A stretch of 64,000 nt of DNA. Source: an uncultured Bacteroidota bacterium (GTDB taxonomy: Bacteria > Bacteroidota > Bacteroidia > B-17B0 > Aurantibacillaceae). A program made the translations under genes and the position numbers. Shown in pieces: positions 1 through 64,000 of this stretch (positions are counted from its first letter, which is position 1; each line of letters starts with the position of its first letter). Location: positions 1,233 to 65,232 of the forward strand of contig CALMMX010000231.1 in NCBI GenBank assembly GCA_937868545.1. The letters run 5' to 3'. The notes beneath the pieces are model-generated. The model was not told where the DNA came from. It did no database searches and saw only the letters and a list, made by a program, of their open reading frames with translations.

Positions 1-663
1 TTCACCATTAATGTCTGGATACTGAATTATTGAACCAAAAAACGAATTATCTAATTTTGTTGTATTTACATTTCCTATAACTACTTCAATTCCAACTGGG
101 TTAGAGCGTGTTTTAATTACATCAATCACTTGCGGGAAACAAGTTTCACTTACAAATAATTTGTTTGCGTTATCTTTTTGTTGTTCGCGTGTACGATTGT
201 TATGAAACATAAAAACAGCTTCTGCAGCTGCAGTAGCCTCATCTAACAAACTAGCATTTGCTAAAGGCATAGCTGTTAAATCCATAACCATAGTTTGGAA
301 ATTTAAAATTGCCTCTAAACGACCTTGAGCAATTTCTGCTTGATAAGGTGTGTAAGCAGTATACCAACCTGGATTTTCTAAAATATTACGCTGAATAACA
401 GGTGGTAAAATAGTATTATAGTAACCTAAACCTATATAACTACGAAATACTTTATTTTTCTTACCCAAAGCACGCAAATGTTTGTGGTATTGAAACTCAC
501 TCATTGCAGCACCTACTTTTAAAGGTTCTTTTAATCTAATTGCCTTTGGCACTGTTTGATTAATTAATTCTTCAACACTAGAAACACCAATTTTTTTAAG
601 CATTTCTTTTACTTCGTTTTCACGAGGACCATTGTGGCGGGTAACAAATGTATCTGTTGTCAT
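1..663 (-). CDS. gcvP: glycine dehydrogenase (decarboxylating), N-terminal part; gene runs off the window
   Basis: My translation of the minus strand from ATG at 661-663 gives MTTDTFVTRHNGPRENEVKEML...GWYTAYTPYQAEIAQGRLEAILNFQTMV..., a typical GcvP N-terminus. The frame is open to position 1. This ORF is not in the supplied track. Confidence 0.9.
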   Translation of the reverse strand, partial: MTTDTFVTRHNGPRENEVKEMLKKIGVSSVEELINQTVPKAIRLKEPLKVGAAMSEFQYHKHLRALGKKNKVFRSYIGLGYYNTILPPVIQRNILENPGWYTAYTPYQAEIAQGRLEAILNFQTMVMDLTAMPLANASLLDEATAAAEAVFMFHNNRTREQQKDNANKLFVSETCFPQVIDVIKTRSNPVGIEVVIGNVNTTKLDNSFFGSIIQYPDINGE

Positions 664-751
664 TTTTTAGGATTTAAGTGCACAAATTTAAGAAAATGAG
701 TGTGATAATATTTTTTTATTTTAAACAGCTGTTTATAACGTTTTGTTTAGT

Positions 752-793
752 CCTTAAAATAAAAAATCACACATTCCAAAAGAATGTGTGATT
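752..793 (-). terminator. Rho-independent terminator downstream of the RRM protein gene
   Basis: 12-bp perfect stem AATCACACATTC/GAATGTGTGATT (765-776/782-793) with a 5-nt loop. It is followed on the minus strand by a T-run (A-run 752-764 on plus). Confidence 0.7.
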
Positions 794-816
794 CAAAATC
801 TATATTTAGAATAAAA

Positions 817-1071
817 TTAAGCGTTTTCGGGTTTTCCTTTTGCTTGAGATACTACAATAGCTCTTTCATAATGTTCAGAACCGTTTAAAGCATCTATAGC
901 TTTTTGAGCATCCTCATCATTTGCCATTTCAACAAATCCAAAACCCTTACTTCTACGGGTTTCTTTATCTTTAATTATACGTGCAGAAGTCACTTCTCCA
1001 AACTGAGAAAAAAGTTCAGTAAGAGCATCCTCTCTCACCTTAAAGCTAATGTTGCTAACAAAAATATTCAT
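817..1071 (-). CDS. RRM-type RNA-binding protein
   Basis: 84 aa with RNP2-like IFVSNI and RNP1-like KGFGFVEM motifs. Confidence 0.9.
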   Translation of the reverse strand: MNIFVSNISFKVREDALTELFSQFGEVTSARIIKDKETRRSKGFGFVEMANDEDAQKAIDALNGSEHYERAIVVSQAKGKPENA

Positions 1072-1212
1072 AACAAAAATGATTTAAAAAGTTAATTATA
1101 GTAAAATTAATTAAAAAAAATTAATATCCAAACTTTTTAACCGTTTTTTTGCCTCCAAAATGTTATACACCATAAAAATTCTACAGTTAATGTGCAAAAT
1201 TAGCACTTTAAT

Positions 1213-1593
1213 CTAAAACACTTTTGCTTCTACACTAATTTCTACATTAGCGTCTTTAGGCAATCTATCTGCTTGAATGGTAGCTCTAGCAGGGAAATCG
1301 GTTTTAAAATAACTGCTATAAACTTCATTTACATGAACAAAATTATTCATGTCAGATAAAAATATAGTAGTTTTTACAATATTATCGTAAGTTAATCCAG
1401 CCGCTTTAAGCACTTCGCCCAAATAATCCATTACAATTTTTGTTTCCTCCTTAATTGGGGCTTTTATCAACTGCTTTGAACCCAAATCCATAGCAATTGT
1501 ACCAGATACATAAACGCAATCTCCTACTTGCACCGCTTGGTTATATGGCCCTATTGGAGCAGGGGCATTAGGTGTATTAATGATTTTTTTCAT
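1213..1593 (-). CDS. ridA: RidA/YjgF family reactive-intermediate deaminase
   Basis: 126 aa; APAPIGPYNQAV..., ...RATIQADRLPKDANVEI, typical YjgF/L-PSP family layout. Confidence 0.9.
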   Translation of the reverse strand: MKKIINTPNAPAPIGPYNQAVQVGDCVYVSGTIAMDLGSKQLIKAPIKEETKIVMDYLGEVLKAAGLTYDNIVKTTIFLSDMNNFVHVNEVYSSYFKTDFPARATIQADRLPKDANVEISVEAKVF

Positions 1594-1730
1594 GTTTATA
1601 TTAATTAGTTAGTGTGGCAAAATTAACAAAAAAACGCTCAATTTAACGATAGGAGAATTCAACAAAGCGTTTTTCGTAACAATCTTAAAAAAATAAGTCT
1701 TAAAGCATAAAAAAATATAGCTTTACCAAA

Positions 1731-2501
1731 ATGCAACAGAAACCTTTAATTTTAGTTACAAACGACGATGGCGTAAATGCTGGCGGAATATTACATTTAT
1801 CAAACATAGCTTCAAAATTTGGCGATGTTTATGTAATAGCCCCAGATAAACCCCAATCGGGAATGGGACATGCCATTACCATAAATGCTACCATACGTTT
1901 ACACAAAACTCATTACCATAAAAACGCCGTTATGGAATACAGCTGCTCTGGCACTCCTGTAGATTGTGTAAAAATGGCTGTAAATAAACTATTACCTCGT
2001 AAACCCGATTTAGTGGTTTCTGGTATTAACCACGGGAGTAATAGTTCAATAAATGTCATTTATTCGGGAACTATGAGTGCTGCCATTGAAGGTTCATTAG
2101 AAGGTAGATCGGCAATAGGATTTAGTTTATGCGATTTTGACCATGAAGCAGATTTTAGTGGGACTACTGAATATATTGAAAAAATTATTTCATCCGTTTT
2201 AAAAGAAAAATTACCAAACGGAGTTTGCCTTAATGTAAATTTTCCAAAACTAAAAGCTAATGAAATAAAAGGCTTAAAAGTGTGTCGCCAAGCAAAAGCA
2301 AACTGGGTTGAAGAGTTTGACGAACGCCATGACCCACATGGAAGACCATATTATTGGTTGACTGGGAAATTTGTAAATTTTGAACCTGAAGCCCAAGATA
2401 CTGACGAATGGCTATTAAGTAATGGTTATGTAACCGTTGTTCCAACTATGCATGATTTAACGGCACATAACTACATTAATCATTTAAAAAACGTATTATA
2501 A
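1731..2501 (+). CDS. surE: 5'/3'-nucleotidase SurE
   Basis: N-terminal ILVTNDDG and GINHGSN, YSGTMSAA motifs. Confidence 0.9.
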   Translation: MQQKPLILVTNDDGVNAGGILHLSNIASKFGDVYVIAPDKPQSGMGHAITINATIRLHKTHYHKNAVMEYSCSGTPVDCVKMAVNKLLPRKPDLVVSGINHGSNSSINVIYSGTMSAAIEGSLEGRSAIGFSLCDFDHEADFSGTTEYIEKIISSVLKEKLPNGVCLNVNFPKLKANEIKGLKVCRQAKANWVEEFDERHDPHGRPYYWLTGKFVNFEPEAQDTDEWLLSNGYVTVVPTMHDLTAHNYINHLKNVL

Positions 2502-2502
2502 T

Positions 2503-2796
2503 ATGTTAGATAAAATTGATAAAATATGGATTGGATTATTAACTGGGTTATTTATTCCATTCCTCTGTTTTTTTTGTTACTGGCTTTTTCTGCACAATCA
2601 ATTAAACTTTCCAGCCGGATTAATACGCTATTTAAGAGGTGGGAATATGTTACAAGAAATTTCGATGTTATGTGTTTTGGTAAACTTAGTGGTTTTTTAT
2701 TTGCTATTAAACAAAAAAGCATACGATATCAGTAAAGGTATAATGTATGCAACTTTTGCTTATGTTGGATTAATTTTATACATATCATTATTGTAA
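2503..2796 (+). CDS. small integral membrane protein, function unknown
   Basis: 97 aa with three hydrophobic spans, tightly packed between surE and lpxB. The alternative-frame ORF 2526-2735 is less plausible. Confidence 0.5.
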   Translation: MLDKIDKIWIGLLTGLFIPFLCFFCYWLFLHNQLNFPAGLIRYLRGGNMLQEISMLCVLVNLVVFYLLLNKKAYDISKGIMYATFAYVGLILYISLL

Positions 2797-2797
2797 C

Positions 2798-3928
2798 ATG
2801 AAGTATTACGTCATTGCAGGAGAACCATCAGGAGATTTACATGCTTCAAACTTAATGAAAGAGTTATTAGTTATAGATAACACTATTCAATTCCAATTTT
2901 GGGGTGGAGATTTAATGGAACAAGTAGCACATGTAAAACCTCGTAAGCACATTAAAGATTTAGCTTTTATGGGGTTTGTAGAAGTTGCAAAAAACATAAG
3001 AACCATTTTTAAAAATATTGCATTCTGCAAACAAGATATTTTAGAGTATAAACCAGATGTTTTATTACTTGTAGATTATCCTGGATTTAATTTAAGAATT
3101 GCCGATTGGGCAAAACAACAGGGAATACGAGTAATTTATTACATATCTCCAACCATTTGGGCTTGGAAAGAAAACAGAGTAGAAATTGTAAAACGCAGTG
3201 TAGAAAAAATGTTTGTTATTCTACCATTTGAAGTAGCAGTATACAAAAAACATAATTATAACGCAGATTATGCAGGCCATCCCCTACTCGATGCCATTGA
3301 ACAAGAAAAACATAAATTACCTACTAAAGAAGAATTTATAAAGCAAAACAATTTAGCTACTAAACCAATTATTGCCGTATTACCAGGAAGTAGAAAGCAA
3401 GAAATTGAGCGCATGTTTACAATAATGCTTGATGTGGTAAATGATTTTAAAGATTATCAATTTGTAATTGCAGGCACAAACAATTTACCTAAAGAGGCTT
3501 ATAAAATTGCTGAAGATATGGGTTTAAAAGTTGTGTTTAACCAAACCTATGCATTGATGAATGCCGCCCATGCTGGAATCATTAAATCGGGTACATCAAC
3601 TTTAGAAAGTGCCTTATTTAGATTGCCACAAGTGGTATGCTATAAAGGCGGAACTGTATCCTATTCAATTGCAAGAATGGTTGTAGGCAATAGAGTTAAA
3701 TACATTTCTTTACCGAACTTAATTTTAGATAAACCAGTTGTAAAAGAACTCATTCAATCAGACTTAACAGCTTCTAATTTAAAGGATGAATTAAAATTAA
3801 TACTCAATGGTCCAGTAAGAGAGCAAATGCTCGAAGAATATGATGGTTTAATAAAACTACTTGGAAACAGTGGTGCTTCAAAAAAAGTTGCCGAACTTAT
3901 GTACGCTCACTTAAATGCTAAAAAATAG
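2798..3928 (+). CDS. lpxB: lipid-A-disaccharide synthase
   Basis: 376 aa; N-terminal IAGEPSGDLHASNLM and LPGSRKQEI motifs typical of LpxB. Confidence 0.9.
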   Translation: MKYYVIAGEPSGDLHASNLMKELLVIDNTIQFQFWGGDLMEQVAHVKPRKHIKDLAFMGFVEVAKNIRTIFKNIAFCKQDILEYKPDVLLLVDYPGFNLRIADWAKQQGIRVIYYISPTIWAWKENRVEIVKRSVEKMFVILPFEVAVYKKHNYNADYAGHPLLDAIEQEKHKLPTKEEFIKQNNLATKPIIAVLPGSRKQEIERMFTIMLDVVNDFKDYQFVIAGTNNLPKEAYKIAEDMGLKVVFNQTYALMNAAHAGIIKSGTSTLESALFRLPQVVCYKGGTVSYSIARMVVGNRVKYISLPNLILDKPVVKELIQSDLTASNLKDELKLILNGPVREQMLEEYDGLIKLLGNSGASKKVAELMYAHLNAKK

Positions 3929-5114
3929 TTTTATAGTCATATTAATACTTGTGTGTTTTTCTAATTGGAAAAAAACAGAAAAAGCCTCAAGCCTTAAATA
4001 CATTTCTAATAACGAAATTTTATACATTAAAATATTTTCCCAATTAAAAGTACAATCATTTACTTTTAGTTCAGAAACCGGTAGTTACCTCATATTTGCA
4101 AATGGCGTTGAAATATTAAACACAACAAAATTTCCACTCATTAAATTTTCTTATTCAAACGATTCTATTGAAGTTAAAACGTTTGAAAATGTTATTGGTA
4201 AATACAAAAAAATAAAAATTGCTAGTCCTGATGATGTAAAGTCTTTTAGGTTGAAATTAATTTCTCCCGACAGAAAACCACGCTTTTACCAAAATAATTT
4301 AATCCTTGAAACCGAAGCAGGCTCTTTAAAATGCATTAATGAAATTGAACTCGATAATTATATTGGAGGAGTTGTTCAAGCTGAATCTGGCAGAAGATCA
4401 TTTCAAGAATTTTATAAAGTACAAGCAATTTTAGCACGTACCTTTGCACTATCGCATTTACAAAAACACGTTGCAGAAGGGTTTAGCTTATGCGACCATA
4501 CGCACTGCCAAGCATATTTTGGAAAAACTACCGAATTAGATATTATGAAAGCAGTATCTGAAACAAAAGATAAAGTTGTTGTAGATGATAATTTAAATTT
4601 AATTGAAGCGGCATTTCATAGTAACAGTGGCGGACAAACAGCCAATTCGGAAGATGTTTGGGGCAGTAAACTATCTTATTTAAGAAGTGTAAACGATACA
4701 TTTAGCACTAAAATGCCTAATGCAAGATGGGAAAGAAAAATGTCGAAAGACGATTGGTTATCTTATTTAAAACTTAAACACAACTATCCAATACAAGATA
4801 GCAACGCACGATGGACTGCTATTACATTTAAACAAGAAGCCAGAAAATCATATTTAGAATCAAATAATATTAAAGTTCCACTTAAAAATGTGAGAACCGA
4901 TTTGCAATTAAAATCAACCTTCTTTAGTATTTATCCTGTGGGTGATTCTTTGATATTTAAAGGGAAAGGATTTGGCCATGGAGTTGGTATGTGCCAAGAA
5001 GGCGCTATGAGAATGGCTAAACTAGGGTATAAATATCCAGATGTAATAAATTTTTACTACCAAAAAACACTCTTAATTGATTTACATAAACTCAATTTTT
5101 TTAAGGACGAATAA
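3915..5114 (+). CDS. SpoIID/LytB domain-containing protein
   Basis: Signal-like N-terminus, ELDNYIGGVVQAESG, QAILARTFAL, HSNSGGQT and GHGVGMCQEGA motifs. Overlaps lpxB by 14 nt. Confidence 0.8.
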   Translation: MLKNSFIVILILVCFSNWKKTEKASSLKYISNNEILYIKIFSQLKVQSFTFSSETGSYLIFANGVEILNTTKFPLIKFSYSNDSIEVKTFENVIGKYKKIKIASPDDVKSFRLKLISPDRKPRFYQNNLILETEAGSLKCINEIELDNYIGGVVQAESGRRSFQEFYKVQAILARTFALSHLQKHVAEGFSLCDHTHCQAYFGKTTELDIMKAVSETKDKVVVDDNLNLIEAAFHSNSGGQTANSEDVWGSKLSYLRSVNDTFSTKMPNARWERKMSKDDWLSYLKLKHNYPIQDSNARWTAITFKQEARKSYLESNNIKVPLKNVRTDLQLKSTFFSIYPVGDSLIFKGKGFGHGVGMCQEGAMRMAKLGYKYPDVINFYYQKTLLIDLHKLNFFKDE

Positions 5115-5218
5115 TTGAATGAGTTTATTAAAGATTAGAAACTTCATTAAAAAGGCATTTTAACAACTTTTTAATAGAGTAATAAAACCATCCCACTAAA
5201 ATTTTGTATTTTTGAATA

Positions 5219-5617
5219 ATGAAACACTTATTAAGTATTTACATATTATTTTTTTGCTCAAGTTTTTTCGCTCAAGAAAACCCAAATTCTAATGCTATTC
5301 AAACCTCATTAAAAATTAGAGCGCTACAAGAAAAAAAATCTGAATTTCACAGACGTAGTAATGGAGAAACGGATGGCTACAGAATTAAAATTCATTTTAG
5401 TGCTGATAAATCTAAAGCCAGAGAAGTACAAGCGAGATTTACTTCGAAATATGCAGGTATTAAAACATATGAAGAATACCAACAACCAAACTTTGTAATT
5501 AATATTGGAGATTTTAAAACTAAACTTGAAGCTTTTGAAACTTTAAAAAAAATACAAGCAGATTTTCCTTATGCCTTTATTGTAAAAAGTAAAGTACGTC
5601 CTATGCAATTACCTTAA
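5219..5617 (+). CDS. SPOR domain-containing secreted protein
   Basis: Signal peptide followed by a GYRIKIHF...NFVINIGDFKTKLEA...PYAFIV pattern, resembling a SPOR domain. Confidence 0.65.
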   Translation: MKHLLSIYILFFCSSFFAQENPNSNAIQTSLKIRALQEKKSEFHRRSNGETDGYRIKIHFSADKSKAREVQARFTSKYAGIKTYEEYQQPNFVINIGDFKTKLEAFETLKKIQADFPYAFIVKSKVRPMQLP

Positions 5618-5624
5618 ACCCAAA

Positions 5625-6545
5625 TTATTTAAGGGGAGTCATATCAATTTCAATTAATCTTTCTTCTTGTCTATGAGGCGGTAGTCCTTGCTTTAAAAAC
5701 ATAAGTTGACCAATAGGTCCTGCAATAAATGTTTCAATACCTTTACCTAAAGTAAATTCAGAGCTTCTTCTAATTATACAAATATTGCGCAAAAGCGGGT
5801 AATCAAAAGTTGCAATATTTGATTGGTCGGGCATGTAAGCAGTTTGATTGTCACTTTTTGAAACTGCCAAAATTTTAACCGTTTTTAAAAATTCTTTTGT
5901 GTTTAAATCATCCTTATCGCTAAACCATGCATAATCACAAACTCCAATAGACAAAGTGGTTTCAGAAATTGCTTTTACCAATTGGGGCGTAGTTTCTGAT
6001 GCCGAGCAATTTTTTCCAAAAGATACATTTAATCCTAATAAAGAGTCCTTTAACTGACGAGCACTGCCCGAATTTTGATTATCAAAAATCACTTTAATAT
6101 GCTTATTTTTTACATATAAACTATCGTTACCTGATAATAATGCTTTTAGCTTTTCTAAACTAATTAATGAATCGGGGAAATTTTTATTTACAATAATAGC
6201 TATAGCATCTTGAGCTACAACTGAAGTATTTACTGAAATATTCTTTTGCTTGAACTTATCTAATTCTTCTTTACTTAGTGTTCTAGATATTGCAATTACT
6301 TTTGCACTATCATTAAACAAAGCCTCAACAGCCAATTTTTCGTTGGTGCATTTTAAAGTAATATCAGCATACGTGTATGTTGTTTTAAAAGTATTTATTT
6401 GATTATTAATATGTAATGTAATGCCTTCATCATAGAACAAACTAATTTTACCCGTAGTAGGGGAATCTTTTTTTGTGATATCATCATTAAATCCGCATGA
6501 TACCATAACAAATGCTAAAGCAAAAAATAAAAGTGTTGTTTTCAT
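5625..6545 (-). CDS. PstS-like periplasmic substrate-binding lipoprotein (PBP fold)
   Basis: Lipoprotein signal (..MVSCG) and overall resemblance to the Bacteroidota PhoT/PstS-like binding-protein family. No adjacent permease or ATPase gene. Confidence 0.55.
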   Translation of the reverse strand: MKTTLLFFALAFVMVSCGFNDDITKKDSPTTGKISLFYDEGITLHINNQINTFKTTYTYADITLKCTNEKLAVEALFNDSAKVIAISRTLSKEELDKFKQKNISVNTSVVAQDAIAIIVNKNFPDSLISLEKLKALLSGNDSLYVKNKHIKVIFDNQNSGSARQLKDSLLGLNVSFGKNCSASETTPQLVKAISETTLSIGVCDYAWFSDKDDLNTKEFLKTVKILAVSKSDNQTAYMPDQSNIATFDYPLLRNICIIRRSSEFTLGKGIETFIAGPIGQLMFLKQGLPPHRQEERLIEIDMTPLK

Positions 6546-6553
6546 TAATAATA

Positions 6554-7774
6554 TTATTTTAAAACCTGTTGAACAATATTTTCAAATCTTAGTTTAAACT
6601 TCTCATATTCTGCGCCAGTTGCTGGGCCAGAAAATCCAGTATAAATTACTTTTACATGATGATTCTTATCTAAGATTAAAGTTGTTGGAAATGCGCTTAT
6701 TTTATTCAAAAATGGCAAACTAAGCGATGCATTTTCTTTACCCGAAGTACCAGGAACTAAAATTTCATACGTTAAATTAAATCTCTTTTTTAAACGTAAT
6801 AAGTTGGAACTTGCTTTTGAAATATCAGTAGTTCTTTCAAATGAAATAGCAATCAATTCAAGCCCCTTTTTATTATACGTTTTATATAATTCTGATAAAT
6901 AAGCAGTTTCATCAAGACAATTTGGACACCAGCTTCCCATAATTTGAATAATTACAGGTTTGTTTTTATACTTGGCATCTGAAAGAGAAACTTTTTTCTT
7001 ACTAAGATTTAAAAATGAAAACTCAATAATTGAATTTGGATTAACCAAGCTTGTAAGTTGCTCTGGGTCGGTTAAATTAAAACCTTCATTTCTCTTTCCT
7101 ATCCAGGTTTCATGCCAATGATTTCCAGAATAAAAACTACCATTACTAATTTCAGATCCATTATTTTCAGCAATAAATAAAAATGCATGAGAACCATCAA
7201 AACAACTTAAATACATTTTCCTATCATGTATAACACCTTCTAAATATCTATAATCTCCAGTTTCGGTTAAAAACGTGCCCTTTACATACGAACTATTATT
7301 TATTTGTGTAAACACGCCAATTGCCTTAGTGCTATCCTTTACATTTGGGCTAAACGTAACTTCCCACTTTCCATTATAAAACAAATTTGGTTTATCAGGA
7401 ACTAAATTAAATCTATTATAATTGCCGAAATAACCAGTAAATTTAATTTGAGGATGATCCTTTCTTGAGTGATTTATCCAAACACCTTGCAATAAAGTAT
7501 CACCAATTATTTTGGTTCTAAATTCCGAATCAAAAACTGGCATTTTAAAATTAAGTGAATCCTTCTTTATTGCTACTTCGTCCACTACTATTACTTCATC
7601 AGCATTTTTTATTTTTATAATCTTTTTTGATTTGCCATTTTCAATCTCAAAAGTAAATGGCAATTCAAGGTGTTGAGCTTCATCAATTAACAATACCCCT
7701 CGCCACGTGCCACTTTTTACTTGGGCATGAATTTGCAAACTTATCAGAAAAAATAAAATTGCTACTTTCTTCAT
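6554..7774 (-). CDS. TlpA-family thiol:disulfide oxidoreductase with N-terminal extra domain
   Basis: C-terminal thioredoxin fold with a WCPNC active site, plus a signal peptide. Confidence 0.8.
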   Translation of the reverse strand: MKKVAILFFLISLQIHAQVKSGTWRGVLLIDEAQHLELPFTFEIENGKSKKIIKIKNADEVIVVDEVAIKKDSLNFKMPVFDSEFRTKIIGDTLLQGVWINHSRKDHPQIKFTGYFGNYNRFNLVPDKPNLFYNGKWEVTFSPNVKDSTKAIGVFTQINNSSYVKGTFLTETGDYRYLEGVIHDRKMYLSCFDGSHAFLFIAENNGSEISNGSFYSGNHWHETWIGKRNEGFNLTDPEQLTSLVNPNSIIEFSFLNLSKKKVSLSDAKYKNKPVIIQIMGSWCPNCLDETAYLSELYKTYNKKGLELIAISFERTTDISKASSNLLRLKKRFNLTYEILVPGTSGKENASLSLPFLNKISAFPTTLILDKNHHVKVIYTGFSGPATGAEYEKFKLRFENIVQQVLK

Positions 7775-10713
7775 CGTAATTGAATTTCATCAATAAATAT
7801 AAATGCATCACCGCCTCTTCCTTGATGCCAATTTGGAAGTTTTCCGAAATTAATAGCTTTTACCTTCACATACCGTGCTTTGGTTTTTATTGGGGCAGTA
7901 TTTCCAAAGAAACGTACAGCTACATTTTGATCTTCAGGCAATATGCTATTTTTAATTTTAGAAAACTCTTTATAAGTAATGCCATCTTCCGACACAAAAA
8001 CTTCTACTTGTGTTGGAAATAGTATCCATGATCTTGAATCCTGCAAATAACTTGAAGATACAAATTCAAATTCTTTTAATTCCATTAAATCTATTATGCA
8101 CTCGAAATCCTGACTTTGATATCCTTGCCACTCTCCACTTCGCCATTTTTCATTTCCAAAAACTCCATCAATTAAGCCATTTTTTCCACCAGCAGTATAT
8201 TGTTTATTAAAACTGCAATTCAAAGTAACACTCCAATTGTTTGGCTTTTTATGCACAAATGCATTTGCATATGAACTTGATTTAGCACCTTCAATTACTT
8301 TTGCTTTTAGTGTTGTACTTTTGTTAATAGTAATTGGGTTTGTATATTTCTTGTAAACAGAAGAATTTGAGGCATCATTAATTAAATAAACAATTTTAGA
8401 TTTATTTGAAAAGCCATACATAGATATTGTGGCAATGCTATCAAAACTAAAGTTTGGAGATTCAATAATTGGAGCAGGAATAATTAAATTATTTGTAATG
8501 GAAGTAAACGGCCTATTTGCTTTTTGTTTTCCGAAACTAGTAAGCGAATCTACTTTTGTAGACATTACAAAATCCAATTTACAACCATTTGAAATTAATT
8601 GATGACTAATACTGTTTTTTAAACTTTTCTTTTTATTAAGCATTACATACTTAATACTTTGTAATGATTGATTAGAATTTACTTTTTTAATAACTACTTT
8701 TTTTCCATTTTCTAAATTCACTATAACTTGGTCAAACAAAGGTGCAGTAAATGTATATTCTGGTTTACCAGGACATACCTGATAAATTCCCATTGCACTC
8801 ATTACATACCAAGCACTCATTTGTCCGCAATCTTCATTGCCTATTAAGCCATCAGGTGAATTTTTATAAAATTCATTTAAAATTTTATACGTCTTTTGTT
8901 GAGTTTTAAAACTCTTACCTACGTAATTGTATAGATATGCCATATGGTGACTTGGCTCATTTCCATGCGCATATTGTCCAATTAATCCAGTAACATCAGC
9001 TTGTTCTCTACCACTTGTTTTTTCTTTGGTATTAAACAATACATCCAACTGCTTTTCAAATTTTTTATCACCACCCATACTTGTAATTAACCAATTTAAA
9101 TCTTGGGGAACAAAAAACGAATATTGCCAACTATTACCTTCTGTATAATGATTATTAATTTCGGTAGGATTAAATGGAGATAACCAATTTCCATTTTTAC
9201 GGGGACGCATAAAACCTGTAGATTTATCAAATACGTTTTTAAAGCCTTGTGCCCTTTGCGAATACAAAACAAAATCTTTTTGTTTATTTAATTTCTTTGC
9301 CATTTGGGCAATGCACCAATTATCATACGAATACTCTAACGTTTTTGAAACACTTTCAGATTCATCATCAATTTGTAAATAATTATTTTCGTTAAAAGTT
9401 GGGATTCCTAAATTTGAATAATTTGATGCAGATTTCATTGCGCTATATATACCAAGCGTATCAATACCTCTAATTTTTTTCAAATAAGCATCTGTAATTA
9501 CAGACACACTATGAAACCCAATCATGCAATTAGTTTCATTTGATGACAATTCCCACATTGGTAATCGTTTTGATAAACGGTATTGATCCATAAATGAATT
9601 GACAAAATCTGCTGTTCTTTTTTGTTCTATAATTGTAAATAAAGGATGCAAGGCTCTAAAAGTATCCCATAATGAAAAAATAGTGTATGGAACAAATCCT
9701 TTTGCTTGATGTACTTTATTATCTCTCCCTCTATAATTACCATCCACATCGCCAGCTAATGATGGGTGAATCATTGTATGATATAATGCAGTATAAAACA
9801 CGGTTGATTTAGAGGTATCAATGGTTTTAATCTCTATTTTGGAGAGTTGCTTTTTCCAAGCATTTTCTGCATTAGATTTATAGGTTTCAAAATTCCAATG
9901 TGGTGCTTCTGCTTCCAAGTTTTTAATGGCGCCTTCTACACTAGTTTGTGAAATTCCAACCTTTACCATTACTACCGAATCTTTTTCCAAATTAAATTGA
10001 AAATATCCCGACTCACTAATCTCATTAATTTTAGTTTGTGGCAATGTTGCGGCTTCTGTAACAACCTTAACGGCATGTTTATAAAAAGGCTTATTAAACT
10101 TAATTACGAAATACACATGTTGCTCTTCGGCCCAAGCCTTACTTATACGTTTACCAACTATTGTTAAACTATCTACAACTTTTATTTCTCCATTTAAAAG
10201 TTCATCTCTATGCATTAAATCTAAAACTAAGTTCCCTTTATTAACTTTAGTATAGGTATAACGGTGCACCCCTACTCGCTCTGTTGTAGTTAATTCAACA
10301 TTAATGTGTCCATTATTTAATAGAACATTATAATAACCAGCATGAGCAAATTCATTTTTATGTGAAAACTCAGATGCGTAATCTTTATTATTTAAACTAG
10401 GATCTCCTATAGTTGGCATTAATAATATATCACCATAATCACTTACTCCTGTTCCACTTAAATGCGTGTGTGAAAAACCATAAATAATTGAATCTGAATA
10501 ATGATAGCCACTACAACCTTCCCAGCTTCCGTCAATTCTGGTATCTGGACTTAATTGTACCATCCCAAATGGCATAGTTGCTCCTGGGAATGTATGTCCT
10601 GTGCCACCTGTACCAATAAAAGGATTTACTAATTCAGCATAGTTTACAGTTTGCGAATACCCAATTAAAGATGTACAAAAAGTTAGAATTATAAATTTAC
10701 TAATTTTAAACAT
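7771..10713 (-). CDS. GH92 family alpha-mannosidase with C-terminal carbohydrate-binding/discoidin-like domains
   Basis: VNPFIGTGGTGHTFPGATMPFGMVQLSPDT, GFSHTHLSGTG and QYAHGNEPSHHMAYLY are GH92 hallmarks. The start is placed at MFKISKF (signal peptide) rather than the track start 10767. Confidence 0.85.
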   Translation of the reverse strand: MFKISKFIILTFCTSLIGYSQTVNYAELVNPFIGTGGTGHTFPGATMPFGMVQLSPDTRIDGSWEGCSGYHYSDSIIYGFSHTHLSGTGVSDYGDILLMPTIGDPSLNNKDYASEFSHKNEFAHAGYYNVLLNNGHINVELTTTERVGVHRYTYTKVNKGNLVLDLMHRDELLNGEIKVVDSLTIVGKRISKAWAEEQHVYFVIKFNKPFYKHAVKVVTEAATLPQTKINEISESGYFQFNLEKDSVVMVKVGISQTSVEGAIKNLEAEAPHWNFETYKSNAENAWKKQLSKIEIKTIDTSKSTVFYTALYHTMIHPSLAGDVDGNYRGRDNKVHQAKGFVPYTIFSLWDTFRALHPLFTIIEQKRTADFVNSFMDQYRLSKRLPMWELSSNETNCMIGFHSVSVITDAYLKKIRGIDTLGIYSAMKSASNYSNLGIPTFNENNYLQIDDESESVSKTLEYSYDNWCIAQMAKKLNKQKDFVLYSQRAQGFKNVFDKSTGFMRPRKNGNWLSPFNPTEINNHYTEGNSWQYSFFVPQDLNWLITSMGGDKKFEKQLDVLFNTKEKTSGREQADVTGLIGQYAHGNEPSHHMAYLYNYVGKSFKTQQKTYKILNEFYKNSPDGLIGNEDCGQMSAWYVMSAMGIYQVCPGKPEYTFTAPLFDQVIVNLENGKKVVIKKVNSNQSLQSIKYVMLNKKKSLKNSISHQLISNGCKLDFVMSTKVDSLTSFGKQKANRPFTSITNNLIIPAPIIESPNFSFDSIATISMYGFSNKSKIVYLINDASNSSVYKKYTNPITINKSTTLKAKVIEGAKSSSYANAFVHKKPNNWSVTLNCSFNKQYTAGGKNGLIDGVFGNEKWRSGEWQGYQSQDFECIIDLMELKEFEFVSSSYLQDSRSWILFPTQVEVFVSEDGITYKEFSKIKNSILPEDQNVAVRFFGNTAPIKTKARYVKVKAINFGKLPNWHQGRGGDAFIFIDEIQLR

Positions 10714-10717
10714 TGTA

Positions 10718-11167
10718 TTATTCTTCCTCTTCACTATATAATTCAAGCAATTCACTTGGATAATCATCTTTCAAAATGTAAACACCTTCCATTGGGTTTA
10801 CAATTTCCTTAATACTTTTTAAATAGATGTTAAACTTTAAACCTTGTTTAGTTTCTAACTTATCTGTTTTGCTAATAGCTTTTTTTGAAAATGGAATCAA
10901 TACTTTTGAAGCATTAGCTAATTCAAACTCAAAAATGGTCATGTCATTTATTTCAAAACAAAACTCATCATCGCTAGGGTATAAGCCTCTTAATAAGTAA
11001 GTGCCATTATTTGTAACCTTATAGCTTTTTACATCACCTTGTACTTCAAATTCATCTTCCCACAAGTACTTTATGTTATCTTCCGTTTCTTCTCCCTCAT
11101 TGTCTTTATCAGCATAAGCTTGATCAAATTTTGAGTTTACTAGTTTTACATTAATTGTTACTTTCAT
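10718..11167 (-). CDS. hypothetical acidic cytoplasmic protein
   Basis: 149-aa ORF with no signal peptide and an EEEE C-terminus. Its stop lies 4 nt before the GH92 start. No family recognised. Confidence 0.45.
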   Translation of the reverse strand: MKVTINVKLVNSKFDQAYADKDNEGEETEDNIKYLWEDEFEVQGDVKSYKVTNNGTYLLRGLYPSDDEFCFEINDMTIFEFELANASKVLIPFSKKAISKTDKLETKQGLKFNIYLKSIKEIVNPMEGVYILKDDYPSELLELYSEEEE

Positions 11168-11187
11168 TTTTATAATATGTTTGAATG

Positions 11188-12615
11188 TTAATGAGCTTGG
11201 GCATTTTTAGTATCAAAATCTATTCCTTGATTTTTTAAAATTTGTTTTGATTTATAACCATAAAATCCTAGGTAAGCGAAACAAAATACGCCCACGAAAT
11301 AACTTAAATTAATTCCTATAATTTCTGGACCAGCCAACCATCCCTGAAATAAGCTAATGAAACCACCACCCATAATCATCATAATTAAATAACTAGACCC
11401 TTGATTGGTTTTCTTACCTAAACCTGCAATAGCCAAAGTAAAAATACATGGCCATAATGTTGAACAAAATAATCCTACACTAATAAACGCATAAACACTC
11501 ACTAAACCCTGAGTTAACATGCCTATTAACAATACAATTATACCACAAGTTGAATAAATTAGTAATTGACGAGCTGGGTTTCCTTTACTCAAAAAATCTG
11601 CCCCAATCATAATTAGTATTACAAATGAATAAGGATAAAATGGTTTTAAATTATGCCCTGCTATAAAATTTGCCAATAAGAACACACCAAATGCAGCGTA
11701 TGGTATTACAAACCTCATAAGCATTTTCATGTTTTTACTCATTTCAAAAGCATCAACAGAACTTGCCCATCTGCCTATCATTAAACTAGCCCAAAACAAT
11801 GAAATATAAGGTGCCGCATCTTCGGTTTTTATGCCAATATGTTGTTTCATGTAATCAGGTAAATTAGAGGCTGTTGCAACTTCTACACCAACATAAACAA
11901 AAATTGCAATCATGCCCATCCACAATTGAGGGTATGAAAAAACACTTTTTGTGTTGGTAACTTCAGTTTCAGCTGACGCTTGTTCTACCTCAATTTTATT
12001 AGGTAATGAAGAGTATTTGAAAACAACTGCTACAATTAAAAATGCCAAACCCAAAATTAAATAAGGAAATTTTACTGCAGATAAATCACTTAAAGCACCA
12101 TGATTACTTACAGAACCAAAAATTGCAAAACCTACTACTAATGGACCAATTGTAGTTCCAATATTATTAACTCCACCTGCTAAACTCAAGCGTTGCGATC
12201 CTTTAGAGGAATCACCCATAACAATTGCCAAAGGATTTGCAGCTGTTTGTTGTAAAGAAAAACCAAGCGCAACAATAAATAAGCCAGTAATCATTAATGA
12301 AAATGAAACTAATTGTGCTGCGGGATAAAACAATAATGTTCCACATGCAGATATTACAAGCCCCAATGCAATTCCATTTTTATAACCTATCTTATTTAGA
12401 ATATCACTACCATAAAGCTTTGAAATTAAAACATACAAGATAGACCCAATAGTGTATGCTACATAAAAAGCAAAGGAAATCATTTGACTTTGCCATTGTT
12501 GTAAATGCAATTTTTCTTTAAACACTGGAATAAGTATGTCATTACTTGCAGCAACAAAACCCCAAAAGAAAAATACTGATATTAGTGTTATAAAAGCCGA
12601 ACGATTAGTCTGCAT
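11188..12615 (-). CDS. MFS sugar transporter (FucP/GluP-like)
   Basis: 475 aa, about 12 TM spans, N-terminus resembles L-fucose or glucose/galactose:H+ symporters. Co-oriented with the GH92 gene. Confidence 0.8.
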   Translation of the reverse strand: MQTNRSAFITLISVFFFWGFVAASNDILIPVFKEKLHLQQWQSQMISFAFYVAYTIGSILYVLISKLYGSDILNKIGYKNGIALGLVISACGTLLFYPAAQLVSFSLMITGLFIVALGFSLQQTAANPLAIVMGDSSKGSQRLSLAGGVNNIGTTIGPLVVGFAIFGSVSNHGALSDLSAVKFPYLILGLAFLIVAVVFKYSSLPNKIEVEQASAETEVTNTKSVFSYPQLWMGMIAIFVYVGVEVATASNLPDYMKQHIGIKTEDAAPYISLFWASLMIGRWASSVDAFEMSKNMKMLMRFVIPYAAFGVFLLANFIAGHNLKPFYPYSFVILIMIGADFLSKGNPARQLLIYSTCGIIVLLIGMLTQGLVSVYAFISVGLFCSTLWPCIFTLAIAGLGKKTNQGSSYLIMMIMGGGFISLFQGWLAGPEIIGINLSYFVGVFCFAYLGFYGYKSKQILKNQGIDFDTKNAQAH

Positions 12616-12756
12616 AAATATATTTTGATAAATATCTAAAGTAAAGGTTTTATGTTGTTTAGCCGTGTTAAAAAGGTGGCATTTATTAACAACCTATTTT
12701 TTACTACTTATTACTAATTCGCATACTAAAAAAATAAAAAACAGTAACTTTAATGC

Positions 12757-13641
12757 ATGCAATTACTTACTCCCAAAAATTTTAACGACTACGAATTATT
12801 AGATTGTGGCGATTTTGAAAAACTAGAACGTTTTGGAAAATACATTACCATAAGACCCGAACCACAAGCCGTTTGGAAAAAAGTATACTCATACTCTGAA
12901 TGGGAAAAACAAGCCCATGTAAAATTTATTCCTAAAAGCAGTAGCAGTGGCGATTGGAAAATGTTAAAAAAAATGCCTGAACAATGGACTATAAGTTACA
13001 ATCTTGGTGATAAAAAAAATGCCAAAGAAATTGTATTTAGACTAGGCTTAACCTCATTTAAACACGTAGGTATTTTTCCTGAACAAGCATGTAACTGGGA
13101 CGTGATATTTAATTTTTTACAAGATATAGAAAAGCCAAAATTTTTAAACTTATTTGCATATACAGGCGGCGCTTCCTTAGCTGCAAAAGCCGCAGGTGCA
13201 GATGTTACGCATGTGGATAGCATTAAGCAAGTTGTAAACTGGGCAAATGAAAACATGCAAAAATCAAACTTAGATAATATTCGTTGGTTAATAGATGATG
13301 CATTAAAATTTGCAAAAAAAGAACAAAGAAGAGGCAATTTTTACCAAGGCATTATACTTGACCCACCAGCATTTGGACATGGACCTAACGGTGAAAAATG
13401 GAAACTTGAAGATAATATTTTAGAAATGATGGATTGCGTATTGCAAATATTAGATCCAAAACAACATTTACTTATTTTAAATGCTTATTCATTAGGGTTT
13501 TCGGCATTAGTGCCGCAAAATTTATTAAACCCATTTGCCACAAAACACAAATCTGAATTAAATATTGGTGAATTATATTTACATGCAAAAAGTGGTGTTG
13601 ATTTACCTTTAGGTGTTTGGGGCCGATTAGAAAAAAAATAA
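12757..13641 (+). CDS. class I SAM-dependent methyltransferase (RlmI/K C-terminal-like)
   Basis: LNLFAYTGGASLAAKAAGA (motif I) and IILDPPAFG (motif IV). Confidence 0.75.
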   Translation: MQLLTPKNFNDYELLDCGDFEKLERFGKYITIRPEPQAVWKKVYSYSEWEKQAHVKFIPKSSSSGDWKMLKKMPEQWTISYNLGDKKNAKEIVFRLGLTSFKHVGIFPEQACNWDVIFNFLQDIEKPKFLNLFAYTGGASLAAKAAGADVTHVDSIKQVVNWANENMQKSNLDNIRWLIDDALKFAKKEQRRGNFYQGIILDPPAFGHGPNGEKWKLEDNILEMMDCVLQILDPKQHLLILNAYSLGFSALVPQNLLNPFATKHKSELNIGELYLHAKSGVDLPLGVWGRLEKK

Positions 13642-13821
13642 ATACATTTCCGTCTTTTGCTACAAAAATTCTCCCAATTTCAGGAGTTTTAAATCTTTTT
13701 ATACCTACTATTTACCGCTCATATAATTTGAGTTTTACAACTATTGCTTTTAACATTTTAATAGCATAGATTAGTAATTCATAAATTCGCTTTACTATAA
13801 AAGCAATTCTTAAAATAATTA

Positions 13822-15822
13822 ATGATGAAAAAAATACTTTACCTATTTATAATCTTAGTATCAATCAAAACAATTAATGCACAACATGCTTGCGCAGATC
13901 ATAAAGCAGCACATTTTAACAGAGCCTTAAATAAAAGAATGGCAATGCCAACTAGCTATACTCCTCCAGAAACTAAATATGACTTAAAATTTTACCATTT
14001 AAATTTAAATGTTGAAAGAAATACAGCATATATAAGTGGTAATGTTGTAAGTAAAGCAAAAGTTATGGTTGCTAGCCTTGATAGTTTCGCGTTTTTATTA
14101 CATCAAAACCATATCATTGATTCAGTATACGTAAATGGTGCTCGTCGCAATTTTGTTAGACAAGATAGTTTAGTAAAAGCAACTGCTGGCACTCCAATAC
14201 CATTAAACACAACATTTGATGCAATAGTATATTACAGAGGAACTTGCCCATCTGGTGGTGGTGCAGCAATTGGTGATGGATATAATGTAGGAACTTCTCC
14301 ATCATGGGGAAATCAAGCATCATGGAGCTTGAGCGAAAGTTTAGTTGCTTATCAATGGTTTCCTTGCAAACAAGATTTAACAGATAAAATAGATTCATCA
14401 TGGGTATTTGCTACAACTGATAGTGCAAACATGGTTGGATCTAATGGTTTATTAAAAAATATTGTGAGCTTAGGTACAAAAAAACGTTATGAATGGAAAT
14501 CTCGTTACCCAATTGATTACTATTTAATTTCAGTTTCAACTGCTAAATACAGGGCTTATAACTTATATGCTAAACCACAATATTTAGCTCCAGATTCAAT
14601 CTTCATTCAAAATTTTATTTATGATAATGCAATAGGAAACCCGAGTTGGAATACACAAAAAACGGCATTGAATAAAATAAAGCAAACTATTGAATTACAA
14701 TCAAAACTATTTGGAATGTACCCATTTTACAAAGAAAAATACGGGCATTGTATGGCACCTTTAGGTGGTGGAATGGAACATCAAACAATGACCACACTAG
14801 GATTTTTTGATTTTGAACTTGATGCACACGAATTAGGACATCAATGGTGGGGTGATAATGTAACTTGCAAAGCTTGGAAAGATATTTTTATAAATGAAGG
14901 TTGGGCAAGCTATTCCGAATATCTATGTCACCAATATCTACCTGCTATTTCTGGGACTTCTGCAGCATCTAAAATGACAAATGTTCATACTAATGTAATG
15001 TCGCAACCTGGCGGCAGTAGTTATTTTACCAATGCTGATACAGTTGATGCAAGCGTAATTTTTGATAGTAGATTAACTTACGACAAAGGAAGTGCTATAA
15101 TACACACTTTACGTTATACTATAAATAACGATTCAGTATTCTTCCCAGCTATACGTGGATTCCAAAATACTTATAAATTTAATGTAGCAAGTGTGATTGA
15201 TTTCAAAAATTACATGCAAACTTATACTGGCATTAACCTTACCCAATTCTTTAATCAATGGTATTATGGAGAAGGCTACCCTACTTTTAATGTAAAGTGG
15301 AACCAAGCTAGTGGTAATTTTATTTTAAAGTCTACTCAAACTCAATCTATGCCGAGTTCTGTGCCATTATTTATTACAGATGTAGATTACCGCATTTCAA
15401 GAACAGCTAAACCCGATACCGTTATAAGATTAAATCATGCCAATTTAATAGAAAATTACACTATCCCATTAACTGGAACTGTAACTTCTGTTTTTGTTGA
15501 TCCATCAAATTGGATTTTAAACAAAGTAATTGGGCCCGTGCAAGATCCAACTTTAGTATCTACAATTGGCATAGAAGAATTTGAACAAGCTACTTTCTTT
15601 ATTGGACCAAATCCAACTTCAGATGTATTAAATATTTATTTATATAATTCAGATAAAGCAGTAGTTGAAATTACTGATATCACTGGTAAATTGGTTGGTA
15701 TGCAAATGATTAAATCACAAGCTGAGTTTGATATTTCTAAATACAGCAATGGCATTTACAATGTTACAATTAAAAATACACATGGTGATATTTTAAAAAC
15801 TACTAAAATAGTTAAGAATTAA
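13822..15822 (+). CDS. M1 family metallopeptidase with type A T9SS C-terminal sorting domain
   Basis: GGMEH exopeptidase-like motif, HELGHQWWGD...NEGWASY zinc site, and a C-terminal ~80 aa GPNPTSDVLNIYL...GIYNVTIKN... Por-secretion tail. Confidence 0.85.
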   Translation: MMKKILYLFIILVSIKTINAQHACADHKAAHFNRALNKRMAMPTSYTPPETKYDLKFYHLNLNVERNTAYISGNVVSKAKVMVASLDSFAFLLHQNHIIDSVYVNGARRNFVRQDSLVKATAGTPIPLNTTFDAIVYYRGTCPSGGGAAIGDGYNVGTSPSWGNQASWSLSESLVAYQWFPCKQDLTDKIDSSWVFATTDSANMVGSNGLLKNIVSLGTKKRYEWKSRYPIDYYLISVSTAKYRAYNLYAKPQYLAPDSIFIQNFIYDNAIGNPSWNTQKTALNKIKQTIELQSKLFGMYPFYKEKYGHCMAPLGGGMEHQTMTTLGFFDFELDAHELGHQWWGDNVTCKAWKDIFINEGWASYSEYLCHQYLPAISGTSAASKMTNVHTNVMSQPGGSSYFTNADTVDASVIFDSRLTYDKGSAIIHTLRYTINNDSVFFPAIRGFQNTYKFNVASVIDFKNYMQTYTGINLTQFFNQWYYGEGYPTFNVKWNQASGNFILKSTQTQSMPSSVPLFITDVDYRISRTAKPDTVIRLNHANLIENYTIPLTGTVTSVFVDPSNWILNKVIGPVQDPTLVSTIGIEEFEQATFFIGPNPTSDVLNIYLYNSDKAVVEITDITGKLVGMQMIKSQAEFDISKYSNGIYNVTIKNTHGDILKTTKIVKN

Positions 15823-15870
15823 TTTTAGGTTTTTTCCATTATTAACTGCAAGTTAGTGTAAGTTATATTT

Positions 15871-15926
15871 GTCACTTTGAGTGATTTTGAGATGTATCAA
15901 TTGCTCTTGAAATCGCTCAAACTGAC
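15871..15926. other. long hairpin between convergent genes (possible bidirectional terminator or REP-like element)
   Basis: GTCACTTTGAGTGATTT (15871-15887) pairs with AAATCGCTCAAACTGAC (15910-15926): 17 bp with 2 non-Watson-Crick positions and a 22-nt loop. Confidence 0.5.
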
Positions 15927-15945
15927 ATTCAGATCTTTTTTTAAA

Positions 15946-17157
15946 TCAAAAGTCTTTCTTATTCAAATAATCTGAAACAAACTTGCCCATACTAAAACAA
16001 GATTGTAATAAATAACCACCTGTGGGGGCATCGTAATCAAGCATTTCGCCAATACAAAACGTATTTGGTATTTTCTTCAATTCAAAATGCTCTGTAAGTT
16101 CATTTAAATCAATTCCTCCAACAGTTGAAATAGACTCATCAATTGGGGCAAAATCAACAATTTCAATTGGGAATTTTTTTATGAGTTTTGATAATACGAA
16201 AACATCTTGATACTCGCTTTTACTTGTAACCGATTTTAATAAGACAATTTGTAGTTCTGTTAATTTTAAATTTTTTAATAAAAATTCCTTTATTGAAGAG
16301 TGCTTGTTTAATTCGAATTTCTGAACCAATTCATGGTAACTTATTTCCGGTTTAAAATCTATAAGAACAGTTGCCTTATTAGTTTCAATTAATTGCTTTC
16401 GAATAAATGGACTCAAAGGATAAATACCACTACCTTCTATACCAAAAGTTGTAAGCACAGCCTCCCCTTTAATTTTAGTATCTCCACAAGTAAACGCCGC
16501 ATTTTTAATTGGTTTACCTTCAATACTCTTAAGTATATTATCAGGCCAATTAATTTTATAAGCACAATTAGATGGATAAAACTCGTTTACTTTTATACTT
16601 TCATTCTCAAAAACTTCTTTCCAAGAGCCAGTACTACCCGTCTTTTTCCAACTTGCACCTCCCAATGCAAATACATAAAAATCCGCATCAACTTTTACAA
16701 CATTACCATCATTTAAAAATTGTGGATTTCCATTATTAAATCCCGAAAATTCAAAACCAGTTCTAATATCAATGTTATTTTTAACTATTTCCTTCATGAT
16801 AGTCTCAAACACATCAATGGGTTTAATTCCTTTAATAGGAAAAACACGTTTGCTTGTGCCAATAAACGTTGGTATTCCGATACCGTTTAGCCACTCAATA
16901 AAATCTATATTCGAAAAATTTAATAAAGCCTCTTTTAAAAAAGTATTAGGCGCGTAACGATTTATCAATAATTCCAATGATTCAGAATGTGTTAAATTAA
17001 ATCCACCATCACCTGCCACTAAAAATTTTCTAGCTAAAAATTTATTCTTTTCATAAATAGTTACAGAATATTTATTTGAATCTATATTGCAGGCAAACAT
17101 CAACGCAGCAGGGCCACCACCAATTATTGCAATAGATTTTTTCGGAATATTTTTCAT
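15946..17157 (-). CDS. NAD(P)/FAD-dependent oxidoreductase (HI0933/BaiN-like flavoprotein)
   Basis: IAIIGGGPAALM dinucleotide-binding motif directly after the internal Met (ATG 17155-17157). The track's upstream extension looks spurious. Confidence 0.8.
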   Translation of the reverse strand: MKNIPKKSIAIIGGGPAALMFACNIDSNKYSVTIYEKNKFLARKFLVAGDGGFNLTHSESLELLINRYAPNTFLKEALLNFSNIDFIEWLNGIGIPTFIGTSKRVFPIKGIKPIDVFETIMKEIVKNNIDIRTGFEFSGFNNGNPQFLNDGNVVKVDADFYVFALGGASWKKTGSTGSWKEVFENESIKVNEFYPSNCAYKINWPDNILKSIEGKPIKNAAFTCGDTKIKGEAVLTTFGIEGSGIYPLSPFIRKQLIETNKATVLIDFKPEISYHELVQKFELNKHSSIKEFLLKNLKLTELQIVLLKSVTSKSEYQDVFVLSKLIKKFPIEIVDFAPIDESISTVGGIDLNELTEHFELKKIPNTFCIGEMLDYDAPTGGYLLQSCFSMGKFVSDYLNKKDF

Positions 17158-17328
17158 ACTAACCTCGAGTACTAAATTAAGCATAGTTTTCATTACAACA
17201 TGATTATATGACAAAAACCAAATTTCAATAATCAATACATATTCATTATTAAAACGACTAGTTATAAAACTCAGAACTAAAAAAATGACTAAAATTTCAA
17301 TAATTTTCTAAAAAATTCACTTTTTTTC

Positions 17329-17359
17329 TTGCACCCCCCCTTTTTTTCACATACTTTTG
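17329..17359 (+). promoter_or_regulatory. candidate Bacteroidota sigma-A promoter for glnN (-33 TTG / -7 TAnnTTTG)
   Basis: TTG at 17329-17331, a 20-nt spacer, TACTTTTG at 17352-17359, about 50 nt upstream of the glnN ATG. Pattern match only. Confidence 0.35.
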
Positions 17360-17408
17360 GCAAAAAATTACATTATTTTACAAAACACCCCCTAAAAAAC
17401 ACAAATTT

Positions 17409-19598
17409 ATGAGCACAAGACGAGTTTTAGCCATGCAAGATGTTGTTAAAAGAACCCCAGTGGAGTTTAACAATAATAATAAGCAAGTTTCTCAATATTA
17501 TGGTTCAAATGTTTTTGGATTAGATGCGATGCGTGAATTCCTTTCGGAAGAAGCATTTAATAGCATTCAAAATTCAATGCACCAAGGAACAATTGTTGAA
17601 CGTAAAATGGCCGATCAAGTTGCAGCTTGCATGAAAGCTTGGGCTCAAAGTAAAGGTGTTACACATTTTACACACTGGTTTCAACCATTAAGTGGGGCAA
17701 CTGCCGAAAAACACGATGGTTTTTTTGAACCAATAGAAGGTGGAAGAGCCATTGAACGTTTTAGCGGAAATGCATTAGTACAACAAGAGCCAGATGCATC
17801 ATCTTTCCCAAATGGAGGTATACGTAATACTTTTGAAGCTCGTGGTTATACTGCTTGGGATCCAACATCACCAGCATTTATTTGGGGAGAAACATTGTGT
17901 ATTCCTACTATTTTCATTTCTTATACAGGCGAATCTTTAGATTTTAAAACACCATTATTAAAATCATTAGCTGCTGTAGATAAAGCAGCAACAGAAGTTT
18001 GTCAGTATTTTGATAAAAACGTTTCTAAAGTAATTGCAACTTTAGGTTGGGAACAAGAGTATTTCTTAGTCGATTCAGCTTTATATAATATTCGTTACGA
18101 TATTCAACAAACAGGTCGTACTTTATTTGGACATGCTTCAGCAAAAGGACAACAGCTTGAAGATCACTACTGGGGATCAATTCCAGAAAGAGTTTCGGCT
18201 TACATGCGCGATTTTGAATACGAAGCACATTTACTAGGAATTCCAGTTCGTACTCGTCATAATGAAGTTGCTCCAGCTCAATTTGAATGTGCACCAGTAT
18301 TTGAAGAAACGAACTTAGCTGTTGATCATAATTTATTGTTAATGGACGTAATGGAAAAAGTTGCAATACGTCATAACTTTAGAGTATTAATGCATGAAAA
18401 ACCTTATGCTGGAGTAAATGGAAGTGGTAAACATAACAATTGGAGTTTAGCTACTAACACAGGTAAAAATTTATTATCTCCTGGTAAAACTCCAAAAACA
18501 AATTTACAATTCTTAACTTTCTTTGTAAATACAGTTAAAGCAGTATACGAACACGCTGATTTATTAAGAGCTTCAATTGCTTCTGCTAATAACGATCATC
18601 GCTTAGGCGCTAATGAAGCTCCTCCTGCAATCATGTCGGTGTTTTTAGGTGAGCAATTATCAAAAGTTTTGGATGAGTTAGAAAAATCGGTGCATTCAGG
18701 AAAGATGAGTCCTGAAGAAAAAACTGCTCTTAAAATGAACATTGGTCGTATTCCAGATATTTTATTAGACAATACTGATAGAAACAGAACATCACCATTT
18801 GCCTTTACTGGAAATAAATTTGAATTTAGAGCGGTTGGTTCATCCGCAAATTGTGGTGGCCCAATGACAGTTTTAAATTCAATTGTAGCAGAACAATTAA
18901 TGACATTTAAAAAAGATGTTGATTCATTAATGGATAAAAAAGTAGAGAAAGATGAAGCAATTTTTCAAATACTAAAAAAATACATTATTGAAAGTAAAAA
19001 AATTCGTTTCGAAGGAAATGGATATGGCGATGCTTGGAAAGCAGAAGCTAAAAAACGTGGGTTAAACAATATACCAACAACACCAGGTGCTTTAGAAGCA
19101 ATGATTTCTAAAAAAACTTTGGGTATGTATGAATCGTTAGGTATTTTAAATCACCGCGAACAAGAAGCCCGCTACGAAATTGCTTTAGAAACTTACACTA
19201 AAAAAATTCAAATTGAAAGCCGTATTATTGCTGACATGGTAGATAATCAAATTATACCATCTGCACTAACATACCAAAAAACTTTAACTGATAATGTTGT
19301 AGGATTAAAAACAATATTAAGCGGTGCAGAATTTAAAAAAGCAAGCGATACACAAATTGCATTAATTAAAGAAATAAGTGAACGTGTAACAATTATAAAG
19401 AAAGCTGCAGATGATATGACTGAGGAAAGAAGAAAAGCTAATAACTTAGATACTGCGAAAAAACAAGCACATGCTTACTGTGAAAAAGTAAAACCATTTT
19501 TTGAAACCATTCGTTATAATGTAGATAAGCTTGAAAACATTGTAGACGATGCTACTTGGCCTTTACCAAAATACAGAGAAATGTTGTATTTAAGATAG
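17409..19598 (+). CDS. glnN: glutamine synthetase type III
   Basis: 729 aa; the length and motifs (NGSGKHNNWS, RLGANEAPPAIMSVFLG, RNRTSPFAFTGNKFEFRAVGSS) are characteristic of GSIII. Confidence 0.92.
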   Translation: MSTRRVLAMQDVVKRTPVEFNNNNKQVSQYYGSNVFGLDAMREFLSEEAFNSIQNSMHQGTIVERKMADQVAACMKAWAQSKGVTHFTHWFQPLSGATAEKHDGFFEPIEGGRAIERFSGNALVQQEPDASSFPNGGIRNTFEARGYTAWDPTSPAFIWGETLCIPTIFISYTGESLDFKTPLLKSLAAVDKAATEVCQYFDKNVSKVIATLGWEQEYFLVDSALYNIRYDIQQTGRTLFGHASAKGQQLEDHYWGSIPERVSAYMRDFEYEAHLLGIPVRTRHNEVAPAQFECAPVFEETNLAVDHNLLLMDVMEKVAIRHNFRVLMHEKPYAGVNGSGKHNNWSLATNTGKNLLSPGKTPKTNLQFLTFFVNTVKAVYEHADLLRASIASANNDHRLGANEAPPAIMSVFLGEQLSKVLDELEKSVHSGKMSPEEKTALKMNIGRIPDILLDNTDRNRTSPFAFTGNKFEFRAVGSSANCGGPMTVLNSIVAEQLMTFKKDVDSLMDKKVEKDEAIFQILKKYIIESKKIRFEGNGYGDAWKAEAKKRGLNNIPTTPGALEAMISKKTLGMYESLGILNHREQEARYEIALETYTKKIQIESRIIADMVDNQIIPSALTYQKTLTDNVVGLKTILSGAEFKKASDTQIALIKEISERVTIIKKAADDMTEERRKANNLDTAKKQAHAYCEKVKPFFETIRYNVDKLENIVDDATWPLPKYREMLYLR
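19407..19598 (+). repeat. copy A of the 192-nt glnN 3'-end repeat
   Basis: Hand alignment to 26350-26541 shows 4 differences, all silent. Confidence 0.9.
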
Positions 19599-19625
19599 TA
19601 AAAATCAAACAATAAATAAAAAAAT

Positions 19626-19665
19626 AAAAAAACCATGGTAAAATTACACCATGGTTTTTTGTTTT
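19626..19665. terminator. bidirectional Rho-independent terminator (glnN / convergent lipoprotein gene)
   Basis: AACCATGGT (19631-19639) pairs with ACCATGGTT (19648-19656), flanked by an A-run upstream and a T-run downstream. Confidence 0.75.
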
Positions 19666-19673
19666 AAATATTA

Positions 19674-20648
19674 TTAATGTGTTAAATTGCCAGTTAACGC
19701 TAATGTTGAGCTACCAGCTCCGATAACTTTATTTAAACTTACATTATTTACAGTAACAGATACATCATTAGCATTAGTAATAACAGTAGCTTTATCTCCT
19801 CCCATTGAATTGTATACTTCTGAAGTAGCAGTATTTGCATATTCAATATAAATTTTACCATTACCTAAAGCGCTTTTACTTGAAACAACATCATAAGTGC
19901 CAGTAGGTGGGTAAGAAGTGCTAAACCAATATTTTAATCCAAATAGTGGTGCTGATGTACTTGATCCTTCGAATTTAAAACTTCCAGTAGGATCTAAAGA
20001 TACAACTAGTTGAGTAGGATTAAACGTTGTAGAACCAAGTATAAATTGGTTTGCCGTAACTCCAACAGGTGTTGTATAACTTGCATTAGCTGATGGAATA
20101 ACAGGAATTGTGCTTACTAATTTACTTGATAAACTCATACTATTTAAGCCAACATTAGTGCTCTCGATAGTAAATACACCTCCTGAATTTGTAATTGTTG
20201 CCATACCGCCAGTTGTAACATAATTATAAATAAAATAAGGTGCTGTAGAAAAGCTCTTTGCAATACCAACATTAACAACACTTGGAGCGTAAGAAGCACT
20301 TGAAGACACAATGCTATATGAACCAGAGGCCATTAAATACGTTGGAAAAGAATATGATAGTATAATTGTTGTATCACCCGAAATTGCTTTTGCAGCTAAT
20401 ACACAAGTGCCATTTGCACTTTTTTCCCAATATGGATTATTAGCAACACTAGTTGCAGTATATACAGTTCCGTTTGCACTCCATTGGTTAGCCGTTAAAG
20501 TAGAAGTTCCTCCAGAACCCCCACCTGTTGTACCTCCCGTTGTTGTTACAGGCGTATCTGGTGGTGTATCTTCTTTCTTTTTACAAGAAAAAATTACACC
20601 TGTTACTAATAAGACAATTGCTGACGTTTTGATGAGTTGCTTTTTCAT
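19674..20648 (-). CDS. lipoprotein of unknown function, two tandem homologous domains
   Basis: Lipobox (..VIFSCKK) and a T/G-rich linker. The two halves share LTANQW..G[ST]Y.[IV]VSS-type patterns. Confidence 0.55.
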   Translation of the reverse strand: MKKQLIKTSAIVLLVTGVIFSCKKKEDTPPDTPVTTTGGTTGGGSGGTSTLTANQWSANGTVYTATSVANNPYWEKSANGTCVLAAKAISGDTTIILSYSFPTYLMASGSYSIVSSSASYAPSVVNVGIAKSFSTAPYFIYNYVTTGGMATITNSGGVFTIESTNVGLNSMSLSSKLVSTIPVIPSANASYTTPVGVTANQFILGSTTFNPTQLVVSLDPTGSFKFEGSSTSAPLFGLKYWFSTSYPPTGTYDVVSSKSALGNGKIYIEYANTATSEVYNSMGGDKATVITNANDVSVTVNNVSLNKVIGAGSSTLALTGNLTH

Positions 20649-20683
20649 AATTTATAGTTTTTAATAGTTTGTATAGTGTTTTT

Positions 20684-22429
20684 TTACTCTTTAATAAATT
20701 TCACAGCCTTTGTATTACCTATTTGTAAAAAATAAATGCCACTATTTAAGTTTTGAATATTTAATGTTGAGTTTATAGTTGTAGCTATTTCAGTTAAAAC
20801 TACTTTGCCTAAAACATTAGTAATTAAAATAGTTTCTGGGCTATTTATATTATTTAATTCAATATTTAAAATAGAGTTTGTTGGGTTTGGATAAATAGAA
20901 AGATTATTTGTTGTTAAAATTTCATTTAAACCAATACTCATTGCACCACCAAGTTTTATGGCATAGCTGCTATTTGGGGCACTATAAGAGGTAACTGTAA
21001 ATTGTGTTGTTGGTCCTGGATCTAAATCAAATACAACGCCAAAGCTATTAGCATATTCTCCACAAAAATAAGGCGTATTTTTTGTGTCAACATTTACTGC
21101 ATTAACGTTATTAATTCCACCGCCGCCTATTCTTCTTGCATCAATGTAATTACCATTTCCATCTAACTTAGTTATAAAAACCTCAAGCCCACTTCCATAA
21201 GGGTTTACTAAATTATTTGTAGCAGTTGGTGATGCATTAAAATCTACTGTGCCTTGAAAAACTCCTGTAGCATAAATATTTCCTTGGTTGTCTAAATCAA
21301 TCGCTGATCCGTTATCTTGATAAAGATCTCCAAACTGTTTTACCCAGTTTAAAGTGCCAGTATTATTCAATTTATAAATACAAATATCTTCTGAAGTCCC
21401 TGTACCAAAACTTTGAAGAGTAAATGTATTTACAGGATCGGGGTCAAAATCCATTACTCCTCTAAATGTAGAATTAACAAACACATTTCCAGTAGCGTCT
21501 ACTACTGCTTTACCTGGGGTGCCACTAGCTGTACTACCAGTAAAAGATTTTGCCCATACAAAATTACCATTAGCATCTAATTTAGAAACAAAAGGATACT
21601 CGTTACCTATTAAAGTAAATTGAGTAGTAGCATCAGGATCAAAATCAATAATATCATAAAATTGACCAAACGTGTATATATTATTAGAAGCATCTAAAGA
21701 TAAACTGAATATCTGGCTTTTATCATTACTAGAAAATGTAGTAGTGCCAACAAAACCTTTCGCCCAAATAAAATCACCGTTAGCATCAAGTTTTTGAACA
21801 TACGCATTACTAGGGCCAACAGGTTGTATAGTATAAGTAGCGCCACTAGGGTCAAAATCTGCAACAGAATTAAAAACACCAGCCAAATAAATATTACCTG
21901 TAGGGTCTGTAGCTAAGTCTACTGTCCAATCTAATAAACCAGAAGTTACATTGTTTTTTGCCCAAATAAAATCACCAGCTCCATTAAGTTTCATTACAAA
22001 ACCATCAGTATTGCTTGCGGCCAAGGTATATGTTGATGTTGGATTTGGATCAAAATCAACCATACTTTTAAAATTACCTCCTACAATAATATTTCCTGTT
22101 GCATCAACTACTACTGTATTTGCATTATCCCAATCAAAAGAACCAACTTGCTTTGCCCATAAAAAATTACCCATGCTGTTTAATTTTAAAATAAAAGCGT
22201 TTGTAATGTAAGATGTATTAGTTCTTAAATAAAATGTATCAGCTGGCAAATTACTGGGATTAAAATCTACCGTTCCTGCAAAATCTCCAACAATGTAAAC
22301 ATTGCCTAAAGAATCAGTTGTAATATCTTTATTTATTGCAGAGCTTGTTTTAGCCCAACTAAAATTTGGTATTTGAGCGTAGGTATTTAAAATAAATAAG
22401 CTTGACAATAGTTTGTAGAATGTTTTCAT
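20684..22429 (-). CDS. SBBP beta-propeller-repeat protein with type A T9SS sorting domain
   Basis: About 10 repeats of the type D..GN[IV]Y..G.F.G..DFDP....., and a C-terminal IYPNPTNSILNIEL...GIYFLQI... tail. Confidence 0.8.
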   Translation of the reverse strand: MKTFYKLLSSLFILNTYAQIPNFSWAKTSSAINKDITTDSLGNVYIVGDFAGTVDFNPSNLPADTFYLRTNTSYITNAFILKLNSMGNFLWAKQVGSFDWDNANTVVVDATGNIIVGGNFKSMVDFDPNPTSTYTLAASNTDGFVMKLNGAGDFIWAKNNVTSGLLDWTVDLATDPTGNIYLAGVFNSVADFDPSGATYTIQPVGPSNAYVQKLDANGDFIWAKGFVGTTTFSSNDKSQIFSLSLDASNNIYTFGQFYDIIDFDPDATTQFTLIGNEYPFVSKLDANGNFVWAKSFTGSTASGTPGKAVVDATGNVFVNSTFRGVMDFDPDPVNTFTLQSFGTGTSEDICIYKLNNTGTLNWVKQFGDLYQDNGSAIDLDNQGNIYATGVFQGTVDFNASPTATNNLVNPYGSGLEVFITKLDGNGNYIDARRIGGGGINNVNAVNVDTKNTPYFCGEYANSFGVVFDLDPGPTTQFTVTSYSAPNSSYAIKLGGAMSIGLNEILTTNNLSIYPNPTNSILNIELNNINSPETILITNVLGKVVLTEIATTINSTLNIQNLNSGIYFLQIGNTKAVKFIKE

Positions 22430-22513
22430 TATCTTTGTTTTATTTTGAATGATTTTTTTATTTTTTGAAGCTACTAAGTATTTTAATCAGTTTATATAGG
22501 GAGAAAACCTTAT

Positions 22514-23446
22514 TTAATTACTTACAACTTTATCTAGTAAATTTATTTTCACACCAATGCCAGCAAAAGCAGTTAAGCCATCTGCTCCAGGATATTTTCC
22601 AAATTCTGCATTAAAATGTAAACCTATGTTTTGCATCTTACCAAAATATAATCCTGCTTCAAATGTAAATCGAGCACCTATTGGAAGGCTTCTACCATTT
22701 ACTTTATCAATTTCAGATGTAGCTCCACCTACAGTTTTTTGTTTTTTATTTATAGAAAGTGTTGAACTGCCAAATAATGCATCAGCCCCAACCGACATAT
22801 ACTGATTTTTTCTTCCTTTTGCTGACATGCCAGTTCCATGATTTGAATTGGTGTGGTTTTTTGAACTATAAATATATATTCCGCCATACGCACCTAATGT
22901 AGAATACTTAAACACATATCCACCTCCACTAAAATTTCCGACATTATTAAATATGCTATCTGTGTATGTAATGCCATAAGCCGTTGTTTTTACACTCGTA
23001 TTGCCATATCCCATATCGGATAAATCACTTGAGTTAACAGTGCTAAATCCTTTTCTAAAAAAGCCTCCACGTAAGCCTTTTAACTTATGAATATTTATAT
23101 CTGTAATTAAAACTTGATAGGTATTTCCACCAGTAAGTTTATCGAACACCTTACCTTTTTTGCTAACAATTTTATTTTGAAAAGCAAACATAACACCAAG
23201 GTCTGTTTTGTTACAAATTTTAGAAATGCCTAAAGATGTTTGAGCAATTAATCTTTTTTGTATAACAAAATTTCCATCGGCAGCTAATACAAAATAGGGC
23301 ACTTCACCACTAAAGACACCAAATTCTAATTTTGGCGCAATTGATAAACGTTTTTGATAAAGGTCTAAATCAAATTGATTAGCTTTCTCTTGAGCCGAAA
23401 AGGCTGTTGTAATAATTAAAGCGGCAATTGTAATCATTTTTTTCAT
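22514..23446 (-). CDS. putative outer-membrane beta-barrel protein
   Basis: Signal peptide, alternating Gly/aromatic-rich strands, C-terminal ...FAGIGVKINLL. No family recognised. Confidence 0.45.
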   Translation of the reverse strand: MKKMITIAALIITTAFSAQEKANQFDLDLYQKRLSIAPKLEFGVFSGEVPYFVLAADGNFVIQKRLIAQTSLGISKICNKTDLGVMFAFQNKIVSKKGKVFDKLTGGNTYQVLITDINIHKLKGLRGGFFRKGFSTVNSSDLSDMGYGNTSVKTTAYGITYTDSIFNNVGNFSGGGYVFKYSTLGAYGGIYIYSSKNHTNSNHGTGMSAKGRKNQYMSVGADALFGSSTLSINKKQKTVGGATSEIDKVNGRSLPIGARFTFEAGLYFGKMQNIGLHFNAEFGKYPGADGLTAFAGIGVKINLLDKVVSN

Positions 23447-23504
23447 AGTACAAATTTTATACTACAAAAATAGTTTGCCATTACTAATTAGTTATGAGGA
23501 GTAA

Positions 23505-23534
23505 ACACCAAAATAATAGGGAGTATTCCCTATT
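23505..23534 (-). terminator. hairpin terminator downstream of the response-regulator gene
   Basis: AATAGGGA (23515-23522) pairs with TCCCTATT (23527-23534), 4-nt loop, T-rich tract follows on the minus strand. Confidence 0.5.
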
Positions 23535-23542
23535 TTACAATA

Positions 23543-24196
23543 TTAAACAGAAATTAAACCTGTTTTAATAGCATATTTCACTAAACCAACTGAGCTTCTG
23601 CAATCGCACTTTGCTAAAATATTTTGTCTATGATTACCTACTGTTTTTATGCTAATAAATAATTTCTCAGCTATTTGTTCACTGCTTAACTCCTTAGCAA
23701 TTAGCGTCAAAATTTCTTTTTCTCTTTCTGATAATTGAGCTATGTTTTGTGTAGCTTTTTTTTCGGAATTAAAATGCGAATAAATAATTGGTATAATTTC
23801 TTCAGAATAATAAGTTCCATCATTACTAATTTTAAATATAGCTTCAAGTAATTTATCCTTACCTCCATTTTTAAGCATATAGCCATCTGCTTCAGCTAAA
23901 ATAGATTCTTTAATAATTTCTTTGCTACTATACATGCTTAAAACTAATACTTTAATATGTGAGTAAGAAGCTTTAACCAAGCGGCAAAGCTCTATACCAG
24001 ATACTGTTGGCATATTAATATCTGTAATTAAAAAATTAATTCCGCTACTGTTTTTTTCTAAATAATTTAAAACATCAGTAGTGTTATTACAAGTATGCGC
24101 CACGTTTATATTCTTTTCGCTACTAAGCATAAATTGTAATCCATCTATCACAATTTGATGGTCGTCGGCTATTATTAAATTTATATTTTGGTTCAT
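23543..24196 (-). CDS. NarL/FixJ-type response regulator (REC + LuxR HTH)
   Basis: IADDH..., phospho-acceptor context LITDINMP, C-terminal LSEREKEILTLIAKELSSEQIAEKLFISIKTVGNHRQNI. Confidence 0.9.
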   Translation of the reverse strand: MNQNINLIIADDHQIVIDGLQFMLSSEKNINVAHTCNNTTDVLNYLEKNSSGINFLITDINMPTVSGIELCRLVKASYSHIKVLVLSMYSSKEIIKESILAEADGYMLKNGGKDKLLEAIFKISNDGTYYSEEIIPIIYSHFNSEKKATQNIAQLSEREKEILTLIAKELSSEQIAEKLFISIKTVGNHRQNILAKCDCRSSVGLVKYAIKTGLISV

Positions 24197-26073
24197 ATAT
24201 TAATATTTAAAACAATGTTAGTTCCTTTGCTATTGCTATTTACATCTAAATTAGCGTTTATGATTTTAGCTCTAGTAATTATATTACTCCAACCAATACC
24301 ACTTGAAGTATATATTTTTTGGGTATCAAAACCAACGCCATCATCTGCAATATTTATTCTTAAATTATTACCTGTTACAACAAAACTTACCAAAATTTGC
24401 TTGGCATTCGCATGTTTTATCATGTTGTTAAAAACCTCTTGCACTATGCGGTAAATGGATAGCTCAATGTTTGTAGCAAATTTTAAAGGCTGTGTTTCTT
24501 CGTAATTAAATACACATTGAATTGTTCCTACTTCGTTTATTTTTGAGCATAAATCTTTCACAGCGGGCACTAAACCCAGGTTTATAATTTCGGGCATTAG
24601 GTTATGTGATATGCCACGGACTTCGCTAATTGTACTATCTAATAAATCTATTTGTTTCTTATTCTCTATTTCATTAACTGATGCGTACATTTTTAGTACA
24701 GTTAATTTTTGTCCAATACCATCGTGTAACTCACGAGCAATTCGCATTCTCTCAGTTTGCTCACTTTGTATAATTTTTAAGGAAGCTTCGTTTTCTTGTT
24801 CAATGAGTTGTTTGTTTTTTTTGTTTTTAAAACGGGAAAATAGCAAGTAGGAAATAATACCAATTAAAAAAGCTATCAATGAAATAAAAATTATAAGATT
24901 ACTTCGTTGCTTTAATTTTTCATTTTGCAACAGTATTGTTTTTTCTTTGTTATTTGTATCAAATTTTATTTCTAACTCATTTATTTTATTCTTTGAATCT
25001 ACATTCAATAATGAATCGTTAAGTGTATTTTTTAACAATAAAAAATCATATGCTGTCTTATAGTCATTTATTTGTTTACTTACAATTATACCCGCATCAT
25101 AAAATAAATTTAAATCTTCAATATCATCATATTTTTTAGCATAAAAAAAAGAGGAATCTAAAAAAAGTTTAGCTTCATCATATCTATTTAAGAAAGCATC
25201 GGCTTTTGCTAAACTAGTATATGATAACGCATACCCATCTAAATTACGCCTCCCCTTTTCTATTAGCAGAGCTCTCATGGCATTCTTGTACATCAACTCA
25301 TATTCACCTTTTACTTCATATATTAAAGCAGAGTTATTTAAAACTACAGGTAATTCTATTGAATCCTTTCTGGTTTCTGAAATTAATAATGACTTTTGGG
25401 AATTTACAAAAGAACTATCTAAAAAACTCTGTTTTTTATCACGATTCTCAATGCGTTTGGCTAATGCAAGAAAGGACATGCTTTTTAAGTCCAAAATAGC
25501 TGCAACCCGATTCTCAAATTTATTTTTATTTGCTAAAATCAGGGCTTGATTTAAATTTTTAATTGCTTCTTCTTCATTATTATTTAAAGAATTTAACTTT
25601 GACAGCTTTTCATAACCATAAACTTCCATGACTACAATATTATTTTTCTTTACATAATCAATATATTCAAGCATTATTTTAGTCCCTTCTTTATAATTAT
25701 GCAAAGCGACATAATTTGAGGCTATTCCCAATAAACACGCACCCTTTATTTTATGATAACTAGTTCTAGATAATATTTCCTTTGCTTTAAAGTTATAATA
25801 ATTAGAACTGTCGTAATTACCATTAGAATAATGAAACATACCCATTGAAAGATTTAATCTCCCTAATCCATAAGTACTATTTATTTTCTTAGCATCAACA
25901 ATTGCTTTAGTTATTAATGACCGAAACAAAATCTCGTCTCGTGAGTTTGCATCACATTTATTTATTAACTTCATTAAATTCAAAGAATCAGATTCTTTAT
26001 TTTCAGATTGTGATAACAAACCTGAAGAAGCAACCATTAAAAAGATAAATAGAATATTAAGTTTAATTTTCAT
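24193..26073 (-). CDS. TPR-containing sensor histidine kinase (HisKA_3/HATPase)
   Basis: Signal peptide, TPR-like repeats, one TM (LIIFISLIAFLIGIISYLLF), H-box RIARELHDGIGQ, and an N/G-box region. 4-nt overlap with the regulator gene. Confidence 0.85.
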   Translation of the reverse strand: MKIKLNILFIFLMVASSGLLSQSENKESDSLNLMKLINKCDANSRDEILFRSLITKAIVDAKKINSTYGLGRLNLSMGMFHYSNGNYDSSNYYNFKAKEILSRTSYHKIKGACLLGIASNYVALHNYKEGTKIMLEYIDYVKKNNIVVMEVYGYEKLSKLNSLNNNEEEAIKNLNQALILANKNKFENRVAAILDLKSMSFLALAKRIENRDKKQSFLDSSFVNSQKSLLISETRKDSIELPVVLNNSALIYEVKGEYELMYKNAMRALLIEKGRRNLDGYALSYTSLAKADAFLNRYDEAKLFLDSSFFYAKKYDDIEDLNLFYDAGIIVSKQINDYKTAYDFLLLKNTLNDSLLNVDSKNKINELEIKFDTNNKEKTILLQNEKLKQRSNLIIFISLIAFLIGIISYLLFSRFKNKKNKQLIEQENEASLKIIQSEQTERMRIARELHDGIGQKLTVLKMYASVNEIENKKQIDLLDSTISEVRGISHNLMPEIINLGLVPAVKDLCSKINEVGTIQCVFNYEETQPLKFATNIELSIYRIVQEVFNNMIKHANAKQILVSFVVTGNNLRINIADDGVGFDTQKIYTSSGIGWSNIITRAKIINANLDVNSNSKGTNIVLNINI

Positions 26074-26229
26074 TAGAGTTAATTGTTTTATTGAAGAATT
26101 AATTATTGAAGTAAATTTAATGTTTTAATTTTATTACATATAGTCATTTCTCCCCATATAAAATTATATTTCAAAATTTTCAACTTTAAATATTGAAAAA
26201 CTTTCGTTTATAAAAATCTAATCCCTTAA

Positions 26230-26541
26230 CATTTAAATTATGATACGTTTAATTAATGGCAATTAAAAAAGACAATCGCTTTAATAAATTAAAAAGCAGA
26301 AATAAATGAAGCTATTTTTTAAACACTAAAAAAATCCAGATTGAAAACCGCAGATGATATGACTGAGGAAAGAAGAAAAGCTAATAACTTAGACACTGCG
26401 AAAAAACAAGCACATGCTTACTGTGAAAAAGTAAAACCATTTTTTGAAACCATTCGTTATAATGTAGATAAGCTTGAAAACATTGTAGACGATGCTACTT
26501 GGCCTTTACCAAAATACAGAGAAATGTTATACTTAAGATAA
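26230..26541 (+). pseudogene. multiply deleted remnant of a glnN 3' region (5' boundary approximate)
   Basis: 26230-26322 aligns loosely (about 70-80 %, with indels) to glnN ~18868-18977. 26323-26350 aligns to glnN 19196-19223 (about 25/28). 26350-26541 matches glnN 19407-19598 (188/192). The track ORF 26341-26541 encodes the identical last 63 aa of GlnN. Confidence 0.8.
26350..26541 (+). repeat. copy B of the 192-nt glnN 3'-end repeat
   Basis: Differences from copy A are GAT>GAC, TTG>TTA, TAT>TAC and TAG>TAA. Confidence 0.9.
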
Positions 26542-26563
26542 TAACATACATAATTAAAATTTA

Positions 26564-26602
26564 AAAGCGGTTATCCTAAACAGGTAACCGCTTTCTTTTT
26601 TT
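26564..26602 (+). terminator. Rho-independent terminator following the glnN remnant
   Basis: AAAGCGGTTA (26564-26573) pairs with TAACCGCTTT (26585-26594) and is followed by CTTTTTTT. Its sequence is unrelated to the glnN terminator at 19626-19665. Confidence 0.75.
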
Positions 26603-26659
26603 CAATTCCCTAAAAAAATAAATAATTGATTTACTGTAAGTTATATTATTTTCAAAAAC

Positions 26660-26685
26660 AAACTTTCATTTTTTATTGAAAGTTT
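26660..26685. promoter_or_regulatory. palindromic operator candidate upstream of the GbsR-like regulator gene
   Basis: AAACTTTCA-N8-TGAAAGTTT, 38 nt upstream of the ATG at 26723. Same half-sites and spacing as 27243-27266. Confidence 0.55.
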
Positions 26686-26722
26686 AAGAATAAGTATTAC
26701 ATTTGTATAGAAATTAGAAATA

Positions 26723-27229
26723 ATGGAATTTACTGAAGGAAAACAAAAATTTATACAAACTTGGGGAACACTAGGTAGTAGTTGGGGAATTAGCAGAACG
26801 ATGGCTCAAGTTCATGCATTATTATTAATTAGTCCAGATGCTTTAACTACAGAAGAAGTGATGGAGGATTTAAAAATATCTCGCGGAAATGCCAACATGA
26901 ATTTAAGAGACTTAATGGATTGGGGTTTGATTAGTAAAGAACTAGTAGCAGGAGAACGTAAAGAATATTTTGTTGCCGAAAAGGATATTTGGAAAGTAGC
27001 AAAACAAATTATTAAAGAACGCAGAAAAAGGGAAATTGAGCCAGTACTAAGCATTTTAGAAGATTTAAAACAAGTAAAGGGAAACAAAACCGACAAATAC
27101 CATTCTGAGTTTATAAAAACTGTAGCTAATATTGAAGCTGTAGTGGAGAAAACTGATTTCGCATTAGACAAAGCTGTTAAATTAGATGAAAATGCATTTG
27201 TAGGAATGTTATTCAAACTATTTAAATAA
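26723..27229 (+). CDS. GbsR/MarR-like winged-helix transcriptional regulator
   Basis: The N-terminal W..LG..WGISRTMAQVHALLLIS...LTTEEVMEDLKISRGNANMNLRDLMDWGLI pattern is typical of the COG1510/GbsR-like family. Confidence 0.75.
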   Translation: MEFTEGKQKFIQTWGTLGSSWGISRTMAQVHALLLISPDALTTEEVMEDLKISRGNANMNLRDLMDWGLISKELVAGERKEYFVAEKDIWKVAKQIIKERRKREIEPVLSILEDLKQVKGNKTDKYHSEFIKTVANIEAVVEKTDFALDKAVKLDENAFVGMLFKLFK

Positions 27230-27242
27230 TTTTTTTTAATCT

Positions 27243-27266
27243 AAACTTTCAATTCTTACTGAAAGT
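27243..27266. promoter_or_regulatory. second copy of the palindromic operator candidate
   Basis: AAACTTTCA-N8-TGAAAGT, 22 nt upstream of the ATG at 27288. Confidence 0.55.
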
Positions 27267-27287
27267 ACAAAAAAATAAAATAAGAAA

Positions 27288-27662
27288 ATGGAAACAACAG
27301 TAACAAAAAAGCAATTAAAAAACTATTTACTTATAGCAATTATAAGCGGATTAGTAGGTGTTTTCGCATTTATACTATTAGGGTATTTCGAGTTTTTTGT
27401 GGGTAGTATACAATTAATTTTTGCACTTATAAAAACCATTTATCAATTTATACGAGATAAATCAATATCCGGAAATATGAAATTGTATTGGAAAATAGTA
27501 TTCTTCTATTTTCTTACTATGGGCGTACTAAGTTTAATTATTAGCAATTTTATAACTAACTCAAATCACACTCATTTCTTTTGGAGTTTTTACATAAGCA
27601 CAGCGTGGGGCATCGCAATCTATCACTTTAGGCATATCATGTTTCCTAAACAAAACAAATAA
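27288..27662 (+). CDS. small integral membrane protein (about 4 TM)
   Basis: 124 aa, hydrophobic spans, directly downstream of the regulator and operator. Confidence 0.5.
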   Translation: METTVTKKQLKNYLLIAIISGLVGVFAFILLGYFEFFVGSIQLIFALIKTIYQFIRDKSISGNMKLYWKIVFFYFLTMGVLSLIISNFITNSNHTHFFWSFYISTAWGIAIYHFRHIMFPKQNK

Positions 27663-27669
27663 AACTACT

Positions 27670-28038
27670 ATGTTACTTATAATTTCATATGTGCTTTACC
27701 TAATAATAACAGCAGTAATTACTTTTTATGTTGGCTGGTTATGTTACAAAAATGGTATTCATTATATACAGGCCGAGCTAAAAGATGAGGTGCTAGCCAA
27801 TGCTGTAAACCGTTTTTTGCTCATAGGCTATTACCTAACAAACTTAGGTTATGCAGCAATAATGATTTATAATTGGGACCAAGTCAATAATATGGCAGAT
27901 GTTATTAATGCACTATCTAAACGTATTTCATTTATAGTGCTTTCAATGGGAGGTATGCATTATTTAAATATTACACTAATCTACCTCCTTCGTCAAAACA
28001 ATAAAACATCAATAAATAAAAATAATACAAACAATTAA
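27670..28038 (+). CDS. small integral membrane protein, paralog of the next gene
   Basis: 122 aa; shares ...Y[VL]...L[CF]KNG....., N[RK][FL][LF].IG[YF]YL.N.G[YF]A..[IM]..... with 28051-28488. Confidence 0.5.
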   Translation: MLLIISYVLYLIITAVITFYVGWLCYKNGIHYIQAELKDEVLANAVNRFLLIGYYLTNLGYAAIMIYNWDQVNNMADVINALSKRISFIVLSMGGMHYLNITLIYLLRQNNKTSINKNNTNN

Positions 28039-28050
28039 AAACAAAACATC

Positions 28051-28488
28051 ATGGACACGCAAACTTTAACACACGAAACAAGTAAATTAGTAATCGCTTA
28101 TCTAATTTATTTACCAGTATCAATAATGCTAACCTTATATGTTGCACATACTTTATTTAAAAATGGTAAAATCTTTATGCTTGATATCTTTCATGGAAAA
28201 CAAGACATTGCCTTTAGCACAAATAAATTATTTGAAATAGGCTTTTACCTGCTCAATATAGGTTTTGCTTTACTTATCCTGCGTATAGATAACAGAATTT
28301 ATAGTTATCAGGGAATGATAGAGGCTTTAAGTGTAAAACTTGGATGGTTCTCCATTTATTTAGGTATAATGCTTTTCTTCAATCTTTATATGTTTTTTAG
28401 AGGCAGAAAAGCTAGCAAAAGATCTACAAATGTTGCTGCACATTTCGATACTGGCACTACATTTAATATCCAAGAAAACAAAAAGTAA
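28051..28488 (+). CDS. small integral membrane protein, paralog of the previous gene
   Basis: 145 aa with the same TM architecture and shared motifs as 27670-28038. Confidence 0.5.
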   Translation: MDTQTLTHETSKLVIAYLIYLPVSIMLTLYVAHTLFKNGKIFMLDIFHGKQDIAFSTNKLFEIGFYLLNIGFALLILRIDNRIYSYQGMIEALSVKLGWFSIYLGIMLFFNLYMFFRGRKASKRSTNVAAHFDTGTTFNIQENKK

Positions 28489-28641
28489 TATCGTAGTTCT
28501 TATTAAACGCAAGCTAACGTTTACTCATTATTACAAATCTAATAATATCTATTATGAAATAGCCATGTTTGCCTCAAGCAAAAACACCAATGGGTAAACT
28601 GGCTATACCATATGACAACTAAAAAATAATAATTAAAACAT

Positions 28642-29373
28642 ATGAAATTTCAATTTATAGTCGCAATATCATTTTTTATAATATCATGTTCAAAGACTTA
28701 CGAATATACAGATGAGGAAGCTCAGAGAACTATATTTAAACAAGCGTTTAATTTCGATTTGCCTCAAAACATAACTGATTTTCAAGTGGCTATTAAAGAT
28801 GGTGATAACAATGAAACAGTTTGGATGAAGTTTTCTAATAAAGATGGAATAATAAAAAAATTAGTAAAAAAAGATTCTATTTCAAAAGAAACAAACAAAG
28901 TGGAAAGTGCAGTTATAAACGCTATAGTAATTCATACAATGTTTGATGGTTACGAAACATTTGCTGATTCAAGTATCGCTAGCTTATTTATTAGATACTC
29001 TATTGACACCCTAAGCCGAAATTCATATATAAGTGCTCTTAATCAAGCAAAGGTTTCGAAATGGGTATACTCGGGATTTTTTAAATCCGTTAACTCAAAG
29101 GAAATCACTACTCTATCTAACGGTATAGTCCCTATTACAGATAATTATACAGATGAGCCAAATTACAGAGAAAGCTATTTAGGCTCATCACCAAAATGGA
29201 TTCCGTTTAAGCGTTGGCAATATATAGAATCAGAAATTGATTTTTATTTTAAGCCCTACTATAAAACGCTCTCAGGAAAATATACTTTATCAGGATTTAC
29301 CTATTTATATCTTAATAAACAAACAAATGATATTTACTATTTCGCCTCAGGATATAATACTGTTCGCGATTAA
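28642..29373 (+). CDS. hypothetical lipoprotein
   Basis: Lipobox (FFIISCSK). No family recognised. Confidence 0.45.
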   Translation: MKFQFIVAISFFIISCSKTYEYTDEEAQRTIFKQAFNFDLPQNITDFQVAIKDGDNNETVWMKFSNKDGIIKKLVKKDSISKETNKVESAVINAIVIHTMFDGYETFADSSIASLFIRYSIDTLSRNSYISALNQAKVSKWVYSGFFKSVNSKEITTLSNGIVPITDNYTDEPNYRESYLGSSPKWIPFKRWQYIESEIDFYFKPYYKTLSGKYTLSGFTYLYLNKQTNDIYYFASGYNTVRD

Positions 29374-29446
29374 TGTTATTGCATTTGAAATTGACTGAAG
29401 TAAAATTAACAAAACAAATTAGCGTTAATAATTAAAAAATGAAATC

Positions 29447-30352
29447 ATGAAAAAGTTAGTTATTGCAGGTGGTACAGGCTTCTTAGGAACTGAACTTATT
29501 AAACATTTTGGGTTAACTTATGATGAAATAGTTATTTTAACAAGACAACATAAACCAAGTTATGGAAAAATTAAATATGTACAATGGGATGCGAAAAATT
29601 TTGGAGATTGGCGTTTAGATTTAGAAAATGCAACTGCTGTTATTAATTTGTGTGGCAAAAGTGTTGATTGTAGGTACACTGAGAAAAACAAAGCGGAAAT
29701 TTTTGCTTCACGATTAGATTCTACATCAATAATTGGTAAAGCAATTGAAAAATGCATATCTCCTCCATTATTATGGATAAACGGCGCATCAGCAACTATA
29801 TATCAACATAGCGAAAACAACCCTATGACAGAGGCTTATGGAATTATTGGCTCTGGTTTTTCTGTAGAAGTTTGCAAGGCTTGGGAAAAAGTTTTTAATT
29901 CTTATAAATTACAAAATACCAGAAAAATAAACATGCGTATTTCAATGGTTATGGGCAAAACAGGTGGCGTATTTCCTGCTCTAAAAAATGTAGTACAAAA
30001 AAGGTTGGGTGGAACAATGGGAAATGGGACTCAACAAATTAGCTGGATACATATCACTGATTTTTGTGAAATGATAGAATGGTTTATAACTAACACAAGC
30101 ACTTCTGGAATTTATAATTGCGTTGCTCCAAAACCTGTTAGAAATAAAACTTTAATGACACTTTTAAGAAAAAAATTAAATATTAAAATAGGATTACCTG
30201 CAAATAAATGGATGTTAAAAATTGGAGCATTATTGCTAGGAACAGAAACTGAACTCATTTTAAAAAGCAGGTATTCATATCCCGAAAGAGCATTAAATGA
30301 AGGTTTTCATTTTAAATATGAAACTATTGAACAGTGCCTTAATACTTTATAA
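29447..30352 (+). CDS. TIGR01777/YfcH-type NAD-dependent epimerase family protein
   Basis: IAGGTGFLG Rossmann motif, 301 aa, C-terminal DUF1731-like region. Confidence 0.8.
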   Translation: MKKLVIAGGTGFLGTELIKHFGLTYDEIVILTRQHKPSYGKIKYVQWDAKNFGDWRLDLENATAVINLCGKSVDCRYTEKNKAEIFASRLDSTSIIGKAIEKCISPPLLWINGASATIYQHSENNPMTEAYGIIGSGFSVEVCKAWEKVFNSYKLQNTRKINMRISMVMGKTGGVFPALKNVVQKRLGGTMGNGTQQISWIHITDFCEMIEWFITNTSTSGIYNCVAPKPVRNKTLMTLLRKKLNIKIGLPANKWMLKIGALLLGTETELILKSRYSYPERALNEGFHFKYETIEQCLNTL

Positions 30353-30853
30353 CTAAAACAATAAATTACTTTTAGACTTTTTATCTTTCAAATTTTCCAA
30401 ATAAATTTCAAATACAGTTATAAAACTTGGATTAAATCTTATAGCTTCAAATATTGCATGATTATGCAAGTAACGGTTATCTCCTTTAATTATTAAAAAA
30501 TAGTCAGACTTCTCAAGCTCTGGAATTAGTTTAGTAGTGCGTTCTACATCTCCTCCAAATAAATCTAATCCTGGTTGTACTTTATTAGCATGTTCAGGCT
30601 GAAATGATGTTTGATTGGCAACCAAATTAAACTCAATATTTAAATCGTCGTGCAAAAATCGATATAATGGAAAATAAAATTGCTCTCCATCTTTATGCGA
30701 AAACTCCAACAACTCTTGTAATTGAAAATCAATATTTAAAGCAGTATTTAAAGCGCTTATAACAGTATAAATACTTTCAGTTGAAGTAATAGAAAAGATA
30801 TCAAAATCAAAATGTTCCTCATCAAAAATATCTAAATTATGTACTGCCATCAA
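30353..30853 (-). CDS. IPExxxVDY-family-like protein
   Basis: 166 aa containing IPELEKSDY. Lies beside pabB, as I recall for this Bacteroidota family. Confidence 0.5.
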   Translation of the reverse strand: MMAVHNLDIFDEEHFDFDIFSITSTESIYTVISALNTALNIDFQLQELLEFSHKDGEQFYFPLYRFLHDDLNIEFNLVANQTSFQPEHANKVQPGLDLFGGDVERTTKLIPELEKSDYFLIIKGDNRYLHNHAIFEAIRFNPSFITVFEIYLENLKDKKSKSNLLF

Positions 30854-30866
30854 TTCTTATTGTTTT

Positions 30867-31967
30867 TTAACTCAAAACTTGCATCATTGCCTTTGCTTTT
30901 AACAAACATTCTTCATACTCATCCTCCGCATTTGCCATTGATGTAATTGCACTTCCAACCGTAAAGCTTAAATATTTTTTCTCTTCATTATAAAAAATAC
31001 TTCTTATTAAAACACTCAATTCAAAATTACCATTTTCATCAATATAACCAATTGTACCAGAATAGGCATTTCTATTATATACTTCATACTCATCAATTAA
31101 TTCCATTGCCCTAATTTTTGGAGCGCCCGTCATACTAGCCATAGGAAAGGTAGCATCAATACTATTTTTAAAAGTAGTGTCATTTTTTAATTCGCATTTT
31201 ACAGTACTTACCATTTGATGCACTTGCTTAAAAGATTCAATATCAAATAATTTATCAACTGTAACTGTTCCTTTTTTTGCCACTCTCGATAAATCATTTC
31301 TACACACATCAACAATCATAACATTTTCGGTACGCTCTTTCAAATTTTGCTGTAGTTCAACTTTAAGCTTTTCATCATCATCAATAGTTAAACCTCTTTT
31401 TGCAGTTCCCTTTATTGGCTTCGTAATTAATTCACTGTTACACTTCTTTAAATATAACTCCGGACTAGATGATATTATATAGTTACTATCAAACTTTGCT
31501 AAACAAGCATAAGGTGCATCACTAATAGAATTAAGTTTTACAAACAATGAATATGGATTTACAATTACATCCTCAGCTTCAAAAGTAATACAGTAGTTAA
31601 TTTCATAAATATCTCCTTGTTGTATATGATTTTGCAATTTGTTGAATTTTGCAATATATTCCTCTTTGGTAACAGTTGGTTTAATATCAATTTTTGGAGA
31701 AATACCTTCAGTATCTTGAGATAATTCAAAACTCAATTTTTCCTCAACCTCCACAAAAAGTGAACTAGGGAATTGTAACGGATTATTTTTTTTGTCTTCG
31801 AATTTCTCAATTTCGTTTTTATAATCATACGAAACAAAAGCAATGCAATTATTAGATGAACCAAAATCACTCGAGTTTTTATTTGAGAGATAGGCAGAAA
31901 AAAAAGGTTTTGAGGAGTCATTTCTTTTAACAAATCCAAACCTAAATCGATCCAATGCGGTTTTCAT
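30867..31967 (-). CDS. pabB: aminodeoxychorismate/anthranilate synthase component I family (chorismate-binding)
   Basis: SPELYLK, TKPIKGT and FPMASMTGAPKIRAMELIDE motifs. At 366 aa it is short for the family. Confidence 0.75.
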   Translation of the reverse strand: MKTALDRFRFGFVKRNDSSKPFFSAYLSNKNSSDFGSSNNCIAFVSYDYKNEIEKFEDKKNNPLQFPSSLFVEVEEKLSFELSQDTEGISPKIDIKPTVTKEEYIAKFNKLQNHIQQGDIYEINYCITFEAEDVIVNPYSLFVKLNSISDAPYACLAKFDSNYIISSSPELYLKKCNSELITKPIKGTAKRGLTIDDDEKLKVELQQNLKERTENVMIVDVCRNDLSRVAKKGTVTVDKLFDIESFKQVHQMVSTVKCELKNDTTFKNSIDATFPMASMTGAPKIRAMELIDEYEVYNRNAYSGTIGYIDENGNFELSVLIRSIFYNEEKKYLSFTVGSAITSMANAEDEYEECLLKAKAMMQVLS

Positions 31968-32067
31968 TGAGTAAATATATAAAACAAATGTTTAAATAAT
32001 AGTAAGCGCCGCGTAACTTATCAATAAATTTAATGTATAAATTAATAAATCAACTAAATAAATTGTC

Positions 32068-32634
32068 ATGAATAAACTCTTTATTTTTATACTAATCTCC
32101 TTATCATATTGTTTAACTGCTCAAAACGTAGGGATAAACGCAACTGGTGCAGCACCAGATGCAAGTGCAATGCTAGATGTGGCGGCAACTAATAAAGGCC
32201 TTTTAATACCAAGGGTAAGTCTCACGGCAATAAATAATAATTCACCCATTGGGGCTGGAATAACAACATCCTTACTTGTATACAACACAGCTACTTCTGG
32301 AGTAGCTCCAAATAATGTAACTCCAGGTTACTATTATTGGGATGGGTCTGTGTGGAGAAGACAGGTAGATTTTGTAACCGAAAGATGGGTTTATCCACCT
32401 ACTAATATAAATTCAAACACAACCTATAATTTAACAGCTACTATTCCGGGTGTTACCTCTTCATCAAGTGTATTTGTAAATTTATATGGAGATTGGGCAA
32501 CAACACCTAATGTAACCATTCATCACGTAGAAGCCCAAACTGGCGCTGTTAGATTTAGAATTTCAAATAATACATCTGGTGGAGGCTCAATAAATTATAC
32601 AGGTATGGATTTTATTATTACTGTAATTAGATAA
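32068..32634 (+). CDS. secreted protein of unknown function
   Basis: Signal peptide MNKLFIFIL..., then NVGINATGAAPDASAMLDV..TNKGLLIPRVSL...LLVYNT...YYYWDGSVW, a recurrent Bacteroidota N-terminal module with no assigned function. Confidence 0.55.
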   Translation: MNKLFIFILISLSYCLTAQNVGINATGAAPDASAMLDVAATNKGLLIPRVSLTAINNNSPIGAGITTSLLVYNTATSGVAPNNVTPGYYYWDGSVWRRQVDFVTERWVYPPTNINSNTTYNLTATIPGVTSSSSVFVNLYGDWATTPNVTIHHVEAQTGAVRFRISNNTSGGGSINYTGMDFIITVIR

Positions 32635-32638
32635 CAAA

Positions 32639-32983
32639 ATGAATAAATTATTTTTAATCCTATTTCTATTGATTTCTTGTAATATGATATCTCAAATTAC
32701 AATTAGCAAAAACGAAGCGGTGTCATCAGCCCCAGATTCAACAATTACATTATCTCCTGTAAATGTAGTATCATTAAATTCATATACCTCTGGAAATTTA
32801 AATATGAAACAAAATCCTAAATTAACTAAAGCCGAAATCAAAATAACAGAAGTTGTTGAATCAAAAAATGGCATTCCAATTGAAATTTATATAAGTAATA
32901 TTCCTAAAACTCAATCTCGCATTTTGTCAGATTCATCAATAAACATTACTAAATCGGCCATTTTATTAAAACCAAATGAATAA
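32639..32983 (+). CDS. small secreted protein of unknown function
   Basis: 114 aa, signal peptide MNKLFLILF.... Starts 4 nt after the previous stop and overlaps the next start by 8 nt. Confidence 0.45.
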   Translation: MNKLFLILFLLISCNMISQITISKNEAVSSAPDSTITLSPVNVVSLNSYTSGNLNMKQNPKLTKAEIKITEVVESKNGIPIEIYISNIPKTQSRILSDSSINITKSAILLKPNE

Positions 32984-34574
32984 AATAGTTTTTATCTTTT
33001 TATTACTAATAATAGCCTTAAGCAATTTTTCTCAAGGCTTGATTAATAATGGTGCAAGTATTGTATTTTCAGGCTCATCTCAAGTTTATATAGATGGAGC
33101 ATCTGGCCATTATACCAATCAACTTGGTGGATTAATTACACCAAGCGCAACAAGTAGCATAACGTTATTAGGTAATTGGGTAAACAATTCATCGCCTGTG
33201 AATGTTGCTTTTAACAATGATGGTGGTGGTGTTATACTAGCAGGAACTAATCAAACTATTGGTGGCAGTAACCCTACTGCCTTTTACAACTTAAGCTTAA
33301 CAGGTAGTGGAACTAAACAACTTACTGTAAATAGCAATACTGTTGGTGGTCAATCTGCTTATTCTGGCATTTTATCATTAGGGTCTCGTCCTTTAGATTT
33401 AAATAGCAATAGAATAGATATTACAAATAGTGCCGTAGGAGCAATTACTCGTTCAAGTGGCTACATAATAAGTGAAACAAATGCTGGTGTTAACCCAAGC
33501 ATCATTCGTTGGTTTCATCGTACAACAACAGGTTCAAAAGTTTACCCCTTTGGTGTAAGTGCAGGTTATTTTATTCCATTTACATTAAATATAACAACAG
33601 CCTTACCAGCATCGACTGATTATGTTGACGTTTCTACACGTGCAACTCCATCAGACAATTTGCCTTGGGCAGGTGTTAGTAATGTAGCAGCTGTTGCACA
33701 TATGTATTCACCTAATGTACCATACGCAGATGGCACAATACCAGCTGTAATTGATAGATGGTGGGACATAACACCTAGTGGGGCAGTAACTGCTGATGCT
33801 ACATTCAGTTATTTAGGTTCAGAAAACACATTAGATCCATTATATTCGCCAGGTTTAATTGGCGCACAATACTGGAATGGAACAGGTTGGATGCCCAACA
33901 ATGCGGTTATTGGAAGTGCGGCAGTTGTAAGTGGAGTTGGTGTAGTTGGTTCAGTTACCGCTCCAGGATTAACTAATTTTTGTCCTTGGGTACTTTCTGC
34001 ATTACTTTCTCCTTTACCAATTGAATTAATAAATTTTGATGCAACTTGTTATGAAAATAAAGTACTATTAAATTGGTGTACTGCTACTGAAAATAATAAT
34101 CTATTCTTTACTGTAGAACATTCTACAAATGGAATAGCTTTTTACCCATTAGGAAATGTAACTGGCAGTGGAACTACTTCTACTAAGCATTGCTATTCTT
34201 TTGAAGCCACGGCTCTTTCTGATGGCATCAATTACTACAAACTAACTGAAACTGATAATTTAGGAAAAGTTACGTCTTCCAAAATAATTTCTATCAACGG
34301 CTGTGAATCTACAAAAGACAATATTGTAATAACAAATAGTGGTTCTACAATTGTTGGCATTTTAATCAATTCAACAAGTAATCAAAAATTAAATTGTGTA
34401 GTACATAATAGTTTAGGGCAAATTGTAGCGCAAAGGGAAATTGTAGTTATAGAAGGTTTTAATTCTATTGAAATAGATTTATCTGAATTATCTAATTCAA
34501 TTTATTACATTTCAATGTTAAATAATGAAGAAAATTTAAGTAGTAAGAAAATTATTTTAAGTAGTAATAAATAA
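32976..34574 (+). CDS. secreted Gly/Ser/Thr-rich protein with C-terminal sorting-like domain
   Basis: Signal peptide MNKIVFIFL..., and a repetitive beta-rich body. It also carries an L.NFDA....KVLLNW.T..E.NN.FF.VEHS.NG module and a terminal ~80 aa resembling a type A T9SS tail (...SIYYISM...). Confidence 0.6.
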   Translation: MNKIVFIFLLLIIALSNFSQGLINNGASIVFSGSSQVYIDGASGHYTNQLGGLITPSATSSITLLGNWVNNSSPVNVAFNNDGGGVILAGTNQTIGGSNPTAFYNLSLTGSGTKQLTVNSNTVGGQSAYSGILSLGSRPLDLNSNRIDITNSAVGAITRSSGYIISETNAGVNPSIIRWFHRTTTGSKVYPFGVSAGYFIPFTLNITTALPASTDYVDVSTRATPSDNLPWAGVSNVAAVAHMYSPNVPYADGTIPAVIDRWWDITPSGAVTADATFSYLGSENTLDPLYSPGLIGAQYWNGTGWMPNNAVIGSAAVVSGVGVVGSVTAPGLTNFCPWVLSALLSPLPIELINFDATCYENKVLLNWCTATENNNLFFTVEHSTNGIAFYPLGNVTGSGTTSTKHCYSFEATALSDGINYYKLTETDNLGKVTSSKIISINGCESTKDNIVITNSGSTIVGILINSTSNQKLNCVVHNSLGQIVAQREIVVIEGFNSIEIDLSELSNSIYYISMLNNEENLSSKKIILSSNK

Positions 34575-35087
34575 TTACCAACCTGCTATTTCCCAAGTAT
34601 CCTGCGAACGCATTACTTGCTCTATTATATCACGTACACAAGCCTCTCCACCTTTTCTATTAGAAATATAAATTGAAATATCTTTTATTTCATGAGCTGC
34701 ATTTTCAGGACAAGCTGCAATTCCTACTCTTTTCATAACATGATAATCAGGTAAATCATCGCCCATATAAAGTATTTCCTCTTCTTTTAAATCATGTTCT
34801 AAAATGTAATTTTCATAACATTCTTCTTTATTACTTTGACTTAAAAACACATCTTTAATTCCTAAATCATGCAAAACAGTTTTAACAGCAACACTATTTC
34901 CACCAGTTATAACAGCAATTCTATATCCTTTTTTAACAGCTAACTGTAAAGCATATCCATCTTTTGAATTTAAATTACGCACTATTTCTCCGTTGGGCAT
35001 AACAAATACATTTCCGTTTGTTAATACACCATCAATATCAAATAAAAGCGTTTTTATTTGAGTAAGTTTCTCTTTAAAATTTTTCAT
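34575..35087 (-). CDS. kdsC: KDO 8-phosphate phosphatase (HAD-IIIA)
   Basis: LLFDIDGVLTNG, ITGG, MGDDLPD; 170 aa. Confidence 0.85.
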   Translation of the reverse strand: MKNFKEKLTQIKTLLFDIDGVLTNGNVFVMPNGEIVRNLNSKDGYALQLAVKKGYRIAVITGGNSVAVKTVLHDLGIKDVFLSQSNKEECYENYILEHDLKEEEILYMGDDLPDYHVMKRVGIAACPENAAHEIKDISIYISNRKGGEACVRDIIEQVMRSQDTWEIAGW

Positions 35088-35874
35088 TCTGTTGCGAAAT
35101 TATTAATGCGGATAATGATTTATAAATTGTACTCAATTGCTTATTTGATTTTAAAATAGTTAAGTGCTTTTGCATGGTAACTTTATCATTTCTTTTAGCC
35201 GGGCCTGTTTGGGCGCTTTTTGGGCCTAATGCCAGCATTTTATTAAATGACTGTTTCATGAGTGGTTCCAGTAATTTTACTTCGCTCTTTGAAACACCAT
35301 TGCTCATTATTTGTTGAGAAGCTTCATACAATGCATTTGTAAAATTACAAGCAAAAACCGCTGATAAATGCACGGTTAAACGCTTTTGTGAACTCATACT
35401 TTTTACCAAAGGAGAAAACAATTTTGCCAATGTTTTTAGTTTTGATAATGAACCATTTGAATTTGCTTCAATTAAAATAGGAATTTCATTCCAGTCTAGA
35501 GTATCATTTTTACTAAATGTTTGTAGAGGATAAAATACTCCAGCATTTTTCAAACAATTTGAAATGACACTTATATCAATACTTCCAGAGGTATGCAAAA
35601 ATAATCCTTTACTATTTAATGGAGCTAGTTTTTTTGCTACCTCAGCTATGGCGTCATCTTTCACACAAATAAAATACACATCCGCTTCTGTATTTATCAA
35701 ATTGTAATTACTAGTAAAACCACAATTGTGTGAGTTAGCTAATTGTGTGGCTACTTTTGTTTTACGGTGATTAAACACTTGCACTAAACGCATGTGTTTA
35801 TTGGATGAAATAAAATGAGATAAATGAAAGGATAAATTTCCAGTGCCAATAATTACTATGTTAATGGGATTCAC
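35074..35874 (-). CDS. Rossmann-like / DUF2520 domain protein
   Basis: IVIIGTGNLSFHL N-terminus and a C-terminal GPAKRND motif typical of DUF2520 proteins. Confidence 0.7.
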   Translation of the reverse strand: MNPINIVIIGTGNLSFHLSHFISSNKHMRLVQVFNHRKTKVATQLANSHNCGFTSNYNLINTEADVYFICVKDDAIAEVAKKLAPLNSKGLFLHTSGSIDISVISNCLKNAGVFYPLQTFSKNDTLDWNEIPILIEANSNGSLSKLKTLAKLFSPLVKSMSSQKRLTVHLSAVFACNFTNALYEASQQIMSNGVSKSEVKLLEPLMKQSFNKMLALGPKSAQTGPAKRNDKVTMQKHLTILKSNKQLSTIYKSLSALIISQQNEKF

Positions 35875-35891
35875 GAAAATTTATTTACAAT

Positions 35892-38510
35892 TTAGTTAAT
35901 GGCAGAATTATTAGCACTACTAATTTTATTTATTCTTCTTCTTTCAATGATGGCAATTATACTTCCTATAATCATTGCTAAACTTCCTATCCATAAAATG
36001 TTAATATATGGAAATTCATAGGCTTCTAACACTACAAACTCTTTAGTGTTTCCAACCTTTTCACTCATTTGAATTTCTATACTGCCCTCAGTTGGATTTA
36101 TCTTCCAAAAAATAAATTTCAAACCAAGCTCTGTAAGTTCAAATTCATCAGGCAAAACCATATTGTTTTTTAATATATACTTTGGATAGGCTTTATACGT
36201 TTTTCCGTTTATATCAGTAGCCTTTAAAACTGCGGTAACTATTAATGCACTATCATTGGCAGTTGCATATTGCTGCTCAGTTAAATTCGTAGTAATACTT
36301 TCAATTAATATAATTGCGTTTTCTGCAAAAATAGTATCATTAACATGTCCTATAAAATTAGTTGGTTCTTTAAATTTATCAGCATTAGTTTGTTTTGTGT
36401 CAGATAAATCTGCATAAGTAATGTGTGTATAAATGTCTTTAGCTAAAAAATGTTTTGTATCAGGGTTAGAGGCTTGCCCCATACGAGGGTTATCTTGAAC
36501 CATTGGACTTAACTCAAATACTTTTTCAAATTTACCAGTGGCAGTATCTTTTGTAAAATAATCCATGTTAAAAAACACATCAATCCCTTTTCGCTCTTTG
36601 CCTTTATACGTAACAAAATAATTACCCATTTGCAAAGTATCTCCTTTTGTTAATACCAAACTTTTTTGCGCATTAAAATTCTCACCTAAACTAGCCACAT
36701 TTTTGGATGAAGTATTTTGAGAAATAGTTTGTTTTTTAGATGTAGAGATTAATGCTCCAATCATAATTAAAGCAAAACCAATATGCGCTATAGATGAGCC
36801 AGCACGGCGTAATTTACCTTTTAAAACAGTAATTGCATAGGTAAAGTTTGCAAAAAAAGCAAACAAGCCAGCTATTAACATCAAAGCATAGGATATTAAA
36901 TTCCATTTTTGTGCAGATGAAGCATTTGCATAATCATGTAAGAAATAAAGTGGAATGCTACTTATAACGCCAAATAAAATAGCAGCTATAAACGGAATTG
37001 TTAACTGAACAATAAATTCCTTTTTATTAGTTTTTTTGTATTTAAAAAACTGAGTAACTGCAACCAATAATAATGACGCAATAGCAAAAGGCGTTTGCCA
37101 CATATTATAATCTGCTGTTTTTAATGGTGCTTTATCTAAACCAAATAATTTATTTAGTACAGGTATAGATGTGAAATAAGTTATTACTAAAGCCGATAAC
37201 AATAAAACTAAAGCTCCAACAAATATCCAAAACTCTCTGCTATAAAGACTTTCCTCTTCTTCCTCTTTAGGGAAATATTTTATGTAACCATAAATTGTAA
37301 GAATTACACTTCCAAAAATCCAAAACAAAAGTATGGTTGTTTTATGTCCGTATAAAATGGAAGCGTACAACAACACTAATGAAAGCACGATATAAGAAAC
37401 CTTTATTAATTTATCGTGAATTAATAATACAACGCAAATAAAAATAAATGTAAGCACATAAATAACTAATTGCCCTTGCATACCTAAATCTGTAAAGGCA
37501 TGCACAGAGCTATTGCCAAGTATACCACTACGTGTTAAGAATGTAGAATATAACACCATTAAAAACGATGCAATGGCTAATAAGTGAGTCATGAATAAAG
37601 AACCGCCTTTATTTTTATTAACTATCATTACATGCCCTGCCGCCACTATAATTAACCAAGGAACAAGCGATGAGTTTTCTACAGGATCCCAAGCCCAAAA
37701 ACCTCCAAAGCTCAATGCTTCGTATGCCCAAGCTCCACCCATTAAAATTCCTGTTCCTAAAATCATGATGGAAAAAAAGGTCCATGTAAGAGCAGGTTTT
37801 TGCCAAGATGTGAAATTTTTCTTCCATAAACCCGCAATAGCTAAGGCAAACGGAGGCAATGTAGATGAAAACCCTAAAAACAAAGTAGGCGGATGAATTG
37901 TCATCCAATAATTCATTAATAAAGGATTCAAACCACGCCCATCTAACTTAGCAAGGTAGTTAGGCATTTGTATAAATGGTAAATTAGCAAAATCAGGATT
38001 TTCTCTTAATAATAAAAATGGGTTAGTTCCTAATTTATAATCTCCAATATAAATACCCAAAAGCATACTAGCTAAAAATACTTGCACTAAAGAAAAAACT
38101 GCCATTGCTGGCGCTTCCCATTCGCTATCAATAGTTTTGCGCAATATATTACCTAGCACTACATTCCAAAAAGTCCATAATAAAAAACTACCTTCTTGTC
38201 CTTCCCAAAAACAAGACATTATATACTCTAAAGGCATGCTGTTATTACTATGCTGCCATACATACGCATACTCATAGTAATGATTAAACAACATAATAAA
38301 TAAAGTAATAGCAATACCAAGCACTGCTATTGTATGCAGTGAAAAGCTAAAACGTGCAAATTTTTTCCATTCAGAATTTAAGCTATTATCTTTTGCATAA
38401 AAATAATAAGCAACAGTAGCTAGTAAAGCAGCCACTAGAGATAAAACAACAAATGCATTGCCAATATGACCAATCCATAAATGTTCGCCGATGTATGTTG
38501 TTGAGTTCAA
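35892..38510 (-). CDS. ccmF: cytochrome c heme lyase CcmF-like (System I), unusually long
   Basis: Polytopic membrane protein with W-rich motif GGFWAWDPVENSSLVPW. 872 aa with a large C-terminal periplasmic segment. Confidence 0.85.
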   Translation of the reverse strand: MNSTTYIGEHLWIGHIGNAFVVLSLVAALLATVAYYFYAKDNSLNSEWKKFARFSFSLHTIAVLGIAITLFIMLFNHYYEYAYVWQHSNNSMPLEYIMSCFWEGQEGSFLLWTFWNVVLGNILRKTIDSEWEAPAMAVFSLVQVFLASMLLGIYIGDYKLGTNPFLLLRENPDFANLPFIQMPNYLAKLDGRGLNPLLMNYWMTIHPPTLFLGFSSTLPPFALAIAGLWKKNFTSWQKPALTWTFFSIMILGTGILMGGAWAYEALSFGGFWAWDPVENSSLVPWLIIVAAGHVMIVNKNKGGSLFMTHLLAIASFLMVLYSTFLTRSGILGNSSVHAFTDLGMQGQLVIYVLTFIFICVVLLIHDKLIKVSYIVLSLVLLYASILYGHKTTILLFWIFGSVILTIYGYIKYFPKEEEEESLYSREFWIFVGALVLLLSALVITYFTSIPVLNKLFGLDKAPLKTADYNMWQTPFAIASLLLVAVTQFFKYKKTNKKEFIVQLTIPFIAAILFGVISSIPLYFLHDYANASSAQKWNLISYALMLIAGLFAFFANFTYAITVLKGKLRRAGSSIAHIGFALIMIGALISTSKKQTISQNTSSKNVASLGENFNAQKSLVLTKGDTLQMGNYFVTYKGKERKGIDVFFNMDYFTKDTATGKFEKVFELSPMVQDNPRMGQASNPDTKHFLAKDIYTHITYADLSDTKQTNADKFKEPTNFIGHVNDTIFAENAIILIESITTNLTEQQYATANDSALIVTAVLKATDINGKTYKAYPKYILKNNMVLPDEFELTELGLKFIFWKINPTEGSIEIQMSEKVGNTKEFVVLEAYEFPYINILWIGSLAMIIGSIIAIIERRRINKISSANNSAIN

Positions 38511-38531
38511 TTATTAAAGTTTTAAGGTCGG

Positions 38532-38915
38532 TTAAATTTGGGGCTTTCCATCATTGTATTTACTAGGGCATTTCATTAAAATATCATTTGCATGAAAATC
38601 TGCTCCTTGCATTTTACCTATAACAACAATCTGTTCCGATTTTTGAAAATCTTGTGGCACACTTTTATGAAGAACTACCTTTTTTTCTAAGCCATTATTA
38701 TCTGTCATAAAAAACGAACACTCATCTGCATTTATTTTTGGATCATAATTTACAGGAATGATTTTATTTAATTTACCTACAACATGGTATTCGGTATCGG
38801 GGTTAGAGATTGCTTCCGAAAAATTAGCATACGATGCATTGCTACCTAATGAATAAACAATTACTCCAATTGCAACAGCAATAATTATGATACCTACAAT
38901 GTGAATCTTTTTCAT
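38532..38915 (-). CDS. ccmE: heme chaperone CcmE, CxxxY variant
   Basis: N-terminal TM anchor, OB-fold-length body, C-terminal ILMKCPSKY where canonical CcmE has LAKHDENY (Cys codon 38568-38570, Tyr codon 38556-38558). Confidence 0.8.
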   Translation of the reverse strand: MKKIHIVGIIIIAVAIGVIVYSLGSNASYANFSEAISNPDTEYHVVGKLNKIIPVNYDPKINADECSFFMTDNNGLEKKVVLHKSVPQDFQKSEQIVVIGKMQGADFHANDILMKCPSKYNDGKPQI

Positions 38916-38916
38916 T

Positions 38917-39129
38917 TTACTTATTTTCTAATTTTTTAAGTTTTACATCTATATAAATTAAGTAAGCTATAATGCAAACGAAAATGATTGATAATACACT
39001 AATTACCACATATATTTTTCCTTCGCTTCTAAAAGTATCTGCCATACTTGGCCCTGTAGCTATTTCCTGTGCATTACTTACTAAAAACGAAAGTAAAAAT
39101 GCTACTATTAATAAAATTTTATTCTTCAT
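38917..39129 (-). CDS. ccmD: CcmD-like small membrane protein
   Basis: 70 aa with two hydrophobic segments, positioned between ccmC and ccmE. Confidence 0.5.
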   Translation of the reverse strand: MKNKILLIVAFLLSFLVSNAQEIATGPSMADTFRSEGKIYVVISVLSIIFVCIIAYLIYIDVKLKKLENK

Positions 39130-39799
39130 CTCTTTTATGTTTTAAAATTGCCATTCTATTTTTAATATCTAAAATCCATAAGCTAATAAGCACCCAACCT
39201 ATAACAGCAGGATAAAATACAGTTCTTAATTGACTATCCATATCATATTGAGCAAATTTGGCATTACCACCATTTCCAGGATGTAAAGAATCTGTTATTC
39301 GTGGAAGTATCATAATAAACACATTCATCATTACAAAGGCAAAAATATTATATACCGCCGAAATTCTTGCTCTCTTTAATTCATCAGCTATTGAACTTCT
39401 TAAAATAAAATAAGCCAAATAAATAAGAACAGCTATTGCCACGCCGTTTAATTTTGGATCTTCAAATGTCCACCAAGTACCCCAAGTAAAGCGAGCCCAC
39501 ATGCAACCAGTTAATAAACCAGGAATACTAAAAAACAATCCCACTTGCGCTGCTTGATTACTTAAAATATCAGATTTAATATCATTTTTTGAAAGGTGTT
39601 TTACGGCAAACCAAACCGAAACACCCATTTGGAATAACATTGCAAACCAAATAGGCACATGGTAATACACATTTCTAATAGTTTCGTTAAGAATATCTAA
39701 GCGAGGTACGTTATTTAATAAGCCCCATACAATAGTATAAAGTATAAGAGATGCACCAAGTATTTTCCACCATTTAATCATATAACTTAATCTTTCCAA
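39119..39799 (-). CDS. ccmC: heme exporter protein CcmC
   Basis: W-rich motif WGTWWTFEDPKLNG; 226 aa polytopic. Confidence 0.85.
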   Translation of the reverse strand: MERLSYMIKWWKILGASLILYTIVWGLLNNVPRLDILNETIRNVYYHVPIWFAMLFQMGVSVWFAVKHLSKNDIKSDILSNQAAQVGLFFSIPGLLTGCMWARFTWGTWWTFEDPKLNGVAIAVLIYLAYFILRSSIADELKRARISAVYNIFAFVMMNVFIMILPRITDSLHPGNGGNAKFAQYDMDSQLRTVFYPAVIGWVLISLWILDIKNRMAILKHKRDEE

Positions 39800-40446
39800 A
39801 GATAATTAAATAAAAGAGTTGCTAAAGCAATTACCACTAAGTTTAGCATTAATAAAATAAGTAAATATTTAAAACTTACGCTCCAAGCAATGCCATCTAT
39901 AGCAAATTTGCTTAATTTAATTGAAACCAAAATGAGTGGCATTAAAACGGGGAAGCTTAAAATTGCCATTAAACTAATGTTATTTGAGGCTTTTGAAGCA
40001 ATGGCACTCATTAAACTTAATACGCCCGAAAATGCTGTGGAACTAAACAATAAACATAATAAATACATGCCCATGTTTTGAACCATACTGCCAATAAACC
40101 ACGAATAAAAGAAAAAAGTAAGCAAGCTTAAAGTGGCCATTAAAAGCATATTGTAAACAATTTTGCTTAAAATAAACATACGTGGATTGTAGTATAAATA
40201 GTTAAATAAGGCTTTGCCTTTGGTTTCTTGTAAGAAACTTTTGCTCGAAACATTAATGGTTATAAATAAAAAAATAACCCAAAATAGGGCATTCCAAACA
40301 GTAGGGTTAAGTATTTTTTTGAAACATAAGGCAGAAACAAACACTGTAGAAATAATATAAACCAAAATTCCGGCAAGGGTTGATTTTTGCCTAAATTCTA
40401 TTAAAAATTCCTTTTTAACAAGTTGGATAAATGTGCCTTTTAACAT
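39787..40446 (-). CDS. ccmB: heme exporter permease CcmB
   Basis: 219 aa, about 6 TM spans, position and size typical of CcmB, overlaps ccmC. Confidence 0.7.
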   Translation of the reverse strand: MLKGTFIQLVKKEFLIEFRQKSTLAGILVYIISTVFVSALCFKKILNPTVWNALFWVIFLFITINVSSKSFLQETKGKALFNYLYYNPRMFILSKIVYNMLLMATLSLLTFFFYSWFIGSMVQNMGMYLLCLLFSSTAFSGVLSLMSAIASKASNNISLMAILSFPVLMPLILVSIKLSKFAIDGIAWSVSFKYLLILLMLNLVVIALATLLFNYLWKD

Positions 40447-40476
40447 TGGGGCACAAATTTACACTCTAATAGTGAT

Positions 40477-40517
40477 AATAACAATATTATGGCTATTTAA
40501 ACCATAATATTGTTATT
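40477..40517 (-). terminator. 16-bp perfect hairpin downstream of the type B T9SS adhesin gene
   Basis: AATAACAATATTATGG (40477-40492) pairs with CCATAATATTGTTATT (40502-40517), 9-nt loop. No clear T-run. Confidence 0.5.
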
Positions 40518-40528
40518 TTGATAGGTGC

Positions 40529-43500
40529 TTATCTAATTATTTGGAAATAACCTTTGTAATTATTAGGATTTGCTTCAGGTACTGTTAAAATATAGAAATA
40601 AGTACCATCTACATAACCACCGCCATTCCAATCGTTTTTGTAGTTATCTTGTTCATATAACTTTTTACCCCAACGGTTATAAATTTTAATGTTATTGGTA
40701 TTATAAAACTCTAAATTTTTAAATTTCAATACTTCATTTACATTATCTCCATTTGGTGTAATTACATTTGGCAATACTAAAACTGCCTCAACCGTATACA
40801 TAACTGTTACTGTATCTTTGCAACCTGTTGCACTTGTAACAATTAATGTTACTGGGAATGTTCCTGCATTTGGATATGCATAATTAACAGGATTTCCGCT
40901 GGCTCCATTACCATCGCCAAACGACCAAACCGAAGTGGTTATAGATCCTGCGGAAATAGTAGAAGTACTTGCAAAATTAATTAGCTGTTCAGGCACCACA
41001 GGCGATGGAGGCGTTGATACAAAACTAGCCACAGGCACAATATCATTTACTACTGTAATTGTTTTTGTAGCTATACAACCTTTAGCATCAGTAAAATTAA
41101 CTACTACATCTCCTGCTGCACAAACGGTTATAGAACTAGTTGTATTAGAAGGGCTGCCCACCCATGAATAGGTAAATGGACTAAATGAAGAAGTTCCAGC
41201 AGCAGTAATTGTTGCACATTCACCTGGACAGATTGTTAAATCAGGTGAAGCTAAAAGAACAGAAGGACTAGATCTTACAGTTGTTATAGTTGCTCTACCT
41301 TTACATGCATTTTGATCAGTAACTTGCACCGTATAAGTTCCAGGAGTTGATGTTGTAGCAGTTGATGCTGTACCAAGAACAACTGGAGTCCAAGAATAAG
41401 TATATGCAGGTGCACCACCCGTAACAGTTGGTGTAAGAGTTGCATTAAAACCATTACAAAATACAATTGGAGCAGAACCTAAAGTAACAGTAGGATTTGC
41501 AGCAACTACAACAGAACATGTATTTGAAACCAAACTAGTACATCCACTTGTTGTATTAGTAACTTGTAAAGTTACCACCGTTGCACTTGTAACCGTAATT
41601 GAAGAAGCATGAGAACCTGTACTCCACGTATAAGAATATGCCCCAGTAGGTGAAAATGAAATTGCTGCCACAGTTGCACTTGCTCCTGAACACATACCCA
41701 CAGAATTAGGAATTGTAACTGTTGGAGTTGGACTAATAACCACATTAACTGTTTTTGTTACAATACATGATCCAGCATCAACCGTACAAGTATAAACTCC
41801 AGCAGTAGAAACAGTTGTTGTTTGTGTTGTTGCACCATTGCTCCAACTATAACTAGTAGCCCCAGAAATAGAAGCCGTTAAGGTTGTTGTGCCAGCTCCA
41901 CAAATTGATAAAGGACTAGCTGTTAAACTTAAAGTTGGCGAATTTGTAGATACAGTAAAGGCTGCACTAGCAGAACAACCATTAATATCAGTTACTAAAA
42001 CCGTATATGGAATACCAAATGAAGAACCTGTTAACGCAGCAGTTGAAGTTGTAATAGACCCTGGTGACCAAACATAAGTACTGTAACTTGGCATACCCGC
42101 TAATGGCGAAGCTAAAGAAAGACTAGTACTTGTAGCAGGTGAACAATAATTTAAAGGACCTACCACAATTGGAATAGGATTTGGAAATACAAATACCGAA
42201 TCTTTGGTAGATTTATAACAACCCGTTTTTTCAACTGTAACATAATATGGCCCTGTAGCACTTGCTATTATTGAACAACCACTAGCACCAGTGCTCCAGT
42301 AAACGTTATCATAATCGGTACAATTTATTAAAGTTAATGTAGCTCCTGGAGTGGCGCAAACTGTTCCGGTTGGAGAGGTTGCCAAAGTTGGGCTTGGAAT
42401 TGTAATGCCCTTTATTTGAATATAATAGGTGGCCGAAGTGGATAATGGAGGTAATCCATTATCTGTTCCTGTAATTACTATCGTATGAACTCCCGTAACA
42501 GTAGGAGATCCAATAACCATCCATGATAATGTTGTTAATCCTGCTGTAGAAGTGGTAACAGCTAATGGTGTAAAACTACCACCAAGTGTTGGAGCGCTTG
42601 AGGTAATAGTAATTGACTGAGTAGGTTCTGGAGCTAAAAAGGTTGTAGTATAAACCAAGGTATCGCCCAAAGCGCAAATTTTTAATGTATCACCACAAAG
42701 AGAACCACCTCCAGTAGCATCTTGAATAATAGGAGGCAAATTACCACCAGAACCACAAGTATTAAAGAAATATGATTTGTTATCTAAAAAAGAAATGCCA
42801 TCATTTAATCCATAAGGCCCATCATACGACAAACCAGCTTGGTCAAATCGTCCTAATTGCACATAATTTAAACGATCTCCTTTGTTTACACCAGCAGTTG
42901 CAGGTATACCACCAAATCCACCAACACCAGAAGATGCTGCACCTGTGGTCCATTGCATATCACCATAGCAAAATGCCACGTTATTTCCTCCAACAAGAAT
43001 TGGATCAGTACCATCGGTAATAATTAATTGAAAATCGTTTTTTAAGTCGTCTTCACTTGAATAATAACCAACATTACTCCATTTAACAATAAGTGCTGTG
43101 GGCGTTTTTTTAAAATATACAAGTCCACTTCCTGCTGCACGAGTATCAACATCTCCCCAAAAAGGAGCAATCATAATGGTATCTAAACTCAATGGGTCAC
43201 CAGCAGGGAAACCACCTGCGCTAAAAGAAGCTAAACCAGTATTAAATGTAATATTTCCATTATTATTTATAAAACAACTTGTGTAGGTTGTACCATAAAA
43301 ACAAAAATTAAAACCTAAAGGAATACTAGCTGAAAATCCATCATCATTTCTGTAACTAGGTGCAGAATAACCCACCATTGGAACAACTGAAAAAGTAGGG
43401 TCAACAGGCACCATGCACTGACAAGCAGATGTAGTAGTTGTTCTAAAACTCATTGTATTTGGCTCTGTTGTTAAATTCACATGGTTTTGATCAACATGTG

Positions 43501-43651
43501 CACTAGCTTCTAAAAACTTATAGTGCGCCCTTGGGTTTAATGTCCCTGCTTGCTTCATTGCATCATAAGCTTGAGGAGTTGTATAAACAGTTTGAGCAAA
43601 CGAAAAAGTAACAGTTATAATTCCTATTAAAAATAAGGTAAATTTTTTCAT
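40529..43651 (-). CDS. large adhesin-like protein: NIDO-like domain + SprB/Ig-like Cys-pair repeats + PKD-like domain + type B T9SS (gliding-motility-associated) C-terminal domain
   Basis: The C-terminus PNVITPNGDNVNEVL...IYNRWGKKLYE...NDWNGG...GTYFYIL is the classic type B sorting domain. The body has repeats of the type C.G....L.A...G...Y.YSW. See the finding for the N-terminal NIDO-like segment. Confidence 0.85.
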   Translation of the reverse strand: MKKFTLFLIGIITVTFSFAQTVYTTPQAYDAMKQAGTLNPRAHYKFLEASAHVDQNHVNLTTEPNTMSFRTTTTSACQCMVPVDPTFSVVPMVGYSAPSYRNDDGFSASIPLGFNFCFYGTTYTSCFINNNGNITFNTGLASFSAGGFPAGDPLSLDTIMIAPFWGDVDTRAAGSGLVYFKKTPTALIVKWSNVGYYSSEDDLKNDFQLIITDGTDPILVGGNNVAFCYGDMQWTTGAASSGVGGFGGIPATAGVNKGDRLNYVQLGRFDQAGLSYDGPYGLNDGISFLDNKSYFFNTCGSGGNLPPIIQDATGGGSLCGDTLKICALGDTLVYTTTFLAPEPTQSITITSSAPTLGGSFTPLAVTTSTAGLTTLSWMVIGSPTVTGVHTIVITGTDNGLPPLSTSATYYIQIKGITIPSPTLATSPTGTVCATPGATLTLINCTDYDNVYWSTGASGCSIIASATGPYYVTVEKTGCYKSTKDSVFVFPNPIPIVVGPLNYCSPATSTSLSLASPLAGMPSYSTYVWSPGSITTSTAALTGSSFGIPYTVLVTDINGCSASAAFTVSTNSPTLSLTASPLSICGAGTTTLTASISGATSYSWSNGATTQTTTVSTAGVYTCTVDAGSCIVTKTVNVVISPTPTVTIPNSVGMCSGASATVAAISFSPTGAYSYTWSTGSHASSITVTSATVVTLQVTNTTSGCTSLVSNTCSVVVAANPTVTLGSAPIVFCNGFNATLTPTVTGGAPAYTYSWTPVVLGTASTATTSTPGTYTVQVTDQNACKGRATITTVRSSPSVLLASPDLTICPGECATITAAGTSSFSPFTYSWVGSPSNTTSSITVCAAGDVVVNFTDAKGCIATKTITVVNDIVPVASFVSTPPSPVVPEQLINFASTSTISAGSITTSVWSFGDGNGASGNPVNYAYPNAGTFPVTLIVTSATGCKDTVTVMYTVEAVLVLPNVITPNGDNVNEVLKFKNLEFYNTNNIKIYNRWGKKLYEQDNYKNDWNGGGYVDGTYFYILTVPEANPNNYKGYFQIIR

Positions 43652-43734
43652 GATAATTAATGTAATAAATTGATAACCAAATATAACGATTTATTAACTA
43701 AAAAATCTACCTTTACGTTAAAACACCAATGTAA

Positions 43735-44298
43735 ATGAGTAAAATAGCAGTTATAGTTAGTATAGCCATTTTAGCATTCTTAATTTTTTCATTTTTTACA
43801 AGAAAAGGAAAGCCAACATCTTCTATTCATCAATTTAAAGCAAAAACTATTGAAGGAGATACACTTGATTTTTCAACTTTAAAAGGTAAAAAAATACTTA
43901 TTGTTAATACTGCCAGTAAATGTGGGTTTACTCCACAGTTCAAAGAACTTGAAGAATTATTTTTAAAATATTCTGATAAAAATTTCACAATCATAGGCTT
44001 TCCTTGCAATCAGTTTGGGGAACAAGACCCAGGAACAGGAACCGAAATAAAAGAATTTTGCACAAGAAACTATGGTGTTACTTTTACAATGATGGAAAAA
44101 GTAAATGTAAAAGGCGATAGTATTTCTGAAATTTATAAATGGCTGACTTGTAAAGATAAAAATGGGGTAATGAATAGTTCAGTAAAATGGAATTTTCAAA
44201 AATACATGATTGATGAAGATGGTTTTTTAGTAGACTTTTTATATTCTTTTAAAAAACCTAATTCCCAAAAAATTGTTTCGTGGATAGAAAAGAAATAA
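43735..44298 (+). CDS. gpx: glutathione peroxidase
   Basis: NTASKCGFTPQ active-site context, FPCNQFG, WNFQKY. Confidence 0.9.
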   Translation: MSKIAVIVSIAILAFLIFSFFTRKGKPTSSIHQFKAKTIEGDTLDFSTLKGKKILIVNTASKCGFTPQFKELEELFLKYSDKNFTIIGFPCNQFGEQDPGTGTEIKEFCTRNYGVTFTMMEKVNVKGDSISEIYKWLTCKDKNGVMNSSVKWNFQKYMIDEDGFLVDFLYSFKKPNSQKIVSWIEKK

Positions 44299-44472
44299 AT
44301 ATTGAACAGCAAAACTTCAACATTCTGAATTCACAATTAGTTAAATCAAACGCTGATGACGCTGATAATTAAGATTTTTGCAGAATAACCATACCATGTT
44401 TATTTCAATGTTACAATAAAAAAATGACTAGCAAGGAATGCCAGGTATGTTAACTAGCAAAAAAGTCGACTA

Positions 44473-46248
44473 CTAAAACGGAACAAATGTTAAACCTGCC
44501 ATTAAATTAAAACGCTGGCTAGGATATTTTTCCCAACGGTAATATCGCATATTAGCAATGTTATTAAAGTTTACAAAAAACGATAGCATTTTGCTATATC
44601 TGTATTCTGCACCTAAATTAATATCCCCTAAGCCTTTCAATAATTTCGGTTCCATTGTAATAACTCCAGAATTATCAACTTGTGTAAGAGCCCATTGATC
44701 TCCAATTACATAAATATCTGCTTTTAAAATAATTTTACTTTTCAAATTATATAAAGTTGAAAAAGTTAAATCATAACTTGGTTTATGATAAGGTCGAGTT
44801 AAATTTTCGGTTTTATATAAATGGTAATTTCCTTTTGCTAAAAAATGTATCTTTTCTTTATACTGATATTTTAATTGCCCCGAAACATTAAAATAACTGG
44901 TATTATCATAAATTACTTTGTACTTATTATCCAGCGTTGTTAAATCACTATAATCTATAACAAAAAAATTCATGCTATCAATTTTACTGTAACTAGCTTT
45001 AGCATCATAACTTAAATTAGAACTTAAATTCCCTTTTAAACCACCAAATACATTAAACTTAACGTTTGTGTTCTTGTAATTTAATTCTGATTTTATAAAT
45101 GGATTTTCTGATGATAAACTACGTAGTGAGTTTTTTTGTAAGCCACCATTCAATCCTACATAAGGTATAATAATACTTTGATACACATCATACTGAGCAT
45201 TTAATTGTGGGTAAAAATAAAACTTACCTGAGCCTACTTTACTCATTACATCAAGTGCTACAGCCAATCCAATATCAGCTTTCCATTTATTTTTTTGTGC
45301 CTCGAAATACGGATTAAGTTTAACTATTACATCATTTAATGTATCATTCGGTAGTTTATGATTATAATAATCTGCATCAAACTTCACAAATAAACGCTCC
45401 TTTTGAACATAGGTATTAAACACTGTATTTAGTTTAATGTTGTTTTCAGAAACATTATAAATATCGCTTAAATTGTAATAACCCAATTTTACAAAATGAT
45501 TAATTTTTGAGCTATCAGTATAATGACTTTGAAGTTTAACTACTGGCTCAAATAATTGGTAACGTTGTTTTGTATAATCTTTAGTTAATTTACTTTCAGA
45601 AGTATCATACCCATAAAAATGACTTACATTACGTTTGTAATTAAACTCGCCAGTTAGAGTGTGCTTTTTATAAAACTTTTTAGCAAACAACTCTCCTTCA
45701 TTATCACTATAACCACTGTAACCAACGCTTTTTAATTGTGAAGAAGATGATAGATGTTTTAAATGTAAGCCATAAGCCATATCGCGAGTTCTTAAACTAC
45801 TAATCCAAAATTCGCCATAAGGAGTTGTGTATGTTCCTAAACCTAATTTTAGCAATGAACGGTATAACTTAGCCAAAGGTTCATTTTGCATTTTTGCAGC
45901 ATCAATAGGAATTACTTCATATTTACTTACAAGTGGTGTAGATTGAATACCATAATTAATATTCGAAATTTTATTTACAGAATCTTTAATCTCTGGCAAA
46001 TCACTCAATTTTACAGCATCCTTAATGGTAGGCTGATAAGTACTAGTAATAGTGTAATTTTGAGTAGTTCCTCCTGTTTGCGCTAATGCGGCAACTACAT
46101 AACCCAATACCAATAATAAAACAAAAAACCATTGCAGTTTTTTTGTGCGTTTTTTTTGCAAAGATTGCTCTTGTTCAAACACAAAGCTATTGCCATATTT
46201 AGTGGATGACAATGTGGTTTTACTTGTATAATTCTTTAAGTTACTCAT
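44473..46248 (-). CDS. putative outer-membrane porin-like beta-barrel
   Basis: 591 aa, strand-like alternation throughout, C-terminal ...MAGLTFVPF. 8-nt overlap with the upstream TPR gene. Confidence 0.55.
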   Translation of the reverse strand: MSNLKNYTSKTTLSSTKYGNSFVFEQEQSLQKKRTKKLQWFFVLLLVLGYVVAALAQTGGTTQNYTITSTYQPTIKDAVKLSDLPEIKDSVNKISNINYGIQSTPLVSKYEVIPIDAAKMQNEPLAKLYRSLLKLGLGTYTTPYGEFWISSLRTRDMAYGLHLKHLSSSSQLKSVGYSGYSDNEGELFAKKFYKKHTLTGEFNYKRNVSHFYGYDTSESKLTKDYTKQRYQLFEPVVKLQSHYTDSSKINHFVKLGYYNLSDIYNVSENNIKLNTVFNTYVQKERLFVKFDADYYNHKLPNDTLNDVIVKLNPYFEAQKNKWKADIGLAVALDVMSKVGSGKFYFYPQLNAQYDVYQSIIIPYVGLNGGLQKNSLRSLSSENPFIKSELNYKNTNVKFNVFGGLKGNLSSNLSYDAKASYSKIDSMNFFVIDYSDLTTLDNKYKVIYDNTSYFNVSGQLKYQYKEKIHFLAKGNYHLYKTENLTRPYHKPSYDLTFSTLYNLKSKIILKADIYVIGDQWALTQVDNSGVITMEPKLLKGLGDINLGAEYRYSKMLSFFVNFNNIANMRYYRWEKYPSQRFNLMAGLTFVPF

Positions 46249-49200
46249 TTTTATTATCTTTTTTTTCAGTATTTAACTGTTTTTGCTGTGCGTCATATAA
46301 CTGGTCAAACAAATCTTTATCTTGATTTTCTGATTTAAATTCCACTTTCATATCGCTGGTGTTTCCTGTATTATCAGGCATTGTACGAGCGCTCTTTTTA
46401 GCTTTTAATTCCGCTAATTTTGCATTTGCTTCATCAACATATTCTTGTTTTTGTTTAGCATCTATAATAGTTTGAAGCATTAATTCAGCATCAGCATCAT
46501 CACCCTTAGCAATATAGGCATCAGCTAACAGTAATAAACCTTTCGTATTCCAATCATCATTAGAATAATTATAACTAATTAAACTATTAACTGTTTTTTC
46601 TACTTGCGTATAATCTTGTTTTGCATAATAAATCTTTCCTATATGATATAAAGCCTCTGCACCAGTAATGTTTTTAGAGCTTTTGTAAATGGCTTTAAAT
46701 TCAAGCATCGCGTCATCATAACGTTGCAACTCGTACAATGATTTTGCCTTATCATATTTAGCTTCATTAGATTGTTGTGGTGTAATTTTTTCGGTATTTA
46801 AAACTTTCACCGCATTGTCTAAAGCTACATCGTATTTCTTCAATTCAAAAGCACAACGCATAGCGCCTAATCTGCCGCCCAGTTTGTTTGAAGGTGTTTC
46901 TGCTAGGTCTTCTAATCTTACATATAAAGGCAATGCTTCTTCATACTTTTTATCTTTATATAAAATATATGATGACTTTGCTAAAGCTGTTTCCGAATTT
47001 CCACCGTTTGGTTTACTATTAATGTATTGGTAAGAAGGCAAGGCTTTGTCATACATTAATTTACTATAGGCACATTCTGCATAACAAAAATGGGCTTCGG
47101 CAATGTACTTACCCTCAGGGAATTTAGAAATATAACTATCAAATTTTTGCATTGCTAAATCATAATTTTTCTCATTATAATAAGCCTCACGTGCTACTTC
47201 ATACAATGACGTTTCTAATTCACTTGTATTTAAAGGATTTCCAACATTTTTAAAATATTCTTCTAAACCTGCAATATCTTTTTTAGCTTCAAAAATTCGT
47301 TTAATATAATCCAAGGCATCTTTAGCTTCAGAACTTTTAGGGTCTTTCTTTACAATCTTATCAAAATATTCGAAGGCTTTATCATCGTTATTTTTATTAT
47401 AATAAATTAAGCCCAAACCTGCTAAAGCTGGATTTACATAAGTAGATTTAGGATAGTCGTTTAATACTTTTTGATAATAGGTAATAGCATTATCACCATC
47501 ATTTAAATCTTTATCATAGGTTTCGGCTGTTTCGAAAACCGAAGCTGTAACATAATTAGATTTAGGGTATTTAGTAACTAAATCTTTTAAATCATTTACT
47601 TTTTCTTTATTGTTTTTTAATAAACCATTGCACAAAGCTTTTTGGTATAAACAATAATCAACATCCATAGCATTAAGTGCAATTGCCGATTTGTAATACT
47701 CCGCAGCTTGAAGATAAACGTTATTCATAAAATAACTATCGGCAGTTCTAACATTTGCATCAGCTATTTTTTTTGGGTCGTATTTATTTTTAGTAAGCAA
47801 AAATTTACGGAATGCAATATTTGCATTATCATAATCTCCTTTAGTTTTTTGTTGAAAATAAGCATAACCTATATTGTAATTAGATAAATCATATTCCTTT
47901 AAACTAATTGCCCCTTCATTTAACTGAAAGGCTTTCCATGTTTCAACAGCAGTAGCATAATCTTTCTTTAGATAAGAAATTTCACCTAACCAGTATTGAG
48001 AAAGTGCATTATAAGATTTATCAAAATTCACAGCCAAAGATTTTTTAAAGTACCTAGAAGCACTATCTATGTCTGAATTATTAAAAAATTCAACTCCTTT
48101 AAAATATATTAACTTTTGATAGGTGATTTTTAAAATTGGATCTAAAGGTTGTATTTTTTCTATTGAACTAATTGCTTGCCCATAATTTTTTGTAGTAGAA
48201 TACACATTTACTAAATAGTTATAAGCCTCAGGCTTTTTAGCTGATGTGGGATAAGTAGTAATATATTTTTGAAATGCCACTACTGCATCATTATACGGCG
48301 CAAATGATAACTCATAGCATAATTTTGCATAACTATATAATGCATCTTCTTTTATCTTAGGATCAAAATCCATTAAACTAGCCGCATAAAAAGCATTACG
48401 AGCTTTTGATTTATTATTGGTTTGAATATAGCAATCAGCTAAATGATACCATGCACTTTGAGCTAAACTATCTTTATTATCTACTGCTTTATCAAAATGG
48501 GAAATAGCATTTGTATAATCTTTAATTTGGTAGTAGCAATAACCTAATTCATAACTTCCCTGCGGATTAAAACCACCACCAGCTTTTTCAGATTTTTTAA
48601 AATAGTTTAATGCATTGCCAAAATCTTTTAAATTAAAATATGATTCTCCAATCATACGATTTATTTCACTTTCTTTTTGAACGTGAGAAGTGTCTGACAA
48701 TAAAGCTGGCGCATTTTTAACCACTTCACCGTACTTCCCTTGAATAAAATAAATTTGAGTAATATAATAAGGAACTACTTTTCCAAATGTTTCATCTGGT
48801 AAAAGTCTTGTAAAACCAGTTAAAGCGGTTTCGTAATTTTTTTCTTGGTAAGCAATGTGCGAGTAATAATAATTTGCTGGATGCGCGTATTTATTATCTA
48901 CATCTTTAATTTCAAATAAATCTAATTTTGCTTTGTCGTTATTTTTTTCGGTAAAATAACTATAACCACGTTTAAAATAAAGCTCAGCTAAATCCTCTTT
49001 ATTTAAATCGTAAATATCAACTTTCTCAAGGTATTTAATGGTTTCATCATATTTCTTTTTTCTAAAATTTGATTTCCCCAAATAAAAATAGGCCCATTTT
49101 AATTTATTACTTTCGGGATGTTGTTCAATAAATTGCTTCATTTGCCATTCCCCATCTTTATGAAAAAGCTCAATAGCACAAGCTGCTGCATAATACTGTG

Positions 49201-49423
49201 CTTCAGTTTTTAGCAATCTACTATCAGAGTTAGTTTGCAAATAATCTGTAAATGATTTTTGAGATGCCGTGTATTGCTTTTTATCAAACAACTCAAGCCC
49301 CGTTTTATAAAGCATATCTTTATCCAAATAAATTTGTGTTTTTTGTGAAAACACAGTATTTACAAGGCAAAAGTAAAGCGCCAGAAATAGTATTTTTTTA
49401 ATGTTCATGTTCTTATAATACAT
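46241..49423 (-). CDS. large secreted TPR-repeat protein
   Basis: About 1060 aa of TPR-like repeats (..A.Y..G..Y...K.Y..A...F...). The signal peptide probably starts at the internal Met (ATG ending 49408, MNIKKILF...). Confidence 0.8.
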   Translation of the reverse strand: MYYKNMNIKKILFLALYFCLVNTVFSQKTQIYLDKDMLYKTGLELFDKKQYTASQKSFTDYLQTNSDSRLLKTEAQYYAAACAIELFHKDGEWQMKQFIEQHPESNKLKWAYFYLGKSNFRKKKYDETIKYLEKVDIYDLNKEDLAELYFKRGYSYFTEKNNDKAKLDLFEIKDVDNKYAHPANYYYSHIAYQEKNYETALTGFTRLLPDETFGKVVPYYITQIYFIQGKYGEVVKNAPALLSDTSHVQKESEINRMIGESYFNLKDFGNALNYFKKSEKAGGGFNPQGSYELGYCYYQIKDYTNAISHFDKAVDNKDSLAQSAWYHLADCYIQTNNKSKARNAFYAASLMDFDPKIKEDALYSYAKLCYELSFAPYNDAVVAFQKYITTYPTSAKKPEAYNYLVNVYSTTKNYGQAISSIEKIQPLDPILKITYQKLIYFKGVEFFNNSDIDSASRYFKKSLAVNFDKSYNALSQYWLGEISYLKKDYATAVETWKAFQLNEGAISLKEYDLSNYNIGYAYFQQKTKGDYDNANIAFRKFLLTKNKYDPKKIADANVRTADSYFMNNVYLQAAEYYKSAIALNAMDVDYCLYQKALCNGLLKNNKEKVNDLKDLVTKYPKSNYVTASVFETAETYDKDLNDGDNAITYYQKVLNDYPKSTYVNPALAGLGLIYYNKNNDDKAFEYFDKIVKKDPKSSEAKDALDYIKRIFEAKKDIAGLEEYFKNVGNPLNTSELETSLYEVAREAYYNEKNYDLAMQKFDSYISKFPEGKYIAEAHFCYAECAYSKLMYDKALPSYQYINSKPNGGNSETALAKSSYILYKDKKYEEALPLYVRLEDLAETPSNKLGGRLGAMRCAFELKKYDVALDNAVKVLNTEKITPQQSNEAKYDKAKSLYELQRYDDAMLEFKAIYKSSKNITGAEALYHIGKIYYAKQDYTQVEKTVNSLISYNYSNDDWNTKGLLLLADAYIAKGDDADAELMLQTIIDAKQKQEYVDEANAKLAELKAKKSARTMPDNTGNTSDMKVEFKSENQDKDLFDQLYDAQQKQLNTEKKDNKNE

Positions 49424-49610
49424 TTTATATAAATAGTTAGCAATTATTTACATGAAATAATCACTCCAAAAAATATTTTTTAGGTTGCATAAATTTAAGG
49501 CTAACATAATCTCTCTTAACACGTTGGTTTTGTAGTTATTAACCCGAGTGTGTTAAAACTTGTCTTTATATCTTTTCATATCAAAAAACAATTAACGGTA
49601 CTTTAGTTTT

Positions 49611-50291
49611 ATGATTAACGATGCAGTTATAGAATTTAAAAACGCAACCATTTTCCAAGGAGATGTGCCAGTTATTACTGATTTAAATTTAGCCTTAAAT
49701 AAAGGCGAATTTGTTTATTTACTTGGTAAAACAGGGAGTGGAAAAAGTAGTTTGTTAAAAACCATCTATGGAGATTTAACATTAACTCAAGGTTTAGGAG
49801 AAGTTGCAGGTTTTAAATTACATCAATTAAAACGTAAGGAAATTCCCTACTTACGCAGAAAACTAGGAATTGTTTTTCAGGATTTTCAATTACTTAGTGA
49901 TCGTTCTGTATTTGAAAACATGCGTTTTGTAATGAAAGCAACGGGTTGGACAGACGAAGTAAAAATAAAAATGCGCGTTAAAGAGTTACTGGCAAAAGTT
50001 GGTTTAGAAAGTAAGGAAATGGTTATGCCTTTTCAATTATCTGGAGGAGAACAACAACGCATAAGCATTGCACGTGCTTTAATTAACGACCCCGAAATAA
50101 TTTTAGCAGATGAGCCAACTGGAAATTTAGACCCCGAAACATCTGAAGAAATTATGAAAATATTACTTGATATTAGTAAAACAGGGCGTTGCATTTTATT
50201 TGCTACCCACGATTTACTACTATACAGCAAGTTTCCTGCACGTACCTTAATGTGCGATAATAATAAAATTGCTGATAGTGTTAAGTTATAA
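49611..50291 (+). CDS. ftsE: FtsE-like ABC ATPase
   Basis: Walker [10 protein letters not shown], signature LSGGEQQR, Walker [12 protein letters not shown]; 226 aa. Confidence 0.8.
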
Positions 50292-50297
50292 ATAATT

Positions 50298-50789
50298 TTG
50301 TCCAATTATTTTATATCTCATTATCAATCACCTATTGGGCTAATTGAAATAAAAAGCAAAGATGAAAAAATTTGCTCCGTTTTATTTATAGAACCTACAA
50401 ACTCACTATTAGAAAGCGACAATAAAGTAAACCAAGAATGCATAAGTCAATTACAAGCCTATTTTAATGGCACTTTAACTCATTTTAATTTACCAACAGA
50501 ACAAAGTGGTACTCCTTTTCAAAACAAAGTTTGGAATGAATTATTGAAAATTGAATATGGCTCAACAACTACCTATTTAGAAATTGCAAAAAAACTAGGT
50601 GATGAAAAAAGCGTAAGAGCTGTTGGAACTTGTAATGGAAAAAATCAACTACTTATACTATTCCCTTGTCATCGTGTAATTGGCAGTAATGGTAATTTAA
50701 CAGGCTATGCAGGAGGATTGAAGAGAAAAGAATGGTTACTAAAACATGAAATTAAATTTTCTAAAGTAAAAGAAGGTAGGTTGTTTTAA
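50298..50789 (+). CDS. ogt: methylated-DNA--protein-cysteine methyltransferase
   Basis: [10 protein letters not shown] active site. The track start is TTG, so the exact start is uncertain. Confidence 0.85.
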
Positions 50790-53700
50790 TTATGATGGAA
50801 TTAATTCACTTATCTTTTCAAAATGATTAATAGCAGCATCAATACTTTTAACACCTTCAATTGTTAACCACAATTTACTATTAGATTCTTTTAACTGGCA
50901 ATGTTTAGAGTGCTTTTGAACGTAAGCCATAACTGCTTTAAACATAGGCGAATTATAATACTCACTATCTTGTTTACTTAAAAAATAACAAAGCATTTTC
51001 CCATTCTTCAAAGTCAGTTTTTCAAAACCAAGCTTCATTGCCGCCCAACGCATTTTCACAACATTAATTAATTCAATAGCTTCGGTGGGCAATGGTCCAA
51101 ATCTATCACGTAATTTTAATTTAAAGTTATCTAATTCGCTTTCGTTGGTAACGTTATCTAATTCTCTGTATAGCAATAATCGCTCAGTTAAATTACTTAC
51201 ATAAGAATCCGGAATCAATAATTGTAAATCTGTATCCACAACTGTTTCATTTACAAACTGACGTGAGAATTTAGATTTGTCAGCTCCAGCACTTTCATCA
51301 GCTTCTATTATTTCTTGGTACCAATTTTCTTGTTTTAATTCTTCAATGGCTTCATTCAAAATTTTCATATAGGTATCAAAACCCATATCATTAATAAATC
51401 CACTTTGTTCCCCACCCAATAAATTTCCAGCCCCACGTATATCTAAATCGCGCATAGCAATTTGAAAACCACTACCTAAATCACTAAATTCTACAATGGC
51501 TTTTAAACGTTTACGAGCTTCTGTAGTTAAATTTATAAATGGGGGAGTTAGCAAATAGCAGAATGCTTTTTTATTGCTTCGCCCCACTCTGCCTCGCATT
51601 TGATGTAAATCACTCAAACCAAAGTTTTGAGAATCATTAATAATAATTGTATTCGCATTACTAATATCCAAGCCCGATTCAATAATGGTAGTTGCAACTA
51701 AAACATCAAATTCTCCTTCAATAAAACTAAACATCACCTCTTCCAACTTATCTCCATCCATTTGTCCATGCCCCACAGTAACTCTTGCCTCTGGCACTAA
51801 ACGCTGAATAATACCAGCTACTTCAGTAATATTTTGCACTTTGTTATGTACAAAATATACTTGTCCACCTCTATTTAACTCATACGTAACAGCATCTCTA
51901 ATAGCTTCTTCGCTAAAAGAAATTAATTCGGTATGCACTGGATATCTATTTGCTGGAGGCGTACTTATTACAGATAAATCTCTAGCGCCCATTAAACTAA
52001 ATTGTAGGGTGCGTGGAATTGGAGTTGCTGTTAAAGTAAGCGTATCTACAGTTGTTTTAAAGGTTTTTAATTTGTCTTTTATACCAACACCAAACTTTTG
52101 TTCTTCGTCAATTATTAACAAACCTAAATCTTTAAACTTAATTTCTTTACCAACAATTTTATGTGTACCGATTAAAATATCAATTTTTCCCTCAGTAGTT
52201 TTACTAATAATTTCTTTTACTTCCTTAGCACTTCTAAACCTATTAATAAAACTAACATTACAAGGCAAATCTTTTAAACGCTCTTTAAATGTTTTGTAAT
52301 GTTGGTATGCCAAAATGGTAGTAGGAACCAACACTGCCACTTGCTTACTATCACAAACTGCTTTAAAAGCTGCTCTAATTGCAATTTCTGTTTTACCAAA
52401 TCCTACATCGCCACAAACTAATCTATCCATAGGATGTGGTTTTTCCATATCTCGTTTTACATCAGCTGTAACTTTAATTTGATCAGGAGTATCTTCGTAA
52501 ATAAAAGATGCTTCTAATTCGTGTTGTAAATAATTATCTTGTGGGTAACGATGGCCTGCTTGTGCTTTACGTTTAGCGTATAGTTTAATTAAATCATAAG
52601 CAACTTCTTTTACATTACGTTTTGTTTTTTGCTTTAAAGTACTCCAAGTCGTAGATCCAATTTTATCAATACGTGGCACATTACCTTCTTTACCAGTATA
52701 TTTACTTATACGATGTAAACTGTGAATACTTACATATAAAAAGTCATTATCTTTATAAACAAGCTTAACAGCCTCTTGTTGCACACCATTGGTATTCAAC
52801 TTCACCAATCCTCCAAAACGACCAATACCATGGTCGATATGGGTAACAAAATCTCCTGGATTAAGAGAAAGTATTTCTTTTAAAGTGAGCGATTCTGCTG
52901 TTTTATAACGCGTTTCTTTTAATTGAAAACGATGGTAACGTTCAAAAATTTGATGGTCGGTGTAACAAGCAATTTTTAAATCGTGATCAACAAAACCTTC
53001 ATGAATATTGATTTTTACATGTTCAATTAAACCCTCAGCTGTTCTGTGTTCTTTAGAAAGTAAATCATTAAAAATAGTATGTAAACGTTCGGCTTGCTTT
53101 GTATTTTCAGTTGTTAAATAACTTTTATACCCTTTAGCTTTATTAGCTTTTAAATCGCTAATAAGCATATCAAAATTCTTATGAAATTGTGGCTGTGGTT
53201 GCTGATCAAATAGTATTTCATGAGAGGCAATGTGTTTATTTAAACCAAACTCTATAATATTATAATTTTTTATTTGGTCTAAGAAATCATCCCCTGTATT
53301 ATATATTTCGGCTGGAGCAAGCTGTTTTATAGTAGAATCAATATGCGAATAAGCAAGCTCTACTTTCTTATATTGTTTATCTATAAAATCCTTTGTAAAG
53401 ATCACATCATCAAAACAAACCAATGTTTCTGGACTGATATAATCAAAAAAAGACTTTCTAACTTCTATAACTTGAGATGAATTTATATCAGGAATAATAG
53501 TAACAAAATCGTAACTATGATTTGATAATTGAGAGGCTGGATCAAATGTTTTTATGGCATCTACATCATTACCAAACAATTCAATACGGTAAGGTAATTC
53601 ATGCGCAAACGAATACACATCCACTATACCACCGCGTATAGCATATTGCCCTGGCTCCGAAACAAAATCACATAGTTCAAAATCATAGCTTAATAAAAAT

Positions 53701-54149
53701 TCCTGAATAAAATCAATACTTAATTTTTCTCCTTTCTTAATTACTAAGGTATTTTTACTAAGGCTCGTTTTTGAAACCACCTTTTCTGCTAAAGCAGAAG
53801 CATAGGTTACAACAATGCCCGAATAATTTTCTTTACTCAACTGACTTAATGTTTCTGCACGTTCTTGTACAGAGGCATTACTTGTTTTTTCCTCTTTGTA
53901 AGGAACTTTATAACTTTCCGGAAAATAATGTATGTGCTTTTCTGGTAATAATGATTGTAAATCATTTAATACATAAGCTGCTTTTTCTTTATCGTTGCAA
54001 ACAACTACTAAATTAAAAGTAGAGTTTTGAAATATATCATTGATTAAAAATGAAAATGAGGAACCACGCAAACCCGAAAAAAATACATTTGCATTAAGGT
54101 TTACTTGCTTTTTTTGTAATTCTTGCCAATACTTACCGTTCCACCACAT
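50790..54149 (-). CDS. mfd: transcription-repair coupling factor
   Basis: 1119 aa; CGDVGFGKTE (Walker A), LIIDEEQKFG (DEEQ box), TATPIPRTL, HGQM... Confidence 0.92.
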   Translation of the reverse strand: MWWNGKYWQELQKKQVNLNANVFFSGLRGSSFSFLINDIFQNSTFNLVVVCNDKEKAAYVLNDLQSLLPEKHIHYFPESYKVPYKEEKTSNASVQERAETLSQLSKENYSGIVVTYASALAEKVVSKTSLSKNTLVIKKGEKLSIDFIQEFLLSYDFELCDFVSEPGQYAIRGGIVDVYSFAHELPYRIELFGNDVDAIKTFDPASQLSNHSYDFVTIIPDINSSQVIEVRKSFFDYISPETLVCFDDVIFTKDFIDKQYKKVELAYSHIDSTIKQLAPAEIYNTGDDFLDQIKNYNIIEFGLNKHIASHEILFDQQPQPQFHKNFDMLISDLKANKAKGYKSYLTTENTKQAERLHTIFNDLLSKEHRTAEGLIEHVKINIHEGFVDHDLKIACYTDHQIFERYHRFQLKETRYKTAESLTLKEILSLNPGDFVTHIDHGIGRFGGLVKLNTNGVQQEAVKLVYKDNDFLYVSIHSLHRISKYTGKEGNVPRIDKIGSTTWSTLKQKTKRNVKEVAYDLIKLYAKRKAQAGHRYPQDNYLQHELEASFIYEDTPDQIKVTADVKRDMEKPHPMDRLVCGDVGFGKTEIAIRAAFKAVCDSKQVAVLVPTTILAYQHYKTFKERLKDLPCNVSFINRFRSAKEVKEIISKTTEGKIDILIGTHKIVGKEIKFKDLGLLIIDEEQKFGVGIKDKLKTFKTTVDTLTLTATPIPRTLQFSLMGARDLSVISTPPANRYPVHTELISFSEEAIRDAVTYELNRGGQVYFVHNKVQNITEVAGIIQRLVPEARVTVGHGQMDGDKLEEVMFSFIEGEFDVLVATTIIESGLDISNANTIIINDSQNFGLSDLHQMRGRVGRSNKKAFCYLLTPPFINLTTEARKRLKAIVEFSDLGSGFQIAMRDLDIRGAGNLLGGEQSGFINDMGFDTYMKILNEAIEELKQENWYQEIIEADESAGADKSKFSRQFVNETVVDTDLQLLIPDSYVSNLTERLLLYRELDNVTNESELDNFKLKLRDRFGPLPTEAIELINVVKMRWAAMKLGFEKLTLKNGKMLCYFLSKQDSEYYNSPMFKAVMAYVQKHSKHCQLKESNSKLWLTIEGVKSIDAAINHFEKISELIPS

Positions 54150-54276
54150 TTTAAGGCGATAAAGGTAGGTATATTTTTAAGATTTTGTTTACCTCTTTGT
54201 AATTTGTAAAATAAAAACATTAAATTTATTTTTTAATTTGTACCTAACATTTTAATGTTACAACAATAGACTAATT

Positions 54277-55746
54277 ATGGCTAAAAAAGAAACTAAAAAT
54301 TTAGAATTTTTTACTGATTGGAAATACGCTCCATCTCCCGAAGCTACTGACCATATTCAATTAAAAAAACAATACGATTTATTTATTAATGGAAAGTTTG
54401 TAAAACCTACTTCTGGTAAGTATTACGATACCATTAATCCTGCAACGGAAGAAAAAATTGCTAGTATTGCTGATGCAAACGAAAAAGACGTTGATATTGC
54501 TGTTAAAGCTGCAAAAAATGCATACGACAAAGTATGGAGTAAAATGCCAGCTAAGGAGCGTGCAAAATATATTTTTAGAATTGCAAGATTAATACAAGAG
54601 CGTGCTCGCGAATTATCTGTAATAGAGACTTTAAACGGAGGTAAAGCAATTCGCGAAAGTAGAGATGTGGATATCCCATTAGCTGCTAATCACTTTTTTT
54701 ACTATGCAGGTTGGGCAGATAAGTTAGAATACGCTTTTCCAAATAGAAATCCTAAATCGTTAGGTGTTGCGGGTCAAATAATTCCATGGAATTTCCCATT
54801 ACTTATGGCTGCTTGGAAAATAGCTCCAGCATTAGCAACAGGGAATACTGTAGTTTTAAAACCTGCAGAAACAACTCCATTAACTTGTTTAAAATTAGCT
54901 GAGATAATTCAAGAAAGTGGATTACCAGATGGCGTTGTAAACATTGTAACTGGTTTTGGTCCAACTGGCGCAGCTATTGTAAACCACCCATTAGTAAATA
55001 AAATTGCATTTACAGGTAGTACAAACGTTGGCAAATGGATTCAAAAATCTATTGCTGGTACTGATAAAAAATTAACGCTTGAGCTTGGTGGAAAGGCTGC
55101 AAATATTATTTTTGAAGATGCTCCAATTAATCAAGCTGTAGAAGGTATTATTAATGGAATTTTCTTTAACCAAGGGCACGTATGTTGCGCTGGTTCTCGT
55201 TTATTTGTGCAAGAAAGTGTTGCCGATGAGGTTATTAAAAAACTAAAAGATAGATTAGAAACATTAATTGTTGGCGACCCTTTAGACAAAAACACTGATA
55301 TTGGTGCAATTAACTCTAAAATGCAATTAAATAAAATTAATGAGTATTTAAAAATTGGTGTTAATGATGGTGCAGACATGTATCAAAGCTCTTGCTCGAT
55401 TCCTAAAAAAGGATTTTTTGTAAGACCAACTTTATTCTTAAACACATCTCAATCTCACCGTATTTCTCAAGAAGAAATTTTTGGGCCAGTTTTAGCAATT
55501 CAAACATTTAGAACTGTTGAAGAAGTAATTGAAAAAGCAAACAACATTCCTTATGGTTTAAGTGCTGGTGTTTGGACCGACAAAGGCTCTCGAATATTTA
55601 ACATGACATCAAAATTAAGAGCTGGGGTTGTGTGGGCTAACACTTATAATAAATTTGATCCTACATCACCATTTGGTGGATACAAAGAAAGTGGATTTGG
55701 ACGTGAAGGTGGATTACATGGATTAATGCCCTATTTAAAGTTTTAA
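54277..55746 (+). CDS. NAD(P)-dependent aldehyde dehydrogenase (complete)
   Basis: IPWNFP, GNTVVLKPAE, catalytic Glu context LELGGKA and catalytic Cys context FFNQGHVCCAGSR. Confidence 0.9.
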   Translation: MAKKETKNLEFFTDWKYAPSPEATDHIQLKKQYDLFINGKFVKPTSGKYYDTINPATEEKIASIADANEKDVDIAVKAAKNAYDKVWSKMPAKERAKYIFRIARLIQERARELSVIETLNGGKAIRESRDVDIPLAANHFFYYAGWADKLEYAFPNRNPKSLGVAGQIIPWNFPLLMAAWKIAPALATGNTVVLKPAETTPLTCLKLAEIIQESGLPDGVVNIVTGFGPTGAAIVNHPLVNKIAFTGSTNVGKWIQKSIAGTDKKLTLELGGKAANIIFEDAPINQAVEGIINGIFFNQGHVCCAGSRLFVQESVADEVIKKLKDRLETLIVGDPLDKNTDIGAINSKMQLNKINEYLKIGVNDGADMYQSSCSIPKKGFFVRPTLFLNTSQSHRISQEEIFGPVLAIQTFRTVEEVIEKANNIPYGLSAGVWTDKGSRIFNMTSKLRAGVVWANTYNKFDPTSPFGGYKESGFGREGGLHGLMPYLKF

Positions 55747-55749
55747 GAT

Positions 55750-55784
55750 TTAACCGCAAAGATGCAGAGAAAAACGCTAAGGGA
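55750..55784. repeat. left inverted-repeat arm of the GxxExxY cassette
   Basis: TTAACCGCAAAGATGCAGAGAAAAACGCTAAGGGA. TTAACCGCAA is the perfect reverse complement of 56271-56280. The remainder is an imperfect reverse complement of AGTCCTTATTTTTCTTTGCGAAAA (56205-56228). Confidence 0.6.
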
Positions 55785-55819
55785 ACAACAAATGTTTTAT
55801 GTTTTAAAAATTATAAATT

Positions 55820-56170
55820 ATGACAGAAAACGCTCTCTCACAAATTATAATAGGTAGTTCCATTAAAGTGCATACAGCCTTGGGGCCAGGATTGTTGGAA
55901 TCAGCTTACGAAGAGTGTTTATATTATGAATTGTTAAAATCAGGATTAAAAGTAGAAAAACAAAAAGCATTACCACTAATTTATGAAGATGTAAAATTAG
56001 ATGTTGGATACAGGTTAGATTTGTTGGTAGAAAATAAAGTAATTATAGAATTAAAAGCATGTGAAACCTTAAATGATGTTCATTTAGCACAAATATTAAC
56101 GTATTTAAAATTAAGTAACATAAAATTGGGATTATTAATTAATTTTAATGTCTTAAGAGTTAAAGATTGA
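55820..56170 (+). CDS. GxxExxY family protein (PD-(D/E)xK-like)
   Basis: LGPGLLESAYEECLYYEL, YRLDLLVENKVIIELKA, AQILTYLKL...GLLINFN; 116 aa. Confidence 0.85.
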   Translation: MTENALSQIIIGSSIKVHTALGPGLLESAYEECLYYELLKSGLKVEKQKALPLIYEDVKLDVGYRLDLLVENKVIIELKACETLNDVHLAQILTYLKLSNIKLGLLINFNVLRVKD

Positions 56171-56204
56171 ATTAAAAGAGTAGTAAATAATTTATAAAGT
56201 ATAG

Positions 56205-56350
56205 AGTCCTTATTTTTCTTTGCGAAAAAAACATAATATCAAAAAAATTAACATTTAAATTCAATTTACATTGCGGTTAAATAAATAAAAAACAAACTTA
56301 AAAAATAAAGTCCTCAGTTTTCTTTGCGAAAATACTTTGCAGACTTTGCG
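56205..56350. repeat. right arm of the GxxExxY cassette: duplicated AGTCCT..TTTTCTTTGCGAAAA unit plus CTTTGCR repeats
   Basis: Direct repeats at 56205-56228 and 56309-56333. TTGCGGTTAA at 56271-56280. CTTTGCG/CTTTGCA/CTTTGCG lie within 56322-56350, the reverse complement of the CGCAAAG motif in the left arm. Confidence 0.6.
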
Positions 56351-56360
56351 TTTAAACATT

Positions 56361-57239
56361 ATGGAAAGAATAGAAGTTCTAAAAACATATAAAATATTTA
56401 TTGGCGGTCAGTTTCCTCGTACAGAAAGTGGACGTTACTATCCTTTAAAATTAAAAAATAACATGACAGTAAATGTTAGTTTATCATCTCGTAAAGATTT
56501 TAGAAACTCTGTAACAGCTGCTAGAAGTGCTTTTAGCGGATGGAGTGCAAGAGCAGCTTTTAATCGTGGACAAATTTTATACCGTATTGCAGAAATGCTC
56601 GAAGGTAGAAAAGAACAATTTTTAGAAGAACTAAAACAACTTGGTTATACAGCTGTAAATGCAAAAAAAGAAATTGAACAAAGCATTGACCGTTTAGTGT
56701 ATTACGCAGGATGGTGTGATAAATACCAACAAATGCATAGTGCAGTAAATCCAGTAGCAACTTCGCATTTTAACTTTAGTGTACCTGAACCAATGGGCGT
56801 TGTGGCAATTATGGCAGATGAAAGCACTGCTTTACTAGGATTAATTTCTGTTGTAGCACCTTGCATAGCTGGTGGAAACACATGTATAGTTTTAGCATCT
56901 GAAAATAAACCTACTTGCGCCATTACGTTTGCCGAAGTATTAGCAACGAGTGATGTTCCAGGAGGTGTTGTAAATATTTTAACAGGCAACAGAAAAGAAT
57001 TACACTCTCATTTTTCATCTCATATGGATGTAAATGCAATTATAAACTGCAACTCTGAAAAAGATTTTAATAAAACAATTGGCGAAAACGCATCGTTAAA
57101 TGTTAAACGTGTTTATACATGGAATAAAAATTGGAGTGATGAAAAAGAACAAGGCCCTTATTTTATTACTGATTTACAAGAAATAAAAACTACTTGGCAT
57201 CCAATTGAAAACATTGGCATTTCTGGAATTAAATATTAA
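56361..57239 (+). CDS. ALDH-superfamily protein lacking the catalytic domain
   Basis: Aligns by eye to the N-terminal/NAD-binding half of the upstream ALDH (GGQF, ...YYAGWCDK, GNTCIVLASE, PGGVVNILTG). It ends after about 293 aa with no ELGGK or catalytic-Cys motif. The start is set at ATG 56361, because the track's TTG 56337 lies inside the repeat arm. Confidence 0.7.
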   Translation: MERIEVLKTYKIFIGGQFPRTESGRYYPLKLKNNMTVNVSLSSRKDFRNSVTAARSAFSGWSARAAFNRGQILYRIAEMLEGRKEQFLEELKQLGYTAVNAKKEIEQSIDRLVYYAGWCDKYQQMHSAVNPVATSHFNFSVPEPMGVVAIMADESTALLGLISVVAPCIAGGNTCIVLASENKPTCAITFAEVLATSDVPGGVVNILTGNRKELHSHFSSHMDVNAIINCNSEKDFNKTIGENASLNVKRVYTWNKNWSDEKEQGPYFITDLQEIKTTWHPIENIGISGIKY

Positions 57240-57252
57240 TTGAAAAAATTAC

Positions 57253-57290
57253 TCAAAAAAAAGACTGCTATTTCTAGCAGTCTTTTTTTA
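57253..57290. terminator. bidirectional Rho-independent terminator (ALDH-like gene / sdhB)
   Basis: AGACTGCTA (57262-57270) pairs with TAGCAGTCT (57275-57283), A-run before and T-run after. Confidence 0.8.
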
Positions 57291-57309
57291 TGGGCATTTA
57301 TTTTATAAA

Positions 57310-58083
57310 TTATTTACTATAAGTAGCACTTGCAATAGTTAACTCTCTATTCATACGTGCAATGTTTTCTAAAGAAATTCCTTTAGGACATTCTGCTTCA
57401 CAAGCTCCTGTATTAGTACAATTACCAAATCCTTCCTCATCCATAGCTTCTACCATTTTAAGTACACGAGCTTTACGTTCTACTTGTCCTTGAGGTAATA
57501 ATGCTAATTGAGAAACTTTTGCAGAAACAAATAACATAGCTGAACCATTTTTACAAGCAGCTACACAAGCACCGCAACCTATACAAGCTGCTGCGCTAAA
57601 AGCATCATCTGCTGCTTCTTTTGGTATTAAAATATTATTTGCATCTTGTGCATTTCCAGTGTTTACTGAAATATATCCTCCACTTGCAATAATTCTATCA
57701 AAAGCACCTCTATCAACTGCTAAATCCTTAATTACCGGGAACGCTGCACTTCTCCATGGCTCAACAACAATTGTATCGCCATTTTTAAAAGAGCGCATAT
57801 GTAATTGGCAAGTAGTAACACCTTGTTTTGGTCCATGAGGACGGCCATTGATGTACATACTACACATACCACAAATACCTTCACGGCAATCGTGGTCAAA
57901 AGCAATTGCTTCTTTTCCTTCGCTAATTAATTTTTCGTTTAATACATCAAACATTTCTAAAAACGACATGTCTGTTGAGATGCCAGTTAATTGATGTGTT
58001 TCAAAGCTTCCTGCTGCTTTGCTATTTTTTTGTCTCCAAACTTTTAAAGTTAGATTCAATTCTGTTCCGTGTCCTGATCCCAT
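57310..58083 (-). CDS. sdhB: succinate dehydrogenase/fumarate reductase iron-sulfur subunit
   Basis: [20 protein letters not shown] and [12 protein letters not shown] cluster motifs. Confidence 0.9.
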
Positions 58084-58124
58084 AGTAATTAGTGATTGGT
58101 GGTTAGTGACGAGTGATTATGTGA
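58083..58124. repeat. six tandem heptads (consensus TAGTGAT) flanking the four-helix-bundle ORF
   Basis: TAGTAAT TAGTGAT TGGTGGT TAGTGAC GAGTGAT TATGTGA, beginning at the last base of the sdhB start codon complement. Confidence 0.6.
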
Positions 58125-58146
58125 AAAGTAAGCACTGGTCAATTTT

Positions 58147-58515
58147 CTATTTATTCTTGTTTTTTATTGCAGTTATTAAACTATTAATCATTTTCGATTC
58201 TTCTTCTATAAGAATTCTCATATTTGAGAGTTCATCTAGACTTAAGAATCCAAGCTTTTGTGATAAAATAAATCCTGAAAGCAACTCACTTGCACTTCCT
58301 TTTGCGTGACCTAGTTGCAAAATAAAAGTTGCAGTTGATTTAACTGACCCTTCAGAAATATTTAGTGAAATAGAGGTTGATGCTCTTCTAAGTTGCGATG
58401 TCATTCCGAAAATTTCTTCTTTAGGAAATTTACTAGTTAGCTTATACACTTCAACTGCAATGTTGATAGCTTTTTGCCAAACTAATAAATCTTCAAATGA
58501 ATTGATTTTACTCAT
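58147..58515 (-). CDS. four-helix-bundle protein (23S rRNA intervening-sequence protein family)
   Basis: FEDLLVWQKA...VYKLTSKFPKEE.....SQLRRASTSISLNISEG...GSASEL pattern. ATG at 58513-58515 is preferred over the track's GTG ending at 58518. Confidence 0.8.
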   Translation of the reverse strand: MSKINSFEDLLVWQKAINIAVEVYKLTSKFPKEEIFGMTSQLRRASTSISLNISEGSVKSTATFILQLGHAKGSASELLSGFILSQKLGFLSLDELSNMRILIEEESKMINSLITAIKNKNK

Positions 58516-58541
58516 CACTTAACTCTATTCACTAATCACTA
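58512..58541. repeat. four inverted heptads (consensus TAATCAC, complement of the left array)
   Basis: TCATCAC TTAACTC TATTCAC TAATCAC, spanning from the ORF start to the sdhA stop codon. Confidence 0.55.
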
Positions 58542-60551
58542 TTTGTAAGAACGTTGTGCTATTTTAATATTTTCAAATTTAAGTTCTTCTTTATTAAGCT
58601 CCCAATTGCTCTCTCCTTTGTATTCCCAAGCAGCAACATATGCAAAGTTAACGTCATCACGTTTTGCTTCACCTTCTTCTGTTTGGTGTTCTTCACGGAA
58701 GTGGCCTCCACAGCTTTCTTCACGGTGTAATGCATCTTTACACATTAGCTCGCCTAATTCTATGAAATCAGCAACACGTCCCGCTTTTTCTAAATCCGGA
58801 TTAAATTCATCTGCGCTTCCTAAAACACGCACATCACTCCAAAATTCTTTACGTAATGCTTGTATTTCAGCAATAGCTTCAGTTAAGCCTTGTTTATTAC
58901 GAGCCATACCGCATTTATTCCACATAATTAATCCTAAACGTTTATGGAAACTTTCTACTGATTTAGTTCCTTTTATATTTAAGAATTTATTGATTAAATC
59001 TGTTTGCTCTTTTAAAGCTGCATCAAATGCTGGATGTTTTGTTTTTAATTTATCTATTGAATCTGCTTTATCTTTTTCAGCACTCATACGAGAAACTTCT
59101 TCAGATAAATACACTCCTAAAGTATACGGTATTACAAAATAACCATCAGCTAAACCTTGCATTAATGCTGAAGCACCTAAACGGTTAGCACCATGGTCAG
59201 AGAAGTTAGCTTCACCCAATGCATATAAACCTTTTACAGTGGTCATTAAGTTATAATCTACCCATAAACCACCCATTGTGTAATGCACCGCTGGGTAAAT
59301 ACGCATAGGTACTTCGTAAGGGTTTTCTCCAGTAATTTGTTGATACATATCAAACAAGTTACCATATTTTTCTTTAATTACTTCTTTACCTAAGCGCATG
59401 ATTTCTTCTTGGCTTGGGTTATGAAGATTTTTCTTAGTAGCTTCTGTTCTTCCGTAACGAGCTGTATTAAATGCAAAATCTAAATACACAGCCATTTTAG
59501 AATTACCAACACCGTAACCAGCATCACAACGCTCTTTAGCTCCACGAGAAGCCACATCACGAGGAACTAAGTTACCAAATGCCGGGTAACGACGCTCTAA
59601 GTAATAATCTCTTTCTTCCTCAGGAATATCAGTTGGTTTACGGTTATCATCTTTCTTTTTTGGAACCCAAATACGTCCATCATTACGTAATGATTCCGAC
59701 ATTAAAGTTAATTTAGATTGATGATCGCCAGATACTGGAATACAAGTTGGGTGAATTTGTGTATAGCAAGGGTTTCCAAAAAAAGCTCCTTTTTTATGAG
59801 CTTTCCAAGCTGCAGTAACATTACTTCCCATTGCGTTAGTAGATAAGTAAAATACGTTTCCGTAACCACCTGTACACAATAATACTGCATGACCAAAATG
59901 TTTTTCCATTTCGCCAGTAATTAAATTACGAGCAATAATACCACGAGTAATGCCATCAATAGTAACAACGTCTAACATTTCGTGACGAGCGCATAATTCA
60001 ACAGCACCCATACCAACTTGGCGTTGTAAAGCAGAATAAGCACCTAGTAACAATTGTTGACCTGTTTGTCCAGCAGCATAAAATGTACGTTGTACTTGTG
60101 TACCACCAAATGAACGGTTACTTAATAAACCACCATACTCACGAGCTAAAGGAACACCTTGAGCAACACATTGGTCAATAATATTTGAAGACACTTCTGC
60201 TAAACGATGAACGTTTGCTTCACGTGCTCTATAATCACCACCTTTAATAGTATCATAAAATAAACGGTAAGTTGAATCACCATCATTTTGATAATTTTTT
60301 GCGGCATTGATACCACCTTGAGCTGCAATAGAGTGCGCACGACGAGGAGAATCTTGAAAACAAAATACTTTTACTTTGTATCCCATTTCAGCTAATGAAG
60401 AAGCTGCTGAAGCTCCAGCTAAACCAGAACCTACAACTAATACTTCTAAACTACGTTTATTAGCTGGATTTACAAGATGAACTGTTGAGCGATACTTTGA
60501 CCATTTTTGATCAATTGCTCCTTCAGGTATTTTTGAATCTAATTTTGACAT
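58539..60551 (-). CDS. sdhA: succinate dehydrogenase/fumarate reductase flavoprotein subunit
   Basis: [15 protein letters not shown] motif, [19 protein letters not shown]; 670 aa Bacteroides-type. Confidence 0.92.
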
Positions 60552-60567
60552 ATCTTAAATATATATA

Positions 60568-61230
60568 TTATTGAATAATGTGTAAAAACATAACTATTGG
60601 CATAGAAGCAAACAATAAGCTTACTATAATTGAAAACCAAACACCAAAAGATTTTATAGTTGGTGTATAATTTTTATGATTTAATCCTAATGATTGAAAT
60701 GCAGATTGCACACCGTGCAACAAGTGATAACATAATGCACCAACTCCTAATAAATAAATAGCTACAAAATACCATTGGTCAAAAACAACTTTCATACTTT
60801 CAAATGTATTATGCTCTTGGTGAGAGAATACAGCCACTTTAGTTGGGAACCAAAAATTAGCAAAATGCACTACTAAAAACATTAATAATAATGAACCCAA
60901 AACTCCCATACTACGGCTATACCATTTAGAGTTAGCAGCTCCATCAACCTTTGCATAAGCAACAGGACGAGCTTTTTTGTTTTGCATTGTTAAAATTAAA
61001 GCTTGTACAGCGTGTAATATTAAACCAGCAAGTAAACCAATTTCCAGAATTCTAATTACAGGGTTATGTGCCATAAAATCGGCAGCTGCATTAAATGTTT
61101 GTCCGCCATCATTAAAAAATATGCATGCATTAATGCTTACATGTATAACCAAAAAAGAAACAAGGAACAAACCGGTAAGCCCCATTACAACTTTTTTTCC
61201 AATTGATGATTTTAAAAATCCTTTACTCAT
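60568..61230 (-). CDS. sdhC: succinate dehydrogenase cytochrome b subunit (b558 family)
   Basis: 220 aa, 5 TM spans with conserved His residues, directly upstream of sdhA. Confidence 0.8.
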   Translation of the reverse strand: MSKGFLKSSIGKKVVMGLTGLFLVSFLVIHVSINACIFFNDGGQTFNAAADFMAHNPVIRILEIGLLAGLILHAVQALILTMQNKKARPVAYAKVDGAANSKWYSRSMGVLGSLLLMFLVVHFANFWFPTKVAVFSHQEHNTFESMKVVFDQWYFVAIYLLGVGALCYHLLHGVQSAFQSLGLNHKNYTPTIKSFGVWFSIIVSLLFASMPIVMFLHIIQ

Positions 61231-61397
61231 ATAGAAATGTATTTAATTTTTTACGCGACAAATGTATGATTGCAGAACGTCTTTAACAAATTTTTTGTCG
61301 TTTTTCCAATATTAATAACACTTTAAAACGCTTATTGTTCAAGGGTTTAGAAGCAAGTCTTTATTTGGAATAATTCTAAATACAGTTGTTGTCGAAT

Positions 61398-62450
61398 TTA
61401 ACGAGAAATACCTCTTTTATTAAGGGCATCTTGATAAGCTTTGGCATTTTTTTGATGCACTGCATAATCATTTGTAAAATTTGAATAGCCACTAAAATCA
61501 GGTTTTGCACAAAAAAAGGTATGAGTATGTTTTGAGTAATTTAATACAGCATCTAAAGTTGATGGTTGAACTAAACATATTGGACCAGGAGGTAACCCTT
61601 TATACATGTATGTATTATAGGGGGAATCAATTTCTTTATCAACTGATAAAACACGTTGTACATCAAAATTTTTATTTGCAAAAACTATTGTAGGATCTGC
61701 TTGCAATTTCATATCTTGTTTTAATCTATTGATATAAACGCCTGCAATTTTTTGCTGCTCAGTTTTAATATTACTTTCACTTTGAGTAATAGAGGCAATT
61801 GTAATGATTTCTGGAACAGAATATCCCATTGCCTTTGCTTTATCTTTCTTTGCCTTTGTCCAAACTTCATTAAATGATTTTTTAAGTTCATCTATTAATT
61901 CAGGCAATGTAGTAGCCCAACTTAATTCATATGTTTTAGGGACCACTAAACACATCATATTTTTTGAATCTAACCCAAAATCATCTGCAAGTTTTTCATC
62001 ATTATTACAAAACTCTTCTAACTCATTTCTTTCAACTTCTATTTTATCGGCAACGTAATCTATAAATTGTTCTTGTGTTCTAATTTGAGAATTAAAAAAC
62101 AACTTAACTTTTTCTTGCTTGTTTTTTTTTATTGCATTTACAATTGAGCGATTACTCATTTTTTCGTCAATTCTAAATTTACCAGAATGGATGTTATTTG
62201 GCAAATCCATTTCGCGTGCAGTCCATTCAAAGCTTTCCTTGTCTTCAATAATGTTTAAGGCGTAAATTTCTTCAAGCATTTCATTATAAGTGGCATTTGA
62301 CTTAATATAGATGTAAGTATATTTTTTACCGTTTAACTTAACATTACTCTTAAATACATTTTCATAGGCCCAATATCCTCCAAAGGCAACAATACCAAGA
62401 ACTAAAATTATTATTACTTTTTTAACCACTCCACCTTTCGATTTTGCCAT
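61398..62450 (-). CDS. mltG: endolytic murein transglycosylase MltG (YceG-like)
   Basis: N-terminal TM, ASIIEKE-like ASITQSE, LQADPTIVFA, YNTYMYKGLPPGPI. Confidence 0.9.
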   Translation of the reverse strand: MAKSKGGVVKKVIIILVLGIVAFGGYWAYENVFKSNVKLNGKKYTYIYIKSNATYNEMLEEIYALNIIEDKESFEWTAREMDLPNNIHSGKFRIDEKMSNRSIVNAIKKNKQEKVKLFFNSQIRTQEQFIDYVADKIEVERNELEEFCNNDEKLADDFGLDSKNMMCLVVPKTYELSWATTLPELIDELKKSFNEVWTKAKKDKAKAMGYSVPEIITIASITQSESNIKTEQQKIAGVYINRLKQDMKLQADPTIVFANKNFDVQRVLSVDKEIDSPYNTYMYKGLPPGPICLVQPSTLDAVLNYSKHTHTFFCAKPDFSGYSNFTNDYAVHQKNAKAYQDALNKRGISR

Positions 62451-62464
62451 ACTCTATACGTTCT

Positions 62465-63271
62465 CTAAAAAAAACTTTCTTTTATTAATACAAAAAGCCC
62501 CACGCATAAAGTAAACCAGCCAAATGCAGGTTTCAACTTATTAGCTGAAATTTTATCAGAGAAATAACTGCCAGCTATAATCCCTAAAATACACACCGCA
62601 GAAATACCAAACAATAAAATCCAATTAATATTTTGATGACCAATGTTGCCTGTAAAACCAACTATTGAATTTATTGCAATAATTAATAAAGACGTTCCAA
62701 TTGCTTTTTTAAAATTCAATCTTAAAAAAAAGATGAGCACTGGTACAATTATAAAACCTCCACCCGCACCAATAAAGCCGGTAATAACACCAACTAAAAT
62801 TCCCATAAAAACAACAGCAGGAATACCAATAGGACTTTTAGCAAACTCATCCCATTTAACTTGATTTATTTTATTTGGTTTCCTTTTCTTAATCATGCTG
62901 TATGATGATATCAATATTAAAATTGAAAACAATACCATAATTAAAATGTGTTTAGCAACCTCAACTCCAAATAAAGTAAAGGTTTCAGGGATTGCTGGCA
63001 TTACAAATTTACGTACACAAAATACAGTAACCATTGATGCAATTGCAAATTGTATGATTGCCTCCATGCTAATTTCACCTTTCTTTAAATAGGCAATAGC
63101 ACCAATTAATGAAGTTGTACCAACTATGAAAAGTGAATAGGTAGTAGCTACATCTGCCTGAAAACCCATTATATAAACCAAAACAGGCACACCTAAAATT
63201 GAACCGCCGCCGCCAATTAAACCCAATATGAGTCCAATAATAAGAAATGCAATTATACCTATTGTTGTCAA
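62465..63271 (-). CDS. TauE/SafE family sulfite/anion exporter
   Basis: 268 aa, 8 TM spans, duplicated GGGGSILGVP / GAGGGFIIVP motifs. Confidence 0.85.
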   Translation of the reverse strand: MTTIGIIAFLIIGLILGLIGGGGSILGVPVLVYIMGFQADVATTYSLFIVGTTSLIGAIAYLKKGEISMEAIIQFAIASMVTVFCVRKFVMPAIPETFTLFGVEVAKHILIMVLFSILILISSYSMIKKRKPNKINQVKWDEFAKSPIGIPAVVFMGILVGVITGFIGAGGGFIIVPVLIFFLRLNFKKAIGTSLLIIAINSIVGFTGNIGHQNINWILLFGISAVCILGIIAGSYFSDKISANKLKPAFGWFTLCVGLFVLIKESFF

Positions 63272-64000
63272 CTAACTTTTTGTAACTGTACTTAAAATAT
63301 TTAACTCTTTTAATTGCTCATCGCTAATTTCACTAGGACTATCAATCATTACATCGCGACCTGAATTATTTTTAGGGAAAGCAATAAAATCTCTAATACT
63401 ATCACTTCCACCAAACAATGAACATAATCTATCAAAACCAAAAGCTAAACCGCCGTGAGGAGGCGCACCAAATTCAAATGCATTCATTAAAAAGCCAAAT
63501 TGTTTTTGAGCTTCTTCTTTAGTAAAACCAAGCAAATCAAACATCTGAGCTTGTAATTCTTTATTATGAATTCGAATACTTCCTCCACCAACTTCAACAC
63601 CATTAATAACTAAATCATAAGCATTAGCTCTTACAGCACCTGGATTAGTTTTTAATAATTCAAAATCTTCAGGATTTGGTGAAGTAAATGGATGATGTTT
63701 CGCATGCCATCTACCAGCTAAAGATGCTAATAAATTAGGGTCACCATCATTCCATTCTAATAAAGGAAAATCTATTACCCATAATGCAGAAAATTTTGAT
63801 TTATCTCTTAAGCCTAAACGAGCGCCCATTTCTAAACGTAATTCGCTCATTGCCTTACGCGTTTTTTCATCAGAACCTGCTAAAATTAAAATTAAATCTC
63901 CAGGTTGTGAACCGCACGCAACTGACCAAGCTTTTAAATCCTCTTCACTATAAAATTTATCAACGCTTGATTTAATTGTTCCATCTGCATTATGACGAGC
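63272..64000 (-). CDS. aspS: aspartate--tRNA ligase, C-terminal part; gene runs off the window
   Basis: The C-terminal class II motif 3 region [15 protein letters not shown]. My translation of 63851-64000 stays in frame ([12 protein letters not shown]...[12 protein letters not shown]), so the real start lies beyond 64000. Confidence 0.9.

Follow-up and report, generated by a model that had tools for sequence, protein, structure and literature searches.

A 6.7-kb islet at the 3' end of a Bacteroidota glnN gene, probably inserted by homologous recombination with duplication of the target end

In the stretch of DNA analysed here (the window, 64,000 nucleotides from an uncultured Bacteroidota bacterium), an islet of five genes separates an intact glnN gene, encoding a type III glutamine synthetase (GSIII), from a second copy of the gene's own 3' end. 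We consider it highly probable that the islet was inserted at the end of glnN by homologous recombination, which duplicated the target end and displaced the native tail downstream (Table 1).

Table 1. Features of the glnN locus in the window, with window positions
Feature	Position	Strand	Basis or remark
Intact glnN, type III glutamine synthetase, 729 aa	17409-19598	+	Pfam GSIII_N, Gln-synt_C, Gln-synt_C-ter
Repeat copy A, 3' tail of the working glnN	19400-19601	+	Base comparison, repeat search, strain alleles
Silent difference 1	19451		T/C (GAT/GAC), working glnN/downstream copy; base comparison
Silent difference 2	19586		G/A (TTG/TTA), working glnN/downstream copy; base comparison
Silent difference 3	19589		T/C (TAT/TAC), working glnN/downstream copy; base comparison
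Silent difference 4	19598		G/A (TAG/TAA), working glnN/downstream copy; base comparison
Inserted 6.7-kb island, five minus-strand genes	19602-26342	-	Pfam and strain comparison
Island-borne bidirectional terminator	19627-19660		Terminator-like on both strands
Unknown gene, 324 aa, convergent with glnN	19674-20648	-	Pfam
SBBP repeats and T9SS sorting domain, 581 aa	20684-22429	-	Pfam
Unknown gene, 310 aa	22514-23446	-	Pfam
LuxR-type response regulator	23543-24196	-	Pfam
TPR/HisKA_3 histidine kinase	24193-26073	-	Pfam
Old glnN fossil, right end of the island	26251-26342	+	Alignments to glnN; stops, indels, broken frame
Repeat copy B, displaced native glnN tail	26343-26544	+	Base comparison, strain alleles
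ORF inside copy B, 60 aa or 66 aa	26359-26541 or 26341-26541	+	
Native glnN terminator (26564-26594 and T-run)	26564-26602	+	Terminator scan; follows intact glnN in 5/5 empty-site strains
MarR/TrmB-like regulator, ancestral downstream neighbour of glnN	26723-27229	+	Pfam, empty-site strains

The encoded GlnN aligns end to end with PDB 3o6x (E 8e-294), and this full-length target gene is accompanied by target-derived direct repeats of 202 nt that flank the islet. BLASTN of the window against itself, a check proposed in the first-pass annotation, now sets the repeat boundaries (19400-19601 against 26343-26544, 6 mismatches, E 6e-95); the repeat search scores the same duplication as 224 nt at 93%. 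Direct comparison of 19407-19598 with 26350-26541 gave exactly four differing positions in 192 nt, a lower bound, as none of the four is more than 51 nt from a repeat edge and the identical interior, at 134 nt, is longer than common de Bruijn k-mers, so that further interior differences could be collapsed. The two encoded peptides are identical, which bears out the earlier claim that the last 192 nt of glnN recur with four changes, all of them silent.

All of our data are short-read metagenome assemblies, the window itself being an apparent metagenome-assembled genome contig, and the interior of the repeat is not phasable. The repeat or its junctions might accordingly be suspected of being assembly artefacts, and three contigs (L084, L085 and L090) do break exactly at window position 26474, inside the repeat. 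However, the window, L083 and L104, from different samples, all show the full structure, additional contigs (L081, L091, L093 and L094) also cover each of the junctions, and copy-specific bases lie at both repeat edges, making an artefact extremely improbable.

Further evidence comes from the glnN loci of close relatives, which the first-pass annotation had advised aligning. The islet is polymorphic within the species, and its empty site is precise. In five same-species strains, represented by metagenome contigs from four different sources (identities of 99% for L082, 98% for L086, 96% for L088 and 93% for L087 and L089), glnN is followed directly by the terminator at 26564-26602 and the MarR-like gene. 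These contigs are not chimeras of a carrier strain, because lineage-specific SNPs flank the junction on both sides. The 6.7-kb block is missing from all five and present in seven others (L081, L083, L091, L093, L094, L095 and L104), which form one tight clade; independent assemblies (L083, L104 and L091) span the carrier structure. The insertion junctions fall at 19601/19602 and 26342/26343. Among the carriers the island is nearly invariant (0-4 SNPs per 6.7 kb), while in the left flank (12-17.7 kb) they differ by about 1%. Since the downstream tail and its terminator directly end glnN in the empty-site strains, they represent the native 3' end of the gene. The difference between L082 and the carriers may be a gain by the latter or a loss by L082, through pop-out between the repeats. 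At 80 other Bacteroidota glnN loci from GTDB species representatives no second tail was found; the nearest GlnN among them has 93% protein identity, without synteny, and the representatives are too distant to date the insertion.

The terminators can be read in the same way. Both of those described in the first-pass annotation were recovered and are indeed unrelated to each other, but the one at 26564-26602, which had been taken for the copy's own, is the ancestral glnN terminator. The terminator at 19627-19660 is missing from all five empty-site strains and now ends both glnN and the convergent 324-aa gene. All block-carrying contigs show the island linked to the last 13 nt of the working glnN (TTG TAT ... 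TAG), and these nucleotides, together with the terminator at 19627-19660, appear to have come with the island.

The four silent differences are explained by the alleles of the working gene. At position 19451, L082, L087 and L089 have T, whereas L086, L088 and the carrier L093, in its working glnN, have C. In the allele table, L088 has G at 19586 and the others A; L086 and L088 have T at 19589 and end in the stop codon TAG, while the others have C there and end in TAA. All four variant states therefore segregate among working glnN alleles of empty-site strains, and the remnant tail has no private changes. Copy B equals the L082 working allele at every position but 26394, where it has C, which is a common working allele too. 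The two tails of the window, T-GTG and C-ACA, correspond to the reciprocal products of T-ACA (L082) and C-GTG (L093 and L088), which suggests reciprocal recombination between two observed alleles, although 19451 might owe its difference to a later mutation or to the import of an allele and not mark the crossover. The four differences would thus be ordinary synonymous polymorphisms of two working alleles, re-sorted by the crossover, and silent because they had arisen in working genes. The first-pass annotation was correct that four silent changes out of four are not expected from neutral decay (P 0.001-0.013), and the filter behind this pattern is selection on the working glnN alleles, not on the remnant. 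Of its two explanations, the first, that the tails diverged inside functional alleles and that one arrived with the block by recombination or horizontal transfer, is supported by the empty-site strains, the segregating variants and the strain-variable block.

Its second explanation was that the ORF of 60-66 codons in copy B is itself maintained, for instance to make a free-standing peptide from the GlnN C-terminus. Such a peptide would modulate GSIII and be functionally analogous to the cyanobacterial factors IF7 and IF17. The ORF is intact, has an ATG start and a strong terminator behind it, and is called as a gene in several assemblies, and the silent-only pattern could be read as its conservation. 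Our results argue against such a gene, which we regard as very unlikely. The four variants are all common to working alleles, the terminator is the native one of glnN, the 80 other Bacteroidota glnN loci lack a second tail, and the ORF is restricted to one nearly clonal haplotype; independent evolution over the age of the fossil upstream (see below) predicts about 8 synonymous differences, where 3 are observed (P 0.05). No TAnnTTTG motif (the Bacteroidota-type -7 element) occurs on the plus strand of 26074-26359, while glnN and the MarR-like gene each have one (at 26698-26705 for the latter); a sigma-70 promoter scan, whose sites were no more frequent than in shuffled sequence, is uninformative here. 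The other members of the ORF's 90% cluster were rejected as independent genes, being artefacts of contig ends (L100 and L105), a scaffold gap (L102) or glnN genes that look frameshifted (L101 and L106, the latter judged from its gene table only); the exception, L103, is a short ambiguous contig of another species with a glnN tail in a foreign context. The small ORF was thus not found as an independently conserved gene across lineages under purifying selection of its own. IF7 and IF17 are glutamine synthetase inactivating factors that target the type I enzyme and are not known to be glutamine synthetase fragments; the likeness goes no further than that a small protein would act on a glutamine synthetase, and they differ from the present ORF, which is without independent conservation, a promoter motif or spread beyond one haplotype. 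It is equally improbable that the 60-aa ORF is expressed from the AT-rich region shared with the divergent kinase gene, as a putative free GSIII C-terminal peptide interfering with GSIII assembly or activity; if it were, the island would bring a glutamine synthetase modulator together with a two-component system.

Immediately upstream of copy B lies a decayed glnN fossil, corresponding to glnN nucleotides 1487-1573 and about 1800-1814, joined at ACTAAAAAAAT. The first-pass annotation had described these pieces as a decaying, frame-broken and twice-deleted match to glnN, which holds, with slightly shifted coordinates: 26251-26346 aligns to 18895-18993 at 76.8% with two gaps (E 5e-14), and 26323-26350 matches 19195-19222 at 25/28 positions. 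The local score of the fossil alignment is 81, where 300 shuffles give 24 +/- 3 with a maximum of 38. Both deletion joints carry the microhomology proposed for them, ACTAAAAAAAT at the first and, at the second, GAAAGCYG, which is longer than the AGCYG noted before; the frame is lost at the second joint, and in-frame stops interrupt the 5' piece. Pseudogene-type decay (stops, indels and 22% divergence) is present in 26251-26342 and absent from the tail at 26343-26544, which is 98% identical to glnN, a sharp contrast in divergence (Fisher P 1e-8), and identity climbs monotonically toward the tail (73, 77, 85, 89 and 98%). The 22% divergence of the fossil compares with 7.5-11.6% between strains at 4-fold sites; the fossil is 78% identical to each lineage of the species and keeps states found in L087 and L001. 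A distant donor glnN was considered as its source and rejected, as among nine glnN orthologues the fossil is nearest to this species complex. Judged by these divergences, the fossil appears much older than the tail and seems to have travelled with the island.

Two routes of insertion fit these observations, in our estimation equally well. The island could have entered through one Campbell-type crossover, in which a circular form of it bearing a glnN 3' fragment recombined with the chromosomal tail, or a carrier strain could have donated it, one crossover then falling in glnN and the second in the tail or the downstream flank. No donor or circular form of the island was seen. We further infer that the tail has been refreshed by recombination with working alleles. 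In such exchanges the genuine flank would anchor the right side, so that they would reach only leftward into the remnant, which would account for both the fresh tail and the stepwise fall of identity to the left. The tail ORF would then be a by-product of the insertion.

If the island is instead a long-term resident, the pristine tail would need continuing gene conversion. An ancient duplication whose 200-nt tail is held identical to the working gene by such concerted evolution, with the deletion-cut 5' pieces too short for exchange and left to decay, is possible but rather doubtful; it overlaps with the insertion favoured here and differs only in the timing of events and in which of the copies serves as the source. 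It would agree with the far greater divergence of the fossil than of the tail, and the remnant's C at 19451 is also present in the working copy of L093. That positions 19523 and 26466 vary together (A/A in the window, T/T in L083 and L104) gives a hint only, since the site is more than 55 nt from any copy-specific base and popping of a de Bruijn bubble in a collapsed repeat gives the same pattern; moreover, the contigs that cover one side only (L081 and L093 versus L091) also fit a constant T in glnN and a constant A in the remnant. The near-zero island diversity among carriers rather favours a recent common origin. A gene and its truncated silent copy evolve in concert in pilE/pilS of Neisseria, and duplicated tuf genes do likewise. 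The present locus resembles these in having a promoterless, nearly identical partial copy a few kilobases from the expressed gene, with possible co-variation at the same site, but here the copy encodes an identical peptide and is no store of variation, and any conversion is putative.

The island carries cargo genes only. Pfam assigned no recombination or transfer function to its five genes, and gene tables revealed no integrase within about 10 kb of flank; the island thus encodes no integrase or recombinase of the kind that marks an ICE, an IME or a prophage. Its GC content is 0.27-0.35, that of the flanks 0.26-0.38, and no RNA gene (Rfam search) or tRNA target was found. In 90% clusters of 15 billion proteins, three island proteins are singletons and the other two fall in clusters of 3 and 5 members. 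The homologue search returned nothing for the histidine kinase between 100% and its next relative, at most 53% identical, and a JGI metagenome scan gave a single 37% relative. Homologous and largely collinear kinase-regulator-T9SS cassettes, with a slightly different gene order in L099, occur elsewhere in other Bacteroidota away from glnN, indicating that the block is a movable module. glnN was absent beside the cassettes of two kinase relatives of 42-44% identity, and no donor was identified.

Direct repeats, an intact target and cargo genes are also the layout of site-specific elements that restore the 3' end of a gene. CIMEs that lack recombination genes and measure 1.2-13 kb are on record for the 3' ends of rpmG, rpsI, fda and rplL (PMC7563491). 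The island might be a decayed element of this type, its 200-nt repeats serving as attL and attR of a tyrosine-recombinase element with the glnN 3' end as its target and open to mobilisation in trans, and the tail in a foreign context in L103 would fit. We consider this unlikely, given the lack of an integrase in the island and its flanks, a repeat far longer than usual att identity segments and a graded fossil that indicates homology-driven exchange. In addition, Phage_integrase is not among the top 25 families listed as matched by at least two of 106 ORFs lying up to 4.5 kb downstream of glnN at 70 Bacteroidota loci. The likeness to CIMEs thus consists in strain-variable cargo at the 3' end of a housekeeping gene, with gene-derived repeats, an intact target and no genes for recombination or transfer; the differences are a repeat of about 200 nt of full gene sequence versus a short core, a Bacteroidota host versus Streptococcus, no known integrase-bearing partner element at the glnN site, and evidence that favours homologous recombination.

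The closest parallel to that recombination is the laboratory insertion-duplication of suicide plasmids, in which circular DNA bearing a gene 3' fragment integrates by a Campbell-type single crossover. Both arrangements have an intact gene, an insert, a promoterless 3' fragment and the native terminator, with direct repeats, reciprocal alleles across the crossover and an insert able to pop out between the repeats. The present case differs in being a natural 6.7-kb chromosomal islet with no replicon, marker or observed circular form, and in that part of the element's homologous fragment is an eroded fossil. Tentatively, the island may cycle between strains by RecA-dependent Campbell recombination, with a portable copy of the glnN tail serving for attachment; earlier cycles would then have left their record in the graded fossil. 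Such cycling, while itself somewhat speculative, is less exotic and more likely than a GSIII micro-protein.

To conclude, the locus is in all likelihood the product of an ordinary island insertion with duplication of the target end, by homologous recombination of the Campbell type or through the flanks. It provides a clean population-level example of an integrase-free cargo islet at the 3' end of a housekeeping gene, probably moving by homologous recombination, in which the empty site, the two parental alleles, the reciprocally recombinant tails and the graded fossil can all be seen. Annotators should treat the 60-aa ORF called by several pipelines as a glnN fragment. Our findings also carry a warning, as an intact gene fragment beside an island that differs only by silent changes can mimic a selected micro-protein when it is just a gene end that was recently displaced or refreshed by recombination.

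The 3' end of glnN is present twice in the window, at the end of the working gene (copy A) and again beyond a 6.7-kb island (copy B). BLASTN sets the limits of this repeat at 202 nt (6 mismatches, E 6e-95), and a repeat search on the window reports 224 nt at 93% identity. Direct comparison of 19407-19598 with 26350-26541 reveals four mismatches (19451 T/C, 19586 G/A, 19589 T/C and 19598 G/A), all of them silent, so that the encoded peptides are identical, as the first-pass annotation had stated. Its argument that four silent changes out of four are not expected under neutrality is also correct (P 0.001-0.013); the filter on these variants is selection on working genes. The window is probably a MAG contig, and since none of the four is further than 51 nt from an edge of the repeat, assembly may have collapsed differences in the interior. 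GlnN itself matches PDB 3o6x from end to end (E 8e-294). The window contains no tRNA genes, and 17000-28000 gives no credible Rfam match.

Features of the glnN region and bases at the four silent sites in comparison contigs (L-numbers)
Feature	Position	Detail
glnN, type III glutamine synthetase, full length	17409-19598	GSIII_N, Gln-synt_C, Gln-synt_C-ter domains
Repeat, copy A	19400-19601	3' tail of working glnN
Island	19602-26342	five minus-strand genes: unknown 324-aa; 581-aa with SBBP repeats and T9SS sorting domain; unknown 310-aa; LuxR-type response regulator; TPR/HisKA_3 histidine kinase
Terminator-like hairpin	19627-19660	scores on both strands
Repeat, copy B	26343-26544	remnant tail
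Terminator-like hairpin with T-run	26564-26594	
MarR-like gene	26723-27229 (+)	
Silent site	19451	T: L082, L087, L089; C: L086, L088, working copy of carrier L093
Silent site	19586	G: L088; A: L082, L086, L087, L089
Silent site	19589	T: L086, L088; C: L082, L087, L089
Silent site, stop codon	19598	TAG: L086, L088; TAA: L082, L087, L089

The decisive evidence on this arrangement came from comparison with the glnN loci of close relatives. The GTDB species representatives proved too remote to be informative: their closest GlnN protein is 93% identical, the best matches have no synteny with the window, and a second glnN tail is absent from all 80 GTDB loci examined. Same-species metagenome contigs were, however, recovered by exact-protein look-ups. 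In five of them, from four different sources, glnN is followed directly by the hairpin at 26564-26602 and the MarR-like gene (identity to the window about 99% for L082, 98% for L086, 96% for L088, and 93% for L087 and L089), and lineage-specific SNPs lie on each side of the junction. Seven others (L081, L083, L091, L093, L094, L095 and L104) carry the block, with L083 and L104 spanning the entire structure. Taken together, these contigs indicate that the block is a strain-variable insertion and that the empty site is the state of all deeper lineages. They also reassign the terminators. Both hairpins were found in the terminator scan and are unrelated to each other, as had been noted; however, the one regarded as the remnant's own is the native glnN terminator, and that at 19627-19660 belongs to the island. 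An assembly artefact is strongly argued against, since several independent assemblies show the structure.

Further differences were seen around the site. Contigs L084, L085 and L090, from three samples, start at exactly the same base within the repeat, 26474, which indicates repeat-induced assembly breaks and suggests that those samples contain carriers of the island. A second presence/absence difference, immediately beside the island site, concerns a 124-aa membrane-protein gene (27288-27662) that closely follows the MarR-like gene: 27283-27650 is missing in empty-site contigs L086 and L088. No significant similarity links the 124-aa product to any of its three neighbouring proteins (122, 145 and 168 aa). 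In L087 (JGI, 93% lineage; positions 1-420), an inverted fragment of an HI0933-like gene (window 17361-16954) is joined to glnN at about 18681, leaving the C-terminal 297 aa, and L089, from another study, begins at 18684; glnN may truly be truncated or inverted there, or else a repeat may have led to a misjoin.

Each variant state of the four silent sites also occurs in the working glnN of empty-site strains. The remnant tail has no private substitutions, and equals the working L082 allele save for C at 26394. Denoting each tail by its bases at 19451, then 19586, 19589 and 19598, or their copy-B equivalents, the window has T...GTG and C...ACA, while T...ACA is seen in L082 and C...GTG in L093 and L088. 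On these haplotypes, the window tails would be the reciprocal products of a T...ACA by C...GTG crossover inside a 134-nt identical stretch. The proposal that the tails diverged within working alleles and that one arrived with the block by recombination or HGT was right. The other proposal, that the 60-66 codon tail ORF is maintained as a free-standing GlnN peptide, found no positive support: the tail lacks private changes, 3 synonymous differences are seen where independent evolution would predict about 8 (P 0.05), the TAnnTTTG motif present for glnN (17352) and the MarR-like gene (26698) is absent upstream, and the ORF is not conserved elsewhere (80 glnN loci; members of its protein cluster). 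Ongoing within-genome gene conversion between the tails is suggested by co-variation of the equivalent sites 19523 and 26466, A/A in the window and T/T in L083 and L104, although the nearest copy-specific base is over 55 nt away from these sites, so that assembly collapse (a de Bruijn bubble) could give the same pattern. Over 15 kb, L083 and the window differ at no other positions.

Upstream of copy B, the alignments confirmed the decayed, twice-deleted glnN pieces described earlier: 26251-26346 matches glnN 18895-18993 (76.8% identity, two gaps), and 26323-26350 matches 19195-19222 at 25/28 positions. A composition artefact was ruled out for the first, with a local score of 81 against 24 +/- 3 (maximum 38) in 300 shuffles. 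The deletion joints do sit on microhomologies, ACTAAAAAAAT and GAAAGCYG, and the frame is indeed broken, the 5' piece containing in-frame stops and indels and the reading frame being lost at the second joint. This fossil differs by 22% from every lineage of the species, whereas 4-fold sites differ by only 7.5-11.6% between strains, and it retains states shared with L087 and L001 but not with the window lineage. Its divergence contrasts sharply with that of the tail (Fisher P 1e-8), and identity to glnN climbs monotonically towards the right (73, 77, 85, 89 and 98%). On these grounds the fossil is an old relic travelling with the island, and the tail represents either working sequence that was displaced recently or sequence that is continually refreshed.

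The island is almost invariant among carriers (0-4 SNPs per 6.7 kb), although their left flanks (12-17.7 kb) are about 1% different, in mosaic blocks. Across 13697-19601, the SNPs of three strains fall in blocks private to single strains (13.9-15.0, 15.2-16.7 and 16.8-17.7 kb), with none in glnN 17742-19522. This distribution is that of a population in which recombination is frequent and a glnN segment has been shared recently. Three of the five island proteins are the sole sequence in their 90% cluster among 15 billion proteins, the remaining two fall in clusters of 3 and 5, and the nearest other histidine kinase is at most 53% identical. Homologous, largely collinear kinase-regulator-T9SS cassettes occur away from glnN in other Bacteroidota, with a slightly different gene order in L099, so the block acts as a module that can move. 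In distant Bacteroidota, L097:10001-21060 and L099:6223-13914 encode a TPR histidine kinase, a LuxR regulator, small unknown proteins and T9SS-sorted proteins, with 63-70% nucleotide identity in places and adjoining HipA-type toxin genes; the module of two-component system and T9SS cargo appears conserved. Within the 581-aa gene, internal repeats of about 200 nt (21236-22307; two four-copy families at 60-73% identity) correspond to SBBP beta-propeller blades. The architecture fits a decayed integrative element (CIME; PMC7563491), but none of the five island genes is an integrase, and the families that occur in at least two of 106 ORFs downstream of glnN at 70 loci do not include Phage_integrase.

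The layout, namely intact gene, insert, promoterless 3' fragment and native terminator, leads us to infer insertion by homologous recombination. Exactly this layout would result if a circle bearing a glnN 3' fragment recombined with the chromosomal tail by one homologous crossover. It would also result if DNA of a carrier strain were transferred, with one crossover falling in glnN and another in the tail or the flank downstream of it. By either route, genuine flank would anchor exchange with working alleles at its right side, the left-hand end would vary in position, and the result would be a fresh tail and graded erosion. Pop-out would be possible through the same 202-nt repeats, so L082 could be a never-inserted strain or a revertant, and its T...ACA tail fits both. 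In a related species (about 82% nucleotide identity), 8 nt separate the beginning of a 310-nt glnN tail (L103:600-909) from the start codon of a Proton_antipo_M-like gene on the minus strand. This tail and that of the full glnN of the species (L102:1064-1374) share 99% identity; immediately beyond the stop codon the two sequences diverge, and their terminators differ. L103 could represent a second island that arrived independently at the glnN tail, or else be a chimeric contig of 1 kb.

To conclude, what is seen here is a target-end duplication of the typical kind, next to a small cargo island, and the population data document it unusually well.
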